The notes under the pieces: model-generated | Told to the model about the DNA's origin: nothing | The model's input: the letters and a program-made list of their open reading frames with translations, nothing else | Database searches by the model: none | NCBI GenBank assembly: GCA_976226885.1 | Contig: OZ320316.1 | Coordinates: 95,294,001-95,358,000 of the forward strand | DNA: 64,000 bases | Direction: 5' to 3' | Source: Iphione sp. A-MEVVRFRX5 | Lineage: Eukaryota | Made by a program: the position numbers and the translations under genes | Part shown: positions 1-64,000 of the stretch, in pieces | Layout: every line of letters begins with the position of its first letter | Numbering within the stretch: the stretch's first letter is position 1

Positions 1-2164
1 TGTTCCTACTCGACATGTCATTGAAGCTCAAATTTACGTCCCTCCCTGAATCATTCATATTCCCGTCATCACGGAAATGCGCCTCGCAGACAGGCGCATA
101 GAGCTTAACGTGGATCACACCATGGAAATTATATAACTCCGTTTCAGTCGTTCCTCTCTCCCCCGCTCCCTTATATTCTCCACCCTCCCACCTTTCGCTC
201 ACTGTCCCCCTCCCTCACCTTGATCCTCCCTTGGTCTCCCTTTCCTTCCTGCCCCCCTTTTACCTGCCATTTATTCACCTCTTTACTAACCCTCCATACC
301 AGTTCAATTCTCCTCTGCTGCTCTCCCTTCACTTTCAACCATCCCCTTCGTTCCTCAAGCACTCGTCTCATGCGCTGCTCCCCTTGACTCCCTTCTGATC
401 TTCACATTTCCTTAGATACTTGACGCACCATTTTTTTCACATGAGGCGTCAAGGTACTTCACCATTTTAGCGGGCGGAGTACTCTTCAAGATCCATCTCT
501 GGATTTTCTGCTATTTGCCACCGTAAAATGGTTACTGCAGACGACGTTCCCTATTTCCACCTGAATATGATGGATGGTCTTCAGTACCATTTACACGCTT
601 GCACAGAGCCGTTTCCAATATACTCTGTATATGTTTTTTTGGAGCAGCCTCCCTGAAACACTAATCAATCTTTAAAAATTCAAATAGTATAAAATGGCTA
701 AGGTGGCATCGTTTATTAATTTGTTGTCTTTATATTCGTAATCATGCTTTGCAACGCAAATGTCGACTGACCGCAGAAGACATCTCTCTTCGTCCGATGC
801 ATTGTCTATAATCTTCCAATAGATTAAGTTTGCGAGGCTTACGAACTGTGTAATAAAACGTTTTAACCAGTGCTAGCGAATCTCCATTCCTACTTATCTG
901 TTATCACTTTAATAAACCACTACTATTATAATATCGGTAGTTCGAGCCTCTTTCTTGTTGCCATTCACCTCGTTTCATGATTTGCAATCCGCTTAAATAT
1001 CGTCTTTTTACCGCAGACGACATTGGACATTTTCCCTCCATACATCAAATCGAAGCTACTCATTCATACTTCAATCCAAGCATCCCTGATCCCATCCATA
1101 CCACAACCCATTAGTAAAGGGATAGTCCTCGGGGACGGACTGGAGTGAAGGGCACATGACCTGGGGTCAAGGCCATTTCAGGTGGTAAACGCTCTATGTA
1201 AACGGCAGTCACCTGACCGGAAGCGCATATCCCATGACTAACATGGCGTCTTGGGCTTCGCCATGGCTCGCGGTGTTATTGCGGCGGGCGATATTGGGAG
1301 AGTTCTAATATTGGCTTGAACCTTTCCTGACCTCCACCAATTCGTTCTGGTCACGTCCTATTTTCCATAAACAAGAAATACTGCGATGCTGTACGGTATG
1401 ACACATGGGATTTCATCTTCATTGCATCTCTTGTTCAACCATGTAGGATATTCTATGACATTTGAAACTGCCATTCTTGACAAGATCACGTCTAGTTTGA
1501 TATAACTTGTCTTTCTACTTCCATTGTCTTGATATTGTTGTAGATTCTTCCCTTTACGACTTGTTTCCCATATGAAATTGAGTACTATCCCCTATATAAC
1601 GTCTTTTCAAATATTAAAGTCAAATATCCGGTATATCTGCAGCCAGCTTTGATACTTTGCCTTAAAAGTTTCCACACGCATTTATATAAATCTACCAATG
1701 AATTGCTTCCTTCGACAGACAATATCTACTGGATTTAGATTTAGGAAAGGACTTGTAGTTTCGGTTAATACATGATTAAACAAGAAGACTTAAGAAAGTG
1801 CATGCCAAACAAAGTCACTGCACAACTATTTATTCTCTTTTTACACGGTGTTTCCTTTGAAGAACAACTAGCATTTGTGATTTAATAAACAATAGGATTG
1901 ATATCCTTTACAACAATGCTTACCCACCTTATCTATAAATACTCTATTGCTCTATTTGTATTCTACGTTATTACAATGACAGCGAATTATATAAAAACCT
2001 TAGTAGCATTGTAGATTCATGGTCCTCGATTGGTATGTATGCTCTCTTTGCCATGTTATAACTATGTACAAGATAGTTGCTCGTCGGGCTGCATGTTCCT
2101 TGCTGATCTATTAGCTTGATGACTGTATTTAGTATATTCGGACATTTAAACTGTTTCAATATAC

Positions 2165-2379
2165 TGTTGTGCGGAGCAGTAATATACTCCGCACCGAGTT
2201 ACTCAGCACGCTGAGCATGTATGTAAGTTACTCCTCACGTTGGCTCCGCACGATATGACTGTATGTATAAAAGCAAGTGCGTGCGGAGTTTAGTTCAGTT
2301 GCGTTCTTACCTCTCAGCAATAAACATCTAAACCTTACTTGGGAGTCTGCCTCCAGTATGTTAAGGTCTGGCCGTAACA
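2165..2379 (+). repeat. 5' LTR (215 bp)
   Basis: Starts TGTTGTGCGGAG, ends GGCCGTAACA; no difference from 10560-10774 found by eye; contains TATAAAA (2266-2272), TCAGTT (2295-2300) and AATAAA (2319-2324). Confidence 0.98.
2264..2300 (+). promoter_or_regulatory. LTR core promoter (TATA + Inr)
   Basis: TGTATAAAA at 2264-2272 and Inr-like TCAGTT at 2295-2300; the Inr A (2297) is 31 nt after the first T of TATA, a canonical spacing; GTGCGGAG lies between them (2281-2288). Confidence 0.75.
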
Positions 2380-2380
2380 T

Positions 2381-2398
2381 TGGTGGCAGCGGTGGGAT
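2381..2398 (+). other. Primer-binding site, tRNA-Leu (AAG/TAG type)
   Basis: TGGTGGCAGCGGTGGGAT, 1 nt after the 5' LTR, is complementary to the metazoan tRNA-Leu 3' end ...ATCCCACCGCTGCCACCA. Confidence 0.92.
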
Positions 2399-3851
2399 GG
2401 ATTCCCCCCTCGCAGACGAAGAACATCGTGGTGCGGAGCTCGGAGCGTGCGGAGGCGTGCGGAGTAGCTCGGCGTGCGGAGCAGCTCAGCGTGCGGAGCA
2501 GGACGAAGGGTCGACTCAGCGTGCGGAGTCCGCTGAGGCCGACGCTGAGCACCCCTGCGCTGAGCCCGCCGAGGCATGGCATGCGGAGCACGCCATGCGG
2601 ACAGGGCACACGGACACCCAGTTGCCCACGGCGGAGCTGCGCACCCCTAGCCTCATTAGCGGGTTCCTGCATGTCGGCGGAGCGGGCGCGGAAGCACAGT
2701 CGCCCGTCGCCACAGCGCGGGTTGCAGTTATCGAAGAACCTGCTAGGGGCCGGGGCCGCACTGGGAAGCGAGGAGGGGCCATCTCACCCATGGCGATGGG
2801 GGCCGGCGAAGGAGGGGTGGCCAAGGGTACGCCAGTTACCCGTGGGGCCCCTCGGACCCCGTCGCAACGGCCAGAATGGAGGAGCGGAAGGACGCAACTC
2901 GAAGAGGACGACTCATCCGACGGAAGCGCAGAGGAGCAGTCGGAGGATGAACTGTCCACGGATGAAGAAGATCGGGAACCGACCTTGGACGGAGAACGAG
3001 GACCGGTGGAGGAACTCGTCGGGGCGTTACGCCAAGCCCTGCAGCCACGGGAGACGCGCCGGCGGGTGCCAGTCAAGCCGGATGTATACGATGGGTCGAC
3101 CCCACTTTCGGATTTCCTGCACCATTATGAGCTGGTCTCTGAGGCCAACAGCTGGACGGGGAGAGAGAAGGCGCTACAGCTGGGGGTGAGCCTCAGGAAG
3201 GCCGCAAGGACCACCCTACGGAATGCTCAAGTGGACATGGAACAGCCCGACGCGTATGAGAGGATCGTGCAGGCTCTGACCGATAGGTTTCAGCCAGCAG
3301 ATCAAGTCGACGCCTACATACAACAACTCAAGTACCGGAGGCAGAAGAAAGAAGAAGGATTGGGGGAGCTGGCTGACGATATCGAGCGGCTGGTGCGCCT
3401 CGCCTATCCGGAGGCCACCGGGCAATGGAAGGATAGGATGTGCAGGGAGTATTTCTTAGGCTCCCTTTCGAATGAGAAAGAACGGAAGTGGGTCACCCAG
3501 GCGAGAGTTTCGACATTCCGGAAGACCGTGTCCGAGGCTCAGCTCGCGGAATCCTACTACAGTAGCAAGAGGGCACGCAACCCGATGAAGGTGCACAAGG
3601 TGGAACAAGTGGAAGACCCCAGCCCGTCGGCCAGGAAGGAGGAGGCCCCTCACTGGCAGCGAATTGAGGAGCTGCTGTCGGCCCTGTTGAAGAAGCAGGA
3701 AGGATCCGGGACTTCATCGCGTTCCCCTTCTGGGAAGAAGGGATGTTACTTCTGCGGCGACCTGACGCATTTCAAGCGGGACTGCCCCAAGTTTGCCGCT
3801 GCGAGACCTGACCAGTCGGGAAACGAAGTGGCGGCCGCTCCCCGGAGGTAG
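2397..3851 (+). CDS. gag: Gag polyprotein with one CCHC zinc knuckle
   Basis: ATG in strong context (gggATGg) at 2397, with an in-frame weak ATG at 2358 in U5; capsid-like start PDVYDGSTPLSDFLHHYELVSEANSW; knuckle CYFCGDLTHFKRDC; stop TAG 3849-3851. Confidence 0.93.
   Translation: MDSPLADEEHRGAELGACGGVRSSSACGAAQRAEQDEGSTQRAESAEADAEHPCAEPAEAWHAEHAMRTGHTDTQLPTAELRTPSLISGFLHVGGAGAEAQSPVATARVAVIEEPARGRGRTGKRGGAISPMAMGAGEGGVAKGTPVTRGAPRTPSQRPEWRSGRTQLEEDDSSDGSAEEQSEDELSTDEEDREPTLDGERGPVEELVGALRQALQPRETRRRVPVKPDVYDGSTPLSDFLHHYELVSEANSWTGREKALQLGVSLRKAARTTLRNAQVDMEQPDAYERIVQALTDRFQPADQVDAYIQQLKYRRQKKEEGLGELADDIERLVRLAYPEATGQWKDRMCREYFLGSLSNEKERKWVTQARVSTFRKTVSEAQLAESYYSSKRARNPMKVHKVEQVEDPSPSARKEEAPHWQRIEELLSALLKKQEGSGTSSRSPSGKKGCYFCGDLTHFKRDCPKFAAARPDQSGNEVAAAPRR
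2431..2682 (+). repeat. (GT)GCGGAG motif array in the gag 5' region
   Basis: GCGGAG at 2433, 2449, 2459, 2476, 2493, 2523, 2583, 2631, 2677 (six as GTGCGGAG), falling in different codon phases. Confidence 0.9.
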
Positions 3852-3864
3852 GGCGAGCGGCCGC
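3818..3864 (+). promoter_or_regulatory. -1 programmed ribosomal frameshift signal (gag-pol)
   Basis: Slippery heptamer G_GGA_AAC (3818-3824) in the gag frame, 6-nt spacer, then perfect 10-bp stem GCGGCCGCTC (3831-3840) / GAGCGGCCGC (3855-3864); the -1 frame is open from the slip site into pol. Confidence 0.88.
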
Positions 3865-6800
3865 GACTCATGCGGACGCAGCCTCGGGCGAGTTGGAAGA
3901 CCACCTGCGGAAGATCGACATCTTGGACGGGAACTGGCAAGAGGTGGTCTTGGAAGGCGATCCCGAGCGGCTTAAACGCGGAATAGTGATTCCGAGTAGG
4001 GTGAGCGGGGTGGAGGCGCAGTGGCTCGTCGACACTGGGGCCTCGCTTACACTCCTTAGTGAGGAGATTGCCCAAGCCGCCGGGATGCAGACGCTGAGCC
4101 CGGTGGAGGGCCGAGTCTTGTGTGCAGATGGAAGCCCGCTTCGAGTGCAAGGCAAGGTGGAGATTCAGGTTGACTTTGGGTCAGTGGAGTTGGAGGTGCA
4201 AGCGCTGGTGGCCAACATAGACTGTGATGCCATTCTCGGTCTCGATATGTTACGACGTTGGTACGCCACCTTGGACATGCGAAATCCCGGTTTGCGGATT
4301 TGGCTACCCCGGACTTCGGCGTGGGAGGAGTGGAAGGTGTGCTTGGTGCAGGACGGAACGGTCAAGGCCAGGAGTGTGGAGAGCGCGGAAGCTGTGATTT
4401 GCGGCGCTGGCAGGATGGACGCGGATATCCTAGTGGAGGGAACCGAAGAGTTCGAGGCTCGGACGGGACTTCGGGTGGCTAGGGCGTTGTGGCCAGCAGG
4501 AGCAAGGAAGGGCACAGTGCAGCTGTTCAACCCTGGAGGGACCGAGCTCCCAGTGCGACAGGGAGCTGTGATCGGAAGGGCGGCAGGGGCGCAGGAAGTG
4601 CAGCCAGGGCCGGGGCCCCGAGGATCGGCACCACGAGTGGCACCACCGGAGCTGATGGACGGACTGCCGGAATCGCTCACTCCAGAGGAACGACAGATGG
4701 TGGAGGGAATGCTCCAAGCCAACGCGGAAGTCTTCCAGAAGGAGGGGGAGCCACTAGGGAGCACGGACTGGCTTTACCATCGCATCGATACACAAGGTCA
4801 CCCACCGATCCGACAGCGGGTGCGGCGGTTGCCCCCGGAGAAGAGGAAGATAGTTCAGGCGGAGGTTGAGAGTATGGTCAAGAAGGGAGTCCTTGAGCCG
4901 TCGACCAGCCCGTGGGCCTCGCCTGTCGTCTTGGTCAAAAAGAAGGACGGGACCTGGCGATTTTGCATTGACTACAGGAGTCTGAATAGGGTAACCAAGA
5001 AGGATGCATACCCACTACCTAGGATCGACGACACGCTGGACGCATTAGAAGGCGCGACCTACTTCTCAGCGATCGACCTGGCTGCCGGGTACTGGCAAGT
5101 ACAACTTGAACCCCAGGACAGGGAGAAGACGGCGGTTTGCACAGCCAGCGGCCTGTACCAGTTTCGGGTGATGCCGTTCGGGCTGTGCAACGCGCCGTCC
5201 ACTTTCGAGCGACTGATGGAAGCCGTACTGCGCGGGTTGGTGGGGCAGACTTGTTTAGTCTACCTCGACGATGTCATCGTCATTGGCCGCACTGTACAGG
5301 AGATGGTGGAGCGCCTGGACCAAGTCTTCGGCCGCCTGACAGCAGCGGGGTTGAAGGTCAAGCCGTCCAAGTGCCAGCTCTTCCGACGGGAGGTGAGCTA
5401 CCTCGGGCACCGGGTCTCCGCTGAAGGAGTGGGACCGGACCCAGCCAAGATCGAGGCCATCCAAGATTGGCCAGCTCCACGCTGTTTAACGGAACTGCGA
5501 AGCTTTGTGGGACTGTGTTCTTACTATCGGAGTTTCGTTCGGGGATTCGCTACCATCACAGCCCCACTCAACGCCCTGCTGGCTAAGGACGCCGAGTACC
5601 GCTGGAGTGAGGACTGCCAGCAGGCCTTCGACGAGCTCAAGCAGAGTCTCACCTCTGCACCAGTCCTGGGCTACCCTAGACCGGAAGGACGGCTTCATCT
5701 AGACACGGATGCCTCGGCCGGAGGGATAGGCGCGGTCCTCTCCCAGGAGCAGGATGGGAAGGAACGGGTGCTGGCCTATGCCAGTCGGACGTTGACTCGC
5801 CCAGAGAAGAACTACTGCGTCACCCGTCGGGAGCTATTGGCGGTCGTCTTTGGGCTTCGCAAGTTCCGGCCGTACCTTGGGGGACAGCATGTGGAGATTC
5901 GCACGGACCACAATTCGCTCAGGTGGTTGTGCAACTTCCGTGAGCCGGAGGGACAACTTGCCCGATGGCTGGAAGAAATCTACACATACGATCTGGATAT
6001 TGTCCACCGCCCGGGAAAACAGCACGGCAATGCGGATGGACTGTCCCGAGTGGAGTGCCCCCAGTGCGGAAGGCGGGAAAGCCCCGGACAAGTGGCGGCG
6101 GTGCGAGGAGCGTCGTCCATGGGCCGGGGGGAGCTCCTGCGGGCACAACAGCAAGAGACGTTGACTAAAGGACTCTTGGAGGCGCTGGAGGAGGGCCGAG
6201 CCGAACCCCCTCCGACCGGACCCGTCACCTGGGAGGAACGACGGCTACTCAGTGAATGGCCCAGACTCTCCGTGAGGGGAGGGCTGCTTCATCGGAGATG
6301 GGAGACGGAAGACGGGAGTCCCCGATTTCAAGTTTACGTGCCCAGGACCCTGCGGCGGTCTTTGTGGCAGGAGGTTCACGCCGGCGCGCTCGGAGGGCAT
6401 CTTGGCAGTCGGAAGACGGAGGGAGCTGTACGGTTGCGTTACTTCTGGCCGGGGCTGACCCGAGACCTGGAGACCTGGGGAAGGGCATGTCCCGAGTGCC
6501 AACAAGTCAAGGACCCGTCCACCAGGAAGAGGGCACCCCTGCAGGGACGAGTAATTCCCGGACCCTGGGAGTTCGTTGCGGTGGATGTGTGCGGACCGTT
6601 CCCCGAGACGCCGCGAGGGAACCGCTACATCATCGTCATCGCTGACCACTTTACCAAGTGGACTGAGGCATTCGCAACCCCTGATGCCACTGCAGAGACC
6701 ACGGCTCGCGTCCTACTCCGAGAAGTCGTCTGCCGTTTCGGACCGCCCCGGACCCTTCACTCAGATCAAGGAAGGAACTTCGAGTCAGCCGTGTTCCGGG

Positions 6801-9800
6801 AACTCCTGTCGCTGCTGGGAATCCAGAAGTCTCGCACTACTCCGTACCACCCTCAGAGTGACGGAGTAGTAGAACGGTTCAATCGTACCCTGGTGAAGAT
6901 GCTAGCGGCCACTGTGGACGAGGACCAGTCGGACTGGGATGAGAGGCTTCCTATGGTGATGGCCGCCTACAGGTCTACCCCCCACCAGGCTACGGGGTAC
7001 ACGCCTAATCTTCTTATGTTGCAGCGAGAGACGACACTCCCCGTAGAACTGCTGTTCGGAGCTCCGGTGGACGCGCCCACACCTCGAGAGGAACTGGTAG
7101 AGACGTGTCGGACGCGGTTGGTGGAGGCTCATGGTCTGGTAAGGAGACGGCTCCAACGGGCGGCCCGCCGTCAGAAGGACTGGTATGATCAAAGGGTGCG
7201 GCCCCAGAGCTACCGAGAGGGAGCACAGGTGTGGTTGTTCTCCCCGGCAAAGACGAAGGGACGATCGCCTAAACTGGAAAAACACTGGTCGGGGCCATGG
7301 ACGGTATTGGCCAGGCTCTCTGAGGTAATCTATCGCCTCAGCCGCGGTAAGAAAAGAAGAGTGGTGCATGCTGACCTGATCAAGCCGATGTTCCCTTCAC
7401 AGGAATCCGTGCAAGTAGAGGGACGAGCCCAGAGCGTGGGTTGGGCCGCGAGGAGAGAGCACGAACCACGGAAAGGAAGTGGCGGCGTCTGGACTCGGTC
7501 AGGGAGCGGCCCCCTGCGGAGCCCGGAAACGCCCTCCGTGCGGAGCACGCCGCAGGCCAATCACCGTCGTGCGGAGTCGCCCCGGAGTCTGTATAAAAAG
7601 GATCGCGTGCGGAGCACGACACTCAGTTCGTCAACTGCAGCCGACCGCGGAGCATCGACCCACGCTGAGCACGCACGTGCGGAGTACGAGCCCTACTCCG
7701 CACCACCTGAGCGCAAGGTACTTAAGGACGAAGTGCGGAGCCCGACGCCCATTCGACTTGCCGCTGCTGACCGGGGAACATCCATCGAGACTACCGTTGA
7801 CGCCGAGCAGGGACGCTGCTCCGCACGTGCGGAGTTAAGACACTACTCCGCACGAGTAGAACACTGGTGTTGCTCCGCACGGACTGAGCTCGCCGACTAC
7901 TCCGCACGGCACGACTCCGCACGGACCCAGCACCGTGACTGCTCCGCACGAACTGGAGGCACCATGGCCGGGTGCAGGTTCCATTGTTCGGAGTGTGACT
8001 ACTCCAGTGACAGGCACGCCAACCTCCTACGCCACCTGGAGGTGCATGGGAACCGGGGATTCGGACGTGTCTGCCCCGCCCCGGAGTGTCATCTCAAAGC
8101 CTTCCGGCGGAGGGATGACTTCCGGCGTCACCTGGAACGGAAGCACTCCGGAGGGGAGGGCCATCCCCTGATGCTGGGGCAGACCGTGGATGTGCAGTAC
8201 CTGGAGTACTCTCAGTCTGCCCCGTTTGTGGCTGTCACGCTGCCGGTACCCGCCGACAAGCAGGAAGAGTTCGAGCGGCTGAAGAAGAAGGAGGAGTATG
8301 AGAGGAGGAAGGAGCTAGCCATCATGAGGGGGGTTGACCCTCCGAGCCCGCCTCGGGGACGACGCCCATCGACCAAGACGCGCCGCCCCAGTGCAGCGGT
8401 GGGGAAGGCCCCTGCTGATGCTCGCCCCCCGGGGGGTGAGGCCGTGACTGGGGGACGGGGAGAGCCGAGGCCCTCAACATCTGGGCAGCCGACAAGCAAG
8501 GATCCTCGGCCGCCCCCGTCTAAACAAGTGACGATCCGAGAGCCAGCCCGGGTAACCACGAGAGAGGCCACCCCAGCGCCTGCGCCACCGCGGCCAGCCG
8601 GACTGCCGCCCAAGGGCCGTCAAGTAGGGGCTCGGCCCACCGCAGCTGAAGCATCTACCCAGCCGAAGGCCCCCCCAGCCGTCCAGCGGCTGGTTACGGC
8701 GGAGACCATTTCCAGTACCGGCTCGCCGACTCCTTCGATGCGTGGAGCCCGCCTGGACGCCGGTACCCCTGGAACGCGGATCCAGCTATGGGGGCTGGAT
8801 CACTCAGCAAACACCACGCCGAGCGACCTGTCCTTGACGCCACAGCTGATCGAGGCGGCCCGACGGAGCGAGATGCGGCAGCGGGAGCGGGCCCGAGGCC
8901 AGGAGGCAGAGCCGCAAGAAGACACCCCGGGGCAGACGAAGCGCCGGCGTTCCGCCTGGGCCTCCCCGCCGGCAGGTTCCCCCCCCACACCGGGGAGGGA
9001 CTGGTCTCCGGCTGAGGGGGGCAAAGACGCTGAGCAGCAGCCACGAGGGAGGAAGAGGACGCCGAGGACCCCGAGGACGATAGCTGCCTCCACTCGGGTC
9101 ACCCGCAGCCAGAGTCGGGCCAGCACTACACCAGGGTCCACCATCACGGATCTCAGCCAGGACGCCAGGGAGGTGGAGAGACGGCTGGGCTTCGCCTGGA
9201 CTCCTGCCCGCCCCACTGAGGTGGTGGTCACTTCCGAGGAGGAAGGAGGGGATGACGGCACGACCGCCGTTGCTGGAGCTCAGGAGGGGCAGAGGGACCC
9301 TCGGGCCTCCACCCCCCTTCCTTCTGCTGGGGCCCAAGCCACCCAAGGGACCCAGCAGGAGGTGCCACCGCCCAGAGGGGCATCTTCGTGCCGTGCTGAG
9401 ACAGGAAGGAAGGTGCCCTCGCCGGTCCAGGAGGAGTGGGTTTACACCGAGGCAGATGAAGCTGGCGACGACGACATGGGGGAGGTCCCAACACTCGAGC
9501 CACCGCAGACCTCCCTGGGCGTCACGGTGTCCACCGTGGACTTTCCGGGGACATCGGAGGATGCCGGCACATCTGGTGGGTCTCAGGCCCCTTCCGCAGG
9601 AGCTGAGGCCGCCCCACCCCCACCTGCTGACGGAGCCCCACAGCGCGAGGAGGCCGAGGAAGCGGTCTCGTCCAGTGGCCACCCAAGTTCAGCGGCTGAC
9701 GAGGAGGAGGAGCACGACGGCGGCCAAGATGAGCGGGGAGACGAGTCTCTACAGCGGCCAACCGAGAATCGTCGCACCACTGTCCGAGGGTCGCCGGTGC

Positions 9801-10117
9801 ACCGCTGGGCCTACCGTCGGCTGTTGGACACGCACGAGCCCCCACCCGAGGGGTGGGAGTGGGTCGCAGCCAACTCTCGGGTCAACTTCGAGCTGGAGGA
9901 GCCGCCGCATCGGGTCACCTTCAGCCACAGAATGGACTTGCGGTCGGAGGCTGAGGGCACCCGCCCTCAGGCGATCGTCGACTGGTATCAGGACCGGCAG
10001 AGCGGGCATCCGTGTCCTCGAGGCCGGCTGGTCCATGAGGAGGCTACCTTGGCGTCGCGGGGGCGTCACAGCTCCTCCCTGTCGGCGGAAGAATCCTTCG
10101 TTCTGCAAGAACCGTGA
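3821..10117 (+). CDS. pol: Pol (protease, RT, RNase H, integrase) with about 900-aa C-terminal in-frame extension
   Basis: PR LVDTGA (D at 4031); RT YLDD (5261-5272); RH DASAGGIGAVL (5708); IN HHCC (6377-6500), D 6584, D 6764, E 6872 (D-35-E), GPY/F-like WSGPW (about 7286-7300); the frame continues without a stop to TGA 10115-10117. Confidence 0.95.
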   Translation, partial: KRSGGRSPEVGRAAATHADAASGELEDHLRKIDILDGNWQEVVLEGDPERLKRGIVIPSRVSGVEAQWLVDTGASLTLLSEEIAQAAGMQTLSPVEGRVLCADGSPLRVQGKVEIQVDFGSVELEVQALVANIDCDAILGLDMLRRWYATLDMRNPGLRIWLPRTSAWEEWKVCLVQDGTVKARSVESAEAVICGAGRMDADILVEGTEEFEARTGLRVARALWPAGARKGTVQLFNPGGTELPVRQGAVIGRAAGAQEVQPGPGPRGSAPRVAPPELMDGLPESLTPEERQMVEGMLQANAEVFQKEGEPLGSTDWLYHRIDTQGHPPIRQRVRRLPPEKRKIVQAEVESMVKKGVLEPSTSPWASPVVLVKKKDGTWRFCIDYRSLNRVTKKDAYPLPRIDDTLDALEGATYFSAIDLAAGYWQVQLEPQDREKTAVCTASGLYQFRVMPFGLCNAPSTFERLMEAVLRGLVGQTCLVYLDDVIVIGRTVQEMVERLDQVFGRLTAAGLKVKPSKCQLFRREVSYLGHRVSAEGVGPDPAKIEAIQDWPAPRCLTELRSFVGLCSYYRSFVRGFATITAPLNALLAKDAEYRWSEDCQQAFDELKQSLTSAPVLGYPRPEGRLHLDTDASAGGIGAVLSQEQDGKERVLAYASRTLTRPEKNYCVTRRELLAVVFGLRKFRPYLGGQHVEIRTDHNSLRWLCNFREPEGQLARWLEEIYTYDLDIVHRPGKQHGNADGLSRVECPQCGRRESPGQVAAVRGASSMGRGELLRAQQQETLTKGLLEALEEGRAEPPPTGPVTWEERRLLSEWPRLSVRGGLLHRRWETEDGSPRFQVYVPRTLRRSLWQEVHAGALGGHLGSRKTEGAVRLRYFWPGLTRDLETWGRACPECQQVKDPSTRKRAPLQGRVIPGPWEFVAVDVCGPFPETPRGNRYIIVIADHFTKWTEAFATPDATAETTARVLLREVVCRFGPPRTLHSDQGRNFESAVFRELLSLLGIQKSRTTPYHPQSDGVVERFNRTLVKMLAATVDEDQSDWDERLPMVMAAYRSTPHQATGYTPNLLMLQRETTLPVELLFGAPVDAPTPREELVETCRTRLVEAHGLVRRRLQRAARRQKDWYDQRVRPQSYREGAQVWLFSPAKTKGRSPKLEKHWSGPWTVLARLSEVIYRLSRGKKRRVVHADLIKPMFPSQESVQVEGRAQSVGWAARREHEPRKGSGGVWTRSGSGPLRSPETPSVRSTPQANHRRAESPRSLYKKDRVRSTTLSSSTAADRGASTHAEHARAEYEPYSAPPERKVLKDEVRSPTPIRLAAADRGTSIETTVDAEQGRCSARAELRHYSARVEHWCCSARTELADYSARHDSARTQHRDCSARTGGTMAGCRFHCSECDYSSDRHANLLRHLEVHGNRGFGRVCPAPECHLKAFRRRDDFRRHLERKHSGGEGHPLMLGQTVDVQYLEYSQSAPFVAVTLPVPADKQEEFERLKKKEEYERRKELAIMRGVDPPSPPRGRRPSTKTRRPSAAVGKAPADARPPGGEAVTGGRGEPRPSTSGQPTSKDPRPPPSKQVTIREPARVTTREATPAPAPPRPAGLPPKGRQVGARPTAAEASTQPKAPPAVQRLVTAETISSTGSPTPSMRGARLDAGTPGTRIQLWGLDHSANTTPSDLSLTPQLIEAARRSEMRQRERARGQEAEPQEDTPGQTKRRRSAWASPPAGSPPTPGRDWSPAEGGKDAEQQPRGRKRTPRTPRTIAASTRVTRSQSRASTTPGSTITDLSQDAREVERRLGFAWTPARPTEVVVTSEEEGGDDGTTAVAGAQEGQRDPRASTPLPSAGAQATQGTQQEVPPPRGASSCRAETGRKVPSPVQEEWVYTEADEAGDDDMGEVPTLEPPQTSLGVTVSTVDFPGTSEDAGTSGGSQAPSAGAEAAPPPPADGAPQREEAEEAVSSSGHPSSAADEEEEHDGGQDERGDESLQRPTENRRTTVRGSPVHRWAYRRLLDTHEPPPEGWEWVAANSRVNFELEEPPHRVTFSHRMDLRSEAEGTRPQAIVDWYQDRQSGHPCPRGRLVHEEATLASRGRHSSSLSAEESFVLQEP
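7516..7947. repeat. GCGGAG/CTCCGC motif array between integrase and the zinc fingers
   Basis: 15 copies: forward 7516, 7540, 7571, 7609, 7647, 7679, 7735, 7829; reverse 7696, 7819, 7846, 7873, 7900, 7915, 7942. Confidence 0.92.
7590..7628 (+). promoter_or_regulatory. Candidate internal promoter duplicating the LTR core promoter
   Basis: TGTATAAAA (7590-7598), gcGTGCGGAG (7607-7614, same +15 offset from TATA as in the LTR) and TCAGTT (7623-7628); the first ATG downstream is 7964. Confidence 0.65.
7964..10117 (+). CDS. ORF3: putative 717-aa C2H2 zinc-finger protein (in frame with pol); not an Env
   Basis: gcaccATGg Kozak context; fingers FHCSECDYSSDRHANLLRHLEVH and VCPAPECHLKAFRRRDDFRRHLERKH (7979-8146); charged helix; long P/S/T/A/E/R low-complexity region; basic clusters TKRRR and RGRKR; Trp-rich C-terminal about 110 aa; no signal peptide or transmembrane segment seen. 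Confidence 0.7.
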   Translation: MAGCRFHCSECDYSSDRHANLLRHLEVHGNRGFGRVCPAPECHLKAFRRRDDFRRHLERKHSGGEGHPLMLGQTVDVQYLEYSQSAPFVAVTLPVPADKQEEFERLKKKEEYERRKELAIMRGVDPPSPPRGRRPSTKTRRPSAAVGKAPADARPPGGEAVTGGRGEPRPSTSGQPTSKDPRPPPSKQVTIREPARVTTREATPAPAPPRPAGLPPKGRQVGARPTAAEASTQPKAPPAVQRLVTAETISSTGSPTPSMRGARLDAGTPGTRIQLWGLDHSANTTPSDLSLTPQLIEAARRSEMRQRERARGQEAEPQEDTPGQTKRRRSAWASPPAGSPPTPGRDWSPAEGGKDAEQQPRGRKRTPRTPRTIAASTRVTRSQSRASTTPGSTITDLSQDAREVERRLGFAWTPARPTEVVVTSEEEGGDDGTTAVAGAQEGQRDPRASTPLPSAGAQATQGTQQEVPPPRGASSCRAETGRKVPSPVQEEWVYTEADEAGDDDMGEVPTLEPPQTSLGVTVSTVDFPGTSEDAGTSGGSQAPSAGAEAAPPPPADGAPQREEAEEAVSSSGHPSSAADEEEEHDGGQDERGDESLQRPTENRRTTVRGSPVHRWAYRRLLDTHEPPPEGWEWVAANSRVNFELEEPPHRVTFSHRMDLRSEAEGTRPQAIVDWYQDRQSGHPCPRGRLVHEEATLASRGRHSSSLSAEESFVLQEP

Positions 10118-10206
10118 GCACGACTTCCCCCCCAGTATAGGGAAGGGGAGAGTTTGATAGGGGCTTGCCCCCCACCTTACATCAGTTTTCAAGTTACAGC
10201 TGGGAG

Positions 10207-10432
10207 CCTGTACTGGCCTCCTCATTACTCTTTGCAGTTCAAGTTTGGCCTGTACTGGCCCCCTTTTTCTTGTTGGGAACCTGTCTTGGTTTCCCCTGTT
10301 ACTAGTTCACTTTGGAGCCTGTACTGGCTCATATGTTGTTGGACCTGTACTGGTCTTTTGCATTTCAAATGTCAGGCACCTGTACTGGTGTCTTTGCCCT
10401 CCCTAGTCAGTAAGCAGAGAAGCCTGTATTGG
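10207..10432 (+). repeat. CCTGTACTGG dispersed repeat in the element 3' UTR
   Basis: Exact copies at 10207, 10249, 10318, 10344, 10379; variants at 10280 (CCTGTCTTGG) and 10423 (CCTGTATTGG). Confidence 0.9.
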
Positions 10433-10545
10433 TTTGCTCTTTCTCTTCACTAGTTATAGTTCCACCCCAGTCCAGGAGGTGAGAATATAAGTACAACAAG
10501 GTAGTGGTTAGATAAGTTTTATTGAGCTCGGGGACCGAGCTTTTC

Positions 10546-10559
10546 AAGGGAGGGGATAG
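10546..10559 (+). other. Polypurine tract
   Basis: AAGGGAGGGGATAG immediately 5' of the 3' LTR. Confidence 0.9.
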
Positions 10560-10774
10560 TGTTGTGCGGAGCAGTAATATACTCCGCACCGAGTTACTCA
10601 GCACGCTGAGCATGTATGTAAGTTACTCCTCACGTTGGCTCCGCACGATATGACTGTATGTATAAAAGCAAGTGCGTGCGGAGTTTAGTTCAGTTGCGTT
10701 CTTACCTCTCAGCAATAAACATCTAAACCTTACTTGGGAGTCTGCCTCCAGTATGTTAAGGTCTGGCCGTAACA
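10560..10774 (+). repeat. 3' LTR (215 bp)
   Basis: Direct repeat of 2165-2379, preceded by the PPT and followed by TSD ATAC; AATAAA at 10714-10719. Confidence 0.98.
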
Positions 10775-11107
10775 ATACCTTTTTAACAGTTATTTTCTAT
10801 TTGCACCGCTTATGTCATTTAGTGCAACATATGCATACTTAGGAATTAGCAAGTGTAACTCCTCAGCCATTATTGAGGAAATTTGGTCAATGTACAAACC
10901 ACAGAGAAGCAGGTGGTTATTTCTACTCAGTTTGGCGGCCGTAATGAGGCAACATTGATTAAAATGGTCTAGACTCCCTGTACAGACATTATCATTATTA
11001 AAGAAACACAACAACGCTATATTAACTATAAGCATTAGCACCATATTACTCATTAGTGATTGGTTACAATGTTGTAACAATAAGACAAATTATGACAGAA
11101 TTATGAT

Positions 11108-11800
11108 ATTGAATTGAATTGAACTGAATGTTTATTGATCTTCTCATACACATTATGAGTTGTCCTAGATCAATAGGAGGTGCAGGTAACAAATAAAGTG
11201 CAATGAATGGAAAAATGTCAAGAGACAGGTAAGTATGCATATGTGGTGCGTTTACAAAGCATATAATGTACTCGGCTAATGACAAGTCTAGCGCCTCTTC
11301 ATAAACTTACTGTTAGCAGAACTTTACACCAGTGACTTGTGAGACAAGTAAGTTAAAAAAAAAGATGGTTTTCATATGGATGCTTGAGTAGTAGCAATGC
11401 AGCATGTCTGAGATATTTATTCCACTATGATGACATAAAAGCCTGAAGAATAATTAATGATGAAGGATAATGTGATTAAATCGCCCCGCGGTTATATACT
11501 GAAATAGGGCATTGTAGATGTGATTCAGGAAACCAGCAGGAATGAAGTGATGAATGAACGGATGAACTCAGCTGTTGGTTATAAACCACATTGGAACTGC
11601 AAACGTTACGATCACCAGATCCTTTATGAGCAAAGTTCTGTTAGAAAAACCTTGGCCATTCCGTTCTCTAAAGGCTGCTCTGTTTCTTATTTCATTCTAT
11701 ACCACCCTCTCTTTCTCATACTCTCACGTAGAGGTTTCCTTCTTACGTCTGTAAAAGTCGTTATATATGCTTTATATGCCTTGGTTACAAATTTTCCACA
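11108..11800 (-). mobile_element. Decayed LINE 3' end with (TTCAA)n tail
   Basis: Minus-strand AATAAA (11131-11136) followed by 4 pentamer units (11108-11127); the upstream boundary is approximate and no intact ORF remains. Confidence 0.4.
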
Positions 11801-14800
11801 TTATTTGTTCATACATGTGCGATTATAAACAGTGATATCATGTAGTACGTGTATACGTATCCCTTACGGCAGAAGTCCATGTTCTAAAAAGAGAATAAGA
11901 TATATTTCCTAAGTTCCGATGAATGAGTGTAAAGAGTATAACCCCGTTGCCTCTACCAACCGTACCATTCTTTCTGTCGTCGTCTTTCAGCCTTCACGTC
12001 TTTCTATAGTCCTTTGTCTGTTTTTGCCCGACATGGTTTCCTTTTTTCTCTGAATGGAAATGGAAACAGATGTTCTTGTCACGTGACACACAGCCTGCCC
12101 TCCTCCACCAATGAGCGACGAGCCCTACACCTGCCTGCCCCCTGCCGGTCAGTGCAAGAAGTGGCCCTGGTGTCAAATCAATGCCATCGATCGTCAAAGG
12201 ACTGCCAGTGAGAGGGGCAGTTGAAGGGTAAAGCGACGGGGGCAGGGGTGTATTTGGGAGGGTTACGTTGGCAACCAGCGGGGCCATATAGATGAATGTG
12301 TGTGTGTGAGAGGGAGAGAGGGAGGGAGGGAGAGCGATTGCTATTTTCTTGTATTTTTGGTCACTTTTAAGGCTCATAGTGTTACTATTTGATGGTTCCC
12401 GTGGGCCTCATCTCCTCTACCACCTTACAACCCTACATCTCTTCTCATTAACCACTAACTCGGCGTCGTGACTGTCCTTCTAGCCCACCTTTTTGTAGAA
12501 TCCATCAAGGTCCATCCAAGGACTACATATACATGTACTCTGATCTTATTTCGTCAGACCACCAACATATTGTAAAGCGCACTTTACCCACGGCCTTTTT
12601 TTTAATGTAATCTATCCCTTCTATTCAGCTTCGGGATGAAGACCTTTATTTCAACTATCAAGCCCAAATTATTACACAGTGTTGTTTAGTGTTATTTTTA
12701 TCTAGGTTCTCAACTGGGGCCCGAAACTAAGGCTGACTAGCCTAGAGCGCCACAACAGACAGTTCGAAACGCCTACATATATTAATATTACCCTTTTGGG
12801 ACCATTTTACCTGCGCTTATTCTCATTTGTCTCTTTTGATGGACCTTATCTTCGTTGTGGGCGTGTACGGTACCCTCTCTGTTTTATTTTTTTACCTCGC
12901 TTGTGTTCGCTCATCGTATCTCATCACCTTAATCTCTCTTTCCGTTGGTATTTATCTACCTCACTCTTTTGTATAACCTACTAGATAGTATCTACCACAT
13001 GTCTCTACTTCCGCTGGTCATCGTATCATTCTTCTCAATCTCCAGAGCAATTTTCTCTTCTTCTATCTCTATCGCCCTCTCCCTCGCCATTTAATTCCAT
13101 TTATTACCTAACCTACTTTGTAATACCCCTGTCTTTCCCATGCCTCTAAATCTATCCATGCTCTCTGCTTTGTAATTCACTGAAGTAACCTTGGTCAACC
13201 TCACCTGAGCTCTATATTCGAGTCTAGGCCTCTCTGTTCGTCTCTCCTCCTATCATAGGTGTCTTCTTACACATTGGCTTCCCTCCTTGACTAATTTACC
13301 ATGTACTGTACCTCTCCTGCTGATCCTCTCTATCTTCTTCCTTTGTCAATCTTTGTTCTTTTCTCTCTTCTTCTGTCTCACTTCTCTCTGTGTATCGCAA
13401 TCATGCTACTTACACTGTGATCTTTATCCTTCTTCCTTTTTCCTTTGTAAACTACTATTTCCATCATTCTATAGTCTGTCTTTGCCCGTAGCCCCAACCA
13501 TCTGACTCACCCGCTCTGTCTCCTCTCCACTCTAAAGCGCCTTTTATTGCCTCTTGATTTCGCCCAGCTACCAGCTTCGTCTATCTGCTAGACTAGAAAT
13601 ATTTGGACTAAGGTCGAGTCCGTCACTTGAGCTGTGATTGGTGTCAGTCTTTGATCCTAGATGGCACAGTTGCATGCCTGTAGGCCTATTATCCACTCTT
13701 TGTGTACCGCTGGATGTATGGGTCTGTTATATGCCTCGGGCCAGAATAGTAATAAAGATAAACATGATAACAACTTCCCAGCGGAATATGGACTACCAAT
13801 TAAATTGGGACAAATCTGGACTGATGGACCATTTTTGTTGTTTTGTCCCTGTTCTTTCTTTCGTTCCTTTTAAATAAACACTTCTTAGAAAGCTGATTGA
13901 ACTACCTTTCTCTCATTCTTTTGTTCCCTGCTCACTTAAACCATCTTGACGGCGATTTATGCCCCCTTCTTATGTTTCATCTACGATTGATGTACTAACA
14001 TGACAACAATGACGGCCAAGGTCACCTAGGTCATTCACACTGCTGTACTGCACCATGGTAACACTAGCATATGAAAGGAGAACTATGTGCCATGGTAACA
14101 TTAGTATTCGAAAGAAGAACTATCTTCCTTTCAGCGTACATGTATATAGGCTCTGCAGTGATGCAGACCACCACTCTACGTATCCTCTTCCCACTCTTTC
14201 GCTACCTCTCTGTGCGCCCTAGGTGTTTCTTTCTCGTCAGTCTTTGTCTCTGTCTATATCTCAGTCCCTGTTGCTCCCGCTGTGTCCGCCGTTTCATCTG
14301 TCCGCTTCTACCTCCTCCATTTCTTTTCTCTTCTATCAATACATACATGTTTTTCTGCCCATTACCTTGCTTCTCAATGTTTCTTATTTCCCGTTAGATT
14401 TTTCACTTTTCCTCTGTCGCATTCCCTCTGTGTTGCCTGCTGAAGATCTCTGTTTATCTGTCTGTCTGTATCTCACCCTCGTTGTCTCTCTTTTTACTCT
14501 TCCTCTCTACATAAATCTGTCCGTTTCGTCCTTTTTACTCCTTGGATCTCAGTATGCATCATAATCCGATCCTAGTTCTCGTTTACCTCGGACCTTCTGC
14601 CCCCTATTTCGCTCATCCTCTTAAAGTACACCCTTGCGCTAGTCGCCGCAGTCTTGGTATTTTATCGTGAGTGCATCATCGTGACACTCCAGTCAATACG
14701 GAACCCAGGATGTTACTGAACGGCCATTATCACATATCACTATTCCACAAGGCAGCTAGGCACGAAGGTCATTGTCTCCGACCACGCCTGGCGCCTTTTC

Positions 14801-14983
14801 CACCACCCTACCAGCCACCATCCACCATCCACCACAGTGGCCACACTCATCATGAATACGATCACTAGCACCATTGACAATTCTGCCATGGCGGTCACCC
14901 CTGCCACCAGTCTTTCCAGTACCAGGATGATGATAGCGATCACCGACACCGTAATTACAACCACCTGTATCGTCATCACACCC

Positions 14984-15118
14984 NNNNNNNNNNNNNNNNN
15001 NNNNNNNNNNNNNNNNNNNNNNNNNNNNNNNNNNNNNNNNNNNNNNNNNNNNNNNNNNNNNNNNNNNNNNNNNNNNNNNNNNNNNNNNNNNNNNNNNNNN
15101 NNNNNNNNNNNNNNNNNN
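14984..15118. other. Assembly gap (135 N) next to a degenerate CAC/CAT-rich repeat
   Basis: N run; flanked by ATC/ACC-type triplet repeats from about 14800. Confidence 0.97.
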
Positions 15119-15567
15119 ACACAACCACCATGATTTACTATGACATGGCAGGGACGCCTTCAGTGTCACCCCGCACCTCAGTAGGCGTTAACATTTCTGG
15201 ACATACCATTTTCCTCTAACTTCTCATCACTCGCTACAAACTGCTCTGACCATCACACAAACATCAGTCCACAACTAGACACCAAAATGGTCTTGGCCAG
15301 AAAATCTTCATCCCGAAGCCACAGTCTCTTTCACTCCAGCATGTTTAACTCAAGCTTATATCATTACCTTCACCAAAACCGCCAATTGCACCGACTACTT
15401 AGAGACGGTCGATAGAAGGCAGAAAACCCAGAGTTAACCGATACCACGCGAAAGGTCCAGCCGGTGCACATCGATTTGTGATGACGAGAGAGACTACGTT
15501 AGGAGCAAATTCAGGGTCAGACGTCAATGTAAGAACCCGCTAGTTATCAGGACACACCAGAAATGGG

Positions 15568-15568
15568 T

Positions 15569-15600
<32 letters not shown>

Positions 15601-15615
15601 CTCCCTCTCTGTTTC
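15568..15615. repeat. (CT)n microsatellite
   Basis: Run of CT dinucleotides. Confidence 0.9.
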
Positions 15616-16131
15616 TCCCTGCATTTCTCTTACTTGCTATTTTCACTGCCAGCTGTTTCAATAGGGAGGCTTCGGAGTTCAAGGACACCCTATTATCACC
15701 CACCAACATCTGACAGTGTGGAGAAGGAACGTCCTATGGAAAATCATTTGTTTTAAAAAAAAATCTAAGGATTTAAAACAAATCCCTTGGCAAAGTAATA
15801 GAATAGATACATATGCACAACATGTTCTATATTTTTCTTCCTTTAGTATGTGCAGATTTTGAGTGATGAATATGAACATTGGTGGGCACTGCAGTTGTTT
15901 CATTTGGTGTTTACCCTACCACTAAAATCAATCTTCTCTTATAGATTGTTAGAAACACACTTATCTGATTTGCACATATTTACTACCATCTGAAAGATGA
16001 ATTTCATGGGCTTGATAAATGTTGAAAGCATTTGTCTGTATCATAATCAGTGTTGCCGTAATGAGCAAGGGTAGCAGGTTGACTCGGCCGCCGATACAGG
16101 AGCGGGAATGCGTCAGTAGGTGCCGAAGCGG

Positions 16132-16240
16132 TTAAGTGCGTTTTTTGATTGTTGTCAACAGGACTAAGCCCTGATGTCCAAGGCTGACATCCAAGACAGA
16201 GGGGTTTAGTTCTGATTACACAATCAAAAAACGGACTTAA
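16132..16240. mobile_element. Small fold-back element/MITE bounded by TTAA
   Basis: TTAAGTGCGTTTTTTGATTG ... CAATCAAAAAACGGACTTAA (19/20 inverted match) plus inner imperfect inverted repeats. Confidence 0.5.
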
Positions 16241-17244
16241 CCACCGTTCTGACGGCGAGGAATAATATTTTGAATCTAATTAGTCAGGCCCTACTCACGG
16301 GAGAGGGTGGCTTGCTACTGGCAGTTATTATTCCTTGCACTATTAGCTTTCAAATGACGTTTGTTGCATGAAAATCATCCTATTTTTAGTTTCTTTCTGC
16401 TGCCTTGTACAGGTGTTGAAGTATAAATGTCTAGGTGTACAGATTCATGGATTTAAAGAATGTGAGATGAGTTGGGCTAAACTGACAGCAGGTGAATTGG
16501 AAATGAAGGTCCACCGCTCCGATATGGCCATCCATTTTCTGATCAGCGATTAGGCCTACAATCGCAAATCCGAGACATTTCTACTAGGAAAAGAGACAAA
16601 CAAGTACACAGTTGAAAAGAGCAGAGCATTAGCTTTCAGAAAATTTAAGGTTTATGCTGATACAATGATTAGAAGTGAGACTAGCAATGATTTGTCAATG
16701 CACATACAATGTTAACACTGGCAGATGCCGGTGGGTGATAATGGGGCGTCCCAGGCCTCTAACTAGGTCATGAGACTTACCGGCCTTACATGACTTTATC
16801 ACTGCATCTATGTGAAGTCTTGAGATTTATCTCTTTCAAGTATTTTGTTTCATATTTCACCTACTTTCCATGAGAATATGTAGAAGGATGCGTTTCTTAT
16901 TAGGGTGAAATATCGATCTTTGGTAGGGGTTTAGAGCATTCTTGTAGAAAAATACGCTGTCCACCATTTTTTTTCAATTTTTGGCTGAGTATACATGCAT
17001 CATAGGTTCATGTGAACAGATAGTACAAAAAGAGATTACGTAGTTAATGTGCAGAGACAACTGGCCGAACTCGCTGAGTATGGAAACCTACGCAGATCTC
17101 GCCATTTGGGCTCAGTCTGCTTTGCTTTCCACACTTAGCTCGCCCGGCCGGCTGTATCTGCAAACTAACTACGCATTCTCTTAATACTACTGTGCGTTGG
17201 GCTGTGTTTGTGTTAAGTAATCGATCAAGGGCCATTAGTGAACA

Positions 17245-17370
17245 ACAGACCAAAAGCGGACCCAAACAGACCCAAACGGACCCGGCCTCAATTGAAACCT
17301 TACAAGAGATATCACTCTGTCAATAGAAACGGACCGAAACAGACTGAAAACGGACCGAAAACGCACGGAT
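17245..17370 (+). repeat. Short imperfect tandem repeat (AAAC(G/A)GAC(C/T), 10-11 bp unit)
   Basis: About 7 units in two blocks. Confidence 0.6.
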
Positions 17371-19670
17371 GGCAACTCAGGTCGAGAAACCAGCCCTTAC
17401 TCCTCTACTGGTTCATTACTCTCTACATCATAACTAACATCTCCTCTTTCAATTGTTTCTATCTATTTAACCTGTATCCCATCTCATGCATCACCATCCT
17501 CAATAATTAACCGTGATGTTTGGAGCATGTATTGCACAATATTTCTGGGAAACCCGTAATCATAGCGACGACAGGTGTGATAAAATAGATATTTTCAATC
17601 CGATTCAGTATTTCAATCCTTCTCACTTTTCCTTATATTAACATACACCTATGTACAGACCTCTCTTAAGAGCCCTCTGTCTCCCTTTCGTCCTTGTTTT
17701 TTGCCTCGTCCTGTCCCTCTCTGTGACCAGCCGTCTACGTATCGGACAGTCTATGAGCCTTGAGCTGTTGTTTTCACGCTGTAGGTGCTATGTGATTACG
17801 TAGATATCCCTTTTTGAATCTGTGCATACGCATCAGCAATGGTAATTATTCCAAACTGCATTATGACCTTGTATGTGTCCAATGGGTCCGAATCGTTCTT
17901 CGAGCACAGGGCGTACGTAATTCATAGCCATCTACATCTTTATAATGACTTCAGTGTATCAATTATGCATCGTTCGCACTATAATTTCGAAAGGAAAACA
18001 GCTGTTGATATTTTTAAAAAGTGAACATATTTTTACCTGTTCTCACGATTGTTTTCACGTTCTAATAGAAACGATTTTTCAGAGTATCGTGGCACACAAA
18101 GGTATTTGTATATCATGCTGTTTATAATAACATTTCCCGCGCTTCGATTTAAATACATATATAGAGAAGCGTGCAGATGTCTCGCCTTCTATAATCGCGA
18201 CCAGTGATGCTAAGGAAGCTGTGAAGTAAACATTATCCTCAGAGCTAGAACGGCAGAGACAGTGGTAAAACAAGCTGCAAATGAAGGAGGAAATGGACGG
18301 TTGATTCCAATCAGTCGTGCCAAGCCAGTAGGGAACCTTCCTCTAGATGTAATTTGGATAGGCAGTTCCCAGGGGTCTCCCTAAAACCCGTGTAATTGGT
18401 GAGGGGCGGTTCGAGCTACAGATGGATGTGAGTGGACAGAGAAACAGTGTTAAAGAGGTCTGAAATAGTCTCAAACCATGTACTAGAAGTTAAAGGAGAA
18501 GGACCTGAGTTTTCATGTAGATCCAGGAGGTTATATCTCCATCCTTTCTATTTTACTTCCATATTGGTTTATGGCTCGTAGCCCTCTGGTTGACCATGTT
18601 ACAAATTTACCCTCTTACATATTCCCTAGCATGTAGGATATTAAATCCCTCTGTCATTGCATAGGCTGGCTTATCCCAAACTTGCGGCTTTGATGCGCAC
18701 CTACATTAGGATCCAGTTCTAGCTGATAGCCTCACACAACCTTAAAACAGGGCACTCTTTCACAGTGTTAACGCGGAAGGTATATTCTGTTGTAAAACCA
18801 TCAGATTCCATACACTCATTATCTCATTACGTGTCAAGCATATTTTGTGTGTTTTGAGACCTTTTCAGGGCACAGCTTGGAATAAAATGTCTGCACACAT
18901 CATATTTTATACCTGTCAAGTCTTACTGATGCATACTGTTTGACCAACCATATCGTCTCTGCATTAAGACCATACTGCATGGCCGCTTAAGGCTTATTTT
19001 TTTCATAGTTGAGCTGGCATGTAATGGGCGTGTTTTTCTTCAATTACATTTCTATGCTTATGTACATGAATGATACAAGGACACATGCTGGTTTTATTTC
19101 TATATTAACAGTGAATATGGTGCAAACCTTTCATTGCAGAATACATGCTACATGAAAACCTACACGAAAGGAAATAACGCCTAACTATGCTAATTTTGTC
19201 AACATATCTCTACTTGTTATTCCTAATGTTTGGGGATCATGTTATGTAGACACCAAACACAAACACTGGTTGGTTTATCAATCTCAGTCTTAAGGCTTAT
19301 ATATGCACTCAGGTAACCTAACTATATTATCTACCAATTTCATGTTGATATATATATGTATATATATCATTGCATAGGTCTAAATGGGAATGTGTCAATG
19401 TCTAGAGCTATTTCATGTTGGTTTCAACAGTTCTCTGCCAGCATGTTGATTTAATTATTTCATTTGTGGGTTCTCGACGTGCGCCGATTGAATCACTATG
19501 CTCAAGCAATTTAACAAAACCGACCCCTGTCCCCTAGCTAACTTCACATAAGTTGGAAATTATTCGAATCGGCATACATATAAAAACATTTGCATATCAG
19601 TCAAATACGTCCTTCCAAACAAACCTATCCGTTCTACACGCAATTGGTAACAACCTATATACTTAGTACA

Positions 19671-19801
19671 NNNNNNNNNNNNNNNNNNNNNNNNNNNNNN
19701 NNNNNNNNNNNNNNNNNNNNNNNNNNNNNNNNNNNNNNNNNNNNNNNNNNNNNNNNNNNNNNNNNNNNNNNNNNNNNNNNNNNNNNNNNNNNNNNNNNNN
19801 N
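19671..19801. other. Assembly gap (131 N)
   Basis: N run. Confidence 0.97.
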
Positions 19802-22800
19802 AATGCTGACTTCGAAACCTTCCAACCTGCTCCCAATATTCTAGATCATGCATTGGACCAATTAGCAAGTCCGAGACGGCACATCAAGTCAGCACGCGAA
19901 GCTGCCTGGGATTATCGTAGAGCGGAAACTGTGAGATTTAATGGCAACAGACCATTATGCCTGGGATCGGTGAAGAAGACAACTGGGTTAATATGGTGTT
20001 AAATGTAAATATCTGCTCGGTGTGTGGAAGCTGGCAGTCAGATAAGAATTTGCATTTGCAGAAATGGCATACCGTCCATGAAACACAACTAGAAACATCA
20101 TCATAGTTATTATTATTATTTTTTCATATCCATGCCGCTGGCAGACCGCATTTGTAATTCGTATCATACATAAATATTTCTCGATGCCGCTGCGATATGG
20201 CTCAGCGCAGCCACAGGCGTTGTTGTGAAAAAAAGAGACAATGCTGGAATTTGGATTTGAAATTATTGGAAACAAAGAGGCATGATGGTTCAGCTGACGG
20301 GCTTGTCATTCTAAGCTGGACGCATGTGGTTGTGACGTCAAAGGGTTAATTATGTTTGTGACATGCGCACGTGCGCAGAATGGCCATTTTGTTCGCCGGG
20401 GGGCTGCTGGTGGCTGCCATCTTCTGTTCTTGTCCTCTTGTTCTTGTATTACGGGTCTTATTTCTCTTTCTTTTTGTTGTTAATTACGCTCGATTGTCGC
20501 TACTAATAATATTACATTCCGACTCCAGGGGTCCCGATAGACAAAGCATGGGACAGGAAAGACGGGGGAGAGAACTAAGATAAAAATCGAGAGAGGGACA
20601 CGGAAAGAATACCAGCATTAGGAAAGGGTGCGATAGAAAGAGACGGGGAAAGCAATGCCTAGTGTAGCATTATCGAAGTGAGACGGAAGAAAAGAACTGA
20701 GATACCGAACTCAGAAAAAGGCAGACGGGGCGTATTCTAGAATATAATTTCTTCTTGTTTTGCCAATGAGTGCAAGCTCTTGAAGCTTTGCTTGGAGCAA
20801 CATTTAATTATATCGAAAAATTATTAGGTCTCCCGGATGCCGCACCAACAGGTCCAGCAATAGTTTCTAAAACAAAACCTAGCCCTATACGCTATATGTT
20901 TGTTTTGTGTAAAAATAGTGCATCACCATAACTATTTGCATCAGTAATGCAGGTTTGATGCATCATGGAATAGTACTAAAATTGATACAGTTATAATTTT
21001 TTGGAAAATATCAGCCAGAAATAATTTCTCTTGAAACTGTGATTCTATTAGGAGTCGTTGTAGAGAGAAGTAAGAGAGAGCAGTTATTATCACATTTTAA
21101 TTAAATATAATAATTATGTAATAAAAAATAATATTTATATTGAAAATTATTATGGTAAATGAGAAAAATACAGGCAAAAATGGCTTAGAATCGCTATCAA
21201 AATATGAGAAAATAGTACTGAACGATCTGTAAGCTTATAATACATACATATCTCTTCGGAATCCCAATATAACATCTTAAATTTACGTGGCAACAACCCA
21301 AAAGAGGTCACGTGATCTTAAGACAACTTTCTTGCCCACAAGATTTAGGGAAAGTTTAATATTTGACCAATCAAATTCTTTGTTTAAAACATAAATAACC
21401 AAAATGGCGGCCGTCGAGAGTATTTTGTGTCTAAAATCAAACAAGTCACCAGGATAACATCTGCAAGACAATGGCCAATAGGCCCGAAGCTGAGGGCATG
21501 ATCCTGGGGACTAAAAGCCCAAAATGCACTTAACCAGCGTTCTGACAACGAAAATAATAATCTGAATTTAATGGAGTAACTTGGACATGTAAAAAGCAAT
21601 ATCCAAGAAAATATGAAACTACAGCTTGGCATTAGCCAAAGCAGTTAAGTGTTTTTCCTGAATTGTATATGATTTAAACAACATTCTAAAAGAATATGGA
21701 TCCACTTTAAGATAAAAAATAATACACAGCTAATATACAGCTAACTGCTATTTTAACAATTCTGCTATTTGGAACGTTTTTGGGTCATGAGAACCATGCC
21801 CTGCTTGAGTCCACTGTGCCCTATAAGGAACATAATGAGACGAATGTTAGAACCCTTAGCTTAAAATAGGATTAGTAAGTGAATGTTATTTATATCTCTA
21901 CATGATATTTCCATGTTACTTATGTTGTGAATAAAAGTATAATCTGGCCAGGAGTAAAAATTAATTAAAGTATGAATTAATGATGGAGGAACATTCTTGA
22001 AGTGATGATTAATGGGTACTCATTATTCTGAAATGTATGTATCCCACTAAATAGGCGAGGAACAATATCATCATAGGCCTAGTACTCTCAGTTGAGTATG
22101 GTAGAGAGAAAAGGGACGGGGCATTGGGAGAGACTGAGAGTCCTTTATCTGCCAAGGGCATCTCACTATCAAGGGGTTGATGGTTCACTAGAAAACGATT
22201 TACTTCAATCTATTTCGAGGCACTGGAGATTGAAATGTGAATTTATTTGACGGACCTTGTTCTAAGACTTAATAAGATCGCATAAGCTGGGTCATGTTTT
22301 GCCCCTCTCCCCACTCCAGCTTAATCCAATTAGATTTAATGGTTCAATTAAATCTGTAAATCTCTACTAATGGAGGTTGAGGGTGCATCCTTTGTTGAAT
22401 AAACATCCGTTTTACCGCTAAAATATACGCATTTATACATTTCCTACTATGGCTCTGTTTTTGCTGGTAATAGGTACTCATGTTCAACATCATTGTTCAA
22501 AATATGTAAGGCAGATGTGGTTCCAATGTATCTAATTACATAAACCACCCAAAGCGCATGTGTCTTGTTAATAAATTTATAACATGATGGTTGGAATACC
22601 ATTTACAAAGTATAATTTTACTGATTACTCCCAGAACAGTGTTTATTGCAGTTGTAAACACCACATGAAACCACATCATACGTGACGGTTATTTTAATCT
22701 CATAAAGCTATTTGTAAAATGTCGCTAGGATATTTGTAGTCGCGGTTAATTGTACATCATCTAACATCATCAATATGTCGAATTGCGAGCAAACTAATAC

Positions 22801-24718
22801 CTTCATCAATTTTATCTGTTCATTCAAATAAATATGTCATGTATTATTCTAAATCATGCTGTTTTCATCAATGTCCATTTGTGTCTTTTTGAGTCCCGTC
22901 AGAAGTTCCTCTAGTAATGTACAGTGTATATCTCGGTGTGAACACAAACTTTCCATATATAGATATATAGAAGATAAATAGTATATCTATCGATATATAT
23001 TCATGTATCCTTCAACAACTGTGGTTACCATGTATATTGCGATGCAACATAGATGACGTCTCATGTATTCCATTGTCCGTTAATCGCTACATAAAATCCT
23101 TTCTTGTTATGCTATGAAAGGCTTGCTTTGTGGACCCCACTTACGTTGTCTGTGATATTATTAATATATACATGTATACATGTATGGTATTTTACCTAAA
23201 TTAATATACCACACAGTCGTAGCATAACATTCTCCTTTTCTGTAACTCGGTCAAATCCATGTATGTACATTTACTGTATTCCGCCTCTTTCAATATACCC
23301 GCTTTCTAGTATAATCATCCTAGTTGAAGTACTTATTCGTGGAAGATGTTGGTCTTGTTTTCACATATAACATGGTAATTTCGTAGATACACTAGTACGT
23401 GTACTCATTTCTAGCATATTTCAATGAGACACATCAGGAGGCATTTTTATCTTTCCCCTCAAACAGTGACGTCGTATAAGAAGATATACTTATACATTTA
23501 ATGCGAACGTTATGGGGTTATCCCTCTTCGGGCATCGATAGTAATATTTAAGGTACTATGCTGTTCCACTATTCCATATTAGGATGTAACCTGTCAGGAT
23601 ACATTTAAATCTACCATTGGTTATTTAGCAGACTAGTAAGTCAGATACAACCCTCGTAGAGTAAGTGCTTGATATATGAACGTATAATCTACTCGGCTGC
23701 GCCTCGAATATTTTACAGCAATATATCGCGTACAGCACTCTGCTCGTGCTGTATCACATACCGTATCCTATACATGCTTGCAACGCTGAAAATAAGGGTA
23801 TTGTATGAAGAATCTAAGCAGCTAGTACTGTACTGCCATCTGATCATCAGTACCTAAGAGGGCAGGAATAAGGATACTATTAAGGCATTAGCAATGTTGC
23901 AAGAAAGTGATTAGGAAAAAAACTACTGACTTAATTAGATTGCTGAGGCAACGGTCGCACCAAGGGAGAAGGGCTGGGAAAAATATATTATAGCAATTTT
24001 CGGTAAGGAACAAAATTAGTAATGACAGACACTGAGGACAGAGTTAAAATGATCTATGTGATGATAGTTATGGGATTACGGATGGGAAAGAACCCCCTGC
24101 AGCAATGAGCCAGATCAAGTAAAATTTTAGCAGATGTTTCATTAGCTAGCACGTGTGAGTACCAGGAGGCAATTATGTAAGGAGAAGGGCGCCAGGAGAC
24201 AACAGAACATGCAATCTACTGGTCCTGAGAGGTGATCGATAACAGTTTTTGTTTTGGTTCAGTTTATTTTATTCCACGTTTTCTGAACCACTTGAGGGAC
24301 CCTGGCACCGCAACATCTGCAGCAATTTATAGCCTGATACGGAGAAGAAGTAAGGTTTTATATGGGGGTAGGAACTAACTGGGATGTCGCCTATGCTTGT
24401 TCCTTAATTAGTTATAGATAAAACTATAGTATTCTCTATGTACAGGTCTATAAATTCCAACGGAGACCGGTTTAATGAGACAAGCAGGGTCGGTAAGTCT
24501 ATGATTTTAACAGGATGGGTCTACCACAGTGTATCAAACTATCTTTCCATCATATCGCTACATCTCTCTACACTTCCCCGCTCCTTATCCAGGAAAATTT
24601 GCTTTGTAAGCATATAACGCAGTGTGTATGATGATGAACGTAAACATGTTTCTCGAGTTCATATTACAGTATGAAAGGAATGCTTCAATCCTTGTATATC
24701 GGCTGTTTTAAGTTCGAT

Positions 24719-24726
<8 letters not shown>

Positions 24727-24789
<63 letters not shown>

Positions 24790-24790
24790 T
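24727..24790. repeat. (CT)n microsatellite
   Basis: About 30 CT units. Confidence 0.95.
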
Positions 24791-27700
24791 TTCTACTGTT
24801 TGAGCCTCTAAGATCTATATCACATATTCACCATGTTCCCATTCTACGGCTAGGGTGATCGGTCCTTCATGTGACATGCCTATTTAATATCTTTGTAACA
24901 AATTTACCCAGTTCTGAGCCAGCCGATTCAGTCGTATCTGTATTTCTGGTATGTATTTCTGTTGGTAGGGTGGCATTCGTCTATCTTGACTATATTTCAT
25001 TTTTGGATATTTACGATGAATAGATCAAAACAAGGAATTCTGTGATAAATGCTCATGGAGGAAGTAAATTTGGTGTAAAACTCTTGACAATTTGAAAAGG
25101 ACATCTCATAAATATAATTTACCACCGTTAGATTAGTTCAATGATTGTGCATCAATGGAAATTTTCTGACTGACCAACTACTGACTCTCTTTTAAATGCA
25201 TGACATTTTCTAACAAACTAACAGTTTTATCACAGGAATCATCCAACATCACATGATTCTGGCCCATATAATTTTTAAAGATTGTTCAAAGGCTGTTTTG
25301 AAGAAGGAAGATATACCTTTTTAGTATATTTTAAGTGATATTATTATGTAAACTATTGATATGGCCATATCATATATATTGCATTCAGTCATATTGTTCC
25401 TGTATTATTTTAGATTTACTTTTTTACAACTTGTCCAACACTTTCTAGACATGCTACTTATTGCCAGTCCATTGTGATGCCCACCTGTGACTGTGGAAAA
25501 TGTTCCTTTCCCACGAAGATATCTAGCAAAATTGTCCACGTGTAGATTTTGTTGCTGGCTTTGTTACCTCGTTTATGCATCATTTTTATTTCAAAAATAG
25601 CATATTTTGATATTTCACCAAGGTGTGTTACAATGCCCTCTGTTGTTAATTTGTCTGACCTGGTGACAAAAATATGCACTCTAATTGGACAGTGTCGCAC
25701 TGCAGTAAGTATCTATGACACAAACGGTCAACAGGGATTAGCGTTATCTAGGTGATTTGTCCATTGGCCAATCGTATTATGTCGGTGATATGTCCATAGG
25801 CTCACGTAAGAATGCCATAATGATGCTACAACGGTGTTGTTTACCTCCTGCCATTGTGTATCAAGAGTTCTGCTTTAATAGCGTCATTATGGTGTAAAAA
25901 GCGATCGGCCAATTCTGAGAAAAACTGGGTCAAGTTACAACTGCAATAACACATTATTTGGTACATGGGAGTTCATGTAATGTGTGTGCGAATACATTTA
26001 GAGTCAGCTTAAGTTCTTCTTTTTGTGGTCAAATCAATCTAATAGAAAATTGTGACAGCATCGTAAAACAAATGAACTCGCGGTTCTTTTGAAGGAATAT
26101 TCCTAGCAGAGAAAGAAATCCCAGGGGTTCATGCTTCCCTTACCAGGCCGTATATTGGTTTCCAGTAAAGTTTCAGGTCTCACCATCCAGAATAGGGGTA
26201 TTGCGATATAGCCCTACGCGTAACAAGATCACATTGCATTTGATGTAAAAAGGAGTGATACAATACCTTCAGAAATGGTGATACCATCTGCTCGGAGCAG
26301 CTCAAGTAAAGGAAGCTTGAGCTCAAGCGTCCGGTTGAGGCATCCTAATGTGATTCGACTTTCCATGTTTGCCGGGGGATTAATCACATTTCAGTGAGAA
26401 GCGGAAAATTGAACGAGATTAAAACAGAGCCAGAACTCCTCAACAAGCTGGAGAACATGTATTAGATTGGGGGGAGATAGGTGCTGGGGTTCTCAGCCAT
26501 CAGTTGCAGTAGCCTCAGGGGCTCATCTTTTAACTCTTCAAGAGAAAACCGAAATGAAAGTTGAGTATCAAGACGGTAACCTCTTGGCTTGATTAGAAAA
26601 ATGTTTTCATCAGGGAGAAGGCATAAAAGAAATGAGCTGATGTGACAATGCGTAGGATGGAAAAGATACACACCAAGGTAATACAGTTACAGATCGTAAC
26701 AAATCTATTGACTTCCGGAAAAAATAAAAACCCTTTGAGCCCCTCTTCAAATATTCACTGTACTAAACAGACTGGTATGAAAAACATAACAAACGTTTGG
26801 GAATGAGGTCTCTGTTTAACTGGTGAGGTCATTCACAAATGGCAAAACGCATGTATAACAATAGCATATCACTGATGTTTGTAGATCAGCATTTCTTGTT
26901 TAGGCAGAATTTTTGTTTCTAAATAGGTCAGTTGCAGTAGAATTGTGATGCCTGTGCAAATCTCGTAGCTGTCTCCTTTAAGTTGTGGTTTTGCACCGGA
27001 TACCTGTCGAAGGACGGCTCCTATCCGGGGAAAAACGGTAATTGCTTTTGGAGAATGACTGATTTTACCTCGAGATTAACCTTCTGCACGCAGTAAAGAA
27101 AACAGAAGTATTAATAAGAGATTTTCGAGATGAGGTCAATGATCAGTGTTATCACCGACAGCAACTCAAGTCCTATGCACGAACCCAGTGGTAGCAAGGG
27201 CTAGGAGGAAAACTACGGTGATGCTTCCAGTTTTAATCGCGACAGTAGAGGAAATTGCGCAAATTTCCCAGACAGAATGGACAATGTAATGTGAGAGTAA
27301 TTCAAAATTAACAGACTCTTGGAGATGAATTAATTCCTTGGAAAAGATTGGTAACTTATCTCAATCAGTCTCCTGGAGAACCTGATAAAGCAGATATTTT
27401 CCTAGGATCTGAGGTTGTAATGAGCATTTTCCCCAATTAAATGCACCATTTCCTCGCTTTGTCGGAAAGAAGGCTACAGTTTTGCATTGTATGTGTTCAT
27501 TCACGGGGTATTGGATCAATTTATACCACACACAATATTTGGTAAACTATGGTAAAGACAGTAGGAAAATTTGAAGCTAGAGAACCGAAAGCGTTCTGGG
27601 TTGACGCCATCTGTAACATTGTACATAACGATAAGGGCTGGTACTGCAGGGGATGTTGATGCTTGTAATACTTGCCGCCAGTCTCAGCACGAGGCCGACG

Positions 27701-29511
27701 ATATCCAAAAGGACACCACCGCGTAACTCAGCCCAAATTGAATTGGTGAAGGCTTGTATGTCTTTTGTGAAGATGTATTTTTCTACAATACCAATAGTGT
27801 AAAACTAAGGGTTCTGGTTCAGTTTTGTTCATATTTGCAATGTAAGTCTTTTACAAAATTATACCCACTTTGTTATCCTCCTCTTACGTGCTTCAGAATG
27901 ATGGTCTCAGGCCTTACTGGGGAGCATCCTCACTCTCGTGGGGCCAGTAGAAACAAGGACTAGTCCAAACGTTATCTTCATCCTCTTTTAATGATCATCA
28001 GACATAGCCTTACTAGCAGTAAGAGCCATCCATTGGTTACACTATAGAGAAGTCCTCTCTGAGCTACTAAGAGTAACATACCAAACGAAATTCCCAGTCT
28101 GTGGTAGGGAGATTTTTTTCTGCTCTTTCATAAATTCCATTCATAAAATACCCTAGTTTTTAGTTTTGCGGTGTATGCCGCATCGCTATTGACTATTTAT
28201 TGTTCCTAATAGATTATCCCTCCTTCAGAAAACAACAGGAGGACATAATTGAAAACAGTATTTCCGTTATGGGCAAACACAATATTGCTTGATATTTTCA
28301 AGAAGAGGCTTACTCTCCCGCAGTTACTCGTGATTATTTCGTTACAGGGTATCTTGTGGTATGTTGAAAAGAAAGCCCTTCACCTGTTGTAATACCAAAT
28401 TTTGCCTTGTTTGATATATAAATGATGGAGGAGCGGAAGCAGGTTTGTAATAAAATATACATATCCTGTCTATTTCCTATTTGCAACCACACCTCCGGTC
28501 CTGACCCAAATGGTAACATTACCAATGTTGCTTGCAAATTGGTATAAAACCTTACATCATTGGAATAAAGTAAGGGGAGGGGGGCAGTCAAGCCTGGAAA
28601 TGAACTCCCTTTCTCCCCCCTCTCTCTTTACCAAGTAAAAATATGTCCTAAAATTGCTGAATTTGATGCGTTTAAGTCCAAAAAGTGCTAAATATGATGA
28701 GTAATCACAGTAAAAGTGCATATTAACATGTCTAGTATTACCTTATACAAATAAAAAGAAGTTTATACCAACAAAATATTGATGTATTTATCACAATAAA
28801 CTTCTCTCTATCATGAAAAACGCCCTACTCAGGACGGTGATCATTTCTTTTGCATTGTATTGAATTGTAGATTACCCTTCAATACTTTGAGCAAAGAAAT
28901 TCTGGACTGGTTGTACCAACACCTCTGGTAACACATTAAATAATGAATAACCCATCAAACATTCTCTCCTCAGTGCGGAGTCATTGTGCTTACACCTGTG
29001 GTCTAGCCTTAGACAATGAATGCCCCTCTAGTCACATATAGGCATTAAAATACAATAGAAATGACCCTAAGGCGTGTGGTTGCAGGGTGGAAATTGGTCA
29101 CAAATTGGTATGCTGCTACATAGGTTGGCTGAGACAAATGTTCCTACTCTGGGCTTAAAAGGTTACATTGAAGGATTTAGTTGCAAATAGGTATGGTTGC
29201 CAAATAAACATTCAACTGTATATTTAATGTGATAGTATGTAGACGTAAAATAACATTGTCAAGGAGAATTCTATTCAAGCTATTTGAATAGCATCAGGCA
29301 TCAATTTCACAGTAATTTGATTGTCATAATTCGAGATGTGTGTAGGGGTAATACCAAAACACAACAACATAAGATGTAAAGAAAGTTGTCTTTAATTACC
29401 CCAACATGGGTTGACTTCGTCAGGGGGCAGTTATATATTTTTAGTTTACCAGTGCCTACTCTTTCTTATATATAAAACATATCACATGGAATTGCATTTA
29501 AAGGTCCTCCA

Positions 29512-32500
29512 TCATTTCCTGTGTGTTATTCTAATCTTATATGCGGGTATAGTTATGAGCAGATCGGCCTCATAACTTCTGGGATCAGATGGTGGCAGTC
29601 TCTCTGGTGATTCTGGATCAAATCTAAATTGCTGAATTAAGGATACCACCATAAGAAAGAGCCTATTCTTCGCCAGGCTCTCACCGGGACAAACTCTCCG
29701 ACTGGCTCCAAATGGTAAAAGTCTATGAAAAAAGTAAGTTATCCTTGATAATATAACATAAATTATACAAATGAAGGTAATTTGGAACATTTGTAAAGCT
29801 CTACAAACATATAATATGCTTTTATACGAAATGGAGTAATCCTATCATCCGTTTTACAGAAAATATCTATTACACAAAATAGTTCGAAAGTAGAAGCATG
29901 TCAAACCTTTTCCTATTGATGTGATCAGATGGTGCCAAGTTCCCATCATTGTCCAAGAATCGCTGAGGGATAAATTCCCAAGGCTCTTCCCAATATTTCT
30001 TGCTATGATGTAGATTCCACAAGTTGCAAAGCACCTGTAATTTTAGGGTTTGATATTTTCCAACCATTTCTTTTTAAATGCTTTCACCAATGGAAGTATA
30101 TCAGAGTGTCTAACAGTCAAAGACAATTGAAACTTCACGGTATTAGGTAAAAAACGGACAACCTTCTTTGTAATTGTAAGAAAGTACACTTTAAATATGT
30201 GAAGCATCTCTACATCATTTTATTTTTGTCCTTGACTTAATGGCAAAAGGTTGTCCAGTAGCTAAGCCATGGTTAAACATATTGTAGGTCATGGGCGTTT
30301 CGAATGGAGTTAATTAATTCAGACAATGCTCTCTACACTTGATTACCAAATGTTATATAAAGAGACACTTCATTTGAGTGACTTATTTCAATTCCAACTT
30401 AACGTAGATGTGAAGAGAAAAACTCGACCAAATGGTAAATCTGCCAAAAAATGTGGAGAGGTATACTAATAGATATTACCCATATCACTGTATATTATTG
30501 TAGCGGCCATAATTTTGAGTAATCCATATTTTCCCTAAAAGCTCCGTGATTTTAGATGGCCATTCATCTATTTTTGCAGACTGGTCATAAACTGTATTCA
30601 ATCATCTATAATTTGCTTTTTTACTATCAAGTTAAACACAGTATGAGAGAATTATACTTCGTTGTTTCCATTTTCTGATGATTGGACCTTTATTTTACTT
30701 TATCTCCAAAAGTGCAAAATATATATGTAACATATTTATGTATCAATCAGTAATGAGAACCGCGAATCAGGTCATCAGAATGGTATACACTTACAGCTTT
30801 CAAAATCTGTTGAGGGGAACTTAATGAACTGAGCTAATGAATCCAAATAAAGTTATTGTCAATAATTCTCTATAGATAGGAAGGTTTCTCGCTGATGTTG
30901 TATCAGATACTGACTCTTGTGTCCTTCGGAATGGTAAATTCATTCACGGAAGTATCAACCATTGTGTAGTGTGGTAGGTTAAGTGGAAGTATGGAGCTGT
31001 AGCGAAGTATTTCCAAAATGACTGCCTCTGTATAAGGCATTGAGGCTCTGTCTTGCAAAGATGGTGGTCTTTTATCGAGGACAGCAGCAATTTCATTTGC
31101 AATACACTGTTGGATATCTTCCCTATTTACGAGAACGGCTATTAAGGCAGTTATGGTAATAGTGGTTGTGACAGTCCCTGGAAGAAAGAATGACCTGTTT
31201 GTATGAGAAAAAGGTTTGATACTAATATGAGAGTGAAAATGTTTACAGTTGTTTGTACAGCGTTGCAACGTTCTATTAAATGACCTATATAGATTGACTA
31301 TGTAACCAAGAAAGCTAATACCCTGATAGAAGTAGTCAATAGTTGGATGCTGTCTTTAACGTTAGTTTCTTTCTAGTTAATCCCTAAAACATTATGTAGA
31401 ATATATTACAAAGAAGTTCAGGAAACGTAAATGTATTAACGTAAAACTAGGATACCCCAGTGGTTAAAAACTAAATTCAGTTAATGAGAAAAAATGTGCA
31501 TGTCAAATTAATCATTTGGGTCAATATATCATACTCCATGATGTTTGATGCTTTTGATTTGTGACATTTTTCTTTTTTTTATTTCAAAGGAATTAGTTTA
31601 AAAGTTTAAACCTCTCATACTAGAAAGAACTGATCGACGTAGATCGATATATCATAATTATTAGATCAGAAGAAAAAATGATCACAAACCGATTCAATTT
31701 TCTGAATTTCTAGAGAGTTAGGTTTTTTCGCCTCTAGAAGTAGAACTGCTATTTCCAACAGTTAGCTCTAGCAGTGAATTACACTGATCGGTATACATTA
31801 TGAAATATGGCTACTTGAATTTTCACTGCAGCATGCACTAGTTAATGTCAAGAGCATAGCATTGTATATCGAATTGATCTGGTACTGATAAGATTATATG
31901 AAAAGGAGTCACAATACCTAAGCCAAGTGAAAATACAAAATTACATACCTGGAAAAATCATATCCCTCAAAATACCAAGGAGGTCCTCGTCTGGAAGGGT
32001 TAATTCTGTATGTTTTTCTTCAAATTGTCTCTGTCGATCACATAGTCCATCCATAAAACATTGTGGATTATTGGGTATCAGTAGTTTCTGCAGAAAATAA
32101 AATGTGTCAACTATTATGCTGGAGTCCCATGTGCAGCTTTGGCGTAGAGTATGTAGGGTATCAACAGCAACTTCTCTGATACCTCTCACACCAAAACAGT
32201 ACAATCAGTGGCCAGAGCAGACCGAGGGTGTCAATGGCGACCTCTTTGATATCTCTCACACCTGGGATGATGATTGAGACAGTGGTCCAGAGTGACCGGG
32301 GGCACCACTCAGTGATCTTTAATCAGGATACTTCTGAAATGCAGACTATTTGAGGCAGAACCAAGGGTGTTCATAATCGGGACGTCCACCTACGTATTAT
32401 TTGCCGCTTTAGCCTGAAATTCCAGGAAACTGACAATTTTTTTGGCTAGGTTTCCATGAAGTGTGCTGCTTTGCTTTGTCTTGTGGATGTGTTTGCCTGA

Positions 32501-34497
32501 TATATGCCTTGATTCAGTCAAATGTGCTTGATCTTTGGCTTATTTATGGTGTTCTCCCATGTTTTCATGACTGAAAAACACCTCATTCACTGGTTGATAC
32601 AGTGGTTACCAGATTATGAAAAGATGGTCTTGGAAACATGCTTCAGAGTGACATACGTACATGGAACGCCAAACGTATAGCTCAAAATATATCCTGTTTG
32701 ATTTTTGACTGCTTAAAAGATACTTGTATTTGGAAGAAAGCCTCGCATCAGGACAATCTTGTTCTTTCATTTGACAATTGTCTTCATTGGAGGCTTTCCT
32801 AAATACTAACGACAGACGTTTCTCTGCCTTCCTACTGTATTTAAGTAGGGGATTCAACATCATTGAAGACTAACCTTTCTTTCATAAAACGTTGAATTGA
32901 ACCATTCAAAAACTTCATCTCTGTTACTGTAGATCTGGTGGAATATTTTTATTGGAAGATGTCTCAGCCAAGGAATCATATCTAATAAGAAATATATTCC
33001 TGTTGGTTGAACAATTCTTTGTCTATCACTTGTCAATCTATCTAAATATTTGACCTTTTCTTTAGATGTCTTTTCTCCAAACACCTGAAAATATAAGAAA
33101 CATAAACTTTAAATCAATATTCTACAAGAAGAAACATTTCTAATAAGTATCATAGGCACACTATTTATGAGTCTCATCTTACGAGTGAAGTCATGATGCA
33201 TGTAACACAATGATGAATAATTGGTCTGATGTTGAAAGTTTCTTCATCCCGTGAAGCTTCATTGATTGCCTCCAACATATCACTGATTTGCCCTTGTGAC
33301 AATCTCTCCAGGCTGGCAAGGTTGTCCCCATACATCTGCAATGTATACATGGTTATTTGTTGTATTTATCGTGAAGCTCTTTGCTATACTTCTCTAGGCA
33401 TGAAAACTCAAAAAATTGTAAAATCATCAAAAACATTGTGGCTTATTTATTCAAAACTTCCTCACCTTTAACGTTTGCATTGTAAGTTTCTTCATAAATA
33501 ACCAGTGTCTAGAAAAGGTCGTGAAAGTCACATCATGGCCACCACCTATTAAGAAATCAATTCTAAAACTTGGCGGTCGTCCAGCAAAGTCATTTGCTTT
33601 CTTCACTAGTGCCTCATAGATAGTTTCATAGCTGTTGAGTACAACAAAGTCTTCTCCCCAGAGCTGCAAAAATATTTGTGTCTAGATATATATGTATGAA
33701 CATATAATTGTATTAGTACCTAAGCTTTGCCCCTTGAATTCAACTAGAATATATTACCTAGTGCTATTATCTAATTATTCAGTGAACTAATCAGGAAAGG
33801 CTATGCGGATGTATCCAGTTGATGGTTGATATTTAAGCCAACTCATTGTAATATATATTTTACTAATGGGAAATCCATAGTTTCATGCACAATATACAGC
33901 AAAATGTATTTCAAAGACGTACACAGAAGCGTTTTGCTGGATTCCTTACCATAAAAACTAACAACTACGTGAAATGATGCCGTCGTGAAACATAACGCTT
34001 TATATTATTTGTTGATATCCGAGAACTGAACTCGGAACAGGGCCAGTGTAGTTATTCCAGCATAAACTACAGCGTAAAATGATATCAAGCCTTATTGCAT
34101 CAAAGTGATATCATTTAAAATTGGTGATGTCACATTATTTTATCACAATTAAGACATATAAATTCACATTCTTGACTCTTAGCCATTTCGAAATTATGAA
34201 ATTAACTCCAATCTAATCTTCGGTGTTGATCTCATAAGAAAGGCAGATAAAATAGAAATCAATAACATTTACTTATTTTGTAAGTAAAGATGTTTACGTT
34301 ACCTTAATTAGGTACACATCACCAAATGTCTCGGCCCATTTGCTCATCGTTAAATGCGGTTTTCGTTGATTAATCTGCAGGACATTGCCAAATATTGGCC
34401 ATTGCTTAGGTCCTGGTAATGATCTATTCCTTTTGTTTGATAGGATTTTCATTATCAATGTAAGAATGATGACGATACATAAAGTGAAGATCAACAT
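29512..34497 (-). CDS. Cytochrome P450 paralog A (clan 2, CYP1/17/21-like), 8 exons, 498 aa
   Basis: Exons 34497-34303, 33663-33466, 33335-33183, 33084-32875, 32087-31949, 31177-30915, 30034-29907, 29722-29512; all introns GT-AG; total 1497 nt, open. N-terminal anchor, [28 protein letters not shown] and [15 protein letters not shown] motifs. Confidence 0.93.
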
Positions 34498-37400
34498 TAC
34501 TGTTGGTTATAATTGTCATTGGTCATGAGATCTGTAGAAAAGAAAAATACTATAAAATATCATCTATTAATAAACCATACCTCAAACAAAAGAATAGTAT
34601 ATCAGTCAATTTGAATATGAATTTATAGATAGAAATCAAGAAAACGTATAGCATTGAATACTTTGTATATTTTTCATTAAAATTTCAAGAGATATGTAGC
34701 AGTTATACTTACAATTATGAGAACTGTCTGGAGTCTAATCTTGTTTATGATTAGAGCCAGACAACTCGATATGTATAAGATATCTAATGTTCTATTGTTT
34801 GTAAGGTTTGACCTTCGAAAACTGATAAGTAGTGCATACCTCTGTCAGAGCAGGCAGTTGTTTGTAGGCTTGTTATGTTCTTTATTGATTCACATTCTAT
34901 GACAATGAAGGGAACTTTAAGTAACATATGTTATGACTATTTTATGCGTTAAAGTTTAAATAGATCTATTTTAGGCAGCACGGATGTGTCTTATTGATAC
35001 AAAATGTACCTTGTATAATGACTTTATTCCAGAATGTTGTCTTTTTATGTTAACGTGTTTTGGCAAACATACATTCTAATTTAAAAACTAAGAGGCACTT
35101 AACAATAATACCTGTTTGCCTCGCGCTTGCTTTCTGGTCAGACATATTTGCTTTATACGTCTTTGGACATAACCTCCCTTAGTTATAGGAAAATAGATAA
35201 GGTATTACGTCTTATCGTTGCAGTATCATTGTATATAACAAAGGGAAGAGGAAAGAACGAAATTAGAATTTGTGTCATTTACTTCGGCAATATCATGTTT
35301 ATTATTGGCTCTGTAAATACCACAGCATATTGAATATACTGTTCAATTGTTAACCATCTTATGAAATTTATTAAACATTGCCAAGCATTTCTAGGTATAA
35401 GAGAAAATAAGAGAAGATCATAGTAGAAGCTGGAAGATCAAGAGCGTCGTTTATTATAACCTTTTTCTTTTATAATAATTTTTAAAGATACCATTCATTG
35501 CTTTGATCCCGAATTTCAAAGTTATTATACAATGTCAAGAACCATAATATGGAAGAGAACCCAAGAGAGTATATAATGTAATGGATTGAAGGATTGTCTA
35601 TCAATCAAGAGGCAATTCTTCTTAACTGTTTGCTTTGTCCTCTATTTCCTTTTTGCATGGGCAAACTGAAATGACCAATTTTTTTAATGTGGTGAGCTCC
35701 TTGCTACTGTCTGTAAATATATATACATATATATATATATTTGTACATATCTGGAGTCTCAATCTGGATCACACAGATATTCCATCAGAATGTCAAGTTC
35801 TTGTCCTTTTTGCTGTCAGTTTCTGTGCTAAGTTGGAAATGTTATGCCTTAACTATCTTGGAAGAAGATAGAAACACAAGGTGAAATGCACCTTGTGTGT
35901 AAGGGAAGCTTACTACACATCCCTCTATAATATCCAAGAATCAATTATATCACTGAAAAACAGTGGAGTCTCTATTTCCGACCATAGGTTGGGTCTAAAC
36001 TCAAATGTTCAGAGTGGCGAGAATGGTCGGAAATCGATTGAGTTTTTTGTATAAACAAACTTTCAGTTCCCAGCTCAAATGGTCGTCATAGCCTGAACGC
36101 AGCATACATGAATGAAAAATCGTGCAGAAAGTATATGAAAGAATATGACAAACCGAAAGAAGAAAATGTTGGCAGCATTCACATGTTTTTTTTTTACAAT
36201 GATGATTGCAATTTCCACGAAAAGGCATTCCTTTGGTCCTAGCATCCCTATAGATTTATGTCTGAGACATTAAAAAATGAAGGTCATTATCCTGTAACAC
36301 AGGTTATGATTTAGATATGATATGAAAAGAAACATAAGGCACATGACTTGTGGTACTTCAGTATTTTGGAATTAAGTATGTTTTGTTGTATAGCGTACAT
36401 GTGAGGTTATTGCCTGATACACTATGTGGTCATAGGAGGAGGGTCTAGAATGTATGTACGGTTTCTAAGAAACATAGGCCAAAGGCTCAGAGACATATTT
36501 CATTTGTCCCAAATTGTATTTTATTACACCCTAAATATTACCAATGTGAAGAGCCACATTTCCAACCTTCGAAAGTTCAGTTTTAAAGAAATCTGTCTAG
36601 AAGAGTCATCGTGAACTTTGAGGATTGAAAATTGGTATCAGTTAACTGTTGAATAAAGCTGAAATGTTTCAGAAGAATATATAAGAAAAAGAACATGAAT
36701 AAAGAACACAAAATCTGATGCGTTATAAACTTGAGATAAATTTATATTATGGTACCTAGTCACATTCTATGCAGAAAAAAGCAAGAAGAGGTTAGATCCT
36801 GACTGAGCAAACATAAGATCAAGTTTGATAGCTAGACGAAGGTCGAGGTACAATTGACTTTCATCCTATTTGGAGGAGGTCACTTTGAGTGGATTGGGCA
36901 AAATGACAGGCTATAGACTAAAAATAGAGATTAATTCAACTATGGTATCTATCATGTTTAAGTTTGATGTTACCCCTTTGGCCGGATAGGCTGACCAGAG
37001 ACAGGGTCTGTGTCTCGGTCTCTATCGACTTTTGATGTCACAGAGTGAATACTGAGAAGTCTCAACTTTTGACTCGTATCTCTACTTGAACTCTTTCTTA
37101 CTTTATCACAAAATATGAGTGACAATGAAATGTGAATTCATCTTTGAAAGCGGCTGTTTGTCACTGAATACAGAAAAGCATTATCAAGGCTGCTTCTCCT
37201 TGAAACTTGACTCCAGATACCCTTGGATTCCTATTGGCCTACTCGATGAGTCGTTTACCACAGGACTAATAAATACGCGCCATTGTAAAGATACGCACAG
37301 TACAACATGCATTTACTCATGCACAGCATTGAATGTCAATTATTTGCAAATTCTCCTAAACAGTTCTTAGTTCGCCATAGGCTAATGAAGGTAAACATTT

Positions 37401-39305
37401 AAATCTGTAATATTATAACTATTAACAAAATACGATCGAATTTGACGTGCTGAACGTGAGCAAAACGTTTTGCAGAAAATACCTGGGAAGTATTTCATGA
37501 TAGTGTACTATTACAGAATGCTCCTGCTAGGCTAGTTATCGTATTGTTCAAAGCTGTTACATTTTACAAGCAATATCGGCGCTTGCATTTGGAAGTGCTT
37601 TTGTGCATATGTCTTTCTATCTCTCTTTTCTTTGACAAACAGTGATAAACACAGTTGAGGTGGAGAGGTTGAGGAAAATGTAAATAGGAATACTAGATCC
37701 TATTAGATTTATAACAACAATTTGCAGCTGGGAAACATTTTTGCCAAAGACCCTGTTAGTTACTCTCAGCTCTGTGAGCAACAATAAATTAGTAAAACAT
37801 ATGCTACCTCAAGTCCACATTTTCCTTGCAGCGTTATGGTAAGAAAGAAGAGAAAGAAATCATTGTCGTGTAGAAGAAAATATATCATGAATGACAACGA
37901 GTCTTGAACCCACAAAAATATATATTTTACTTGATAAATTTTCTTGGTTAGGATTCTCTCCTGCTAGACCTTTTATAGAAATATACAATGTCAGAGAAAA
38001 CTCTCAAATGGTATTAGTTGGTATTACTGGAAAGGAAGTTATGTCATTTTTAAATGAATGCAATTATGCCCAGGCGATATTTAGGATTGTTTAGTTAAAT
38101 TGATTAAGTAACATGTCCATATGTCAGAAAATAGAAGAACTATGGCATATCTGTTAAAATACATTGTTTAAAAAAACAAAGTGTCTTTCATTTTTATTTT
38201 CCTATCATTTGGTGATCTTGATGTCTGCCTTCTATAGTTCAAATTCAAGTCATACCATGTGAAATTATAGAATAATACCTTGAAGATTTGGGTATAAACT
38301 GAACCTACTTTTGGTTTTATTGTTTTGAAACTTTTTACATACCTGAGCCATCATCCATACTTGGCCTGAAATCGAGCGTTACAGTGTACTACCATGGACA
38401 ATGCCCGAGCATCCAACTACCTAAAGCTTCTGGTCTCTTTGGCTATTTTTGAACACGTAGCTTAACCAACAGCTAACAGCTTTACCACCATGTCAGAAAC
38501 ATGTACTATAGAAAGTAGATCATCCTTATATTAGTGGAAAGAGCAGACCATATAAATTTTGGGATCACTTGATGGGGCACCAGAACACTAGATTCGACTA
38601 ACAAATGTGTGTGAAAAATGGTATTGAGGCATGGTGATGTATATTGATATAGACTGAAACTCGTTGCAATACACTTCAATAAGGTTACAGCGCATCTATG
38701 TCCAACCGAAAAGCCTTCTTAGGCAGGTTAAGGGTAGGCCTTGCTTTATTAGATTACAAAAACTGCAAAATCACTTCAAGTCAGTGACAATGGTTATCTC
38801 GCAGGTATATCAATGCATCACATAGTATCGAACACTATTCCATATATAAAAGATTTGGACCTACTTTCAGTGGGAACACAAGAGGGATATACGATAGTTT
38901 GAACTGACTATGACAAGAAATAGAAATCTTGCCAGACTATCAATACGAAGACCATCATTTGCATAAATTATACCAGTCACCTGAACATTTTACAGTTGGC
39001 CAAAGATTCATTTTACAGAAATGTATTAATTTTATGTCAGGTCAAACTGTCACTGCTGCCAAGATTGGTAGGTTTACGAATTCATCATAAAATGATGATG
39101 AATTCAGCTCAACATTAGTTACACAAAGTATGCAGACAGTTCTAAAGTCACACTAAGTACTCACAATATGTACAAATTGATGTTGATGCTCTACTCTCAA
39201 GCAATCTGCACCTGATCTGATATTAAAAAAAAATTCCACACATTTCAGAATTATCAACCTCTTTATCATTTGATCAAGATATGATGATTTTTATATAAGC
39301 AGGTA

Positions 39306-39459
39306 CAGTTAAAACACTATTTGTGACCACATCGATTTGTGACCATTTGCTATTTGCGACTTGCTGAATGGGGAACCAAAATTTTGATTTATGCCTAATT
39401 TGCCAATGTGACCATTTAAGCTTCGGCCAGACGGTTGGTTGAAAATAGGGTTTGGACTG
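39306..39459. mobile_element. Tc1/pogo-type MITE with TA TSD
   Basis: TA|CAGTTAAAACACTATTTG ... AAAATAGGGTTTGGACTG|TA imperfect TIRs; internal ATTTG(T/C)GAC repeats. Confidence 0.5.
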
Positions 39460-40653
39460 TACTTTGACATTAGCAAACTGATACCTATATCAACAGCTTT
39501 GTTAATCATATTGGGATATTGTAGCACAGGCAAGTATTTTCTCTGCCAGGTATCCTAGGTGTCAGGACCCTGAAGGAACTGTTTGAATGTACACGCTAGG
39601 ATGCTATGAGATGTGCATAAGTGGGTTATGTGACTGCATCGTTAAGCTGCTCTGGTATCTGCTCTCTTAACTACCAGAGTGAAGGAGCAGCAAATCACAA
39701 ACTGGGATCTGCTATTCTTGGCTGAGTACAGCTAAAGATGGCTGAGTGTCTTATGCAACGTTTTTTTCTGTAAACAGACTGCAACCTACCCTGTATATTT
39801 TGATACAATAGTGTTTATTTCTGCATACAGGTACATTTTCGTTCAGAAGATGATGAAAAGAAAAAGAAAGAACTGACATGATAATGTGATTTTTCTGTAT
39901 ATGAGACATCAATTCTAACCTGTGACTACCCTCATATTCCTGAAACTTAAATTTATACTACCGGTGGCAAATACTCAATTGTTAAGTGATAAACAAAGTA
40001 AAGCTATAATCATAAGTACAGCTGCATATACTGCAGTTCTATATCAGTCCTATTCTAATAAAAAAATAAAAATGAAGGGTAAAATCCTCTTCTATTCATA
40101 TACAACCTCCTTACTCAAATCCAATCCTATAATCCTAAAATGCAGTGTCATTAATACCAATCAAATACAATATCCAATATCCCCAATCAGTCGACATACA
40201 TACAAACATCTGCAATCAATTTATCACTAACTGAATTCAACTCTATTATAATCGCCAATAACACTCTTCCAGCAATAAAGACTGTGCTTTTCTGAATAAA
40301 CAGACATTCTCCCAGTGCACCTTAAGAGAGTTACACCCAGCAGAGTTCTACATGTGGAGTGAGCAAGATAGTTTAGTGTAGACTTTGTTCATTTCTTCAA
40401 CCATCACTTTTTGAGACAGGTGCACATTACAATATTAACATGTTGGTCTTATTCTTTCTGCTATATAAAGGCTTTCACCAGCCATAAATTTACCGAAATC
40501 ACGGAATCATCTTCCTTTATTCAAAATGATCTGAAACATTTGCGTTGCCTTTCAGATATAAAAATCTAAATGACTTGCTAGTTTAGCAGTTAAACCTTTT
40601 AATTTGGTAGTTTGCAATAAAAACTTTCCATTCCCCCAAGCTGATGCATATTT

Positions 40654-43600
40654 TTACCTACGAACAGCTTTAATTTTATATTTTGGAATGTCAATATCAA
40701 CTGTGGCTGCATAATTTCTTGGGTCTGAATCAGGAAGCTCATCTTGTGATTCTGGCAGAAGTTGAAAGTTTTGAATGAGTGAGGTCAGCAGTAGGAAGAG
40801 ACGATTCCTGGCAAAGTTCTCACCTGGACACACTCGACGACTACCACCAAATGGAAGTAGCCTACAATGATAAAATATATATTTAAATTACCTTTCAGAA
40901 ACACATACTCTATTTATAATCTACTTGTATTTATCTTTAAAGTAAAATACAAGTTACCTTTTCCTGTTGATGTGATCTGGTGAAACTAGTTGTTTATTTC
41001 TGTCTAGAAACCTCTCAGGTTGAAATGACCATGGTTCATCCCAGTAGTCTTCACTGTGGTGCAGATTCCATAGATTCATAAGGACCTAAAAACATCAATA
41101 CATCAATAATATTGAATGACAAGTTTGCTCAGAAGCTTTGTTACTACTAATGAAGCAAAAAACATTAATTTGAAATCATTTTACTGATTGATATGTATAG
41201 TTATGATTCGGTAACTGGACAACTACCATTCCTACTGAAATCATCCCAATATTGGATAATCCAGTAATAGAACGAAGTGCACATGTGTCTCCTGTTTCGG
41301 AAATCTTGGACAATAGTAAACTATGGGTGAATTATCACAATGAAAATGAACATTTGGAAAATGAACAAAATGGACTTAAATTAGTTATAAATGGCTCAGA
41401 AGCATCTCCTAGTGGGGAAATCTTGCATGAAAGTAAAGTATGGGTGAATTATCAGAATGAAAATATTTATTTCTAAAATAATATAGTAAGAATGCTTGAC
41501 TTATAATATGATTTATTGCAGGCAAGATTGTAAACAAACTAGGCGATTGATCACGCCTGTGCAGCACTTTTGCATGATTTGTACTGTAGTCTAGGAGTAC
41601 AAGCTATATGACTATCATCATACTATGTTCGCTAAAGTAAATGATGTAAGCTTGGGGATATATCGTGCATAAGTAGGGGGGCAGAAGAAATCCAGAGGGG
41701 TCTGCAGTCTTATTCAATTGTCATCGCCTGATTACGTTGATGTTAATATGTGGTTTATTGGGAAGGGTAATGTGCGTTGGCCGACCGTCTGTCACTTGTG
41801 ATTTCAAATGCTGTTCGTTGATTATTACAGGAGTGCAATATCAAAGTAACCAGCTGGGTAGGTGCTAATCTATGGGGTACTACTATCCACGGATCGCCTT
41901 ATCAGATTGAATAAACGTTGTGAAAATACGGGGTATAGTAATAGTTCTTTACTGACCGCTAACCAGATAACCTGCATGTACTTATGTCTGCTACACTACA
42001 CTGTGTGGAAGTATAAGATCAACCACCTGATTGCACTATCTAACATACTAAACATGGGAATAAGAAATAGAGGGTGGGAGAGCCTGTGTGAATGTGTTTG
42101 ACTAACACCGTGGTTAGAAAATATTATGGTGAGGAGCCAGGATTTGATCATCGAAACAATACTAAATTAATAACATCTAAACTGCACAAAATGAAAGGAG
42201 TTAACCTTCTATTATATAATATAAGGAGCCTCAGGGGCAAAATTGATGCCTTCAGGGTGCAAATGGCCAGCAAATCGGCACACATTTGCATCCTAACCGA
42301 GACATGGCTTAACAGCACACATTCAGACGGAGAGGTGTCGGTGCCAGGTTTCAGGATATTCCGTGCTGATAGGGTGTGCCATCACAAGCAGAGAGGTGGA
42401 GGATTAGCAATCTACATCAGAGATGACATCAGAATCATCAAGGCGATCAACTTCAACATTGAAGACAGCGAGTGTGAGTGCATGGGGCTGTTGATTAAAT
42501 TTGGGATGAGGCGCCCACACTTAATCGTGGGTGTGTACAGACCGCCGCATGATCGCATGAGAGATTCGATCCGTGAACTTGAGAAGGTCTTATGTGAAGC
42601 AGTAAAGCATGGACGATGTGATGTCACCATAGCAGGAGACTTGAATTTTGACTACCTCGGTAATGAGAGAGCCGGCACAGGGATTACCCACCTCCTTGCG
42701 AGTTACGGTTTCAGCCAAGTGGTGCAGGAGAGCATGATGGTGGCCACTGATCACTGTCTGGACCAGGTCTGGATAAACTACCGAGGGAAGGTGGAGGCCG
42801 ATACACTAGGATGGACGTTAAGCGACCACTTGCCTGTGAAGATCTGTATCAAGAAAAGTAGTCCCAAGAAGAAAATGGTTCAAAAGGAGATAAGGCAATG
42901 GTGGAAAGTAGACATTGACGCACTGGACCAAGAACTACATCAAGAGGGAATCCACTGGAACAGGGACGCAGCTACAGCGTGGGATGAGTTTGCAGATCGG
43001 GCAAAATCTATCCTAAAAAAGACGTGTCCAAGAAAGACAATTAAAGTAAGTAGGGACACAGATGGCTTTCGACCAAGTGATGAAACGCTGGAGCTCATTG
43101 CGGACAAAGCCTACTACTTGAGAAAATGGAAGACTGAGAAATGCATTGATGCATTCAGGATTTTCAAATTCTTGAACAAGTCAGTTAGGCGCGCAATTAC
43201 AGCAGACAGGAAACGCTACTGGGAGTCAAAGCTACAGGAAGCAGGGAAAAATACGTCGAAACTGTGGGATGTTATGAATGAAGCACTTGGTAGAAAACAT
43301 GGCCAGATGGTACTACTGGAGGCCACCTCCATATGCACCTCCACAGAAGAGAAGGTGGCTGACCAATTCAATAGGAACAAACCAAGCTCACTGGATGTTG
43401 CATCAGGTCGCAGAGGTAACACCTTCGATGGACAGCTGCCAGGGCCCGCAGGGCTAAGACCCTTAGTCGCGAGGCTCAACACAGCTAAAGCACTGGGGGT
43501 GGAGGGAATTCCATCAAGAATCCTCAAACTGCTTCTGCTCAAGAATCTGGACTTCCTACACTGGATTTTTGAGAAAATTGTGGATTCTGGTAAATATCCG

Positions 43601-46600
43601 GACACCTGGAAATTGGCAAGGGTGACGCCTCTCCACAAGAGAGGGGACACAAACGTCCTGGGAAACTATAGACCCGTCTCGATTTTGCCTTTGCCAGGCA
43701 AAATCTTCGAGCGGTGGTTTGTCAGCAATATTACGCGTCACCTAGAGGAGCGGAGGTTCATCAGCGAGAAGCAACATGGGTTCAGGAAAGGACGCAGTAC
43801 AGAGACGGCAATAGTGTCCCTGGTAGGTAACATCTATGAAGCGACGAATGCCGGACTGTACTGCTGCCTCCTGGCATTCGACATGAGGAAGGCATTTGAT
43901 CTGGTGCCTTCCTCAGGTGTCGTTAAAAGATTTAAGTTAGCAGGAGCGAACACGAGAGTGTGCAGACTAGTGGAGAATTACTTCTACAACAGAAGACAAT
44001 TCGTCTACTGTCTTGAAGAGAAATCGAGCACAAGAACTATTGAACACTGAGTTCCGCAGGGCTCCGTGTTCGGTCCAACAGCCTTCTGCTTAGTGATCGA
44101 TGAACTCATGGACCATCTACCAGAGTTCTGTCATGCAGCACTTTATGCAGATGATCTGTTAATCATTGTGAAGGCCAAAGATCTGTTGCGCCTGCAGAGC
44201 GCCTGTCAACACACTGTCACATTGGTGGCCAACTGGTGCGCCACTACAGGTCTGCTTCTGTCTGAGGGCAAGTGCTGCTATATGCCAATTAGCAAAGCAG
44301 CGGGCACACCACTTGACATTAAGGCAAACGGGCTGGAGCTATCTATGGTAACGCATCTGCAGCTTCTCGGGTACCACCTGGATGCACGCTTGAGCATGCG
44401 GGAAGCCATGAAGGATGTGAAGAGGAAAATGTGGAATACATCGCTGAAAATTGCAAGGATCAAGAGGTAACTACCATGGAGAGTATGTACAAAGCTGTTC
44501 AAGGCCCTAGTCCTACCACATCTACAATATGAAGCCATACTGATGTACGGAGGTGCCAAAGCCATTATGCTCAACTTGCAAATCCATCTAATCCGTTGCA
44601 TTCGGCTCTGTCTGCAGACAAGAGCAAACATGACTGTCAAGACAATCTGCAGTCGGATGGGTATCAGCCGTGTTGAGGAAATGACGCACAAAAAAGCTAT
44701 GGAAGCAGTACATCGTCAAGTAAAACTGGGGCTCTGGAAGATGGACAAACACTCAAAAACAAGAGGTGGCAGCTCACTACGCATCAAGGTAGACAGGCCA
44801 AAGAGCAAAGTCTTCAAAAGAAGCCTGAGATACACGGCAGCAGTTCAATGGAACGAGTTGCCTGACATTCTCAAAAGGATGGATGTACTGAGGCTCTGAG
44901 AAATGATCAGCGGACAACCACAGATTGCAATTAAGCTGGCAAAATGGCTTATAGCAACGCTGTAACACCGTGCATGGGAAACTAGGCACACAGTGGGAAC
45001 TTATAACCGGCTACAAAACTGAATGGCTAATATATATGCACTAACTGTTTACATAAGAACGCTAATTGTTTAGCTAACTGTTTAGCCAGCTGCTACCTAA
45101 CACACCACTACCCTTGCGCACAACGGTGATGGCAAACAATTGGGGAGCCATATGGAAGTACAATATCGCCCACAAGATGGTCCTCGGAAGGGCTTTAGAA
45201 GGGTCAAGCTAGAGTATTGTACTGGGTGTTTACTAGAATATTAGTGGTCAGGTGCTAAGTAGGCTCCTGCCGATGGGTCCCCAGGAAAGCGCACAACCAA
45301 GAGTCACTATATTTGCCCCAATATTTGATCCAGTGCATTCAAAAAGAGTCATGAACATCAAGTGCAACAGTCTTCATTGTGGTAATGCCAAGTCTGCTCT
45401 TGTTCTATATGCCTACCAGTTACAACCAGTGCTCAGTTGAAATTGGAGATGTTTCATGTGATATACAGTAATTTCAAATTCAATAACATAGCTGTACATA
45501 CCGAATGAAGGATCATTGTTGTCGGTTTCAATTATTACACTACTCAATGTAACGTCAGACAATTAGCTGTGACAATCATGTAACTTTAAGAGGAAACACA
45601 CCACGTTTAATTGTCCAAGGAAACCTTTGTAACTCGATGAAGATTGGTCAATAAAGCATTGAATTGAATTGAAAATTAACAAAATGCACTCAAATCAGTT
45701 ATGAATGGTTCAGAAGTCATTATGTAAGTTCTATCTCCTCCTCTGGTCTGGGCCTCATGTAAGAGTCCTCAAAGGAAGTGCACTAACTCTACACCCTTAT
45801 TGTCCTCATAATCCCTCACTAGAAGATCCCCTGATCTAGTGAAATCTTCATGGTGACCTGAGGTTGTGGCATCTTTTGTGTGTCTGCACATTGTCAAGCA
45901 TATCTTCAGGGTCCTGCATCATCTCAGGATCTCTCACTAGAGACAGCAGTGCATTATAGGTGTGTTTCCCTATGATCACTGTGGTGTAGTCCACCTCTGT
46001 GTATATTTTGGCTGACATCAACACTTGAGAATCTCCAGATGGCAGTGACTGGAGAAGGGTCTGGAGCTCAGATAGAGGCATGTCCTCCTCTTCATTCTCC
46101 CCTTCCCTCACAGGTCTGGATGTCTAAGGTAGGATGTTCTGGATGGTGGTGGAGATGACTGCCTGCCAAGCCTCATCCTTCCAGAAACCTACAGTCATGA
46201 GCATGTCCTCCACACACCCCACAAACTGCCTGACCAGCCTATTCATATACAGGGCCTTGAAGGAGGCAATGATCCCAGCATCAAGAGGCTGGATGTAGTA
46301 TGTGGTGTTGGGAGGTAGGTTCTTCAGGGTGATGATCTGTGGCTGCCAGCATTGTTACACAGGAGGATGTGGTCTCTCCCTTGTGCGTTAGCCCTGGTGT
46401 CCATCCAGCCCTTCTGGTTATGCTTGTAATAGGAATACATTCCAGTGTCAAAAGTCTTTCCAAAGCATCTGGGTTTTGCTTCCCTTCCTATCAGGAAGGT
46501 CCTCAATTTATCACTTCATGTTACATTGCAACCAGTTGTGATATTTATCCTATCTTTGCCCTTTTTTCACCCCTTTACTGGCCTAGTGGAGAGGGTAGCT

Positions 46601-49600
46601 GCAGGTTTGAGCTTATAGAGCAACCGGTTTTGTCCACATTGTAGGTATCCTCTGGGTTATATCCCTGCAGCTCTTTTCCCAACGTGGCTCAGCCATCAGA
46701 GACAACACAACACTCCATTTGTCTGTGCAATTTGATGTGGGGTCAGTCTTTGAAGTGGCAGATCCAGCTATGAAAGTATGAAATCTTTGAGTATGGAGCT
46801 CCTCACCAAGCTGCCTAGCCTTTTCCATAAGCATGTCATCACTAATGGTTGCCTATCTGCTTTCGACTTCCCATACCAGATAATCAATGCATGCTTCAGC
46901 TGGGAGAGGCAGGGTGACTGTGAATGACATAGCTGGCTGTCTCTAGTTCCCATTGATTACTAATGAGAATATATGATTCAGGGCAATCTCTGAGCATGTC
47001 GGGTGAGCTGCCTTATCTTCTTATAACACTTCTTCAGTGTATTGGTCATGCAGATTCAATATCTTTTCTTAGTTGGCTGAGACATGGTGAATACTCCATG
47101 GCAAATGATATAAATCACTAGAAGGGTACAGTTCGTATCATCCCCCTTGCACTTTAGTGACCCTACACCTTATCTAGACAACACAATGGCGGCAGGAGGA
47201 CTTCCATGGCACACCCTCCTCTTCTGCAGGCTGAAACAATCTGATGTTAGTGAGATGCTCAGAGTTACTCTGTGAGTGAGTGGTGGGAGGATTATCCAGT
47301 TGATTACACAAGGGAGGGACACCCACCACCACCACTGGGCAGCCTCTGTTGTCTAAGTGATTAAGAAGTCATGGTATTGAGATTCTAATGCCCGCAGTAT
47401 CAAAGCAGCTGACACTGGCCTGACACTTTCCATTTCCCCAACTTGTGATTTCCATTATGAATTAGCTAAACATGGCTTGAAATACACTCCTAATAGGGAT
47501 AATGATGTCTGGTTATATAGTTCATTTTAACTGAAAATTCGTTGCTCCTAATTTAGGGAATCCCCATGGATATTAGAAATTCTTATCTGAGTATTTGGGA
47601 GTAAGAGAAAGAAGTATTTCACCAGTGATAAGTGCTGATGATGGTAATGTGTTATTGGAGAGGGACAGTGCTTATAAGATGAACGAGTACTATATTACTG
47701 TTGTGAGTAATAACCTAGATATACAGGATAATATCTCATAATAGTATACTAGTTTGGGTATAGACGTCATTTTAGGAAGATACGATCAGTTAGAAGGGCT
47801 GGAATTCAATATAGATGAGTGGTGTATGGCAACTGTAGAACTGCCAGATAATAAGGCATCAAGCTTTTAGATGGAAGGAAGCAATAAAAGTCCCAATACA
47901 TAAAGGCAAGTCTCTGTCAGAGATGAAAAACTTTAGGCTTGTTTGCCTATTGCCGGCCAGTGTAAAATGTATGGAGAGAACGATAAATATAAGAATACAC
48001 CAATATATGTAGTCGAGAGATCTTTTCTGTGAATAACAATATGGCTTCCATAAAGGCAGGGGGGGGCCAGAAATTGCTTTGGGAAAACTATTGTAATGAT
48101 AATAAAAATAAACAGTGAACCAGTAGTTCAATGCTTCATAGATTTTTCAAAAGCCTTTGATTCTGTAGAAAAAATATTGTTGGAAAAGATGATCTGCATA
48201 GGACTGAAAAATCTAGTTAGTTGAGTAGATGCTTATCTCTTAGGAAGGCAACAGCTGGTTAGGGTGGGGACCGAGTTATCTGTAAGCCAGGGGTCGATCC
48301 TGGAGTCAACATATACTTATAACCTACATAAACGACCTCCTGGTAAAATTATCAGGTGGCATCTAGTGCTTAATATACGCAGGTGATCTCGTGTTGATAA
48401 GTAGGGGTAAAGGTCCTTTGGGGGAAAGAGTAAAACTACATAGGACATTATTTCAAGTATTAAGGTGGGCTACGTTGAATAGAATTATGGTGAATGTTGA
48501 TAAACGAAAGTGTTTACACCAGGCTGCAGGCATAAGCCTCTGGAACCATAGCGAGTAGGTGATAGGAAGTGGGTAGCTTTAAACATTAAGGTAGTGATTG
48601 ACAATAAATTGAGCTAGGAGATGTTTATAAATGATCTCATTAAGAAGGGCTATCATAAGCATAGTATCTTCCTCAAGATTAAGAATAAAGTTAACACAGT
48701 TATACTGAGACAATGAGTACAAACCTTGGCAGACCAGTATTGGATTATGGGTTGTATGTCTTACCATCATTAAAGGGGGAGCCATAAGCAACGTAATGAC
48801 AATAAGACGCAGGTTACATGCCTTATATACGGGTGCGGAAAAGCCCTCAAGAGATATGATTATCAGGAACATGAGTAGGACAACATCAACAGCACAGCTA
48901 AGAGTAATCTATGTGAATAATGTGCTGACCTCATACAAATACAGCCATAATGCAGTGCAATGATTTGGAGTCATACACATGGGTGAGAAAATTTGAGAAA
49001 TATCTCAGGGCCTTAATTACAAGAATCCTGTTATTATCAAGGTTGTAGACAACGGATGGCTTTAAACAGGATGATACAATATACACCTATTCATTTAGTG
49101 GAATAGTTCAGAATAAATCAGTTTAAATAACAAAGAATTTAAATATTTCACATCATTAGTTTTGTTTATTACCTTTGTATCCTTTGGGATGAAATATCCA
49201 TTAATGTGTGTATCCAGCACAGTATAATGTGGTAAGTTGAGCGGAACAATTGAGCTATAGCGAAGGATCTCAAGAATGGTTGCCTCAGTATATGGGAATG
49301 ATGATCTATCAGTCAAACTCGGAGGTTGTTTTTGAATGACTCTGGAGATCTCATCAGCTATAGTTTGTTGAACATCCTGCCTATTAACGAGGACAGTGAC
49401 TAGGATGCCCATTGTTTCACTGGTTGTTGCTGTGCCTGGGATTGATTTATTTTAAAAGCATTACTCTTAAGAGTTACCCCTACAGGGAATGCATCATTTT
49501 TTACTTTAAATGATAATACCAGTATCAAACTTTTGAATAAGTAGCATAAACAACTTTAAGGAAAAGTACTTGTATTGTTTTCTGTATGTATATTTCCACT

Positions 49601-52108
49601 GTATAAAAAAGTATTCCAAAGTATAAAATGAAGCATCAGATAGACCAGAATAATCCAAGTTTACAGAGTAGATGTAGATAAGGGAATTTAAACCTATCTC
49701 AGTTGCTAGGCTTATTATAGCATGCTTGTAATTCAATCTACTAAAGCATCTTTGACCCAATATATTTGGCCGACTAGTTCTGACCAACTATATATATATA
49801 TATTATTTTATATAGCATGTTGAAGGATAATATTTTTGAATTTAGCCCCACTTTAAGTTAATGAGGCTAAGGGCCTTTAGAAATGCTTAGACAACAATCA
49901 TCTCTCGAACTTTGCTGTGATTCATTGATATTGTGTAGCATAACAGCTTCTTGGCATTGTAATTACTTTCTTCCCCTCATTAGCAGTCACTTAATAACAA
50001 TTTTGATATTGGAGCAAAAGCCATCAATTCCTGCGCTAAAAACGTAGTTAGCTGCAGGTAAATTCAGTCTCCTGGCTATGATCACTACTTTCTTATTAAG
50101 AAGATCTATGTCAAAGTTGTTATAGCTCTTTACAACTGCATAGCTTGAATATTTAGTAAGTTTCTGTGCATGATCCAGTAAAACACCCATCTCTCAAGCT
50201 GCCCAAGGGCTGAACCCCAAAATATTTTATTTTTTTATGTTACATTGGACCTTCTTTTCATTAATTCATGCAATTATTTGAAAACATTAAAAATTAATGC
50301 AAATATCCTAGCAATATCTTCTCATTCTTGAACAGGTATACAGTTGAACCTTTCCTGGTAAGGTTAGTCTTCTGTTACAAAATAATAATCTTCTTATCAT
50401 CTTTTATTTAAGAGAGTTTATATTGATATAAATTAGAAACATTAGACTGTTCTGGTATCGGGGCATACCTGCAATTAAGATATCTGTAACAATTCCTTGT
50501 ATGTCATCATTGTTTAGTCTCAAGTCTGATTGCTTCTCATCTGCAATCCTCTGCTCATCGAAAAGACCATCAATAAAACATTGAGGGTCACCTGGCAAAT
50601 GCTTCTCCTGACAAAAGGTATGTAGTAAGAGATTTTATACATTTGATTGATAATATGCTAACATATATTGAGTAAAGATATTCCAAGATTTTGTTGGTGT
50701 GTCTACTATTTATATTCCAAGATTCCTCATAACCTTCTGTAATGCCAAGATGCCAATATTTTGTGCCTTATAATTGTGTAGTCAATCACATTGGGGATAA
50801 TTTCATGACAATTTGTAAAGATATATATGTCAGTAACATGTGAGGAAATACCTACCTTTCTTTCAAACATTTCAGTAAGATACCAAGCATCTATCTGTTT
50901 ACGAGTTTCATACATTATCTTTACCATTGGTAGTGGTAAAAACCTTAACCAAGGGAAATGATCCAAGATAGCATACTTCCCTTCAGGTGCAATGATGGTT
51001 TGAACTTTTTCTTCCAAATCTGCCAAAATTGCAACTTTTTCTCTTGATTCTACTTTCCCATAGACCTTGAATAGAAACATTGATCAGTTATTCTCTATAT
51101 TCACAGGAATTTATAGGTAAGCAGCTTCTCTGTGTAATTTCTTGAAAACTGAATTAGAAGTGATAATGTAAATGATATATTCTGGCCAATTAACCATATA
51201 TCCAAAATTATAATCAAATGATTAAACCTTTAGGTCTGCTTACAAGAGATGTTATAATAGCTGTTGTACATCGATGAATTATTGGAACTATGTTAAAAGA
51301 TTCATTTTTTTGTGATACTTCATCAAGTTCCTCTAACATTTTCTCAATTAACCGCAATGTGAGTCTCTCAAGGTTGATCATATTGTCCCCATACATCTAG
51401 AAAAGATGAATTGTGATATTAAAAATATTTGTCATGAATTTATTTCTCACTTTATTGCTCTGTCATGAAAGGAATATCTGTTGTAATTATCATTCAAATA
51501 CTTCAATATTTTTTTCTAAATATATAAGCTCAATAAACTAAGAGAACACTATCAATTAGAGATCATAACACATTGTGTCATATACATAGAGAACATAGTC
51601 AAACCTTTAAAATAGACATAGTTATCTTTTTCATATAGATCCATTTTGGAGTGAAAGAAGTCAATGAAATATCATCACAGCTGCCAACAATAAAATGATT
51701 CCTGAAACTTGGTGGTCGCCCAGCAAAGTCATTGCCCCTTTTAATCAAGGCTTCATAGATGGTATCATAGCCATTAAGAACCACAACATTTTGTCCAAAC
51801 ATCTGAAAATATAAGCTTATTTTTGAAAGTGTCAAAAAATTGTTAAATCAATCAAATGATTATGGTGACAAAATCAGTATGATTTGTCATAAGATATGTT
51901 TTGAAGAACTTACTTTTATCCTGAAGATATCTCCATACTTCTTTGCCCATTCTGTTAGAGTTTTGTGTGATCTGTTTTTTTCCAGTTGGAAGACATTTCC
52001 AAAATATGGCAGGCCTAAGGGACCGGATGGAACTGTACATTTCTTTTGCAATAAGAACCTTCCCAGCAAAAGAATTAGAGCAAATACTCCCAGTGTAACA
52101 ATCATCAT
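40654..52108 (-). CDS. Cytochrome P450 paralog B (clan 2), 8 exons, 497 aa, with an 8.1-kb intron 6
   Basis: Exons 52108-51914, 51802-51605, 51396-51244, 51065-50856, 50607-50469, 49435-49173, 41085-40958, 40861-40654; GT-AG; 1494 nt, open; same exon sizes and phases as paralog A except a 3-nt shorter last exon; EILR, PERF and [15 protein letters not shown] motifs. Confidence 0.9.
41500..45673 (+). mobile_element. CR1/L2-group LINE copy antisense inside CYP-B intron 6
   Basis: ORF2 above; about 770-bp 3' region ending AATAAA (45650-45655) + (ATTGA)3; the 5' boundary is uncertain, and no ORF1 or TSD was recognised. Confidence 0.7.
42191..44899 (+). pseudogene. LINE ORF2 (APE endonuclease + RT, CR1/L2 group) with two in-frame stops
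   Basis: YNIRSL, LTETWL, GGGLAIY, GVYRPP, GDLN, SDH endonuclease motifs; [32 protein letters not shown]-terminal motifs; TGA 44048-44050 and TAA 44468-44470 interrupt a single frame. Confidence 0.93.
45850..47090 (-). mobile_element. Degenerate pogo/Tigger DNA transposon (CENP-B HTH + DDE_1)
   Basis: Fragments [24 protein letters not shown]...[30 protein letters not shown]; several stops and frameshifts. Confidence 0.85.
47550..48950 (+). mobile_element. Heavily decayed LINE RT fragment
   Basis: [12 protein letters not shown] (48132-48167), [19 protein letters not shown] with stops and frameshifts; boundaries approximate. Confidence 0.7.
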
Positions 52109-53414
52109 CAGATGGTTCCTCACAGAAATAGTCCTACTTACCACTAAAGAAGTAAAATAAAATGAATGCACATATAAACAGCCAATTTGCCCTATTATGC
52201 ATAGCTTTCAAATCTATTAGACTTCTTTCAACTTGCAGTTTGAGATAGCAATGGCTACAGTAGAATTATTTGAAATGCGATATATAGCCATCTTGCTTTT
52301 GTGATAATCAGACTGTTCAGCATTCATACAGGTGGTATATAACTATTTATGAAAACACAGTTATCTGTGTCAGCAAAGACTATGACATTCTAATAAAACA
52401 ACAATTTGGATTTGCTACCTGGAATTGCAAACTAAGTCCAGTAGTTATGACTGTTGTAGCATATGATTTGGTTCATATGACCAATGCTGTTGGTAGATAT
52501 GACCGGGTAGGACTGGGGGTCACTGGAGAGGGTAGTCATAACTACCAACAGTCAAATATGCCAAATGAGGCAGTCATATAATATTATACCGGCCGTTCTG
52601 GTCATATGAACTGAACAAATTCCATGCATTTCTTAGTCAAGTTATGTCCATACACATTGGTTTATATGACCTAAGGTAGTTTTGACTGAGTCATCACCCA
52701 TCATCCATCATCTATCACAGTCATTATCAAACAATTATGCAAACAATAAGAATACATGCATTCTAATCCATTTAGATGTGAAATATTATAGACAATATAA
52801 ATTAGAAAGGCAGTACCTACACATAGACAGCCACATTGAGATAACACATCTCACTGCACACTCGTGAAGATAAACTACTCTGATGCATCCTTGAGTAGAC
52901 TATGGACCCTGATTGTATTGAAGGCCTGTTTACCTGTCTCACTTTTTAGTTATGTGGAAATTTGATTTCCAATACCGCTTCAGTGACCAATACTATAGTT
53001 ATAGATATTTTCTTTGTGCATGATATCTAGATTATTTTTCACTTAGTGGCTGAAAATATCTGATCTTTTTTCACTGGTAGAGATTTGCAGTATAAGTTCA
53101 TTGAGAAGTAAAAGCCCTAAACTTACAGAGTCAAACCTGAGGAAAGCAATTCTTTATGTTTATTGACTACAATGTTAGGGCCATTTGCAGATGGTTTAAT
53201 ACATGTACGTACAACTGTCTTTTTCATATCATTCAAGAATAAAGGCTAAAGGCTATAAAAAAAATCAGGACTATTCTTTTCTAACAGTGTGTGGTACCAT
53301 GTATCAATGGAGTGAGTGCAGGGGATATGTACATATATATGTATATATACATATAATGAATGATGAATAGTTAATGAGATCCTATCCCATAGGAATCTGG
53401 GTCAACTGTAGATG

Positions 53415-54060
53415 ACATGTGGGTGCTACAAGGGTAAAAGTGGGCCCATTTGTATTTCTAATATTTGTAATCAACCCACCACTAAGTCTGAGATACTGTC
53501 AATGTTACATCCACGATGATGATGTAGCATTGCTCCTGAAATCAACAGAGTGGTCAGAAGCTAGGCATGGCCTGCAAAGTGATTTAAACATCTAAGTAGG
53601 TGGGCAGATAGTAATTTGTATTCATGGGTGCAAAACTAAATTCATGCAATTTGAGAATAGGAGGGTAGCTATAGGAAGCTTTTCACATCAGTTTCATATA
53701 GTTTAATAAGTCGTAATTATGGTAGATCACGGGTTTTTAAACATATTGGGATATTTCCATACAAGAGGGTAGCATTGACAGTAATACTCAGCAGTTCACT
53801 TCCTGAATATGGAAGTTTTGTCGTAACAAATTTGCAAAGTGCCAAAATCCAGAACGAAATCAGTCTACGAAGGGCATATATTATTGTCAAATAGGCATGT
53901 CTCCAGGTCTCCCCCAAACAAGGCGTGAGAAAGTAGCTGAGATGCAGAGTATTTTAGAATCTGTAATACTTAGAGTGAGATACACAGTTGTGGCATGCTA
54001 TATCTGAGACTCAACTGGATTACCACATTAACTGTACGTGGATAGGAAGACCAAAACATT
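53415..54060 (+). mobile_element. Decayed LINE RT C-terminal fragment
   Basis: VLQG / VGPFVFLIFV and YIHDDD-like remnants of the PQG-GP-LF-YADD region. Confidence 0.45.
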
Positions 54061-54329
54061 GTCACTTTAAAATACTTAATTTAACCAGCACATCATTTTC
54101 CATATCTGGTATGTATTTTAAGCCATGTTTTAGCTAATTTATAATGGAAATAAACACAGTTAGCTGAAGGCAGATAACCAAAGTAGGAAATGCAAAGTGC
54201 CAAGCTGATGGTGGAGAGCCTCATTGCTGTGACTTCTTCCCAGCATTTTATAATGAAAGGGATAATCTTAAGACCACTCATTGGCGAAGTAACTTAGTGT
54301 ATCGAACTAACAATAGATTAATCCCATTA

Positions 54330-55290
54330 TTGGTTATCAATGGGAACTGAAGATCACGTTGTTTATGGTTAACCTGCCTCTCCCAGCTCAAGCATGCATT
54401 GATTATCTGGTTTCAGGGTATCTGGAGAAGAGGGGGAACCATCAGTGATGTCATGCTCATGGAAAATAATAAGCAGCCGAACGAGGAATACCATATTCAA
54501 GTATTTTCATACATTTGTGGCTGGATCCATTCAAAGAGTGACATCATATCAAACCTTACACCCAACATTTGGAGTCCACCAGTGTCAAGGCCTGTGTTGT
54601 CTCTGATGGCCAAGCCAAGTTCAGCCACTGTGTCGGTGAAGGGTGAAAAGGAGGCAGATAACCATCCCTCCCTGTTGCAAATGCAACAGGGAGTGAGGCC
54701 CTTTCTGCTAGGAAGGGCAGCAAGACCCAGAAGTCTTTGACCCTGGAATGTATGTCCATTACAGGCATAATCAGAAGGTCTGAAGACTTCCCTCCTGTGG
54801 AGAGAATTCCTCCACAGGATGGACACCATGGTCAAGGAACAGGGTAGACATTACATCCTACTGTATTATAATGCTGGCAGCCACAGATTATCTCTGAGGT
54901 TCAGCAACATCACCCTGGAATACCTGCCTCCCAAAACCACTTCCAACATTCAGCCTCTGGATGCTGGGATCATTACTTTTTTCAAGGCCCTATATAGAAG
55001 GAGGCAGCTAAGACACTTTCTGGGGTGTGTCGAGGAGAAATAAGCCAATGACTGCAGGCCTCAGGAAGGCCATTTTCATGGTACATGAGGCTTAGTAGGC
55101 AGGCAGCTCCACCATCATCTAGAACTGCTGCAGACATGCAGATATCCTCCCTGGGGTACCCAGATCTGTGGAAGATGGTGGGGTATGGAGAGGAGGGCAT
55201 GCCTCTATAACTCCAGACCCTTCTCCAGTCACTGCCATCTGAGGATTCCAAAGTCTTGATGTCAGCAGGGGAGTACACACAGGTGTGCTT
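54330..55290 (+). mobile_element. Second degenerate pogo/Tigger copy, same family as 45850-47090
   Basis: LLYYNAGSH...[32 protein letters not shown]; DNA blocks shared with the reverse complement of 46.2-47.0 kb (e.g. ATCAATGGGAACT, CCTGCCTCTCCCAGCT(C/G)AAGCATGCATTGATTATCTGGT, GTGTTGTCTCTGATGGC). Confidence 0.85.
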
Positions 55291-55869
55291 CACTGCAAAG
55301 AGCTGAGATAAGATATTGTAACATGTCTCTGGTATTCAGAAAGGATGATATAAAGAATGTCCACACAGCAAAGTGGTTTCGGTGTGCTCTCGTCCAAGTG
55401 CAAATGAGAACTGTCTTTATTCAACATAATATGGCCCTTACATACATAGACTGGCTCTAAAATTAGCCACAATGATATAATGGCACTTCTAAAATTAGCA
55501 ACAATTCACACCTTTTCCTCTGATTCCTCTTTGGAGGAGTTTCTATAAACTTCCAGTCGCACTTTACCAGGCTTTTCCCTTTTGGAAGATAATATTAAGA
55601 ATGTTAAGGTCTACATAGTGTGTTCCAAGTTGATGCTACATCATTACCATTTTCATATTAAAAACGGATGAAAACTCATAATATTGATATCTCAAAGACA
55701 TGCACATCATATTGATAATTGTAAGTTGAAAAATAACTATTGACATCAAAAGCATATTGATAACAAAGAACAAAGTTTACGAATTATGTATTTAAATGTC
55801 TGTAAATAAGGAATAAATTGTTATAAGTTATTACTTCGATCAGTAAATATATACTTGACTGTTTTATAT

Positions 55870-56010
55870 TAAGCAAATTTTTTTTATATTAAGCAAAACC
55901 TGGTTAACCTCGACATTTCGTAGTAATCATTTGACCCAAACTGAGTATACAATGCTTAGAGTGGAAAGATGTATTAATAAAGGAGGTGGATTATTAACTT
56001 ACATGAAATC
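55870..56010 (+). mobile_element. LINE endonuclease relic
   Basis: KTWLTS...YTMLRVERCINKGGGLLTYMK resembles the APE ETWL...DR...GGGV..Y motif. Confidence 0.45.
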
Positions 56011-57438
56011 TTCCAAGATAAACCTATTACTTGAATATTATGACTGAGGCCAATGAACATTTATGTGTTTAATAATTTTTTATCTAACCTAACCAAACTA
56101 CAATGTCATAGACATGTTATTATAGGATGTTATCTGAAAGTTGTGATTTATTACTATATTCTAAGCCTGTATCATTCTAGTATTACTTAAATATTATGAC
56201 TAAGGCCAATTTATATTTATTTATTTTATAATTGCTGTCTACTCCACTGGTTCTTGGATGTGATCCTTCACAGAACACTGCACTGATCTTTTCTTGGTTG
56301 GTGGCAACTGTTTTGGTATAGCATTCCTTGGTGTGATCCTCCTCGGAGTGGTATCCAGGTTATTGTTTACACATAAGGACTGATGAGTGACTGATGAGAT
56401 GTGGTCTATATGGAGCTAAACTGATGTGACCACAGCAAGGAGTAATCTGCGTGGATTGCACTTGGACTGAACAAAGTGATGCTTTCTTGCTATTATATGG
56501 TACAAGGAAGCAATAAACTGGACGTGGTCCTTCTTTAAATCTCTTTTCTATTTTAATTTGTGACGGTTAGAATGATTACTTAATGTCTGTATTTGGTAGA
56601 GCTTTAAGTAAGGGGAGGTTATCCAACTCTTATCTATTTCTAATATTAAAGAGGGATAACTATGTATATTGATTATTACTGACTCATGTAGAAGTTGATC
56701 TTCGAGCACACTGGTAAAATATGTGCTATCCTGTCTATAAAATATAGATAAAATTTTAAATACAAAAAATACAAATACAAGCTGTGCCTACCTGGGTGCT
56801 CCTGAGCCTAATAATTAGTATCATTCTGAAGCATCTCTCTTTCAGTTCTATCATGCTGTATGCAACTTTTAGAGCAGCTGTAGTGTTTAGCCTCTTATGC
56901 TGAATCTTTAGCAAAGGAATCTTTTGGGCCAACACACCTCAAACATATTGTCATAGGTAACTATGAGTTCCTGTACTTTCTATGGCTTTATTATAGATCA
57001 ATAAAAAAGGGACGCCAATGTTTAGTCAGGACTTGCTGAATAACATACAGTTGGTTTCTGATGAATTGACATCAATATTGTTGGTTTCACACTGCCTGGT
57101 AATCTTGTCCAGGTCATCCTGGATTTCCCTAAAAAAAGTGCCAGGATTTAGGCTTATTTTCTCCCTTAGATTCATAGCGTTCGTTTGATATGTACTTCCT
57201 TAAATTTGGATTATTAAAGTGGGTGAATTTAGTTAAAATGCCCCTTTATCTCTGTTTAGATTTAATTTTCTGTCATGAGTTCCAATAATAAAAAGCACGG
57301 TATATGTTGTACTGAGGCAAGGTTTAAGTCTTAACCAACACTCTCTCACTCAGGGGTTCTGGATGGCAGCACTAGTATGCCTGGGACTTTGACATAGGTG
57401 TTGGAGACTGCCCAGGATTGAAAGAAGGGTAACACCTA

Positions 57439-58115
57439 CCCAATTAACACACAATGAATCTAAAATGTTGTAGTTTGGTTAGTTAGAAGAAACCTTGACA
57501 CAACATTGTATAAATGTTAGATCATAACATTTAGGTAACATTATAATGTAACGTGTCTAGAATGTTGTAGTTTCATAAGGTCAAAAAAAGAGCTTTCCAC
57601 AACATTGTATTAACACGACCTTCAGATAATATTACATAATGATAATTATGTCTATACAACATTGAAGTTTGGTTAGGTGACAAAATGTTTTAATATAACA
57701 TATAAATGTTAATTGGCCTAAGTAATATTATTTGAGTAATATTAGAACAAACAAGCCTAGAATATTGTAATGAATCACAACCTTCAGATAACATCCCATA
57801 ATAACTTCTCTACAATATCGTAGTTTGGTTAGGTTAGAAAAAAACGGCAATTTATTAGAAGGTAAAATAGCTCAGTGGGTCAGGAGGTGGACTTAGGATT
57901 TGGGAAAGTGGGTTCAAATCTTGCATAGGGAAAGGAGAATTTTTAGTTTTGTCATGGTATCTGGAAAGTGTTTTCCCGACATTTCACTGCAATGTTGTAA
58001 ACACATTTACAAAACATAACCTTTTTATGTTGCTACAACATTATACAATGATGTTAACACAACCAAAACATGAAGTTGCCACAACATTGTGGGCAACATT
58101 ACCTTGTTTGCTGGG
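57439..58115. mobile_element. Non-autonomous DNA transposon (MITE) with ACAAC/ATGTTGT internal repeats
   Basis: TA|CCCAATTAACAC ... TGTTTGCTGGG|TA imperfect termini; multiple ACAACATTGT, ATGTTGTAG and GGTTAG motifs. Confidence 0.55.
57861..57932 (+). pseudogene. tRNA-derived fragment (A and B boxes) inside the MITE
   Basis: TAGCTCAGTGG (57868-57878) and GGTTCAAATC (57911-57920); no convincing acceptor stem, so not called as a tRNA. Confidence 0.4.
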
Positions 58116-58937
58116 TAAACCCCAAATCCCTAATCAGTGCATTGTGAACAAAATAAAGGTCTGTACCCACTGGTTTTTTTTTCCATTTTTGGGGCACATC
58201 TCTTGTTGTTGGTTGTTTGTGCAGAGTTCCCAAGATGAGGGGAGTAAGGTCTCAGTAGTTGGAGTGTTAACAGTGGGTTTTCTTGGTAGGACTATTCCCC
58301 TAGTACAGGGAGGTAGGATATGTGCTTATAATGAGGGCAGAGAGAGTTCTTGATATAGATTATATCAGTCCAGTTTTTAAAAAGGCTTAGCAGTTTAGGA
58401 AATAGAGTGAAATGCAGTTGTAGGAGTTTTAGTGAAGACAACACCAATGAAGCAAGTGAAAGTCTCCAAATTAATAGCTTACAAAAGAGCTATTGCCACA
58501 CAGTTTGTAGATGCACAATGTGAGGCTCTGATGCATCTTCCCCAAATGTTTGTGTACAAATACCTTAATACTCACTGGTTGAAGTGACCATCAAAATGAC
58601 AAGGGTTAACAGGAAAGGCCAGGTCCACAGAGACCTAGTGTAATAATCTAGTACCTGAAGTAGTGACTGTAGTCACTAATTCTGTCTGTGAAGATACTTT
58701 GTGGTTTGATAATAATTAATGTCACAATATTCCTGGTAGGATACAAGGTTTTTAGTGGGACAAGTTGAACAAGTCTTTGAATGGGTCAATTTGAATTGAC
58801 CAATGTAGTGGTTGAATCAGAGTTAGGAGAGTGAGTCGGAGGGTGGCTCATCTGCTCCTACAGAGACACTGCATCTTGGGGAAAAGAAATCCAGGGGAAC
58901 AGCCCATGTCTGTGAGGATCCAGTGAAAAACCTCATA

Positions 58938-59013
58938 GAGAAGCTGTCCTTGCTGCTTCCTGCCTACAAGCAGGAGAGAAGCTGTCCTTGCTGTTTCCTG
59001 CCTAAAAGCAGGA
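58938..59013 (+). repeat. 38-bp tandem duplication
   Basis: GAGAAGCTGTCCTTGCTG(C/T)TTCCTGCCTA(C/A)AAGCAGGA x2. Confidence 0.9.
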
Positions 59014-61405
59014 GGACATATTTAAACTAGTCTTCTTGAAGTCAGTATGCTAGTTATTAGAGGCACTGATGTGACATGGGACAAAAGGTGCAAGGAGAGG
59101 CTCACCATGTATTTTGGGACGGGGTCAAGCCAAGATGTTTTATAAACATCAACCTTCAAAATCTGGCGTTCACCTGTAGAGCCAACCAGAAAACATGGCT
59201 TGTGGTTGGGGTCTCTATGCAGTGAATCTCGGCCTTCAACTGCCACATGCAGACACAGGGGAGGAAGCTACTGCTATTAGGGTGTATCGACGCTGAGACA
59301 ACTAGGACTACATTATTTACTTTTTGTCATAGAAATATTAGCGAAAACTACGATATCTCAATGACCTGGTGTAAAGTTGTTTTTTGTTATATTTGACCAA
59401 CAGTTGTACTATTTTAGACTATTTTTATCGCACAATTGTGTACTTTGCTACGTTGTGACAAATGACCTGTGATTATTATGTACATTCCTGCACCATTATT
59501 TAACTTCTTTTCAAGACGTTTTATTGGAAAAAATAGAATCAAATCAAATCTTGATAACCCTGAGAACTGCTTAGGCTAATGTATATTTTTAACTGTATGC
59601 ATACATTGCATATCTGTAGCCTCACATTCATTTTTTTCTATGTTTGGCATTGCCAGACCAGATCCTTGTGACATGGTCGTCCTAGATGACTGTATTTTTA
59701 TATAATAGAGTATGACTGAAACAAAATGTTGAATTTGAGAAATAAATTCAGTTTGAAATAACAGAAATTAATATATGAGTTAAACCCTAAACATATCACC
59801 GAAGTGGGTCCCGTCAGGACAAGTTTGCAAGAGTGCAAAAGATATCACAGTAGTGGTAATAGCTAATAATAAACGGAAAAAGGTCTGCTTAAAGCAAATT
59901 CTGATAGTGATAAGATTGTTATATAAAACCAATACATAAAATACATAATAATCTGATGTAGGAAGTATTGAACAATAAACAGTCACTAAATTCTGTTATA
60001 TTGAAATGTGATGCATTGCACTTGATCAGGATTTGTGTGTACAGATGAATAAGTCTAGTAAAGTATGGCAAAGGTTTTTGATTTGATCAATAACTGAAGT
60101 AAGTTCTTTTCTGAATAGATCTTTTAGATTTTTTTACCTTTGAGCAAAGTGTCTAAAAGCATGATTCTGTTAATTAATTTTTACTTTCAAAAAAATTTGA
60201 TTGAAGTAGAATTATCAGCAAGTAAGACAATGACAATCATTTTAATCGTAAAGGGGAATTGATCTCTCCAGTTATATAGTTAAGTGCATATACGATATAG
60301 ATACACATATTCATCGTCTAGGTACAGAGAAATATAAAAGAATAGGATTTAAGGGTTAAATAGGGGCATAGAATAATAAATATATCTAACACAAATGAGA
60401 AAAATACTCAAATATGCTAAATACTTGAACATAAAAAAATAAAGTGTCTGAGATAAACATTGAACTATAACTCCATCCTTATCAGGGTATGCAGTGTAGA
60501 AACTATGAATCAATAACAATTACTAAGGCCATTTTTTAAAAATAAATTTACCAACTACCTGTCCATTTTACAGTAAAGCAAATCTACAGTTTCAGAGAGA
60601 TTTCGGGAATTTTATATCAGTTTTAAATGTTACTGGGGTAGATTTCACACAGTTTACAAATTTTGATTATAGAAATGATCAATTTAATCTAGCTCAACAT
60701 TACATTTTCCTTAAGTGCAAAAATATGCCCGCAGGTCTTAAGTAATACTTACTGTGTATAAGATGTAGAAGGTACTTGATGTTCTGCTTTCAAGTAATCT
60801 TTATTTGTTTCTACATTTAACTAAATATCACACATTTCAGATTTATCTCACCCTTTGGCATTTGATAGAGATATGATGCAATGCTTCAGAGATAGGCAGG
60901 GACATTGACGTTAACCAGCTGATAACTTTATCAAGATTTTTTGTATTCATATTGAGATTTTAATAATGTTTAACATTAAGTGTATGCTTTCTATAATCTC
61001 AAGGTTTTGCCAGTGATAAGATAAAACATTAAGAATATCTTTGTCTATTCAAAATAATCTGGAAGATTAATCAATTTGCCTCTCAAATATCCAAACATTA
61101 ATTCTAACATTCTTCAGGACTTACACATATCTTTGAAGTAAAACCTGCATACTTGATAATTTTTGATACACAAATATATATTCAACAAGCACTTTCGTCA
61201 CTTGCACTGGTTTTATACAAAAGACGGTGGGAGGGCAGTATTAGCCCTCAGTTCTGGTTAACTGCAAAAAGGCAAAGTGATACATCTCTCCAAATATTGG
61301 CAGATTTATACAGTATATGGGCAAATGTTTGCCATTACACTAGGCAGAGCTACTTTCAGGCAAAAATTTATATGGGTAGTGCAACTAGTGCATATTGTTC
61401 CCTTT

Positions 61406-64000
61406 TTACCTAGGGACCACATTAACTTTATAATTTGGTATGTCAATGTCAATTGTAGCTGTAAAACTTCTTGGGTCTGAATCAGGAAGCTTGTCTGGTG
61501 ATTCTGGTAGAATTTTAAAGCTTTGAATGAGTGAGGTCAGCAATAGAAAAAGACGATTTCTCGCAAAGTTCTCTCCAGGACACACTCGTCGGCTGCCACC
61601 AAATGGGAGTAGCCTGCAAATATAAATTTCATTTATATATTTGGATCATCTATAAATACATTTGCTGATATGCATCTTTAAGGTAAATTGCCAGTTACCT
61701 TTTCCTGTTGATGTGATCTGAAGAAACTAGTTGTCCATCTTTGTCCAGAAATCTCTCAGGTTGAAATGACCATGGTGAATCCCAGTAGTCTTCACTATGG
61801 TGCAGATTCCATAGATTAATAAGGACCTTAGAACATCAATAAATCAATAATATTGAATAGAAAATTTTACCAAGAATTTTTGTTTTAATTCTTCTGACGA
61901 ATTTATATTCATCTTGTTAAATTGGGAAATAATGCAATTAATAACGTGCAATTATGTGTCAAGCTGTTAAAATTATTTCTCAAACATTGATGAAGATAAC
62001 TGGGACAAAATTCATATGAGAAAGAAAAAAAAGTGATATTCTTGATCTGATTCTAGGTTATTACTTTTGTGTCCTTTGGGATGTAATATCCACCAATATT
62101 TGTATCCAACATGGTATAATGTGGCAAGTTGAGTGGAACAATTGAGCTATAGCGAAGGATCTCAAGAATAGTTGCCTCAGTATATGGGAATGATGATCTA
62201 TCAGCCAAACTTGGTGGTTGTCTTTGAATGACTCTGGAGATCTCATTAGCTATATTCTGTTGAACATCTTGCCTATTAACAAGGACAGTGACTAGGATGC
62301 CCATTGTTTCACTGGTTGTTGCTGTACCTGGATATTGATGAAGATAAAAAGCATTACTTCTAAGAGACTTAGGACTGCATCATTTAGTACTGCTCAAGTA
62401 GCAATATCACTGGATGTTTCTGTCGAGATTTTATTAATCTATAATAAAAACTTGCCCTGAGGGGATTAATCAAATGAAATCAAGTGAAATAATAGATGGA
62501 CCAGAATCTTTGAAATTTTCAATGTAGATATAGACGGGGTAATTTAAGCTTAGTTGCCTCGTTTATTATAGCATGCTAACTAGTCCACTTATTTTTTGCT
62601 TATTTAACCCTCTTCTGTATATTTTATCATATAGCATGTTTACAGGATAAAATTCACAATCACTTAGATAAATGGGGATTAGTGTTCACTCTTGTTTCTT
62701 TTAAAATGTAATTGAGAAGAGCATAGAAAAATTAATGCTTTGATAACAATAATCTCTCAACCCTGATCTGATTCACTTCATTTTGTATAGCATAACAACT
62801 TGGTGTAAGTATCATTAACTTTATTCCCTCAAAAAAGAAGGTGTGTCTAAAATCATTTTCTTGCCTTTAATAACTGCTTTCTAATCAAGTGGAGGTATGT
62901 CAAAGTTGTTATAACCCTTTGAACTGCACCATGATAATAATAGGATACACCCGGCTGTCTTATAGCTAAACTTCATTATATCATATTTTTAAGTTAAATT
63001 TGATTTATTTGATTCTTTTCATTCATCCAGGCTATCATTTGAAAAACTTGGCAATGGTCTAACATTTATTTTTACAAATGATAGCTATTCTTCAGCATAG
63101 ATATTAAGTTGAGTTTCCTGGAACTTTTCCGCTACTAGCTTATTGGTATGCAATGAGAAGTCCTTTTGTATTCTTGTACTTAAGAAAGCTTGTCTTGATA
63201 TAAATTAAATGTAAGGTTCTATTTACCTCATCCATACAAAATATACAACATACCTGCAAAAATTATATTTCCTATAATTCCTTTTATATCATCATTGCTT
63301 AGTTGCAAGTCTGATTGTTTCTCATTTGCAATCCTCTGTTCATCAAAAAGACCATCAAGAAAGCATTGAGGGTCACCTGGCAGATACTTCTCCTGAATGA
63401 AAGGTATAGATGATTTTATACATTTAAATGATAATAAACTAACATTAAGTCAGTGTTGATATTCCAATATTCCTCATATACTTTCCTTTCACCACCACAT
63501 TAAAAAATGTTATGCATTGTCAATAATTAGTAAATCATATAAACTTCATGAGAGTTTGTGAAGAATATATATAAAGAAATATATGTAGAAAAATATACAC
63601 CTTTCTTTCAAAGATTTCAGTCAGATACCAATCATCCATCCGTTTACGAGTCTTATACATGCTCTTTACCATTGATAGTGGCAAAAACCTTAACCAAGGG
63701 AAATAATCAAAGATAGCATAGTTCCCTTCAGGTGCAACTATGATTTGTAGTTCTTCTTCCAAATCTGCCAACATTGCCACCTTTTCTTTTGTTTCCTCTT
63801 TTCCATATACCTTGAATAGAAAAATCAATTAGTTTTTCTCTATACTTACAAGCATACAGATAATGACCTCTATACAATTCCTAACTTATAATGTATAATG
63901 ATAATGTAAATGATATCATCCTGCTGTTCAATGATAATAATCATCAAGATGATTAAGTATTTGCTTACAAGAGAAGTTATAATAGCTGTTGTGCATCGAT
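61406..64000 (-). CDS. Cytochrome P450 paralog C (5' end outside window; part of exon 3 to exon 8)
   Basis: Exons >64000-63969, 63810-63601, 63392-63254, 62327-62065, 61826-61699, 61613-61406; GT-AG; same sizes as paralog B; EILR, PERF and [15 protein letters not shown] motifs. Confidence 0.92.

What the first reader, a model, noticed from the sequence alone, without database searches (positions are those of the whole stretch)
7964..8146. Retrotransposon-encoded C2H2 fingers whose predicted target (GCGGAG) is the element's own repeated motif: candidate autoregulatory circuit
Seen: finger 1 helix positions -1/+3/+6 are R/N/R (RHANLLR); finger 2 has R/D/R with D at +2 (RRDDFRR); the linker is 8 residues. 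Established C2H2 code: R-N-R helices (RSDNLVR type) read GAG, R-D/E-R helices (RSDDLVR, Zif268 RSDELTR) read GCG, and fingers bind antiparallel, so the pair predicts 5'-GCG GAG-3'. Seen: exactly this hexamer is clustered 4x in each LTR, 9x in the gag 5' region and 15x around the internal TATA (about 32 copies by hand), versus only a handful elsewhere in the 8.6-kb element. The one-mismatch variant GCTGAG recurs in the same places. Inference: the element encodes a sequence-specific transcription factor that binds both of its own promoters, giving a feedback switch (transactivation, self-repression or anti-silencing). The protein-derived prediction and the DNA repeat are independent observations that agree, which makes this the strongest lead in the window.
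Basis: partly seen in the sequence, partly recalled or inferred. Interest (0 to 1): 0.93.

Follow-up and report, generated by a model that had tools for sequence, protein, structure and literature searches.

The report
Retrotransposon zinc fingers matching own motif
A young gypsy-type jumping gene carries, fused in frame behind its integrase, a two-zinc-finger protein whose predicted DNA target is the core of a short motif that the element repeats about 30 times around its two promoter-like regions, so it may regulate itself, though no binding or expression was tested.

Summary
Window 2165-10774 is an intact 8,610-bp Ty3/gypsy element with identical 215-bp LTRs and an ATAC target duplication. 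Residues encoded at 7964-8146 form two C2H2 fingers with helices RHANLLR and RRDDFRR. GCGGAG occurs 39 times in the window against 9.5 expected: 4 per LTR, 9 in the gag 5' region and 15 at 7516-7947.

Three corrections apply:
- The real motif is longer, (C)GTGCGGAG(Y)(A), with 27 copies of the 8-mer.
- The finger "ORF3" is not separate. It runs in frame with pol without a stop, and that frame is kept open in two diverged lineages.
- The system belongs to a whole clade in this genome.

Support for self-recognition is comparative. Non-autonomous family B has saturated synonymous divergence in this ORF, yet keeps the base-contacting residues, the motif arrays, and TATA plus a motif copy at the same spacing. 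Sister family C has another finger-1 helix (KKANLER) and arrays of a variant motif, GTGCGGTC, at the same place. The invariant GTGCGG goes with the invariant contacts. The recognition code does not predict GTC, so the covariation is only qualitative.

Binding, transcription and the direction of regulation are untested, and no RNA runs were listed. The scan noted the same system in other windows of this genome. No precedent turned up in the literature searches.

The parts
2161..2164 (.). Target-site duplication ATAC (second copy at 10775-10778)
   Evidence: Three family B insertions have ATAC or ATAY-like duplications in AT-rich DNA.
2165..2379 (+). 5' LTR of 215 bp, TG...CA. TATA at 2266-2273, initiator-like TCAGTT at 2295-2300, AATAAA at 2319-2324. 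Motif copies at 2169-2176(+), 2187-2194(-), 2244-2251(-) and 2281-2288(+).
   Evidence: It matches the 3' LTR over all 215 bases.
2381..2398 (+). Primer-binding site TGGTGGCAGCGGTGGGAT
   Evidence: The assignment to tRNA-Leu is from memory and was not tested.
2397..3851 (+). gag: first in-frame ATG at 2397, weak CCHC knuckle near the C-terminus
   Evidence: zf-CCHC 19.5 bits, just under the 20.8 cut-off.
2431..2682 (+). 5' array: 9 GCGGAG copies, all on the + strand, 6 of them the full GTGCGGAG, inside the gag 5' region
   Evidence: The array is kept in family B.
3893..7390 (+). pol: protease, reverse transcriptase, RNase H, integrase (H2C2, core, C-terminal SH3-like domain)
   Evidence: The frame is -1 relative to gag.
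7391..7963 (+). Linker between integrase and the fingers, open in the pol frame. It holds 15 motif copies, CCAAT at 7557-7561, TATA at 7592-7599, a motif copy at 7607-7614, and initiator-like TCAGTT at 7623-7628.
   Evidence: 0 stops in the pol frame against 3 and 8 in the other frames. CCAAT, TATA and the post-TATA motif copy are the only alignable parts against family B.
7964..8146 (+). Two C2H2 zinc fingers with helices RHANLLR and RRDDFRR
8147..8350 (+). Conserved segment after the fingers, including a predicted long charged helix (residues 97-122 of the ORF)
   Evidence: omega 0.23; pLDDT about 80 for the helix only.
8351..9763 (+). Long low-complexity, Pro/Arg-rich and acidic middle region
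   Evidence: omega 0.27.
9764..10117 (+). Conserved C-terminal domain of about 117 aa, fold unknown, followed by the stop codon
   Evidence: omega 0.08; no fold match.
10207..10432 (+). Seven copies of CCTGTAYTGG in the 3' untranslated region
10546..10559 (+). Polypurine tract AAGGGAGGGGATAG
10560..10774 (+). 3' LTR with the same four motif copies

Best explanation
This is a recently inserted, intact member of a clade of Ty3/gypsy retrotransposons whose Pol polyprotein continues past integrase into an extension of about 720 residues. The extension begins with a two-finger C2H2 DNA-binding module. Most likely this module recognises the element's own repeated motif, (C)GTGCGGAG. In that model finger 2 (R-1, D+2, D+3, R+6) reads GCG, and finger 1 reads G through R+6 and the last two bases through N+3 and R-1.

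The motif sits on both sides of the TATA box in U3, with one copy fixed between TATA and the initiator. It also forms an array just downstream of the LTR. The same layout recurs around a second TATA-plus-initiator module, which lies upstream of an ATG in good Kozak context at the start of the fingers. The protein would therefore act on both promoters of its own element, which would be a self-recognition loop.

What is shown: the anatomy, the enrichment, the conservation and the family-specific pairing. What is inferred: binding, use of the internal promoter, and whether the protein activates, represses or counteracts silencing. Because the frame from pol is kept open, the protein is probably made at least partly as the tail of Gag-Pol and possibly also from a subgenomic transcript.
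For: (1) The predicted hexamer is the core of the top k-mer. CGTGCGGAG occurs 20 times and GTGCGGAG 27 times in 8.6 kb, and TCCGCA scores z=14.
(2) Family B shares the LTR and gag (96.7% identity), but its finger ORF differs from A at dS about 1.6, with omega 0.16 for the fingers and 0.08 for the C-terminal domain. Finger 1 changes at +1, +2, +4 and +5 but keeps R/N/R. The finger 2 helix is identical.
(3) The region upstream of the fingers is unalignable between A and B except for CCAAT, TATA and GTGCGGAG at the same distance after TATA. Both lineages keep arrays, 15 and 13 copies.
(4) Family C has integrase 69-70% identical to A and open frames of about 2,500 aa. It has a homologous finger pair: GFGRRCPAP with finger 1 helix KKANLER in at least 40 copies. 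It carries arrays of GACCGCAC, the complement of GTGCGGTC, 200-750 nt upstream of its fingers: 107 paired hits against 14 in the control. A and B have 27 and 20 copies of GTGCGGAG and none of GTGCGGTC. Old relatives with KKxNLE helices carry the same C-type motif in its two CpG-decayed forms.
(5) The motif occurs in both orientations in the promoters, which fits recognition of double-stranded DNA.
(6) All 30 distinct A copies examined keep the ATG context and the internal TATA, and 27 of them keep an identical finger peptide.
Against: The motif has 8 to 11 conserved positions (C-G-T before GCGGAG and Y-A after it), and two fingers explain only 6 to 7 of them. The linker is not the canonical TGEKP type, and finger 2 has an extra residue before its helix, so canonical docking is assumed rather than shown. 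For family C the code predicts GAG or GAT for K/N/R, not GTC. GCGG(A/G)G also occurs in each 24-nt unit of C, so the motif change is not cleanly explained by the helix change. The GTGCGG core shared by all families would equally fit a host factor. No specificity predictor could be run, and there are no binding, RNA, transcription-start or protein data. The arrays next to the fingers lie in translated sequence and could also act as RNA: 7640-7965 folds with z = -3.5.
Confidence: 0.45

Rival explanations
1. The repeated motif is the binding site of a host transcription factor that the element uses for its promoters. The encoded fingers would then do something else, such as protein or RNA binding or chromatin tethering. 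The match to the recognition code would be a coincidence helped by the G-richness of Arg-rich helices.
For: The GTGCGG core is shared by families A, B, C and the old relatives even though finger 1 differs. The motif is longer than a two-finger site. The C-family ending GTC is not what the code predicts. There is a precedent in the Su(Hw) site array of Drosophila gypsy, which is bound by a host zinc-finger protein (own knowledge).
Against: All six predicted bases match in A and B. The contact residues are kept at saturated dS while neighbouring helix positions change. The family-specific motif ending goes with the family-specific finger 1, and the invariant part goes with the invariant contacts. 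The finger module is retained in non-autonomous B, which has lost RT and integrase.
Confidence: 0.25
2. The fingers are a targeting or tethering module of integrase, like the chromodomain of chromoviruses or the N-terminal fingers of R2. In this reading they steer integration, or anchor the pre-integration complex on the element's own cDNA. The first motif copy starts 5 bases from the U3 end.
For: The ORF is continuous with integrase and the frame is kept open. In A there are 0 stops in 192 codons (P about 0.007). In B there are 0 stops in 370 codons against 12 and 12 in the other frames (P about 1e-5). Sister families also have very long Pol frames.
Against: Four insertion sites (one A, three B) are AT-rich, have ATAY duplications and hold no GCGGAG within 500 bp on either side. 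Family B keeps the fingers but has no integrase. The U5 end has no motif.
Confidence: 0.1
3. The motif works in RNA. Copies in opposite orientation pair with each other, or are bound by Gag or the fingers, to mark the genomic RNA for packaging, dimerisation or translation control.
For: The 5' array lies just downstream of the primer-binding site, where packaging signals usually sit, and all nine copies have one orientation. Region 7640-7965 folds better than all 100 shuffles, z -3.5, by pairing + and - copies. B keeps gag, protease, the fingers and the arrays but not RT or integrase, as expected of functions that act in cis.
Against: The 5' array has no excess structure (z -0.6). The copies upstream of the LTR TATA lie in U3 in both orientations, flanking a core promoter. 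The motif copy between TATA and the initiator keeps the same spacing in both promoter-like modules.
Confidence: 0.1

Closest known systems
Foamy virus Tas (Bel1) with LTR and internal promoter
   Same: A retroelement-encoded DNA-binding protein from the 3' part of the genome, with binding sites in both the LTR promoter and an internal promoter just upstream of its own gene, giving feedback. The PMC4929722 and PMC8670036 abstracts state that Tas binds or activates both promoters.
   Different: Tas is not a zinc-finger protein and is a separate ORF of a vertebrate retrovirus. Here the protein is a C2H2 pair in frame with Pol of a Ty3/gypsy element. No homology was found, and neither binding nor promoter use is shown.
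Drosophila gypsy 5' untranslated array of Su(Hw) sites
   Same: A gypsy-type element with a dense array of one short motif just downstream of the 5' LTR, read by a C2H2 zinc-finger protein (own knowledge).
   Different: Su(Hw) is a host protein with 12 fingers and the array acts as an insulator. Here the candidate reader is encoded by the element itself, and the motif also sits in the core promoters.
Engineered and natural C2H2 fingers with known triplets (RSDNLVR reads GAG, RSDDLVR reads GCG; CTCF finger 3, RRSNLDR)
   Same: The same residues at -1/+3/+6, and D at +2 in finger 2. Tables in PMC5260015 and PMC7317221 give the triplets. The closest solved finger by sequence is a CTCF finger with helix RRSNLDR.
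   Different: Positions +1, +2, +4 and +5 differ. The linker has 8 residues and is not TGEKP. There are only two fingers, followed by a conserved non-finger segment.
Accessory modules on retrotransposon proteins: the chromodomain on chromovirus integrase, and the N-terminal zinc fingers of R2
   Same: An extra nucleic-acid or chromatin-reading module attached to the element's own enzymes (PMC6338049 lists the chromodomain).
   Different: Those modules choose integration targets. Here the insertion sites show no relation to the motif, and the module survives in a derivative without integrase.

Membership tests
Ty3/gypsy LTR retrotransposon (Metaviridae) | Domain order protease, RT, RNase H, integrase in pol | tested here: met
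   Pfam: gag-asp_proteas at 36-122, RVT_1 at 348-508, RT_RNaseH_2 at 571-669, Integrase_H2C2 at 816-874, rve at 896-987, all above their cut-offs.
Ty3/gypsy LTR retrotransposon (Metaviridae) | Direct LTRs ending TG...CA, primer-binding site, polypurine tract, short target duplication | tested here: met
   LTRs of 215 bp at 2165-2379 and 10560-10774, primer-binding site at 2381-2398, polypurine tract at 10546-10559, duplication ATAC.
Ty3/gypsy LTR retrotransposon (Metaviridae) | gag with CCHC nucleocapsid knuckle | tested here: inconclusive
   zf-CCHC scores 19.5 bits against a cut-off of 20.8.
Classical C2H2 zinc finger (DNA-binding type) | C-x2-4-C-x12-H-x3-5-H spacing and a profile match | tested here: met
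   Finger 1 is exact. Finger 2 has x13 and H-x4-H. zf-H2C2_5 scores 41.2 bits against 27, and zf-C2H2 scores 30.9 against 25.2 with 2 stretches.
Classical C2H2 zinc finger (DNA-binding type) | Canonical TGEKP-type linker between tandem fingers | tested here: not met
   The linker is GNRGFGRV in A and ELQGFGRL in B, 8 residues between His and Cys.
Classical C2H2 zinc finger (DNA-binding type) | Sequence-specific binding to double-stranded DNA | not testable with these tools
   No protein-DNA predictor or experiment was available. The AF2 model shows helices at 17-28 and 50-61 but with low confidence, mean pLDDT 57.
Retroelement with a self-encoded transactivator and internal promoter (foamy-virus type) | Same binding motif in the LTR promoter and in an internal promoter upstream of the regulator gene | tested here: met
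   Met at the sequence level only. In both places the order is TATA, 8 bases, GTGCGGAG, then TCAGTT, at 2266-2300 and 7592-7628, with further motif copies around each. The layout is kept in B.
Retroelement with a self-encoded transactivator and internal promoter (foamy-virus type) | Internal promoter is used, and the regulator binds and changes transcription | not testable with these tools
   No RNA runs were listed, and there is no binding assay.
Errantivirus-type gypsy with env as third ORF | Separate env ORF encoding an envelope glycoprotein | tested here: not met
   The region after integrase is in frame with pol. Pfam finds only zinc fingers there. No homologue was found. Transmembrane segments were not specifically tested.
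Chromovirus | Chromodomain at the integrase C-terminus | tested here: not met
   No chromodomain hit in 3893-10114 at E up to 0.1.

The most novel reading that the evidence does not exclude
A whole clade of gypsy retrotransposons carries its own sequence-specific C2H2 transcription factor as the tail of Pol. Each family keeps a private pairing of finger helix and motif: A/B pair RxxNxxR with GTGCGGAG, and C pairs KKANLER with GTGCGGTC. The motif is written into its LTR core promoter, an array after the LTR and an internal promoter. Each family would then switch on, or shield from silencing, only its own copies. This would be a retrotransposon counterpart of the Tas circuit of foamy viruses, and a mirror image of host KRAB zinc-finger repression.
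Probability: 0.3. Interest if true: 0.85.

Novelty: new variant of a known kind. Interest (0 to 1): 0.72.

Why it matters
LTR retrotransposons are generally thought to depend on host transcription factors. Self-encoded, DNA-binding regulators acting on an LTR and an internal promoter are known from complex retroviruses. If these fingers bind the element's own motif, several things follow:
- It would show that a simple gypsy element can carry its own promoter-specific factor.
- It would give a natural set of finger-and-site pairs that diverge between sister families.
- It would offer a model for how elements escape or pre-empt host silencing. The element is CpG-rich (observed/expected 0.84) in a CpG-depleted genome (0.46), and the motif holds two CpGs.
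- It would explain why a non-autonomous derivative keeps gag, protease and the finger protein while dropping RT and integrase.

The hypothesis can be tested directly with a 65-residue peptide and a 9-bp site.

Tried and rejected
- **Homologues in other organisms.** A word-based search with the 717-aa ORF found nothing. An exhaustive profile search of 1.84 billion representatives with the 129-aa N-terminus gave only generic multi-finger proteins, none covering the segment after the fingers. The Atlas features search gave only weak zinc-finger clusters. Cross-species covariation could therefore not be tested.
- **Expression.** No RNA run was listed. The internal promoter and any splicing remain untested.
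- **Structure.** AF2 models of the N-terminal 129 aa and the C-terminal 130 aa had low confidence, pLDDT 57 and 53. Foldseek against the PDB gave no match for the C-terminal domain.
- **Sister families.** I did not try to read their sequence stepwise through pattern matches. I ran only hypothesis-driven patterns, so the LTRs of C and D and their full motif sets are unknown.
- **N at +3 of finger 2.** This lead looked like covariation. It is better explained by CpG decay of GAC-GAY to GAC-AAY in old copies, so I rejected it.
- **Promoter patterns.** TATA, 8 bases, then GTGCGG followed by a base other than A gave 14 hits against 19 in the control. The same pattern with the A-type motif but another spacer found only A-like variants, none at C coordinates.
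- **Integration targeting to the motif.** None of 4 insertion sites holds the motif.
- **Other.** Complex prediction was not used because it does not handle protein-DNA pairs. No zinc-finger specificity predictor was available, so the code assignment rests on published module tables and established knowledge. Five of the six literature searches looked for a precedent and found none.
Full report
**Anatomy.** Window 2165-10774 is one 8,610-bp LTR retrotransposon.
- Its 215-bp LTRs (TG...CA) match over their whole length and are flanked by an ATAC duplication.
- A primer-binding site starts one base after the 5' LTR, and a polypurine tract precedes the 3' LTR.
- gag (2397-3851) is followed in the -1 frame by pol with protease, RT, RNase H and integrase, so this is a Ty3/gypsy element.
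- The window is 41% G+C, while the element's interior is 57-71%.
- The genome is 1.18 Gb. It holds at least 60 copies that are 90-100% identical in this region, many with the full open frame, so the family is young.

**The observation.**
- 7964-8146 encodes two C2H2 fingers with helices RHANLLR and RRDDFRR and an 8-residue linker.
- GCGGAG occurs 39 times in the window against 9.5 expected.
- The published module tables give RSDNLVR for GAG and RSDDLVR for GCG. N-terminal fingers read the 3' triplet (established knowledge), so 5'-GCGGAG-3' is the canonical prediction.

**Three corrections.**
1. *The motif is longer.* An unbiased k-mer count shows that the repeated unit is (C)GTGCGGAG(Y)(A). 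There are 27 copies of the 8-mer and 20 of CGTGCGGAG in 8.6 kb, and the 8-mer occurs 28 times in the window against 0.63 expected. The hexamer is therefore only the core, and two fingers do not account for the conserved C-G-T on its 5' side.
2. *The fingers are not a separate ORF3.* 3893-10117 is a single ORF. The 192 codons between integrase and the ATG have no stop, against 3 and 8 in the other frames (P about 0.007).
3. *The 7480-7963 region is both translated and promoter-like.* It holds CCAAT, TATAAAAA, a motif copy 8 bases later, then TCAGTT. This is the same order and spacing as in the LTR (TATA at 2266, motif at 2281, TCAGTT at 2295). The ATG at 7964 has the context CACCATGG.

**Family B.** A much more abundant 6.26-kb relative has the same LTR (99%) and gag (96.7%). 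Its protease is only 48% identical, and it has no RT, RNase H or integrase. It has one 1,350-codon frame running from protease into a diverged copy of the finger protein.
- Its 370-codon linker has 0 stops against 12 and 12 in the other frames (P about 1e-5).
- Between A and B the finger ORF has saturated synonymous divergence (dS about 1.6). Omega is 0.16 for the fingers, 0.23 for the next 64 residues and 0.08 for the last 117. It is therefore a real protein under purifying selection.
- Finger 1 changes at +1, +2, +4 and +5 (RHANLLR to RQSNVDR) but keeps -1, +3 and +6. The finger 2 helix is identical.
- The DNA upstream of the fingers is unalignable between A and B except for CCAAT, TATA and GTGCGGAG at the same spacing after TATA. 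Both carry arrays, 15 and 13 copies.

**Family C and old relatives.** Autonomous sister families have integrase 69-71% identical to A and even longer Pol frames, 2,366-2,541 codons.
- A pattern for the inter-finger peptide GFGRxCPAP, written to exclude the A and B codons, hit 60 sites against 0 in the control. Many lie 1.6 kb downstream of those integrases.
- Exactly 45 nt upstream of these anchors, at least 40 copies encode K-K-A-N-L-E-R-H. Finger 1 of family C is therefore K/N/R, with other residues at the non-contact positions.
- Six decayed relatives (CpG observed/expected 0.2-0.4) have KKxNLE helices. In the 800 nt before their fingers, ACCACA occurs 21 times against 2.2 expected, and CTGCAC is enriched too. 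These are the two CpG-decay products of GACCGCAC.
- Searching the genome for pairs of GACCGCAC gave 107 hits against 14 in the control. They lie 200-750 nt upstream of the family C fingers, on the same strand as the CTCCGCAC copies of A.
- A and B have 27 and 20 copies of GTGCGGAG and no GTGCGGTC.

The invariant GTGCGG thus goes with the invariant contacts: the finger 2 residues R-1, D+2, D+3 and R+6, and R+6 of finger 1. The variable last two bases go with the variable finger 1. This fits the antiparallel docking model in position but not in identity, because the code predicts GAG or GAT for K/N/R, not GTC. In addition, each 24-nt unit of C also holds GCGG(A/G)G. An apparent D-to-N change at +3 of finger 2 in some copies is best explained by CpG decay. 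Finger 2 of most C copies was not read. Two decayed copies read FRRRDNFKRH, from which RRDDFKR is inferred.

**Alternatives.**
- *Host factor.* A host factor reading the shared GTGCGG core cannot be excluded.
- *Integrase targeting.* This is unlikely. Four insertion sites are AT-rich with ATAY duplications and no motif within 500 bp, and B has no integrase.
- *RNA-level role.* This is possible for the array next to the fingers, which folds with z -3.5 through pairing of opposite copies. It does not fit the 5' array (z -0.6) or the U3 copies.

**What could not be done.**
- No homologue of the protein was found outside this genome.
- No RNA runs were listed.
- The structure models had low confidence.

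**Comparison with known systems.** The layout is closest to foamy viruses, whose Tas protein binds both the LTR and an internal promoter, and to the Su(Hw) site array of Drosophila gypsy. It differs from both in that the candidate reader is a C2H2 pair fused to Pol of a gypsy element. Literature searches found no described case. Other first-stage notes report the same kind of element in other windows of this genome. Those notes are not independent evidence.

**Verdict.** I rate it a new variant of a known kind, with interest 0.72.

Noticed in passing
window 10207-10432: Seven copies of CCTGTAYTGG, spaced 26-44 bp apart, fill the 3' untranslated region between the ORF stop and the polypurine tract. 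This is a second, unrelated repeated motif of unknown role.
   Followed up: partly
window 2209, 2484, 2543, 2558, 4092, 7663, 9028, 10604: CGCTGAGC occurs 8 times inside the element, and 9 times in the window against 0.7 expected. It is often seen as ACGCTGAGCA next to the main motif. It may be a weaker variant site or the site of a second factor.
   Followed up: partly
G000:C11:89581590-89587848 (L043 plus L048); also L044/L049 and L047/L052: Family B is a chimeric non-autonomous element. Its LTR and gag are nearly identical to A, its last 987 bases are 87% identical, and its interior comes from a distant lineage lacking RT, RNase H and integrase. It appears to have more copies than A, which points to recombination and parasitism between families.
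   Followed up: partly
L053-L058 compared with window 2165-10774: CpG observed/expected is 0.84 in the young element, 0.46 in the rest of the window and 0.17-0.40 in old relatives. The host genome therefore loses CpG in old copies, and the main motif itself contains two CpGs.
   Followed up: partly
window 7640-7965: As RNA this stretch folds at -127 kcal/mol, z -3.5 against shuffles, because + and - motif copies pair. This may matter for a subgenomic leader or for translation through the region.
   Followed up: partly
window 7819-7949: Six minus-orientation motif copies are spaced 27, 27, 27, 15 and 27 nt apart, all in one reading frame (xSAR). Together with the neighbouring plus copy they encode SARAE. 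B encodes SARAE and C encodes TARAE at the same place, so the DNA motif is overlaid on a short peptide repeat.
   Followed up: partly
G000:C2:122372690-122883303: Four copies of a C-type finger variant (GFGRHCPAP) lie within 0.5 Mb, which may be a segmental or tandem duplication.
   Followed up: no
L025 2252-2940 (also L005): A family B-like protease lies in reverse orientation inside the finger ORF of a family A copy, which looks like a nested insertion.
   Followed up: no
window 14984-15118 and 19671-19801: Two runs of N, 135 and 131 bases long.
   Followed up: no
G000:C1:32834068 and about ten sites listed: Further finger-2 variants, FSRRDDFRRH and FGRRDNFRRH, indicate more finger-bearing families in this genome than the ones characterised here.
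   Followed up: no

Follow-up and report, generated by a model that had tools for sequence, protein, structure and literature searches.

A conserved internal promoter-like module upstream of the zinc-finger gene of a young Ty3/Gypsy retrotransposon

Internal promoters that express a regulator are a hallmark of complex retroviruses, namely the foamy viruses (Spumaretrovirinae), in which a second Pol II promoter embedded in upstream coding sequence drives the tas/bel genes, whereas they are hardly documented in LTR retrotransposons. In the Copia-type element Ty1, an internal start site within the coding region yields a 5'-truncated RNA (Ty1i) encoding p22, a copy-number-control protein that corresponds to the C-terminal, in-frame part of Gag. 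Among Ty3/Gypsy elements, chromoviruses carry a chromodomain fused in frame to the C-terminus of the integrase, and third ORFs downstream of pol, such as env of the errantiviruses gypsy and ZAM or the CERV accessory ORFs of Cer1, are expressed from spliced LTR transcripts (CERV: PMC10309623), which is the usual route for third ORFs in Gypsy-like elements and retroviruses. Our literature searches found no Gypsy element with a promoter-driven zinc-finger gene. Here we analyzed a Ty3/Gypsy element located in a 64,000-nucleotide stretch of contig OZ320316.1 of Iphione sp. A-MEVVRFRX5 (GCA_976226885.1), hereafter the window, for which a preliminary description had proposed, inside pol, an internal promoter that copies the LTR promoter, points at a zinc-finger ORF and follows a spumavirus-like logic.

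The window holds a complete element of 8.6 kb (Table 1), with two LTRs (TG...CA) flanked by a target-site duplication and protease, RT, RNase H and integrase domains in that order, as identified by Pfam. The identical LTRs point to a very recent insertion. A TGG-initiated stretch follows the 5' LTR. The homologues of Pol are named 412, Ty3 or K02A2.6-like, and the best matches are Gypsy elements of arachnids and other animals. The element is about 60-68% G+C, in a genome of 1.18 Gb with roughly 35% G+C, and this genome holds at least 236 candidate copies of the linker region between integrase and the zinc-finger gene (ORF3), of which the 40 that were scored are 94-100% identical. ORF3 has only C2H2 hits in Pfam. 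An exhaustive phmmer search of 1.84 billion representatives gave one weak finger match, and an Atlas feature search with the C-terminal 128 residues gave nothing. A search of the whole window against Rfam returned no family.

Table 1. Positions of the features of the element in the window (position 1 is the first letter of the 64,000-nucleotide stretch; promoter positions such as -68 are relative to the inferred start sites)
Positions	Strand	Feature	Basis
2161..2164	.	Target-site duplication ATAC, 5' copy; the 3' copy is at 10775-10778	Read directly
2165..2379	+	5' LTR (TG...CA), identical to the 3' LTR	219-nt repeat reported at 100% identity; ends read directly
2264..2300	+	LTR core promoter: TGTATAAAA at 2264, TATA T 2266, GTGCGGAG 2281 (-16), initiator TCAGTT 2295 (inferred start A 2297); further sites at -128, -110 and -53	Motif searches; conserved in the LTRs of older subfamilies
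2431..2528	+	Six direct GTGCGGAG sites in the LTR-driven leader / start of the gag frame, read in all three frames, so a nucleic-acid motif	Motif search; frames read directly
2397..3851	+	gag (CCHC knuckle); first in-frame ATGs after the LTR at 2397 and 2577; stop TAG at 3849-3851	Open reading frames, Pfam
3818..3824	+	Candidate -1 frameshift heptamer G GGA AAC in the gag/pol overlap (3812-3851), followed by a GC-rich inverted repeat	Read directly; inference only
3812..7390	+	pol: protease, RT, RNase H, integrase including the p58 C-terminal domain	Pfam; homologues 42-57% identical
7391..7963	+	Linker in the pol/ORF3 frame: no stops, no constraint at the amino-acid level, length kept to multiples of three	Comparison of copies
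7514..7693	+	Island conserved at the nucleotide level that holds the predicted internal promoter	Sliding conservation profile; no codon bias
7557..7561	+	CCAAT box at -68, the only CCAAT in the element	Motif search; conservation
7569..7576	+	GTGCGGAG site at -56; further sites at -87 (7538) and -111 (7515, 7-mer)	Motif search; conservation
7590..7598	+	TATA box (TGTATAAAA), with its T (7592) at -33	Motif search; conservation
7605..7614	+	GCGTGCGGAG site at -18 (GTGCGGAG at 7607), between TATA and the initiator	Motif search; conservation
7623..7628	+	Initiator TCAGTT; inferred start at A 7625	Motif search; conservation (the CA is invariant in the linker alignment)
7625..7963	+	Predicted 339-nt ATG-free leader holding 3 plus-strand and 7 minus-strand GTGCGGAG sites; minus-strand sites spaced 27/27/27/15/27 nt	Motif search
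7964..10117	+	ORF3, 717 codons: two C2H2-type fingers at the N-terminus, a low-complexity middle, and a C-terminal ~110 aa that look highly similar between families A and C by eye; under purifying selection	Pfam, translation, codon-position analysis; conserved start codon
10546..10559	+	Polypurine tract next to the 3' LTR	Read directly
10560..10774	+	3' LTR with AATAAA at 10714; the predicted subgenomic RNA, 7625 to about 10735, is about 3.1 kb	Repeat comparison; read directly

The observation in the preliminary description was confirmed, and every coordinate it gave is correct. In both the LTR and the internal module, GTGCGGAG lies at +15 from the TATA T, and TCAGTT follows at +29 in the LTR and at +31 in the internal module, so that the inferred start A is 31 and 33 nt downstream of the TATA T, respectively. 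The LTR 11-mer CACGCTGAGCA (2207-2217) recurs at 7661-7671. As described, no ATG occurs between the proposed start and the ORF3 ATG, which sits in the context gcaccATGg; in fact, the ATG-free run extends from 7388 to 7964 and, at 576 nt, is the longest inside the element. However, two corrections were required, namely that the module lies after the integrase domains, in a linker rather than in pol proper, and that ORF3 shares a single open frame with pol (3893..10117), which had been overlooked.

To assess whether the resemblance could be due to chance, we searched the window for the composite of TGTATAAAA, six bases, GCGTGCGGAG, six to eight bases and TCAGTT. The composite matched 3 times, in the two LTRs and at 7590-7628, against 0 in 100 dinucleotide-preserving shuffles. 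TATAAA occurs only 3 times in the element, in the LTRs and in the internal module, and the CCAAT lies 35 nt upstream of the internal TATA. Furthermore, GTGCGGAG has 28 hits in the window against 0.63 expected, and 27 of them lie in the element, clustered in the LTRs, in the LTR-driven leader and at 7538-7949. The motifs are short and the element is rich in the GCGGAG word, but given these counts and the conservation described below, a chance resemblance or an inert relic of an LTR fragment appears highly improbable.

To determine whether the module is conserved, we performed a six-frame search of the same genome with the first 90 residues of ORF3, which recovered three groups: about 75 copies of the family of the window element (family A) at 87-100% identity together with a few decayed copies at 73-83%, a large second family at 63-64% identity (family C), and one old autonomous copy at 76% identity (D). 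Family C is a non-autonomous derivative. Its LTR matches that of family A closely over the stretch read and its gag protein is 95% identical, whereas the protease is 47% identical, RT, RNase H and integrase are absent, and ORF3 is 49% identical; a single 1350-codon frame runs from the protease to the end of ORF3. Family A, the family C copy C2, X65 (a relative of C), D and the 65-90% identical subfamily copies that still span the module all keep the same order of elements, namely CCAAT, a GCGGAG site, TATA, a GCGGAG site at +15 from the TATA T and an initiator CA. Two further old copies carry private deletions there. There is no gap from CCAAT to the initiator, whereas the flanks need many gaps.

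A sliding conservation profile showed a dip just after integrase (0.54-0.65), the island (0.77-0.84) and a less conserved leader (0.63-0.76). Element by element, conservation was 0.96 for CCAAT, 0.91 for TATAAA, 0.92-0.94 for three GCGGAG sites and 0.95 for the initiator, compared with 0.69 for the 50 spacer positions between them, 0.62 for integrase third-codon positions and 0.71 for ORF3 third-codon positions. Note that the compared lineages all come from one genome and are related, so that the conservation values are not independent samples. Differences at codon positions 1, 2 and 3 numbered 133/115/318 in integrase and 111/57/328 in ORF3, but 144/122/155 in the island and 230/224/276 in the leader. 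The island is therefore conserved as nucleic acid rather than as peptide, and we know of no function other than that of a promoter that would select for exactly CCAAT, TATA and initiator elements at canonical spacing. By contrast, ORF3 is under purifying selection, its shared variants falling at codon positions 1, 2 and 3 in the numbers 14/22/57. CpG retention in old copies, considered as a proxy for germline hypomethylation of the island, was uninformative (0.44, against 0.38-0.47 in the integrase, leader and ORF3 stretches and 0.22 in the poorly aligned stretch just after integrase).

The module is not a recent copy of the LTR promoter. The LTRs of older subfamilies keep TGTATAAAAGCAAG followed by the site and TCAGTT, whereas their internal modules read CTATATAAG, as in family C. 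Thus, the 9-mer shared by the LTR and the internal module in family A is a derived state, and the module is an old, independent one with the same architecture.

The ORF3 ATG, with A at -3 and G at +4, is invariant in 14 of 14 aligned copies, while the 30 nt preceding it vary. Most upstream ATGs in decayed copies sit in a CATG context consistent with CpG decay of CACG. Family C has one upstream ATG in its leader; the corresponding upstream ORF ends on the TGA inside ATGATG, but this is not counted as evidence because the 3-periodic repeats place all TGAs in one frame. The predicted leader is GC-rich and strongly folded (-132 kcal/mol), which does not favour scanning. The z-scores of the predicted leader (-1.96) and the LTR leader (-1.19) are both marginal and do not discriminate. 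A pattern search for polyadenylated retrocopies that would mark transcript ends gave 0 hits, and initiation at 7625 is inferred from sequence alone. Production of the ORF3 mRNA by splicing of the LTR-initiated transcript, with an acceptor in the linker, is not excluded on present evidence but appears very unlikely: no conserved AG or pyrimidine tract precedes the ATG, the CAG at 7640 is not conserved in family C, and splicing would leave the promoter footprint unexplained.

To better understand the shared frame of pol and ORF3, we compared the linker among copies. At least 21 family A copies keep a 2000-2109-codon open frame, and many family C copies keep 1350 codons. Stops per frame were 0/3/8 in the linker of family A and 0/13/12 between the protease and ORF3 of family C, where 375 codons remain open. 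Lineage-level indels in the linker net to multiples of three: those with a clean shared placement are 21, 12, 12, 6 and 15 nt, some of them upstream of the start site, and where the aligner split an event, the pieces sum to a multiple of three. Nine of twelve old copies differ from the window copy in linker length by a multiple of three, the three exceptions carrying private deletions, and C2 and X65 differ by 21 and 27 nt. Thus, selection keeps integrase (or, in family C, the protease-bearing remnant), the linker and ORF3 in one frame, and ORF3 is probably also made as a C-terminal extension of Pol, for which the candidate heptamer in the gag/pol overlap would provide the frameshift. Expression of ORF3 as part of Pol, if it were the only route, had been named beforehand as an outcome that would refute the internal-promoter proposal.

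Frame conservation shows that a promoter is not needed to make the ORF3 protein. In a fusion-only model, ORF3 would be made solely as the C-terminal part of Gag-Pol and perhaps released by the protease, and the island would have another role, such as an array of binding sites for the fingers or an RNA signal, in line with the GCGGAG sites that fill the whole linker and are also present in the LTR-driven leader. We consider this model unlikely, because it explains neither why CCAAT, TATAAA and the initiator in particular are conserved at canonical spacing while the spacers drift, nor the invariant Kozak ATG and the ATG-free run ending at it. Conversely, ORF3 could be expressed only from the subgenomic RNA, with the continuity with pol tolerated but without function. 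The lack of amino-acid constraint in the linker is compatible with this possibility, as is another Gypsy family in the same genome (family B; C10:77.03 Mb; loci L033, L031 and L032), with a 41% identical pol and a two-finger ORF3 about 4 kb past the pol stop. However, without selection the linker frame should have acquired stops and indels that are not multiples of three, and the promoter-only model appears more doubtful still. Family B was dropped as a comparator, because tblastn found no similarity between its ORF3 and that of the window element, there is no TATA, and no clear recurring LTR motif was found upstream of its ORF3. Similarly, in the contig (L053) of the closest foreign Pol (P0003, 57% identical), pol ends with a stop, and tblastn with ORF3 found no match.

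Neither single model explains both data sets, and the simplest reading is dual use, which we favour with moderate confidence. In this view, the island is a functional RNA polymerase II promoter embedded in an open reading frame, from which a subgenomic mRNA would start near 7625 with the ORF3 ATG as its first ATG, and the same DNA would be read by ribosomes as an unconstrained spacer that keeps ORF3 in frame with integrase, so that ORF3 is additionally made as the C-terminal part of Gag-Pol after -1 frameshifting. The sequence architecture, its selective conservation and the conservation of the frame are established by the present analysis, whereas transcription initiation itself, the use of both routes, and any binding of the ORF3 fingers to the GCGGAG sites of the two promoters or activation through them are inferences. 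The interpretation offered in the preliminary description is therefore only partly supported: the promoter-like module, its leader and start codon hold up across diverged lineages, but the derivation from the LTR promoter does not, and the Tas-like positive feedback remains a hypothesis. Reading the helix positions of the two fingers by the canonical C2H2 recognition code points to GCG-GAG, the core of the repeated motif, and the same helix residues appear in family C, which would fit a self-encoded factor acting on both promoters. However, a site centred at -18, between TATA and the initiator, could repress as easily as activate.

A more far-reaching, tentative possibility is that this is a complex Ty3/Gypsy family carrying its own sequence-specific zinc-finger regulator, expressed from the internal promoter and acting through GCGGAG sites at matching positions (about -110, -55 and -17) in both promoters, thereby forming a feedback circuit shared by an autonomous family and its abundant non-autonomous partner. 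That the partner keeps the promoter module and ORF3 while having discarded RT and integrase points to the regulator being important for amplification. If transcription from 7625 is confirmed, this family would show that retrovirus-like regulatory complexity arose independently in a retrotransposon, and would be a tractable case of DNA serving both as promoter and as coding spacer.

Compared with the foamy viruses, the element shares a putative second Pol II promoter inside upstream coding sequence, aimed at an accessory, putatively regulatory gene at the 3' end, with recognition sites shared in kind with the LTR promoter. However, it is a Ty3/Gypsy retrotransposon without env, its ORF3 shows no similarity to Tas, has no homologue among the representatives searched apart from the weak finger match and so is not a member of any Tas family, ORF3 is in frame with pol, and activation by the product is only inferred. 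Ty1 provides a formal precedent for one frame with two expression routes, but its product is a Gag fragment rather than an added, predicted DNA-binding gene, and no canonical CCAAT/TATA/initiator module shared with the LTR is involved. As in chromoviruses, an extra, putatively nucleic acid-binding module is joined in frame to the integrase C-terminus, although here the addition is a 717-codon ORF with its own conserved start codon and promoter-like module. Moreover, the insertion site of the window copy, in AT-rich DNA, shows no GCGGAG in the flanks read, so that site-directed integration by the fingers is not indicated. Finally, like the errantiviruses and Cer1, the element carries a third ORF downstream of pol; in contrast to their spliced transcripts, no conserved acceptor was seen in the linker examined here, and a conserved promoter-like module is present.

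In the same genome, we identified a roughly 6.3-kb non-autonomous partner of the window's element, denoted family C, represented by about 70 or more copies, including those at the loci L038, L034+L035, L039 and L040. The gag protein of family C is 95% identical to that of the window's element, and its LTR matches closely where it was read. The protease is 47% identical, and RT, RNase H and integrase are absent. Family C keeps an unknown ~380-codon middle region, the internal promoter module and ORF3, all in one 1350-codon frame. Furthermore, the family C leader has one upstream ATG, which opens an ORF of 63-65 codons in copy C2 and likewise in C1, C4 and X65, a relative of family C. This ORF ends on the TGA inside the ATGATG at the ORF3 start, yielding a stop/start overlap, although this overlap may simply follow from the 3-periodic repeats.

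Inspection of the window's element itself revealed a G GGA AAC slippery heptamer in the gag/pol overlap. The heptamer is followed by two GCGGCCGC words that can pair, which makes it a candidate -1 frameshift signal. In addition, repeated words were found in three other regions of the element. The LTR-driven leader carries six GUGCGGAG words, whereas the linker carries seven copies of the complement, CUCCGCAC, spaced 27/27/27/15/27 nt, and the same arrangement is present in family C. In RNA, these words could pair over 5 kb or between genomic and subgenomic RNAs. About seven copies of a CCTGTACTGG-like word lie in the 3' untranslated region, between the ORF3 stop and the polypurine tract.

Features and their locations in the window and at other loci of the same genome
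Location	Strand	Feature
window 2431-2528		GUGCGGAG words in the LTR-driven leader
window 3812-3880		Region of the candidate -1 frameshift signal in the gag/pol overlap
window 3818-3824		Slippery heptamer G GGA AAC
window 7696-7949		CUCCGCAC words in the linker
window 10200-10420		CCTGTACTGG-like words in the 3' untranslated region
window 10775-10778		Sequence directly after the 3' LTR end
L054, L055, L058		3' LTR ends of further copies
window 42092-44470		LINE-type ORF
L038	minus	Family C copy
L038 (C2 4817-5008)	minus	Upstream ORF in the family C leader
L034+L035, L039, L040		Family C copies
L041-L052 and L036		Old copies with CpG decay
L033+L031+L032 (C10:77032783-77044294)		Family B element

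We examined the 3' LTR ends of four independent copies, namely, the copy in the window and those at L054, L055 and L058. In each case, ATAC or ATAT directly follows the LTR end, which suggests a preferred ATAY target site. The old copies, when compared with the window, show heavy CG to TG/CA decay, with 39-54% of the CpG sites of the reference copy reading TG or CA. This indicates germline methylation of these elements in the host.

Two other types of elements were also observed. The window contains a LINE-type ORF with an apurinic-endonuclease-like domain and reverse transcriptase. A further family, family B, is an 11.5-kb Gypsy element with 586-bp LTRs full of TGATTGG (inverted CCAAT) words. 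It has a 54-bp tandem array after pol, minus-strand ORFs, and a two-finger ORF3 located 4 kb beyond the pol stop.
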